Shown: positions 1 through 33,383, counted from the first letter of the stretch. The stretch: DNA of 33,383 bases from Collodictyon triciliatum (GCA_043381765.1 JBHJMP010000780.1:1-33383); one strand, 5' to 3'. Program-made: numbers and translations. Notes: generated by a model from the sequence alone, not told the origin.

Positions 1-1092
1 CACACTCTCATCACACTTTCATCACACTCATCACACTCCCATCACACTCCCATCATACTCATCACACTCCCATCACACTCCCATCACACTCCCATCACAC
101 TCTCATCACACCCTCATCACACTCTCATCACACTTTCATCACACTCTCATCACACTCTCATCACACTCATCACACTTTCATCACACTCCCATCACACTCT
201 CATCACACCCTCATCACACTCTCATCACACCCTCATCACACCCTCATCACACTCTCATCACACTCTCATCACACTCTCATCACACTCTCATCACACTTTC
301 ATCACACTCCCATCACACTCTCATCACACTCTCATCACACTCTCATCACACTCCCATCACACTCTCATCACACTCTCATCACACTCTCATCACACTCTCA
401 TCACACTCTCATCACACTCCCATCACACTCCCATCACACTCCCATCACACTCCCATCACACTCTCATCACACTCCCATCACACTCCCATCACACTCTCAT
501 CACACCCTCATCACACTCATCACACTTTCATCACACTCCCATCACACTCTCATCACACCCTCATCACACCCTCATCACACTCTCATCACACTCTCATCAC
601 ACTCTCATCACACTCATCACACTTTCATCACACTCTCATCACACTCTCATCACACTTTCATCACACTCTCATCACACTCTCATCACTCTCATCACACTCT
701 CATCACACTTTCATCACACTTTCATCACACTCCCATCATACTCATCACACTCCCATCACACCCTCATCACACCCTCATCACACCCTCATCACACTTTCAT
801 CACACTTTCATCACACTTTCATCACACTTTCATCACACTCCCATCACACTCCCATCACACTCATCACACTCATCACACTCTCATCACACTCCCATCACAC
901 TCCCATCATACTCATCACACTCCCATCACACTCCCATCATACTCATCACACTCCCATCACACTCCCATCACACTCTCATCACACTCTCATCACACTCCCA
1001 TCATACTCATCACACTCCCATCACACTTTCATCACACTCTCATCACACTCTCATCACACTCTCATCATACTCTCATCACACTCTCATCACTC
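1..1092. repeat. 11-bp variant minisatellite (CATCACACTCT / CATCACACTCC / CATCACACTTT / CATCACACCCT, plus 9-bp variants), probably intronic
   Basis: Continuous tandem array from the window start, no G on the + strand; ends ~18 nt before the CAG acceptor of the UBA exon. Confidence 0.95.
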
Positions 1093-1110
1093 ACTGCGGC
1101 CCTTCCTCAG

Positions 1111-1256
1111 CAGCGCCGCCGCAACAACTCTTTGCCTCCCAGCTGCAGCAACTGCGCGACATGGGCTTCTACGACGAGGAAGCCAACATCCGCGCGCTGC
1201 AGGCCACCCGCGGCAACGTCTCGCTTGCGGTCGAGCGACTTCTTCAGGGCCTCTGA
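1111..1256 (+). CDS. Terminal exon of a ubiquilin/Dsk2-like protein (C-terminal UBA domain); gene begins upstream of the window
   Basis: After ccttcctcag: [47 protein letters not shown] (TGA 1254-1256). QL..L.DMGF.D...N..AL.AT.GNV..AVERLL is the ubiquilin-type UBA signature. Frame not in the ORF track. Confidence 0.88.
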
Positions 1257-1317
1257 CCAACCTTGCTCAGCTCTTCCGTCCTCGTCTCATAAACTGCCGC
1301 CTGGCAAACATCAAACC

Positions 1318-1323
1318 AATAAA
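1318..1323 (+). promoter_or_regulatory. Candidate polyadenylation signal AATAAA of the UBA gene
   Basis: AATAAA ~60 nt after the stop; motif is common in AT-rich DNA. Confidence 0.4.
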
Positions 1324-1793
1324 CCATAAAAAAAAATAGAGCAAATCACCACCAAACAAAGTGTGATTAAACCAACAAAGAACCAAGAAGGAAAAAAAAA
1401 GTGTGTGTCGGTTGGTGCGTCTGCGCATCCATCCCTTATCTGGTATCAATACGCATTTTCTTGAATCATGCAATGCAAAAAGTATATTTCGGGGCCATTT
1501 CTGTGTATTCAGGCGGGTTCGTTGGACTTTCGTTTGCCTTGTTTTTCTTTTCCTGCTTTCGGTTGTGCGTTTTGATGATCACCGAACAGAGTTTGCGTGA
1601 TCCTTGACGCGCCCGAGATCGTTTCTGCCTTGAGCGGATCGCGTGTTTTATTTTGATTTGCTACTATCTTGCTTTTCTAACGGGGGCATTTTATTCTTCT
1701 GCGCTTCGGTGTTGTGCCTGGGTCGCTTCAGCAATTCGCCTTTTGCTTGCCGGGGCCGCTCCTCTGTGCGAAGACACTTTTCTCCCTGCGCGG

Positions 1794-11514
<9,721 letters not shown>

Positions 11515-11717
11515 GTTATGAATTCAGACTCTGGAGAAACTCCAAAGGGTGTCTTTTGGTAGAAAAACTGCTCCGGAATGGACACAAACAAAACTCTTCG
11601 ATTACCGAATTATTTCTCTGACGATTTCTCATACGCATGGAAGAGCCCAATAAATGTATTGGGAGTTATTAAAAAAAAATATGTATCGAAGAAAATATGT
11701 GCTGGTGATTCAGAAGC

Positions 11718-14700
11718 TCAAACAGATACATTTTTTGTGACTAATTGATTGTGTAGTCTATCGAGTTGCTTCAAGCAAATGAGTCCATAAGGCTAGAAAT
11801 CTAAATAATTCGAGTATTGAAATGAATCCTTTTTATCATTCTTAAAGTATAAAAGCACATATATTGGCATATAGCTTTCATATGATTCATTTTGTAATTA
11901 TCTTCTTCTGAATTATTGGCAATTGTTTGAAAAAGAGAACCAACAAATTTTGTAAATGGAAAAAAAAATGGAGAGAATCTCCCATTTTATAATCGAATGA
12001 AATGCACCTTGTTGGATTTCAATGACAATGTTTTTAAGGCCGTGTTCCCTGAAATGCACACGGTCTTGTTTTGTATCTGAAAATCAACAAATATTGAGTG
12101 CAAAATAGAAAAGCTGAAGCGTTCCACTCTTTGAATTATCTTTTCAAATTTTATTTCGTTAATACATCTTTTTCTTCTTTTTTTTTTCTTAGTTTGTGGA
12201 GGGAGGAAAAATATACATCGTTGTGTGAGAAATTTAGTCGTTGGGCGGATGACCAGTGAGAGGTTCGGAGAAGCGTTGTAATCTTGTAAAAAGAGGCCAT
12301 TAGTGCATGTCCAACATCCGACGAAAACCGAATAGCTAGTCTTCTTAGTGCACTTACATTGTTTTGTGATAAATCTAAGCACTTTAATTTGGCCAGGCAA
12401 GAGAACGACGATGGCATGGAGCTAATCTGTTGGCATTTTTTTATTATAAAAAGGAGAATCATTTGATGCCAAAAAAAAAAAAAAAAAAAGAGGTGATATC
12501 AGTGAGAGATGTCATTGCACACTCACAAAAGAAACTGTCTGAAAAAAAGGAGATGTGTTTGTTTCATATCATCATATTCCTTATGAATCAATACTTTGTT
12601 ATGACTTAAATTGATTTCCTCAAGGTTTGTCATCCACCCCACAAAAACAGGGATGATTGATATCTGCGTGTAAAACATTCTTTTAAAAAAATCTCCAACG
12701 ATGGCATTTCCTCATAAGATGTTAAGATTCTAGATTAATATCTTATTATTGTATATCTAATATCATCATTATACCGAGTTAAATGAAAAATTTAAAGACA
12801 GGGTATCCATCAGAGGATAGATGTCATCAGGTATCTCGGTTATCTAACATATCTTAGTCATACAAGGGTAAACTATTCGTGATTATAGGTCATGTACGAA
12901 ATTTGTTGCGGGTATGGCAGAATTGCATCAATAATCGGTGATTCATATAAGAGCATACAACACATACAGCGTTGTTGGAAAAATTGAGTGATCTTGGTGG
13001 CTGATGCAAAAACGCAACATGCTGAAGCAACTTCTGGTTGATGCAAGATAGCTTCTGGTTTGTTTGCTGCAAATATTTGGTCCTCAAGTCCAAATTGTCA
13101 TATAAGAAATACAAGGTTGAATCGAGAGGATTTTGCCCTATTTCGATGGAACTCAACAATGGGAATACAGTCAAATCCGTGATAGATTTAAGCTGGCATA
13201 TTTTCCCGAATGATGAAATAAAAATTATATTTAAAATTAAAAGCTTCATCCACAAGCATTTTTCATAGCAAGATATATGTATATATTATAATTTGAATTA
13301 CAAGGACATGGTAAAACATTTTTTTTAAATATTCTTATGATTGAATAAACCTGATTCCCTTTCAAATTTAATCTTTTCAATCCGCTAAGCAATGTAATGC
13401 AGGAGGGAAGGGCACTTACCTACCGCGATTGAGAACAAATGAGTCCAAAATAAAATATTCTCATGTGCAGAAGAAACTGATTTGTTTATATTAACTTGCA
13501 CGATTACTCATTCGATTGAGAATTTAATTTTCGGTCAAAGTGACCTACTTTCATGCCTGTTCACATAAATTAATGGATTACGTGATTGCATGAGATGTCT
13601 AGGAGTGTCAGTTTCGTCATACACGCCAGCCAATCAGGCAATGAAGATATCTAATATTTGCGTTGAATAAGCCCATTATAAGACAAACTGCTGTCGGCCC
13701 GAAATTAATATATGAGGTGCTGAGTACTAATTCTATAGACAGGTCCTTTAAGAAATATTGGCGAATTCATAGATATAATTGGGAGTACTTTGGCTTTGGA
13801 TTGAGAGGAAAAAGCACAATTTGCTATTGAGAAGCTGCAAAGGTTTAATAAGGCGGACATAAAATCAGGGATGTTGGCAATCTGAGCTTTCAACATCGGA
13901 ATTATGAGAGTTTAAAAAAATGCGGTTGTGTGATTGTTTTGTTGTTTTTTTCAAATCAAGTGTTCCCTTCTAATATAGCAGGTCGAATAAATGCTACATA
14001 CCTTGTTTCCGCCCATGGACAGATGCCTCAACCCTGTGAGACACCGAAATTCGAACGGGATAGATGATATCTGTTAAAAGTAAATCGAAGGAAGGAAGGA
14101 AGGAAGGAAGGAAGGAAGGAAGGAAGGAAGGAAGGAAGGAAGGAAGGAAGGAAGGAAGGAAGGAAGGAAGGATAAGAAAACAAGGAAAATAAATATTCAG
14201 ATTATACTTTTCACGTTTCCCTTACAAATCCTACTCTCAAAATAAAGGATATGTGGATTTTGTTAAACTTTTAGATTTATATCATTAAAATAAAGGTTTA
14301 ATTACAGTGTGATCGAATGTGGAAAAACCTGATTATCATGGAAAGAAAATGAGAGTAAATTTGTCAGGTGATTTATTTCGCACGGTATAACACTTATCTA
14401 TAAATATGCACAGCATTAGTCACTATGATACTTATATGAAAGAAATCAGAACAAAAAATTGAAACACCAGTAGATATTAAAGCATAATGCATGGTAACTT
14501 ACTTTGTTTTTTGATATATCAAGTGCCTGCAAGTTGCTTAAGTGACGTATCCCATCCAGAGATAGTATCTATTTCATATCAAAAATCGCTATCACTATCA
14601 CTATCACTATCACTATCACTATCACTATCACTATCACTATCACCATCATCATCACCATCACTATTAATATCACTATCACCATCACAATCACTATCACTAT

Positions 14701-15394
14701 CACTATCACATAGATTTAGAACGTGTGAATGATTGTTAATACCTGATTACCAGTGCACGAGAGTACATGCATGTATTCGAATGAAGGCGATAGAATGGGA
14801 CTGAGATTGGCTATCTACATCACACGAACATGTCAACGCAACCAAAAATACACCCTCATTATGATAAAATGGTTAATTGCGTATGTAGACGAAATGCACA
14901 CACGAACTCAGCATATAAATACTGAATATAAATCATATTCACACTCCAACCGTTTTTTTTCACAAACAAACAAACAAACAAACAAACAATACAATACAAT
15001 ACAATACAATACAATACAATACAATACAATACAATACAATACAATACAATACAATACAATACAATACAATACAATACAATACAAACAAACAAACAAACAA
15101 ACAAACAAACAAACAAACAAACAAACAAACAAACAAACAAACAAACAAACAAACAAAAACTTGGCGCACATGGGAGAGGTTCCTCAATAATGAGCGAGAG
15201 TGTATGTAGGGCTGATAAGTCGATCGATGCAAGAAAAAAGAAAAGATAAGACAAACAAAGAACGAAAGACCAGCCTTGTTTCCATCCAATCGAAGGTGCG
15301 TGAGTAGCGTTAACAGGCTTAATGAAGCCGGGATTTCCATGAGACCGCGGCGCACAAGGCTCACCTCTACACGCGCGTTTTCACCAAAGTCCAT
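11718..15394 (-). CDS. Leucine-rich repeat protein, ~15 exons, mostly one LRR per exon; both ends uncertain
   Basis: Minus-strand exons: 15394-15275 (MDFGE...EIPASLSLLTLLTHLRLDGNK), 14814-14743 (IANLSP...LSCTGNQ), 14568-14503 (ILSLDGIRHLSNLQALDISKNK), 14397-14329, 14070-14002 (ISSIPFEFRCLTGLRHLSMGGNK), 13881-13789?, 13650-13582 (ISSLPDWLACMTKLTLLDISCNH), 13419-13351 (VSALPSCITLLSGLKRLNLKGNQ), 13192-12968, 12843-12775, 12663-12595, 12426-12358 (ISSMPSSFSCLAKLKCLDLSQNN), 12282-12217, 12076-12008, last exon 11800-11771 or 11792-11718. Confidence 0.85.
14087..14172. repeat. Intronic (GAAG)n microsatellite
   Basis: Directly visible; forms the (CTTC)n pyrimidine tract of an LRR-gene intron on the - strand. 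Confidence 0.95.
14589..14710. repeat. Intronic (CTATCA)n microsatellite
   Basis: Directly visible. Confidence 0.92.
14962..15160. repeat. Compound (AAAC)n-(AATAC)n-(AAAC)n microsatellite
   Basis: Pentamer block embedded in a tetramer array. Confidence 0.95.
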
Positions 15395-15409
15395 TTCTTC
15401 CCACGCAGC

Positions 15410-15556
15410 GAAAAGAAAAAGAAAAAGAAAAAGAAAAAGAAAAAGAAAAAGAAAAAGAAAAGAAAAGAAAAAGAAAAAGAAAAAGAAAAGAAAAGAAAAG
15501 AGAAGAAAAGAAAAGAAATTGATATAAAAAGAAAAAGGAAAAGAAAAAGAAAAGAG
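15410..15556. repeat. (GAAAAA)n / (GAAAA)n purine tract just upstream of the LRR gene ATG
   Basis: Directly visible. Confidence 0.92.
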
Positions 15557-16002
15557 CGAAAGAGAATAAGAGCTAGTCAGTCGCAATAGTGTCTATAAGT
15601 ACTCAGCCAAGCCAGACGCCCAACACTCAAGACAATCCCCTGCGTTCGTGCCTTTCTAAGGGCAGAAAAGCATCCAAAGTCCTCAAGAACAAGAACAAAA
15701 CAACAACCCTCAACTCCTCAGCAGAAGCACCATAACCACAAGACACTGCCTTTTCCTGCCACTCTGCCACGATCGCAGAGCAGAAAGCAAAGACACTAAA
15801 GAAAGCAATGGTTTCAACGCGAATAAGTCGAGTCCAACCATAACCCGCCGCAAACAGAGACATGGCAAGAAAAGTCCGCGCCTGCCTCTGAGAAAACAAC
15901 AAAGTCATACACTTGTATATAGACATACACAAAGAAGAGGAAGAAGGAGATGATATAGAGCGTCTGACTAAACACCTTCACAGTCTCCACGAATACAAGC
16001 AC

Positions 16003-17660
16003 ATGCTGGCCGCTCAAAGACAACTCAGCCGGATCGCCTTTGGTCGAATCAAGGCAGCCGCTTTCGCCCAGCCGTGGAGGCGGCTGCAAACAGAATCTGC
16101 TGCGGCTGACGAGTCCGCAAACGCAGAGGCAGCAGACTTTGTGGATCGGCTCCGAAACGCTGCGTTTGAGGCCTTGACTGCCCCGCCAAAGTCTGACACA
16201 CTCACGCGGAAGGAGACCCTGGATCGCATTCTGCGAGTCGACCACGCGGGGGAACGCGGCGCCATCATGATCTACAAAGGCCAGCTTGATGCTCTACGCG
16301 GGTCTTCTGATGAGGCTATCATCAAGGTTTTCTTTTCTTTTCTCATATTTTATCATCAAGAGTTACTTAAACAACAATAACAAAAAAAAAACTATTCATC
16401 TTCATCATCTCTATTATCTCTATTATCTCTATTATCTCTATTATCTCTATTATCTCTATTATCTCTATTATCTCTATTATCTCTATTATCTCTATTATCT
16501 CTATTATCTCTATTATCTCTAGTATCTCTAGTATCTCTAGTATCTCTAGTATCTCTAGTATCTCTAGTATCTCTAGTATCTCTAGTATCTCTAGTATCTC
16601 TAGTATCTCTAGTATCTCTAGTATCTCTAGTATCTCTATCATCCCTATCATCTCTATCATCTCTTTTTCATATTTCTGGTGCAATTGCTATCAAGAACAA
16701 ATCACCTACTTGACTCTCTAGGAGATGGCGGATCAAGAACTGGAACACCTCCAGAAATTCAACGAGCTACTTCCTCAAAGGCGCGTGCGACCGACTCTGC
16801 TGATGCCGCTTTGGGATGTCGCGGGGTACACACTTGGATTCGTGACTGGAAAGATGGGGAAAGAGGCTGCGATGCTCTGCACAGTTGCAGGTCGGTATAC
16901 TAGACATTTTCTCGTCAGCCTTGGACTCCATGAAAATGAGCGTTGCAAATAACGTGCATATCTTTTAAAAAATATATAGTGAGAAAAAACTATCATTATC
17001 TGGTTTTTTTCTTTTCTATCGGTTGTTTGACTTGGTCCCATTTAAAACGGGACTTTTGCTAACCATGGTATTCACTGGTGTATATGTCTTCGTTTCGTGT
17101 GGCTCTGTAGTGGAGAAAGTAATTGGGAGCCACTATAACGACCAGCTGAGAGTTTTGCATGAACCACGATTCAAGGAGGAGAAGGAACTCAGAGAGGCAA
17201 CATTTTTCTTCTGTTCGAATATGTCCCTCTTTTTCTTTTCTTTTCTTTTTTTTTATCCCATATGGTATCGCCTCAGCATTCGTAGCTCCCACATTACGGA
17301 TCGCTTGGACGACCAAATCAGTGAAATAGCTTACGGATACCTCATTGTGTGATAGATTATCCGCAAGTTTCGAGATGACGAGATTGAACACCACGACATT
17401 GCCCAAGGAAGAGGAGCTGACCAGGTACATTCCATCACCTTAAAATCACAGGCGAGCAAGGAGATATGTCTAGCGCATGAGCCACGTTATCAGATAAAGT
17501 TGCGTGAATCCAATCGCCACCCATTTTGTTGTGATGCCATAAGCGTATATTGGAAAGTAGCTAATACAATCCACGAATGAAGGCGCCGGCTGCCTCAGCA
17601 CTTACTGCTGCCATTCAGATTGGATCGCACGTCGCCATCTGGGTTGCATCTCGAGTCTGA
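16003..17660 (+). CDS. COQ7: 5-demethoxyubiquinone hydroxylase (COQ7/CLK-1), mitochondrial, ~241 aa, 5 exons
   Basis: Exons 16003-16326, 16722-16890, 17111-17196, 17356-17424, 17583-17660. Motifs RILRVDHAGERGAIMIYKGQ, QELEH, RVRPTLLMPLW, AAMLCTVAVEKVIGSHYNDQLR, FRDDEIEHHD, AIWVASRV*. Arg/Ala-rich N-terminus resembles a mitochondrial presequence. Confidence 0.96.
16407..16662. repeat. Intronic 9-bp repeat (ATCTCTATT)n switching to (ATCTCTAGT)n
   Basis: Directly visible in COQ7 intron 1. Confidence 0.95.
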
Positions 17661-18901
17661 GAGTATGGAAATAAAGTGTCTTGCAGAAAGTAAAAAAAAA
17701 ATGAGGCCAGACGATGACGCACAAAATGATGGTATGCTGCATAGACAAGGATAGCGGCGGAGTGCAAGCGCCCATGCCCTGTACAAAAGCATGCAATTTG
17801 TCTATCTTTACTTGAAAGTGACCTGTGTTCTAAATTATCGAGGGTTCGGAGATGTAAATCTATTTTATCTATAAATTCCACATTCGTTATCGACATCAAC
17901 CATAAGTCAATTTCGAAAATACTTCCCAATTGAGCAAATGGGAAACCCCTTTAACTCAGTGTGCTTCTTTGAAAGTTCATTAGATAAAGCGATGATACCC
18001 TGAGCACAGAATACAAATTTGTTTGCGCAGTTGCGGAGCATTTCTACCAAAGTTTCCAAAGGACTTGTTACAAAATTCAATGAAATTCTCCAGAGATGGA
18101 GCCTTTAATATTGGGAACGAATCTGTAACGGATGTCATCCAGATATAGGAAAAGCAGCCTCGCAATCCTAAAGTCTATTCGCCACGCCAGCCGTTGCCAA
18201 CAGGCTTCTTTGCCGCCGCACAGATTTCACATTTTCTTGTGTCGGAAATGAAGGCAAAGGCGCGATCGAATGAGATATTTGTTTATTAGAAGTGAGTACA
18301 ACGATGGGAGGGTTTTGTTTGGAGAGAAGCAGCAGATCAAGAAGCACAACAGAGATCAATCCAGGTCAAGGCGAATGCTCCTGTTCTACATGTGATTCAG
18401 CTTCGCTTTTTGAATATTCGATATGTTTGTATATTTGTAATTATTTTGAGCTTTTTTTTTGTTGGCTGCTTTACTCTTGGTTGAGGATGGGCGTTACTCT
18501 GGGTTGAGGATGGAGAAGAGTGCCCTTTACTCCACGCAACCGACTCCAATATCCGGGATTTTTCTTAAAGAGTATTATAGAAAGCAGGCGAAAAAGAGTA
18601 GGGAAAAGGGCCCACTACCCAGCCACCCAGATATTTTCGCTCTTCCTTTCTATTTTTCTTCTTTGTTTGCTCCTTGTCAGTTTTGTGAAGTTGAAGATTT
18701 AATGATTGTATCGAATATAGTAACGTCGCACGACTCTGATTCTCTACAGCACAGTCTCTGAAGTAACCAAACACACAGCAAATCAGGCATCAGCAACCAG
18801 AGTCGCACCCAAAGTACAATACCGGAAAGAAGAGGAATACAAAGGGTTCACACGAAATACGTCGACCGCGAGGTTTCATATCCACGGACAACTGAAGAAT
18901 C

Positions 18902-21900
18902 ATGCAAAGCACCATCGACGTCGCTATCGCCTTTTGTTTAGTCCTTCTCTGCTCTTCTAACATTGCAAGTCAGTATCGTTTCCGACCCATTCTCAATTTA
19001 TATACGTGATAAAAAAAAGCAACTTTCACATGACCAAACCTATGCAAAACTCTGCAAATGATTGGTAATATCTTTGTCTCGTAATTGCAGCCGGGCGAGT
19101 GCAGTTCGATGGTCCTTGGGAGATTCTGTCAAACAATCTACCTCCCCTCGACTCACGCACATCCCTTACGTACAATAACTCTGTCTATCTCTTTCCTGAA
19201 GGGTTTGATTCACATTCTATCATTTGTTAATAATATATATTCACAGTAAAAGCATCACTGATGAGTTTTTTATTTTAAAAACAAATACGATGATGTATGT
19301 TTTGAAAAGAACGTGCGACAATAAAAAGAGATTATCAACTAGTTATGCTGTCGACTGGGATGAGGATGAGAGGACAGTAAACCACATCTACCGATTTTAC
19401 GACATTCGTTTGTGATGTTTCGCGATTTTAAGACATAAATAAGTTTGATAAATGATTATGTACCAAATAAATAAAATCCTACCCAGGAGCACATATTTAA
19501 ATCCCCTTTTTTTGTTTTGTTTAAACTCGCAGAGGGAATCATATTACAGATTACATGTATGAATACTGTTTGAAGAAACTGTTATTAACGGGCTTCTTTT
19601 TTTGCTAGATGCTTTCAAGTCTGAGCTAGTAATGACAAACGGTGATGCACCCTTGGTCAGAGATGATTTCTGCACCGTGGTTATTGGTGACATGGTTAGT
19701 TGCATACTTTTGAGCCCACTTTGGCTGTCATACCATCTTCAAGTCCTGTAATTGATGCAAAATTGGTATTTACTTTATCTAAATAAAAACTGTTGTGCAG
19801 GTCTATCTGTTTGGAGGACTGACAGACTCATTCATGAGTGATTTGAACAGCTTGGATATGAAAACCCTAACATGGAACCAGATTCAGCCAAAGGGGAAAG
19901 CTCCTAGTGGGCGAAAATTCCCGGTATGTTTTGAATATAAAGGAAAGCTTCACATGTACAGTGGGTATCTACCCGTTGACGTCGGACGCGACCTTTGGAG
20001 TTACAATTCGGGTTTTGCATCATTGTTTACAAATATAATACATTAATTAATATTTCACAAATGAAAGACAAACCTTGGTCGTACAGCTTCGGCTGCAGTC
20101 TCATGACACTAAAATAAAATAAAAGAGAATACGTGTTTTAATGCCACTTATAATCGAACAGATACTATGGCATGGAGCCAAATCGGATACAGCCCTGGCA
20201 GTTATCCATACGTTTATACGCCCATAACAGCAGTTTACGAAGATAAATTGTACGTTTACGGCGGGAGAAATATCCTTGAGGTCATTGTGAACGACTTTTG
20301 GTCTTTTTCATTTGGTAATTATATTTTCTCTCAACATCATCAATACTTAAGCACTTTTACAGAATACCTCACTGATTCATTCTCACTGCAGATACACGAA
20401 TATGGACTGTTTTGGCACTATCGAATCCCAATCAGTACTCTCTTCCTGGTTCATATTTGGGCTCGTTTGCCACAGTTGGTAACAAGCTGTACTTTGTAGC
20501 TGGCCAGAATAAGAATGATGATAATCATCCTGACCCTGGCATATATGCAATCAACTTGGGTAAGTCAACACACACGTATTTTCACTCAAATTAATTATAC
20601 TTTGAAAAAACTGAAACAATGACTGAAACAATAACCGAAACAAGAACCCTAACTCAAAAGAAGAGAAGAGAAGAGAAGAGAAGAGAAAAGAAGAGAAAAG
20701 AAGAGAAAAGAAGAGAAAAGAAGAGAAAAGAAGAGAAAAGAAGAGAAAAGAAGAGAAAAGAAGAGAAAAGAAGAGAAAAGAAGAGAAAAGAAGAGAAAAN
20801 NNNNNNNNNNNNNNNNNNNNNNNNNNNNNNNNNNNNNNNNNNNNNNNNNNNNNNNNNNNNNNNNNNNNNNNNNNNNNNNNNNNNNNNNNNNNNNNNNNNA
20901 AAAGAAAAAAGAAAAAAAAAAAGAAAAGAAAAAAGAAAAGAAAAAAGAAAAGAAAAAAGAAAAGAAAAAAGAAAAGAAAAAAGAAAAGAAAAGAATAGAA
21001 AAGAATAGAAAAGAAAAGAAGAGAAAAGAAGAGAAAAGAAGAAAGAAGAAAGAAGAAAGAAGAAAGAAAAAAGAAGAAAAAAGAAGAAAAAATGAAAAAT
21101 GAAAATAAAAGAAAAGATAAAAGAAAAATGAAAATAAAAAGAAAAGAAAGAAAAAGAAAGAAAAATGAAAATAAAAAGAAAAATAAAAATAAAATGAAAA
21201 TAAAAAGAAAATAAAAAGAAAATAAAAAGAAAATAAAAAGAAAATAAAAAGAAAAAGAAAATGAAAATGAAAATAAAAAGAAAATGAAAATAAAAAGAAA
21301 ATGAAAATAAAAAGAAAATGAAAATAAAATGAAAATAAAAAGAAAATGAAAATAAAAAGAAAATGAAAATAAAAAGAAAATGAAAATAAAAAGAAAATGA
21401 AAATAAAAAGAAAATGAAAATAAAAAGAAAAGAAGAAAAGAAAGAAAAGAAAGAAAAAGAAAGAAAAAGAAAGAAAAAGAAAGAAAAAGAAAGAGGGAGG
21501 AAATGTTAAATTTTATCTGAAGCTTTCGTCCATATAGAAACTCTCGAGTTTGAATTATCCCAGACCTATGAGGATGTCGTCGACAGCTTTCCCTACCTCT
21601 ACGATTATCCAATGCCCCGGCTGTATTCCTCAATGACCGCTGTTGGAAAATTCCTCTTTCTTAATGGCGGTGAAGATATGTACATTACAGATGATGCATG
21701 GATATTCGACACTGGTATATATTCATACATTATATATATATTCATAATATGTACGCCTAATAGATTTCGAAAAAAAAATACTGAACAAAATTGAACACTT
21801 TGCAACAAAGACACAAACGAATGGGTTGGAACTTCCCAGAAGTATTATCCGATTGGTAGAGTTGGTGCAACAATCACCGCTCTGGACAGCCAAAAGCTTG

Positions 21901-24900
21901 CATTCTTTGGGGGTTTGTCGATATCACGAGAAGACACACTTATGAATGACCTCTGGATTTATGACATCAGTAAGTGGTTATTTATTTTAATAGAATCATG
22001 CCATTTAACCACTTTAGACTCACTACTTTACCAGGGAATTCCGAATGGGAGCTCATGTATGACAGAAGACTGCCCGGAGATGACGATACTGACGTTTTTC
22101 CTCCTCCTGTGGATAGCCCTGTATTTATTGATAAAACACACATCTTTTACACAGTTTTACCATCTTCTCACTGGCAACTTTCTCAAGATACTCTGTGGGA
22201 ACGATAACTACGTCTATCTGATTGGAGGAAATCCACCTTCCAACTGGACGAACGAGATATTCTTCCGATTTTCGATCGGTTTGGATGACTTGCGCTTGTT
22301 TTCACCCAAAATACCACTTTTTTAATTTATTTTGATTGAGTGGTAAAACACATAAACCTGATACGATTCATTTTAAAGCATCCAAGACATGGACCAGTAT
22401 GACACCAGACCCTGAGGTTCTCTACCTAGGAAAAGCATACGGTCAGGCATATGTGTGTAGTGATGCCAAAGTGACTGTTTGGGGAGGCATTAAGGCACAT
22501 GAGTATGATGCTTCAAACGAGCTTGGGAATGTGACGACCATCAATCTGCAGAACATGAGTCTTGAATACACCATCGCAGCATCCGACATTTCTGTGAGGG
22601 CAAAATCATCCGCCTTTCTACATGGCGGACATTTTTGCATCCAAGGAGGATGGGAAGTATTGAATGAAGACATGCAGGATGTGTTGTGCTTTGAAGGTTT
22701 TATTAAATTAAAAACGAAGCGATACCACATTACCGTTGATTTTTTCTTTTAAAATGCCCTCACAACTAAAATTCTGATAGATTCCTGGAAAAGATTGAAT
22801 AAGTCACAATACTCGGTTCCGTTTCTTTCTCAAACAAGCTTTGCCAATGTGGGCCTTGGTTTCTTGCTTGGAGGAAATGACGAATCTGGTAGCCCGACAA
22901 ATGACGTGTGGATTTATGATTTCGGTAATAATTAAATGTAGACCTATATGATTTTGAAAACTAGATACACATCCATCATATTTTTGCCATTTTTTAATTT
23001 TAATTTATTTTATTTTTTACTCAGAGAACAGCTTCTGGGATGTCACAAATCTCCCATCTTTTCGTCCCGCACCATTTGCGAGCTACTCAAAAGTAATCAT
23101 GAACGACTATATTCTGATGGCGTCCTCGAAGATGAATGAAGATGCTGACAACCGAATATGGGGCTACAAATATGGTAATAATACACATAACCTATGTACA
23201 AAGTCTACATTATTGTTAATCACTTTTGCTCTGTTTAAATGGCCGTCATCCCAAAGCATCATGGCTGCGCACAATTTAGAAAAATAAATAAATCATTTTA
23301 AATGTTAATAATTCGTTAACGTGCGTTATAGGCTATACATTTTGTTCTGGCTCAACCGCACTTGATGTAAGCGATTCAGGGTATTTGGCTGATGGAAGCG
23401 GGGACTTTGGATATTCCCCATTTACATCGTGTACTTGGAATGTAACTGGAACAAATAACTTGATAGTAAGAGTTCCATTGAGCATAATTTTATGAGGACA
23501 TATTTTCATGAATTTTTTTTAGATTGAAGAAGTTGGCATAGACCCGCATTCGACGATTTTTATCAAATTGAATGGAGAGTGCGGTGACCAAAACATCTAC
23601 GTAAATGGGGTCTCGTCTGGGGTTGAGGTAGATAAATCTTACTTTAGTTGTATCCAGCATTCTTGTACCCAGTGACAATTCTGATTTAACCAGCGCATTC
23701 ACGAATTTCTACGAGCAGGTGACTATAACGACGGAATCACAAGGTGCATGGGTTTTGATTCCATCCATGGAGTTTACTATCTCATTCACAACTTCGTCTC
23801 GCTACATATCCAGAACTGGATTCTCCTTCTTTTACATCGGTAATGTTAATTAAAATTTGTAACACAATACACCAAGTCACGCTACATGTATTATGTTGTA
23901 AAATATCCGTCTCTTCTTGGTAGAATGTCCTTCTGGATTTAATGTGTTCGAAAACGAGTGCTTATGCCCAGGGGGCTCATATATCACACCAAGTGGCGAA
24001 TGTGTTGCATGTTCTGATGGAACTCATCAAAATGCGGAAAATCAAGTAATGTTATAAATGATTATGTGAAGCACCAAATATTACCAAGGTTTATGTACCA
24101 TTTATTTATTTATTTACAAAAAAAAAAAAAACAGCGCTCGTGTATCGCAGATGTTCCTGATGAATACGCTCAAGGTTTCTATTTCTATGGATTTGAACGA
24201 TCACTTTCTTAATCATTTGCCATATAGCATAATATTTGTGCATGCAAATTTAATAAAAATATTTTTAGTCATTGTGGGAGCTGGAACAACAAAAGCCATC
24301 CTGAGGAGTCCTCCTTTGTGTTCTTATGTTATATCAGCCGAGTTTGAAAATACAATATACATCGTTTGCAGCGATTCCATCGAGACAGACGACCAGTTTC
24401 GGATGGATGTGACTGTTTTCTCTATAGAGTCTCCAAGTATGAAGAGATACGATAATTCATATTCTGCTGCATATAAGAAACATCTTCATTATGCACAAAC
24501 AAAAATGAAAAATGAAAAATGCTGCAAAAAATTACGTTTTTTTTTTGGTGCTTATTTTCTAACTTTACCAACTACATATTCAGCGGAGCTGAAATGGAAG
24601 CCTATCCCAACAACAGGAGATACTCCACCAAGTCGTAAAGGGGCATGCTTAGTCTCTACCAATAATCAGATTCTTTATCTGGGAGGAAAGGCATCTGTAG
24701 ACGACGATTCATTCACATACTCGTTCAGTCCACAAAACTCTCATTGGGCAAAAAAGAAAAAGGGGCTTATAAAAAATCCTGGGCATTCCTGCGCTCTGGA
24801 AGGTGGTCACGTTTACATGCATGGTGGAGAATCGGTATGAAATAGCTTGTAATAATTCTTGATTGTAATGGATAAAAAAAAAGCATATGTATTTGTGTAA

Positions 24901-27900
24901 ATTTCTGATGTTTACCCTAAAAACTATAGGAAAGTGGGGACATAGTTAACTCCTTCTTTTCTTACAACGTTGGTAAGATAAACTTTTCAATTTTTCTCTA
25001 CTTCGAATGAATAGTTTATCTGCAGCTGTTCCTTAATGGTGTTTTTATTTGATTCATATTCATAGACAAAGATGAATGGAATACAATTGTGTGGAACAAC
25101 TCTCCCTTGCTCTCTTATCATGCATCCTGGTCATACAAAAACAAACTGTATTTGCTTGGGGGCTATGACGGCAATCAAGAAGTGGATACTGTATATATTG
25201 GAGACCCTAGTATGTTCGGCATCTAGTTTTTTGTTTTCGCTTTCCTTTATCCATCATAGTCCACTCGCTTTTCCATATCTGAATCAAACAAATGTAGAAA
25301 TACATATTGTCTTGCGACTCAATTTTTTTTTTTATTAGAATCGAAGATATGGAGCGATTCAGCATTGAATTTGAATGAGTGTTTGGACTGTGTTCGAGGC
25401 GAGCTTTCTAGCTGTGGCATATCGCGACAGATGGCTGCTTTTGTAGGAAACGAGGACTATATCTACATTTTTGGAGGAGGCCGAGGAGACGCTGCGTTAT
25501 CAGACTTTATGGTCATCGAAAAATGTAGCAACTGAATTGCCGTTTTTCTTTTCCTTTTCCTTTTCCTTTTCCTTTTCCTTTTCCTTTTCCTTTTCCTTTT
25601 CCTTTTTTTTTTATACTATTTTTTTTGCATTTTTAAACCCTGTTTATTATTACCACAGCTAACTCATGTTAATCCTAGCAACCTTAACTGTCCTTGAAAA
25701 ATACGATTTTGGTGAAAAGGCTCCGCTGCCAATAAGAGCGCCAAGTCCTCAAATTCAATCCACAATGGCTATGGCGGGAGAATATCTAATCCTATTTGGG
25801 GGAAGTAATCCCAATACTGATGCTCCCAGCAACGAGATATGGGCTTATAACACGAGTAAAATTCTTATCATGTCAAAAAGTTATATATTGGTAAGGGAGT
25901 GAGTTGGAACTAAACTCTTGTGTTTCTCCCGCGCTAAATACCACAGATGTGAAGTCTTGGACCTCATCAACGACATCCAAGAAGCCGATTCCACGCCAAA
26001 GACACTCCTCTGTAGGCATCTATGAGGACGGATTCGCCATATTTGGTGGACTTGTATCTGTCGGTTCCCAGTACTTTGCCAATGACATGTGGATTTTCAA
26101 TACAAGTAATCCTTCCTAAACTTCAATTTTTTTTTATTTGTGCCCGTAAATCATGAAAATGTCCGACTTTAGTTGAAACATATTTGTATATTCAATAGCG
26201 TCCATGAAGTGGGTTTGCCTGAGTGAGCAGCGAGATGAGAGTGAGGCGCCTGAGCCTCGAAGTGACTTTGTTATGGGATATTTCAACAGTTCTGTATATG
26301 TCTTGGGTGGGAAGGGAGAAAGCGGACCAACGGATTCCAAAGTTTGGAAAGCATCTGTGCCCGAGAAAATCCCCACGGATACAATATTCTGTAATGTCCC
26401 ATCTGATAGGAGTCTATACATGACATATAATTTACCATTCCAAAAATATTACATTTTAAATAACTACCAAATAGTTTGGAAAAGAGAAGTCTTAAACGCC
26501 GCCATATACCGACCTTTTCACACAACCTAAATCATAGACCCTATCGAATGGGAAGTAGTCAAGGTGGACTCTCAGTTATCTAGCAAGCAAAATGTCCTGA
26601 AGCGCTACTCTGTGGCCAGTGTCATGCTAGAAAGCAGAATATTTATGTGGGGCGGTCAGGTAATTACATTTTTCTTTATCTCTTTTTTGCCTTTGCATGC
26701 TTAGGGACTAAGAGGTAGATAATATTCATAAACTTTCTTTAAAATTGACTAATTTTTAGATTATCCAAACGACTGGACAAATCGAAGATTATGGTTCTGT
26801 CTTTGTTTTCGATATGACTTCAAACACTATATCAGCGTTGCCATATTCAGGGCCATATCCAGTGAGTTGGTTCATTTACTTATTTTCTATTAATAGCCAA
26901 CTAGTTCTATGCATCTGACCTTCAATAATTTAAAATATACAGATTGCCAGAGTCTATCATTGTGCATTCATGCGTCACGAAGATTTCTGCATATTTGGAG
27001 GGCGTGACTTCAAAGGGCGCGTGTTGGGGGATATTTGGTGCTTCTCCCAAAGTATTATTTATATGTAGTTCAAATATGCCTCTTTTTTTTTTCCCCCTCA
27101 ATTTGTGTAGTTGTCACATGAAAGCGTTACCAATCAACCTCATCATAAGATAAAACGGAGTGGACCAAAGTATCGACCACATCATCCAACTCTTTCAAAA
27201 GATATGGGATGAGTTGCGGGATGGTCGGAAGCCACTTGATTATTTCCTCCGGATTCGACATATTCAATAATAGGCTGGGCGACGTAGCCGCTTTTCAATT
27301 TGGTAGGATGTTGGTCAATTAATTATTTTCGATTAGAATCGAATTCATATGAATAGACCACAAAGATTCGCACCAAATATCACTTTTTTATTTCATTTTT
27401 TGAAAGAAAACCTGTTGTGGATTCCAATGGGGGCTACAAACGACTTTGGTTCATCTTCTGTTGCATTCCATTCCACTGCACTCTTGGCTGATTTGCTTTA
27501 CAAATACGGAGGCACAACTGAATCAGGAGAGACGAACGAAGTATCAGTCACGAAAATCGGTTGGTTTTAGCAAATGAATGCTTGATAATTACATCGCTAA
27601 CATGGCTTGCACAGTCCTTTTTGTAACTAGTTTATACATTTTTAAATAATTCAATAAAGTCAGTAGTAAAATCCTGTTATTCAATCAAAAGGGATGTGTG
27701 ACTCCGAAACACCTGTTATGCTGACCGGAAGTCGGGAAGTATCGCAGTTAAATCCGCCAAGCTACGGAGGTTACATTATACCTGGGAGTCAGTGTCAATG
27801 GGTTATCGAAAATGCAAATAGCATGATAGCAAATGCGACACTAGCGGGCGAAGATGTGTATGCACATATTTAATATTAACTGCACCAAGTATACCCCCAC

Positions 27901-30900
27901 TTGTTTCCCCACTCTTTTTTTATCAAGTTATTTCGTCAATGAAAGTAATGATATTCTCATTTATTTGCTCAGAATTCGACTATACGATGTCGGTGATATG
28001 GAGGAGAAGCTTATCGGAATACTTAATGAAAAGGCTTCAAACATAGTCATAACCACAGGATTCAGTTCAATTCGAGTAGAAATGTTTATATCGGGGTCAA
28101 TATTTGACTCGGCAATTGAAAGAAACTTCGCAGCAATTTACTCAAGTATGTAAAAAAAAAAATTCCACTACACGCTTGTCGACTTCTACATTATTTCTCA
28201 TGATTTTTTTAACCTATCATCACCTCATAATTTAGATTGTCCGAAGGGAGCTGATTTCTCTTTCAGTGGATGTTCATGCCCATCCGGATATTACGAGGAT
28301 ATACAACGAAATCTTTGTCGTAAATGTAGCTCAGGAAGCAAGAATGTAAGTGCAAATTTAGTTAGTTTTTCAAAATCTGATGAACATAATATTATTTTTA
28401 TGCATTAAAAAACATATACTATATTAGACCGCATGCCCATCTTCGGGTGAAGATAATAGCGCTTTACTCGGGGGTGTGATAGGCGGTGTTTGCGGCGGTC
28501 TTTTGATTGTTGGTCTCATCTTTTACAAGCGCCATCGTGACCATATGAAAAATATTGCAGCACGAGAGCAAAAAATGTTCCTGCATGTTGCATACAAGGA
28601 ACTTGAGTTTGGGCAGATTCTAGGCTCAGGTTCATTTGGAGACGTACGTATCATTTCCTTTCAATCTTTAATTTAATTTTTTTTTGGTTATTATGGTATC
28701 AAATGATATCTCCCCAACCCACAATAAATCATGAAAATAATAACTGACATACAGGTGTACAAAGGGCTGTGGCGTGGGACAGATGTAGCAATTAAAAAGC
28801 TCAATTTTGGGAAAATCACAAAGAAGGCCATACAAGAATTCGAATCGGAAGTTTCAATCATGATGTAAGTGATTGGAAAATGAGTTTTTTTTTCTGAAAA
28901 TTATGTGTCTAATTATGATAAAAAATGGTGTTGATAAATGCGTGAATCAAAAATATTGTAATTTGTAGTGAACTTCGGCATCCAAATGTTGTTCTGTACA
29001 TGGCGGCGTGTGTAGAGCCTCCAAACCTCTGCATTGTATCTGAGCTTATGACGAGAGGAAGTCTATATGACGTAAAATTATTTAAAAATCCTGATTAGAT
29101 TGATTATAGACACTCAAATGAGAAAAATCATCAGATTCTGCATGATGAGCTCCTTGAAATCGGAATGGATATGAAAATCTCATTCTTGATTGATGCAGCC
29201 AAAGGTTTTATTATTGCACTAAATATTTCTTACAAATATACAGCAGATAAAGATACCGCATTCCATTTAAAGTACATTTTTTTCTATGGGAAATAGGTCT
29301 TCAATATCTGCATTTATCAAACCCACCTATTCTTCATCGTGATTTAAAGAGTCCCAATTTGCTGGTGCGTTTTTAGTTATCTATCTGATTTGTATCACAT
29401 TTAGCATGTAACCATAGTTGAAGCTCAAACCAAATTCATCTGTATCAAATTTTTATTATTCGCACAGCTGGATGAAAAATGGAACTTGAAAATAAGGTTC
29501 GATTAATGTGAATGTCACCCAATAGACCATGAGTTTGCATTTCTTGTTTGAGATAATATAATATGCTTATTTTCACTCATAACGGATAGCGACTTTGGCC
29601 TCACTGGTGTCCAAGAACAAGCAAAAAAGGAGTCTGAACCCCCTGGGACGTTGTTCTGGATGGCTCCGGAAGTAGTCAAAGGGATGACATACACGGAAAA
29701 GGCGGATGTATACAGTTACGCAATCATCTGTTGGGAGGTTTTTACCCGCTCAGACCCTTACGAGGTAAGAAAGAGTTTTTTTTATATAAGTTAGTGGATT
29801 GTTTTCTTTTTAATATAAATACGAATACATGACATCTTTAATTTTAATCAAGATAGTAATTTAAACGAAGAGAAAAGAAATAAGGAAAACTTTTATTGAA
29901 TGCTGTTTTTTTTTTTTTTTTGATAATATTAAAATTTCTTTAAAGTAGAATTTGTGGAAGTTTTATCATAGAAAAATGGATGTTATTGCAGGGAGAAATA
30001 GCCGAATCAGTTGCACTGCGAGTCACATGCGATGGATTTCGCCCAACCTTACCCGATTTCGCAATAATGCCTCAAGAGATTCAAGAATTGGTTCAGAAAT
30101 GCTGGGCTGCTGAAATTGACGCGAGACCGGCCTTTCCTGAAGTTTTGAGTTCGTTGAACATATTTTCGACCAATTTTGGCAATGTAACAGCTCAGCTTAA
30201 CAAAGGATTTGAGAAAGAAAAGGCTCCTATCGGCAACATAGCTATTGTCTTTACAGATGTGCAAAGCTCCACTTCTTTATGGGAGAAATCACCGGGTGCG
30301 ATGTCAAGCGCTCTTTCCATCCACAATGATATCTTGCGGGGAGTAATTAAGAGGAATAAGGTGATTGATGAGTTTTGATTTTTATTCTTCATTTTCTGGA
30401 TGAGTTATTGATTATTTTCAATAGATGAACTTCCTTTACCTATAACGGGTTTGAAAAGCATGTTCATTCCCTTTTTTCACAATATGCATATCATGATAGT
30501 TGAATAATTAAGTTTTTTTTTAATAAAATAAACACAAATATCAACACCAACAAACTCTTCAACAGGGTTATGAAGTGAAAACTGAAGGAGATGCTTTCAT
30601 GGTTACTTTTACCAGTGTTAAGAATGCACTCAGCTTTTGCCTCCAGTCGCAAGAGATGCTTCTGGCTGGAGATTGGGATTCTGAAATACTTAGCCATCCA
30701 TCTGGTCGAATGGAATTATACCAAGGAAAAATTATTTTTCGTGGTATTCGCGTCAGAATGGTCAGCATTTCAAATTTCTTTTGTAAATCGCTTTCCTTTT
30801 ACTTAGTTCTAAATATATATACATATATATCCTAATTTTATATATGGACTGTAGGGAATACACTTTGGCGAGCCGATATGCAAAGAAGACCCCGTCACTG

Positions 30901-32733
30901 GACGCATGGATTACTTTGGACCCGTCATTAATCGTGCGGCTCGCGTCGGAGGGTTTCCTAAGGGTGGACAAATCGCATTGAGTGAGCCAGCATATAAGGT
31001 TTCTTTTTAATGAAAAGTAATTTCAAGTGGTAGATTTTTTTGATATGCCTTTTCCTTCTCAACGAAAACCTTGCCTGTGTTTTACTAAAGCATGATTCTA
31101 TGGTGTTTCACAGGAAGTGGAGAAAGAGTTTGATTCTCTTGGAAATCCTCATGTTCGAGAACTTGGGGAACATCAACTGAAAGGCTTGGACACAACCGAT
31201 AAACTCTACGAGGTATAAACTATTAATGAAAGTTCAACCAAAACGACGTTCTAGTGGTAAATTCTAACTGATTCGGTCGCCTAGATTCTCCCAAAGTCGC
31301 TTGAAGACCGTGCACTGATTTTTTCTGGAGATACTGCAGGAACTTACGACTCTCCATCTTCAATAGTTGGCCAAGCAACAAGCGGAGGAGCAAGCACGGT
31401 ATGATTATTTGCATATATATAATATGCTACGTATTCCATGATTAATTTTGTGAGCTCAATCTTTCTGTTATTTTCGTTTAGACGGTTTCATCCTCTTGGC
31501 AATTGGAATACTCTGAAATCGATGAGACAGAAAAGCGACTCGGAGCAGGGTCATATGGAACTGTATTTTTAGGGAGTTTCAGAGGACAAGAGGTTGCTGT
31601 GAAAAAGTTTTTGAAACAAAAGATTGCCGAAAAGCAGTACTTTGGCCTCTTATCAGAGATTATGATTATAAAGTAAGTTTATTTTTGTGAGCTATTATTC
31701 GACCTACATAATCAAATTACCATTGTAATGCGAATATATTTAATGCCTAAACACGGGTCTTTCAACAGGGATTTACACCATCCTCACATTTTGAAATTCT
31801 ATGGCGCTTGTGTTAAGCAGCCCAACATTTGCATCGTCGTGGAATATGCAAAATATGGAAGCATGAAAGATGTCCTGGGTGACCCTTCGGTTTGTGATGC
31901 GATGACTTGATTATTTTTATTTTGGTGGAATCGTTTGATGAGAATAAATATTTTACACTGACATACATCGTAACATACAGATAAGCATAACTGTTCAACA
32001 ACAAAAAGCCATCATATATCAAATTTCTGATGCGATGGCTTACCTGCATTCTTTGAAACCTCCGGTTTTCCACCGAGATTTGAAAAGCCCTAACATTCTT
32101 GTATGCGACTAAATTAATTACTATCATAATTATGAAAAAAGGAATTCAATAGTTTATGATGTTTTATGGATTCATTTCTTATTATCTATTTTACAAATTA
32201 TTAAACTCCATGGTCAATCAGGTCACCGAAATTCAGCCGATGAGCGTGAAAGTCAGTGATTTCGGGTTTGCGAGAGCGAAAGCAGACAACCAAACCATGA
32301 CGAAATGTGGGACACGAGCTTGGTTGGCTCCCGAGGTATGCGTTGGTTCAATTCAATCCGTAATTCCACCATTATGTAGCCATGTTGGCTATCCCTTCAA
32401 AAGTACATCGCAGCGAATGTTGCATTTGCGAATGTGCTTTTATTGTGGCTCATACTCCCATCTCTTATATCTTAGATTTTGAAAGGCCAAAAGTACGATG
32501 AAAAAGCAGACGTCTTCAGCTTTGGGATTCTGGTTTGGGAGGTAGCTTCGCGACAACGCCCTTACGCCGATGTCGACCCCGTGAAAATCGGCTTCGAAGT
32601 GGTTAACGGCATGCGCCCAACACCTCCAAAGAATGCTGACCCGAAGATTGTGGATGTGATGAAACGCTGTTGGGATGCCGACACTGCAAAGCGCCCAAGT
32701 TTCCATGCCGTCTCAGAAGAGTTTGTGTCTTAA
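18902..32733 (+). CDS. Single-pass receptor: signal peptide - 2x(Kelch x~12, CUB, Cys-rich) - TM - TKL kinase - class III nucleotidyl cyclase - TKL kinase; ~52 exons
   Basis: Exon 1 [22 protein letters not shown] (18902-18968, in-frame TGA just upstream); repeated Kelch GG...W motifs; [28 protein letters not shown]; kinase 1 [27 protein letters not shown]; cyclase [37 protein letters not shown]; kinase 2 [30 protein letters not shown] 32731-32733. Continuity across the N gap is assumed from matching intron phase and a continuing Kelch blade. Confidence 0.9.
20655..21500. repeat. Long intronic A/G-rich compound repeat spanning the assembly gap
   Basis: (AAGAGAAAAG)n, (GAAAAAAGAAAA)n, (GAAAATGAAAATAAAAA)n. 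Confidence 0.93.
20800..20899. other. Assembly gap (100 N, true size unknown)
   Basis: Run of exactly 100 N inside a purine repeat. Confidence 0.99.
23331..24174 (+). other. CUB-like domain 1 plus Cys-rich (GCC2/GCC3, ephrin-receptor-like) repeat
   Basis: FCSGSTAL...[22 protein letters not shown]...[21 protein letters not shown] then CPSGF...CLCPGGSY...[18 protein letters not shown]. Confidence 0.75.
24269..27560 (+). other. Kelch repeat block 2 (~12 blades)
   Basis: Blade cores IYIVCS, ILYLGG, VYMHGG, LYLLGG, LYIFGG, LILFGG, FAIFGG, VYVLGG, IFMWGG, FCIFGG, LIISSG, LYKYGG. Confidence 0.85.
25546..25612. repeat. Intronic (TTTTCC)n microsatellite
   Basis: Directly visible. Confidence 0.9.
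27692..28440 (+). other. CUB-like domain 2 plus Cys-rich repeat
   Basis: [10 protein letters not shown]...[14 protein letters not shown]...IRLYD...IRVEMF...NFAAIYS then CPKGA...CSCPSGYY...CRKCSSG...C. Confidence 0.65.
28461..28526 (+). other. Transmembrane helix with stacked GxxxG motifs
   Basis: [22 protein letters not shown] followed by basic KRHR. Confidence 0.9.
28600..30160 (+). other. Protein kinase domain 1 (TKL/Raf-like Ser/Thr)
   Basis: All catalytic motifs intact; includes a 29-nt microexon 29468-29496 (LDEKWNLKI). Confidence 0.95.
30220..31320 (+). other. Class III nucleotidyl cyclase domain, adenylyl-type residues
   Basis: [21 protein letters not shown]...[13 protein letters not shown]...[15 protein letters not shown]...[20 protein letters not shown]...GGQI...LGEHQLKGL. 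Confidence 0.95.
31500..32733 (+). other. Protein kinase domain 2 (TKL)
   Basis: [69 protein letters not shown]...RPSF. Confidence 0.95.
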
Positions 32734-32838
32734 AGCCCTAACTCAAAATGAATGCAAAGAGTAGCTCTGAAAAAAATCCAAAAAAAAAAAAAAGAAAAGA
32801 GAAACTCTATACTTGAGCTATGAAGCCAGTCGAGCTTC

Positions 32839-32844
32839 AATAAA
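32839..32844 (+). promoter_or_regulatory. Candidate polyadenylation signal AATAAA of the receptor gene
   Basis: AATAAA ~105 nt after the stop codon. Confidence 0.4.
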
Positions 32845-33227
32845 GCTGAAATATGATATTGCAGCATGTCGCAAGCAGTTTGTGTAGCGTATTCAATTAA
32901 AAGGCAGATATGTGCATCTCACATATTTGGTATTGGACGAAATGAAATAGAAAAACACTCACATAATTGATGCACATCATAGCCATTATTTCTGGAGATT
33001 TGTGTGGTTAATATGTCGAGCAACCCTCAAAATACGCACTATTCGCAAGAAATATTTATATTCCAGAAATGATTCAATTTCAAAAGTTTGAATATCCACT
33101 CTTGAAAAACAAACAAAATCAAAGAAAAAACAAACAAAATAATGATAATAATAACAACAACAATAGTATTAATAATAAGAAATAACAAAACAACGATCTC
33201 AACGCTCAACACTAACACTCACGCAAC

Positions 33228-33381
33228 GAAAGAAAAGAAAAGATGAAGAAAAGAAAAGATGAAGAAAAGAAAAGAAAAGAAAAGATGAAGAAAAGAAAAG
33301 AAAAGAAAAGAAAAGAAAAGAAAAGAAAAGAAAAGAAAAGAAAAGAAAAGAAAAGAAAAGAAAAGAAAAGAAAAGAAAAAA
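33228..33381. repeat. (GAAAA)n microsatellite at window end
   Basis: Directly visible. Confidence 0.95.
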
Positions 33382-33383
33382 TA

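Follow-up and report, generated by a model that had tools for sequence, protein, structure and literature searches.

A predicted receptor gene with a duplicated Kelch-CUB ectodomain and a kinase-cyclase-kinase core, orthologous to Diphylleia rotans DN159

The 33,383 nt stretch of DNA analysed here (the window) carries a long locus in which an ectodomain resembling those of animal attractin and MEGF8 appears to be joined to a cytoplasmic kinase-cyclase-kinase core, and the question it raises is whether this is truly one gene, with its enzymes intact, and how far the combination is new. The locus is probably best explained as a single, intact gene whose product is a 'cyclase kinase' receptor of type I topology with one membrane pass and a duplicated Kelch-CUB-Cys ectodomain, the ortholog of DN159 of Diphylleia rotans, that would respond to a ligand by both cAMP production and phosphorylation.

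Gene Model and Domain Order

The coding region occupies positions 18902-32733 of the + strand (as do all features below), from an ATG at 18902 to a TAA ending at 32733, exactly as delimited by the sequence-only reading of this DNA. It was modelled with our own dynamic programme for splicing, refined against P0001, a complete Trinity ORF of 2479 aa from the D. rotans gene DN159 (EukProt EP00002), and comprises 52 exons that total 7413 nt with the stop codon and form one open model of 2470 aa. Exons 1-13 lie at 18902-18968, 19091-19202, 19343-19407, 19609-19694, 19801-20011, 20162-20314, 20392-20559, 21538-21714, 21811-21969, 22035-22120, 22188-22278, 22379-22696 and 22781-22924; exons 14-26 at 23025-23174, 23332-23465, 23523-23627, 23719-23839, 23924-24045, 24135-24174, 24269-24436, 24584-24834, 24930-24972, 25066-25209, 25339-25524, 25679-25855 and 25947-26105; exons 27-39 at 26199-26390, 26538-26659, 26760-26861, 26943-27051, 27150-27302, 27407-27559, 27692-27857, 27973-28145, 28236-28345, 28428-28643, 28755-28864, 28969-29071 and 29135-29204; and exons 40-52 at 29297-29364, 29468-29496, 29590-29764, 29992-30360, 30566-30760, 30855-30998, 31114-31212, 31285-31398, 31482-31672, 31769-31889, 31981-32100, 32222-32335 and 32476-32733. 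Exon borders within the ectodomain are homology-guided, taken from P0001 rather than supported by reads. Fifty of the 51 introns are 57-227 nt long, and all are GT..AG because the splice search admitted no other type. The remaining one, intron 7 (20560-21537), measures 978 nt as assembled and contains a gap of 100 Ns (20800-20899), which may conceal sequence, flanked by A/G-rich tandem repeats (20656-20799 and 20901-21492).

A signal peptide comes first, and after it a module that occurs twice in succession, each copy made up of about 12 Kelch blades, a CUB domain and a Cys-rich unit; then follow a transmembrane (TM) helix, a kinase, a class III cyclase and a second kinase. This anatomy had been proposed from the sequence alone, and is borne out. 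Only two segments are hydrophobic by a Kyte-Doolittle 19-residue mean above 1.8. One, at aa 3-23, is signal-like and marks the N-terminus (aa 1-22) encoded with the start codon by exon 1 (18902-18968); the N-terminus of P0001 is similar, and is followed by a conserved FDGPW. The other is the single TM helix (aa 1650-1673, 28458-28529; hydropathy peak 2.36), directly followed by KRHRDH.

Ectodomain

Kelch region A (aa 30-655, 19111-23152) and Kelch region B (aa 860-1490, 24337-27693) were recognized by Pfam Kelch matches, and region A also by the ATRN/LZTR1 propeller, on frame translations of the window in which stops were read as X (PF24681, 7e-30; PF24981, 9e-18); P0001 gives 1e-130 for Kelch and 4e-84 for PF24981. 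Of the 20 blades detected by a blade HMM built here, nine in region A and 11 in region B, 15 reach i-E ≤ 0.01. Three further blades in region A were placed from the spacing and from the blades of P0001. The spacing and the alignment of the two regions (hhalign probability 100%, E 2e-76, 596 columns) suggest 12 + 12 blades, so that the total of about 24 put forward earlier is plausible as a count, with 20 recognized directly by the HMM.

CUB-like domain 1 (aa 665-782, 23337-23838) was identified by modelling the corresponding segment of the ortholog with AF2, from alignment A1 (pLDDT 82.3). Foldseek against the PDB returned 34 matches at E ≤ 0.001, the top ones listed being CUB domains, among them PCPE-1, neuropilin, MASP-1 CUB2 (TMt 0.67) and C1r CUB2, and the CUB fold is clear in the model of this unit of the ortholog. 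At the sequence level, Pfam CUB (PF00431) appeared at E ≤ 1 in three of the 12 segments taken from paralogs, at E 0.004 in the best case, the best score in the ortholog/paralog scan was 20.2 bits (P0004), below the gathering cut-off of 21.4, and a PDB profile search with the CUB-like segments gave no matches. Since the sequence matches are sub-threshold but the fold test is positive, the domains are named 'CUB-like'. Cys-rich unit 1 (aa 783-830, 23839-24155) is marked by invariant cysteines in alignment A1. CUB-like domain 2 (aa 1492-1602, 27697-28144) and Cys-rich unit 2 (aa 1603-1643, 28145-28439) are homologous to the first pair (hhalign probability 99.4%, E 2.8e-21, 141 columns). The only profile matches for the Cys-rich units were sub-threshold: TNFR_ELAPOR1_6th in 7/12 segments and Ephrin_rec_like in 4/12. 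The ectodomain has arisen by duplication in tandem of a unit some 820 aa long, consisting of about 12 Kelch blades, a CUB domain and a TNFR/ephrin-receptor-like Cys-rich unit.

Catalytic Core and Its Conservation

Protein kinase 1 (aa 1697-1955, 28599-30168) has the motifs GSGSFG and VAIK (K1725), and protein kinase 2 (aa 2213-2467, 31509-32721) has GAGSYG and VAVK (K2244); both match Pfam PK_Tyr_Ser-Thr on frame translations (4.2e-29 for kinase 2). In each, all seven diagnostic residues are present: the G-loop, the VAIK/VAVK Lys, the alphaC Glu, the HRD Asp, the catalytic Asn, the DFG Asp and the APE Glu. In P0001, PF07714 (PK_Tyr_Ser-Thr) matches in two stretches (7e-122) with PF00211 (Guanylate_cyc, 3.7e-22) between them, and PF07714 scores 406 bits against 362 for PF00069. 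The PDB neighbours of the kinase 1 C-lobe are KIT, RIPK1, ZAK and MET; the motif HRDLKSPN is typical of TKL kinases, the group suggested for both kinases by the sequence-only reading. For the class III nucleotidyl cyclase (aa 1972-2146, 30217-31155) the best PDB matches are 1fx4 and 1fx2 (E 2.5e-6, 1.2e-3 and 0.12 for three exons), and the cyclase exons align with the active Trypanosoma brucei enzymes over the FTD, EVKTxGD and DYxG...N.AAR motifs. Activity of such domains depends on six residues: two metal-binding Asp, a Lys/Asp pair that contacts substrate, and an Asn and an Arg that stabilize the transition state. The hexad is complete here (D1985, K2024, D2028, D2103, N2110, R2114) and in P0001. 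The earlier claim of intact catalytic motifs in all three enzymes therefore stands, and both kinases and the cyclase are predicted to be catalytically competent.

Conservation of these residues was tabulated over 33 rows, 16 of them Diphylleia Kelch paralogs. All seven residues of kinase 1 are kept in 32/33 rows, and those of kinase 2 in 29/33. The cyclase hexad (D-K-D-D-N-R) is retained in only 10/33, including three of the 16 Kelch paralogs; it is degenerate in the other 13, in Pandoravirus and in several other family members. Since the cyclase has decayed in most members while the kinases are kept, the common function of the family would not need cyclase catalysis. The receptor might then signal through its kinases, with the cyclase domain acting between them as a scaffold or a means of pairing and making little or no cyclic nucleotide, as is apparently so for most paralogs. 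For the window gene this is unlikely. It belongs to the minority of Kelch paralogs that keep the hexad, and its cyclase domain is identical to that of P0001 at 136/175 positions (78%), a level as high as in the kinases, which, with all six residues kept in both proteins, suggests that catalysis has been under selection in this pair of orthologs.

Orthology and Integrity of the Locus

In a global alignment the window protein and P0001 correspond from end to end, with 1398 of 2461 aligned positions identical (57%) and 27 gap positions, no gap reaching four residues. Identity is 74% in the cytosolic part (586/794) vs 49% in the ectodomain (795/1620). In a tree, the window protein and P0001 group as sisters with an SH-aLRT of 100, nested among the Diphylleia sequences. 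DN159 and the window gene are orthologs; the source organism of the latter is a close relative of D. rotans, and the paralog family expanded before the two split.

Between exons 7 and 8, the N gap and the roughly 850 nt of low-complexity repeats that accompany it leave room for another reading, in which the locus would be more than one gene or a product of misassembly, with an attractin-like secreted or membrane protein upstream of a separate kinase-cyclase-kinase gene, or a 5' part that is foreign across the gap. Such an arrangement is very improbable. The residues of P0001 continue without loss over the intron 7 junction, and this unbroken alignment indicates that the locus is one gene. Since the ectodomain exon borders were tuned to P0001, collinearity with it is partly built in, but the tblastn HSPs of P0001 made before any tuning were already collinear from 19081 to 32730. 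Exon 28428-28643 runs in one open frame from the last part of Cys-rich unit 2 through the TM helix and the juxtamembrane KRHRDH to the G-loop of kinase 1, and exon 29992-30360 connects the C-lobe of kinase 1 to the N-terminus of the cyclase. The full architecture is also found in single transcripts of D. rotans, from no fewer than 16 Trinity genes (DN159 and 15 further). The sequence-only reading of a single polypeptide is accordingly upheld.

Relationship to Cyclase Kinase Receptors

'Cyclase kinase' receptors, in which a single TM helix separates an extracellular domain from a class III cyclase with a protein kinase on either side, are described in published reports: Acanthamoeba castellanii has 66 and Physarum polycephalum 43, and others occur in pandoraviruses and further amoeba viruses (PMC4053784, PMC4758236, PMC5203793). 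The window exons and motifs, like the Pfam matches of P0001, give the same kinase, cyclase, kinase series, preceded by a predicted extracellular region and single TM helix on hydropathy. In phmmer searches 32 relatives match over almost the whole length of the core (envelopes at positions ~1-777), including Pandoravirus P0064 and Fabomonas P0206; Mastigamoeba P0030 and P0050 are also among the matches, and the core thus occurs in both Fabomonas and Mastigamoeba. None of the proteins to which a name could be given came from Acanthamoeba or Physarum. On this whole-core homology and the literature cited above, the core belongs to the cyclase kinase family, as had been proposed from its likeness to Acanthamoeba and giant-virus receptors; of the mimivirus genes named in that proposal (R818, R826, R831), R818 was not found together with mimivirus in the literature searched. 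The published cellular members are amoebozoan, whereas the host of the window gene belongs to a lineage related to Diphylleia, and the window protein retains the cyclase hexad that is degenerate in Pandoravirus and several others.

The ectodomains of other members examined here include PBP_like_2+EGF, SBP_bac_1+Fz, Sod_Cu (Cu/Zn-SOD), Laminin_G_3, 5'-nucleotidase C and DUF4215, and the core is a modular platform bearing many different ectodomains. The window protein instead carries Kelch and CUB, a combination found on this core only in D. rotans among the other proteins examined. No paper describing the pairing was found in the literature searched, so this part of the earlier reading holds, but its suggestion of uniqueness was overstated, given the D. 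rotans genes that share it. Those ORFs have the full architecture in common with the window protein, but they come from a different organism and are known only as uncharacterised predictions from its transcriptome, most of them without the full set of cyclase catalytic residues. With the same architecture in so many genes and a modular core, the window gene represents a lineage-specific variant of a known receptor family; what is new is the Kelch-CUB outer part, the family itself being known from amoebae and giant viruses.

Proposed Signalling and Origin

An extracellular ligand, perhaps a prey glycan or surface protein, would be bound by the Kelch and CUB modules, altering the pairing of two receptor chains. 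Class III cyclase domains must pair to form active sites, and the two cyclase domains might thereby be brought to make cAMP, while both flanking kinases could phosphorylate the opposite chain as well as targets further down the pathway, giving a receptor with putative phosphorylation and cAMP outputs. The cAMP prediction follows from Lys2024/Asp2103, an ATP-type pair. That the product is cGMP, or both nucleotides, is scarcely credible: PF00211 spans both enzyme types, but guanylate cyclases carry a Glu/Cys pair at these specificity positions, and the solved structures closest to this domain are those of adenylate cyclases.

A broader scenario is offered tentatively, as a speculation that may well not hold in full. 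The kinase-cyclase-kinase platform would be much older and wider than Amoebozoa and viruses; if it is also present in diphyllateans (CRuMs) and ancyromonads, then giant viruses would have captured their copies from a receptor family of ancient eukaryotic origin. The Diphylleia lineage would have recruited an attractin/MEGF8-type Kelch-CUB sensor and expanded it into a prey- or glycan-sensing family, of which a minority, including the window gene, still emits cAMP. If true, this would be the first case of an attractin-type ectodomain wired directly to enzymes, and would give a handle on the binding partners of such ectodomains.

Comparison with Other Receptors

Animal attractin, attractin-like 1 and MEGF8 are single-pass proteins with an extracellular ATRN/LZTR1-type Kelch propeller beside CUB and Cys-rich units. 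They also contain PSI and laminin-type EGF domains (and, in attractin, a C-type lectin), and end in a short, non-enzymatic cytoplasmic tail. The window protein shares the ATRN-type propeller and CUB fold, its repeated Kelch-CUB module is reminiscent of MEGF8, and its nearest Atlas clusters are attractin-like (scores 0.87-0.75, taken as leads only). It differs in having about 12 blades per module rather than six and a cytoplasmic part of about 800 aa with three enzyme domains, and PSI, C-type lectin and laminin-EGF gave no Pfam match at E ≤ 0.01 in P0001, P0003, P0004 or P0005. The label 'attractin/MEGF8-like' is thus apt for the domain types but does not extend to these accessory domains.

Animal receptor guanylyl cyclases are likewise single-pass receptors, in which one inactive kinase-homology domain precedes a class III cyclase of Glu/Cys specificity and the ectodomain is of the ANF-receptor type. 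In the window protein, by contrast, there are two kinases, each with its full set of motifs, and the specificity pair is Lys/Asp; ANF_receptor gave no Pfam match in the ortholog/paralog scan, and the protein falls outside this class. The receptor adenylate cyclases GRESAG4.1 and GRESAG4.3 of T. brucei (PDB 1fx2, 1fx4) are not known to contain kinase domains, and their ectodomain is of another type. Like the window protein they are predicted to cross the membrane once and carry their cyclase inside the cell, and they provide the nearest solved cyclase domains, sharing FTD..SST..LW and YEVKTxGD with the window protein.

Gene model of the receptor locus

The receptor gene at 18902-32733 (+ strand) belongs to a known family of modular receptors with a kinase 1-class III cyclase-kinase 2 core; its ectodomain is a lineage-specific variant, and the eukaryotic lineage that carries it is new to the family. 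A Pfam scan of the window between 18.6 and 33.4 kb, translated in three frames with stops as X, revealed Kelch matches (PF24681, E 7e-30; the attractin/LZTR1 propeller PF24981, E 9e-18), PK_Tyr_Ser-Thr in all three frames (top E 4.2e-29) and a weak, intron-split match to Guanylate_cyc (E 0.0054). Splicing of the 3' third by eye gave an unbroken kinase-cyclase-kinase frame ending at a TAA stop codon (32731-32733). The full model was produced by our own dynamic programming, based on splice sites and codon bias, then with tblastn evidence, and donors and acceptors were refined against P0001, a 2479 aa transcript ORF of Diphylleia rotans gene DN159 and the ortholog of the window gene. Unguided splice models were dropped, as they mis-spliced kinase 1, contained spurious exons of 3 and 11 nt and read through several introns. 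The homology-guided model has 52 exons and 7413 nt with the stop codon, and encodes 2470 aa. Fifty introns are 57-227 nt long and one is 978 nt (20560-21537), all being GT..AG by construction. The long one, intron 7, contains a 100-N gap flanked by A/G-rich tandem repeats with periods of 10, 11 and 17 (20656-20799 and 20901-21492), and these repeats probably account for the break in the assembly. The start ATG at 18902 leads into a hydrophobic N-terminus, and the sole further hydrophobic stretch (aa 1650-1673) is followed by KRHRDH, an arrangement that fits a type I topology with a TM helix at this position.

A single Kelch-CUB/kinase-cyclase-kinase receptor had been proposed in the sequence-only reading, and this is borne out by the gene model and its end-to-end alignment with P0001. 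Exon 28428-28643 is one open frame running from the end of Cys-rich unit 2 through the TM helix and a juxtamembrane stretch to the kinase-1 G-loop, and exon 29992-30360 links the kinase-1 C-lobe to the N-terminus of the cyclase. Globally, the model and P0001 are identical at 1398 of 2461 positions; 27 positions are gapped, no single gap reaches four, and the alignment is unbroken over the N-gap intron. Since the exon borders were tuned to P0001, this fine collinearity is partly built in; it is not built into the untuned tblastn series of P0001 on the window. Of the 37 HSPs, those of the main series lie in collinear order between 19081 and 32724, with P0001 residues 222-292 to the left of the N gap and 289-417 to its right, and those outside it are cross-matches between repeated domains. 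The same search found no second receptor copy in the window, and an upstream tandem paralog is ruled out by the lack of any HSP below 19081. Among proteins of 1967-6260 aa, four 'complete' Trinity ORFs were found with Kelch, kinase and cyclase Pfam families, their source being the D. rotans transcriptome in EukProt; a search with exon 29944-30375 among proteins of 253-2000 aa gave no match.

Organization of the ectodomain

Kelch region A (aa 30-655), CUB-like unit 1 (aa 665-782) and Cys-rich unit 1 (aa 783-830) are followed by Kelch region B (aa 860-1490), CUB-like unit 2 (aa 1492-1602) and Cys-rich unit 2 (aa 1603-1643). Internal repeats were examined by profile-profile comparison after the window protein had been aligned with 13 Diphylleia paralogs. 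Kelch A matched Kelch B with a probability of 100% (E 2e-76, 596 columns) and the first CUB-like plus Cys-rich pair matched the second at 99.4% (E 2.8e-21), establishing the two halves as duplicates of each other. With a custom blade HMM, the window protein shows 20 blades, 15 of them at i-E<=0.01, and P0001 shows 21; blade spacing and the alignment of A with B suggest that there are 12 per Kelch region, which would be expected to fold as a pair of six-bladed propellers.

The CUB-like segments fall below the Pfam CUB threshold (20.2 vs 21.4 bits in the relative P0004; three of 12 segments at E<=1), and a PDB profile search with the CUB/Cys-rich alignment returned no matches at E<=1. The P0001 segment, aligned with 11 paralog segments, was modeled by AlphaFold2 with a mean pLDDT of 82.3, and Foldseek gave 34 PDB matches to the model at E<=0.001. 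The matches listed are CUB domains, among them those of PCPE-1, neuropilin (a2), enteropeptidase, MASP-1 (CUB2, TMt 0.67) and C1r (CUB2). In Pfam, the Cys-rich units gave only sub-threshold matches, to TNFR_ELAPOR1 and Ephrin_rec_like, and no match to a PSI, C-type lectin or laminin-EGF family appeared. A protein-atlas search with residues 1-790 of the relative P0013 returned attractin-like clusters at 0.87-0.75, which lie under the 0.9 mark and are leads only. The Kelch-CUB ectodomain belongs to the attractin/MEGF8 type, for which animal ligands are poorly understood; a form with built-in enzymatic read-outs could report what such modules bind. Many Trinity isoforms of the D. rotans genes lack the first Kelch-CUB module, including DN159 forms of 1623 and 1760 aa, and these could be assembly fragments or genuine shorter isoforms.

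Kinases and cyclase of the cytosolic core

Each of the two kinases shows the G-loop, the VAIK/VAVK lysine (K1725 and K2244), the alphaC Glu and the APE motif. In class III cyclases, six residues serve in two-metal binding, adenine selection and transition-state stabilization; all six are kept in the window protein (D1985, D2028, K2024, D2103, N2110 and R2114), and the Lys/Asp pair predicts cAMP as the product. The anatomy originally read from the DNA, both in domain order and in intact motifs, proved right. Among solved structures, the three cyclase exons come nearest to GRESAG4.3/4.1, receptor adenylate cyclases of Trypanosoma brucei (E 2.5e-6, 1.2e-3 and 0.12); one of them, exon 30566-30760, had no PDB match at E<=0.01, and at E<=10 only 1fx2/1fx4 (E 0.12). 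An uncontrolled, alignment-free complex prediction for a pair of P0001 cyclase domains scored 0.00 and speaks neither for nor against their pairing.

Residues were tabulated for 33 aligned cores, of which the most divergent may be misaligned: the cyclase hexad (D-K-D-D-N-R) is complete in 10, all seven kinase-1 residues are found in 32, and all seven kinase-2 residues in 29. The Pandoravirus core P0064 is among those with a degenerate hexad. Less probably, the cyclase domain is mainly a pairing module, a reading favored by the finding that just three of the 16 Diphylleia Kelch rows (P0001, P0178 and P0003) have a complete hexad, with kinase residues mostly kept, but weakened by the window gene and its ortholog, which by their residues belong to the catalytically intact minority of Kelch paralogs. 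The other 13 of the 16 D. rotans Kelch-type paralogs have lost at least one cyclase catalytic residue, both kinases being intact, so that enzyme and pseudoenzyme forms appear to stand side by side in one family. Such close paralogs provide a clean comparison for the evolution of pseudoenzymes from enzymes.

Relatives and phylogeny

When the core, read through in one frame, was searched against the library with HMMER, 18953 matches reached E<=0.001. Of 176 proteins collected by then, 81 matched the P0001 cyclase segment. Kelch domains also occur in 11 of 150 listed representatives, all 11 from D. rotans; with the four complete ORFs and P0204, at least 16 D. rotans Trinity genes share the architecture, and the uniqueness first attributed to this pairing of ectodomain and core was overstated. 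The view that it is undescribed holds for the searchable literature, although the Diphylleia transcriptome had already made the sequences public. In searchable text, no paper on this architecture or lineage was found, whether for 'cyclase kinases', for Kelch/CUB combined with cyclase and kinase domains, or for cyclases, kinases or receptors of Diphylleia/Collodictyon, and none of the papers listed names both R818 and mimivirus. Papers of 2013 and 2016 held that, among cellular organisms, only Acanthamoeba has cyclase-kinase receptors, and these were later reported from Physarum too. Published counts are 43 cyclase kinases for Physarum and 66 for Acanthamoeba (PMC4758236), and none for Protostelium (PMC5804921).

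Sources of relatives sharing only the core include Fabomonas tropica, Mastigamoeba balamuthi and Pandoravirus. Pfam ectodomain families among the relatives are SBP_bac_1 with Fz (P0206, F. tropica), PBP_like_2 with EGF (P0064, Pandoravirus), PBP_like_2 (P0066 and P0072), the 5'-nucleotidase C-terminal domain (P0043), Laminin_G_3 (P0074), DUF4215 (P0138) and Sod_Cu (P0029, D. rotans). The last is a kinase-cyclase-kinase receptor of 1684 aa with an external Cu/Zn superoxide-dismutase domain (3.3e-31), a candidate for an odd sensor, and its cyclase keeps only four of the six catalytic residues. One core with many ectodomains forms a natural domain-swap set for asking how two kinases and a dimeric cyclase are driven by a receptor that crosses the membrane once.

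In a quick maximum likelihood tree of 33 cores (LG+G4, 788 columns, SH-aLRT support only), P0001 is the sister of the window protein (support 100), and the pair is nested within a clade (support 87) made up of the 18 Diphylleia rows and the window protein; the next branch holds Fabomonas and one other row (support 93). This placement suggests that the paralogs predate the split of the window organism from D. rotans, and that the two are close relatives. The presence of the core in a relative of Diphylleia, with database matches in Fabomonas and Mastigamoeba, bears on the origin of the giant-virus copies. The receptor itself is unlikely to be a viral insert, given its 51 spliceosomal-type introns and neighbor-like composition. 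P0032, a 98 aa ORF from a 524-bp NCBI contig, is 97% identical to a one-frame read-through of 31963-32256, intron included, indicating that tiny public contigs hold genomic DNA from this organism or one very close to it.

Neighboring genes and repeats

The DNA of the window is eukaryotic, its G+C content is about 38%, and its introns are short and of the GT..AG type. The immediate upstream neighbor of the receptor is COQ7 (ubiquinone biosynthesis; about 16.1-17.3 kb, + strand; E 6.5e-21 and 1.7e-19, in at least two frames), which has a 9-nt repeat inside it at 16407-16664. A leucine-rich-repeat gene lies on the minus strand at about 11-14.5 kb (LRR_4, 1.8e-8; LRR_8, 4.5e-6), and a formin gene on the plus strand at about 7.3-10.5 kb (FH2, E 1.2e-11 and 8.7e-6, in two frames), where proline-rich FH1 repeats with a 57-nt period (7695-7866) precede FH2. 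A match to an AIR9 A9-type Ig domain (about 2850-3250, + strand; E 7.7e-11) adjoins a coding-like 12-nt and 117-nt repeat at 2344-2622. No functional link of the receptor to these four neighbors or to the satellite-like repeat at the window edge is suggested. That repeat (1-1090) consists of about 101 tandem copies of the 11-nt unit CACACTCTCAT and may represent either a satellite or the repeat of a chromosome end; it is G-free on the given strand, with a GC skew of -1.0.
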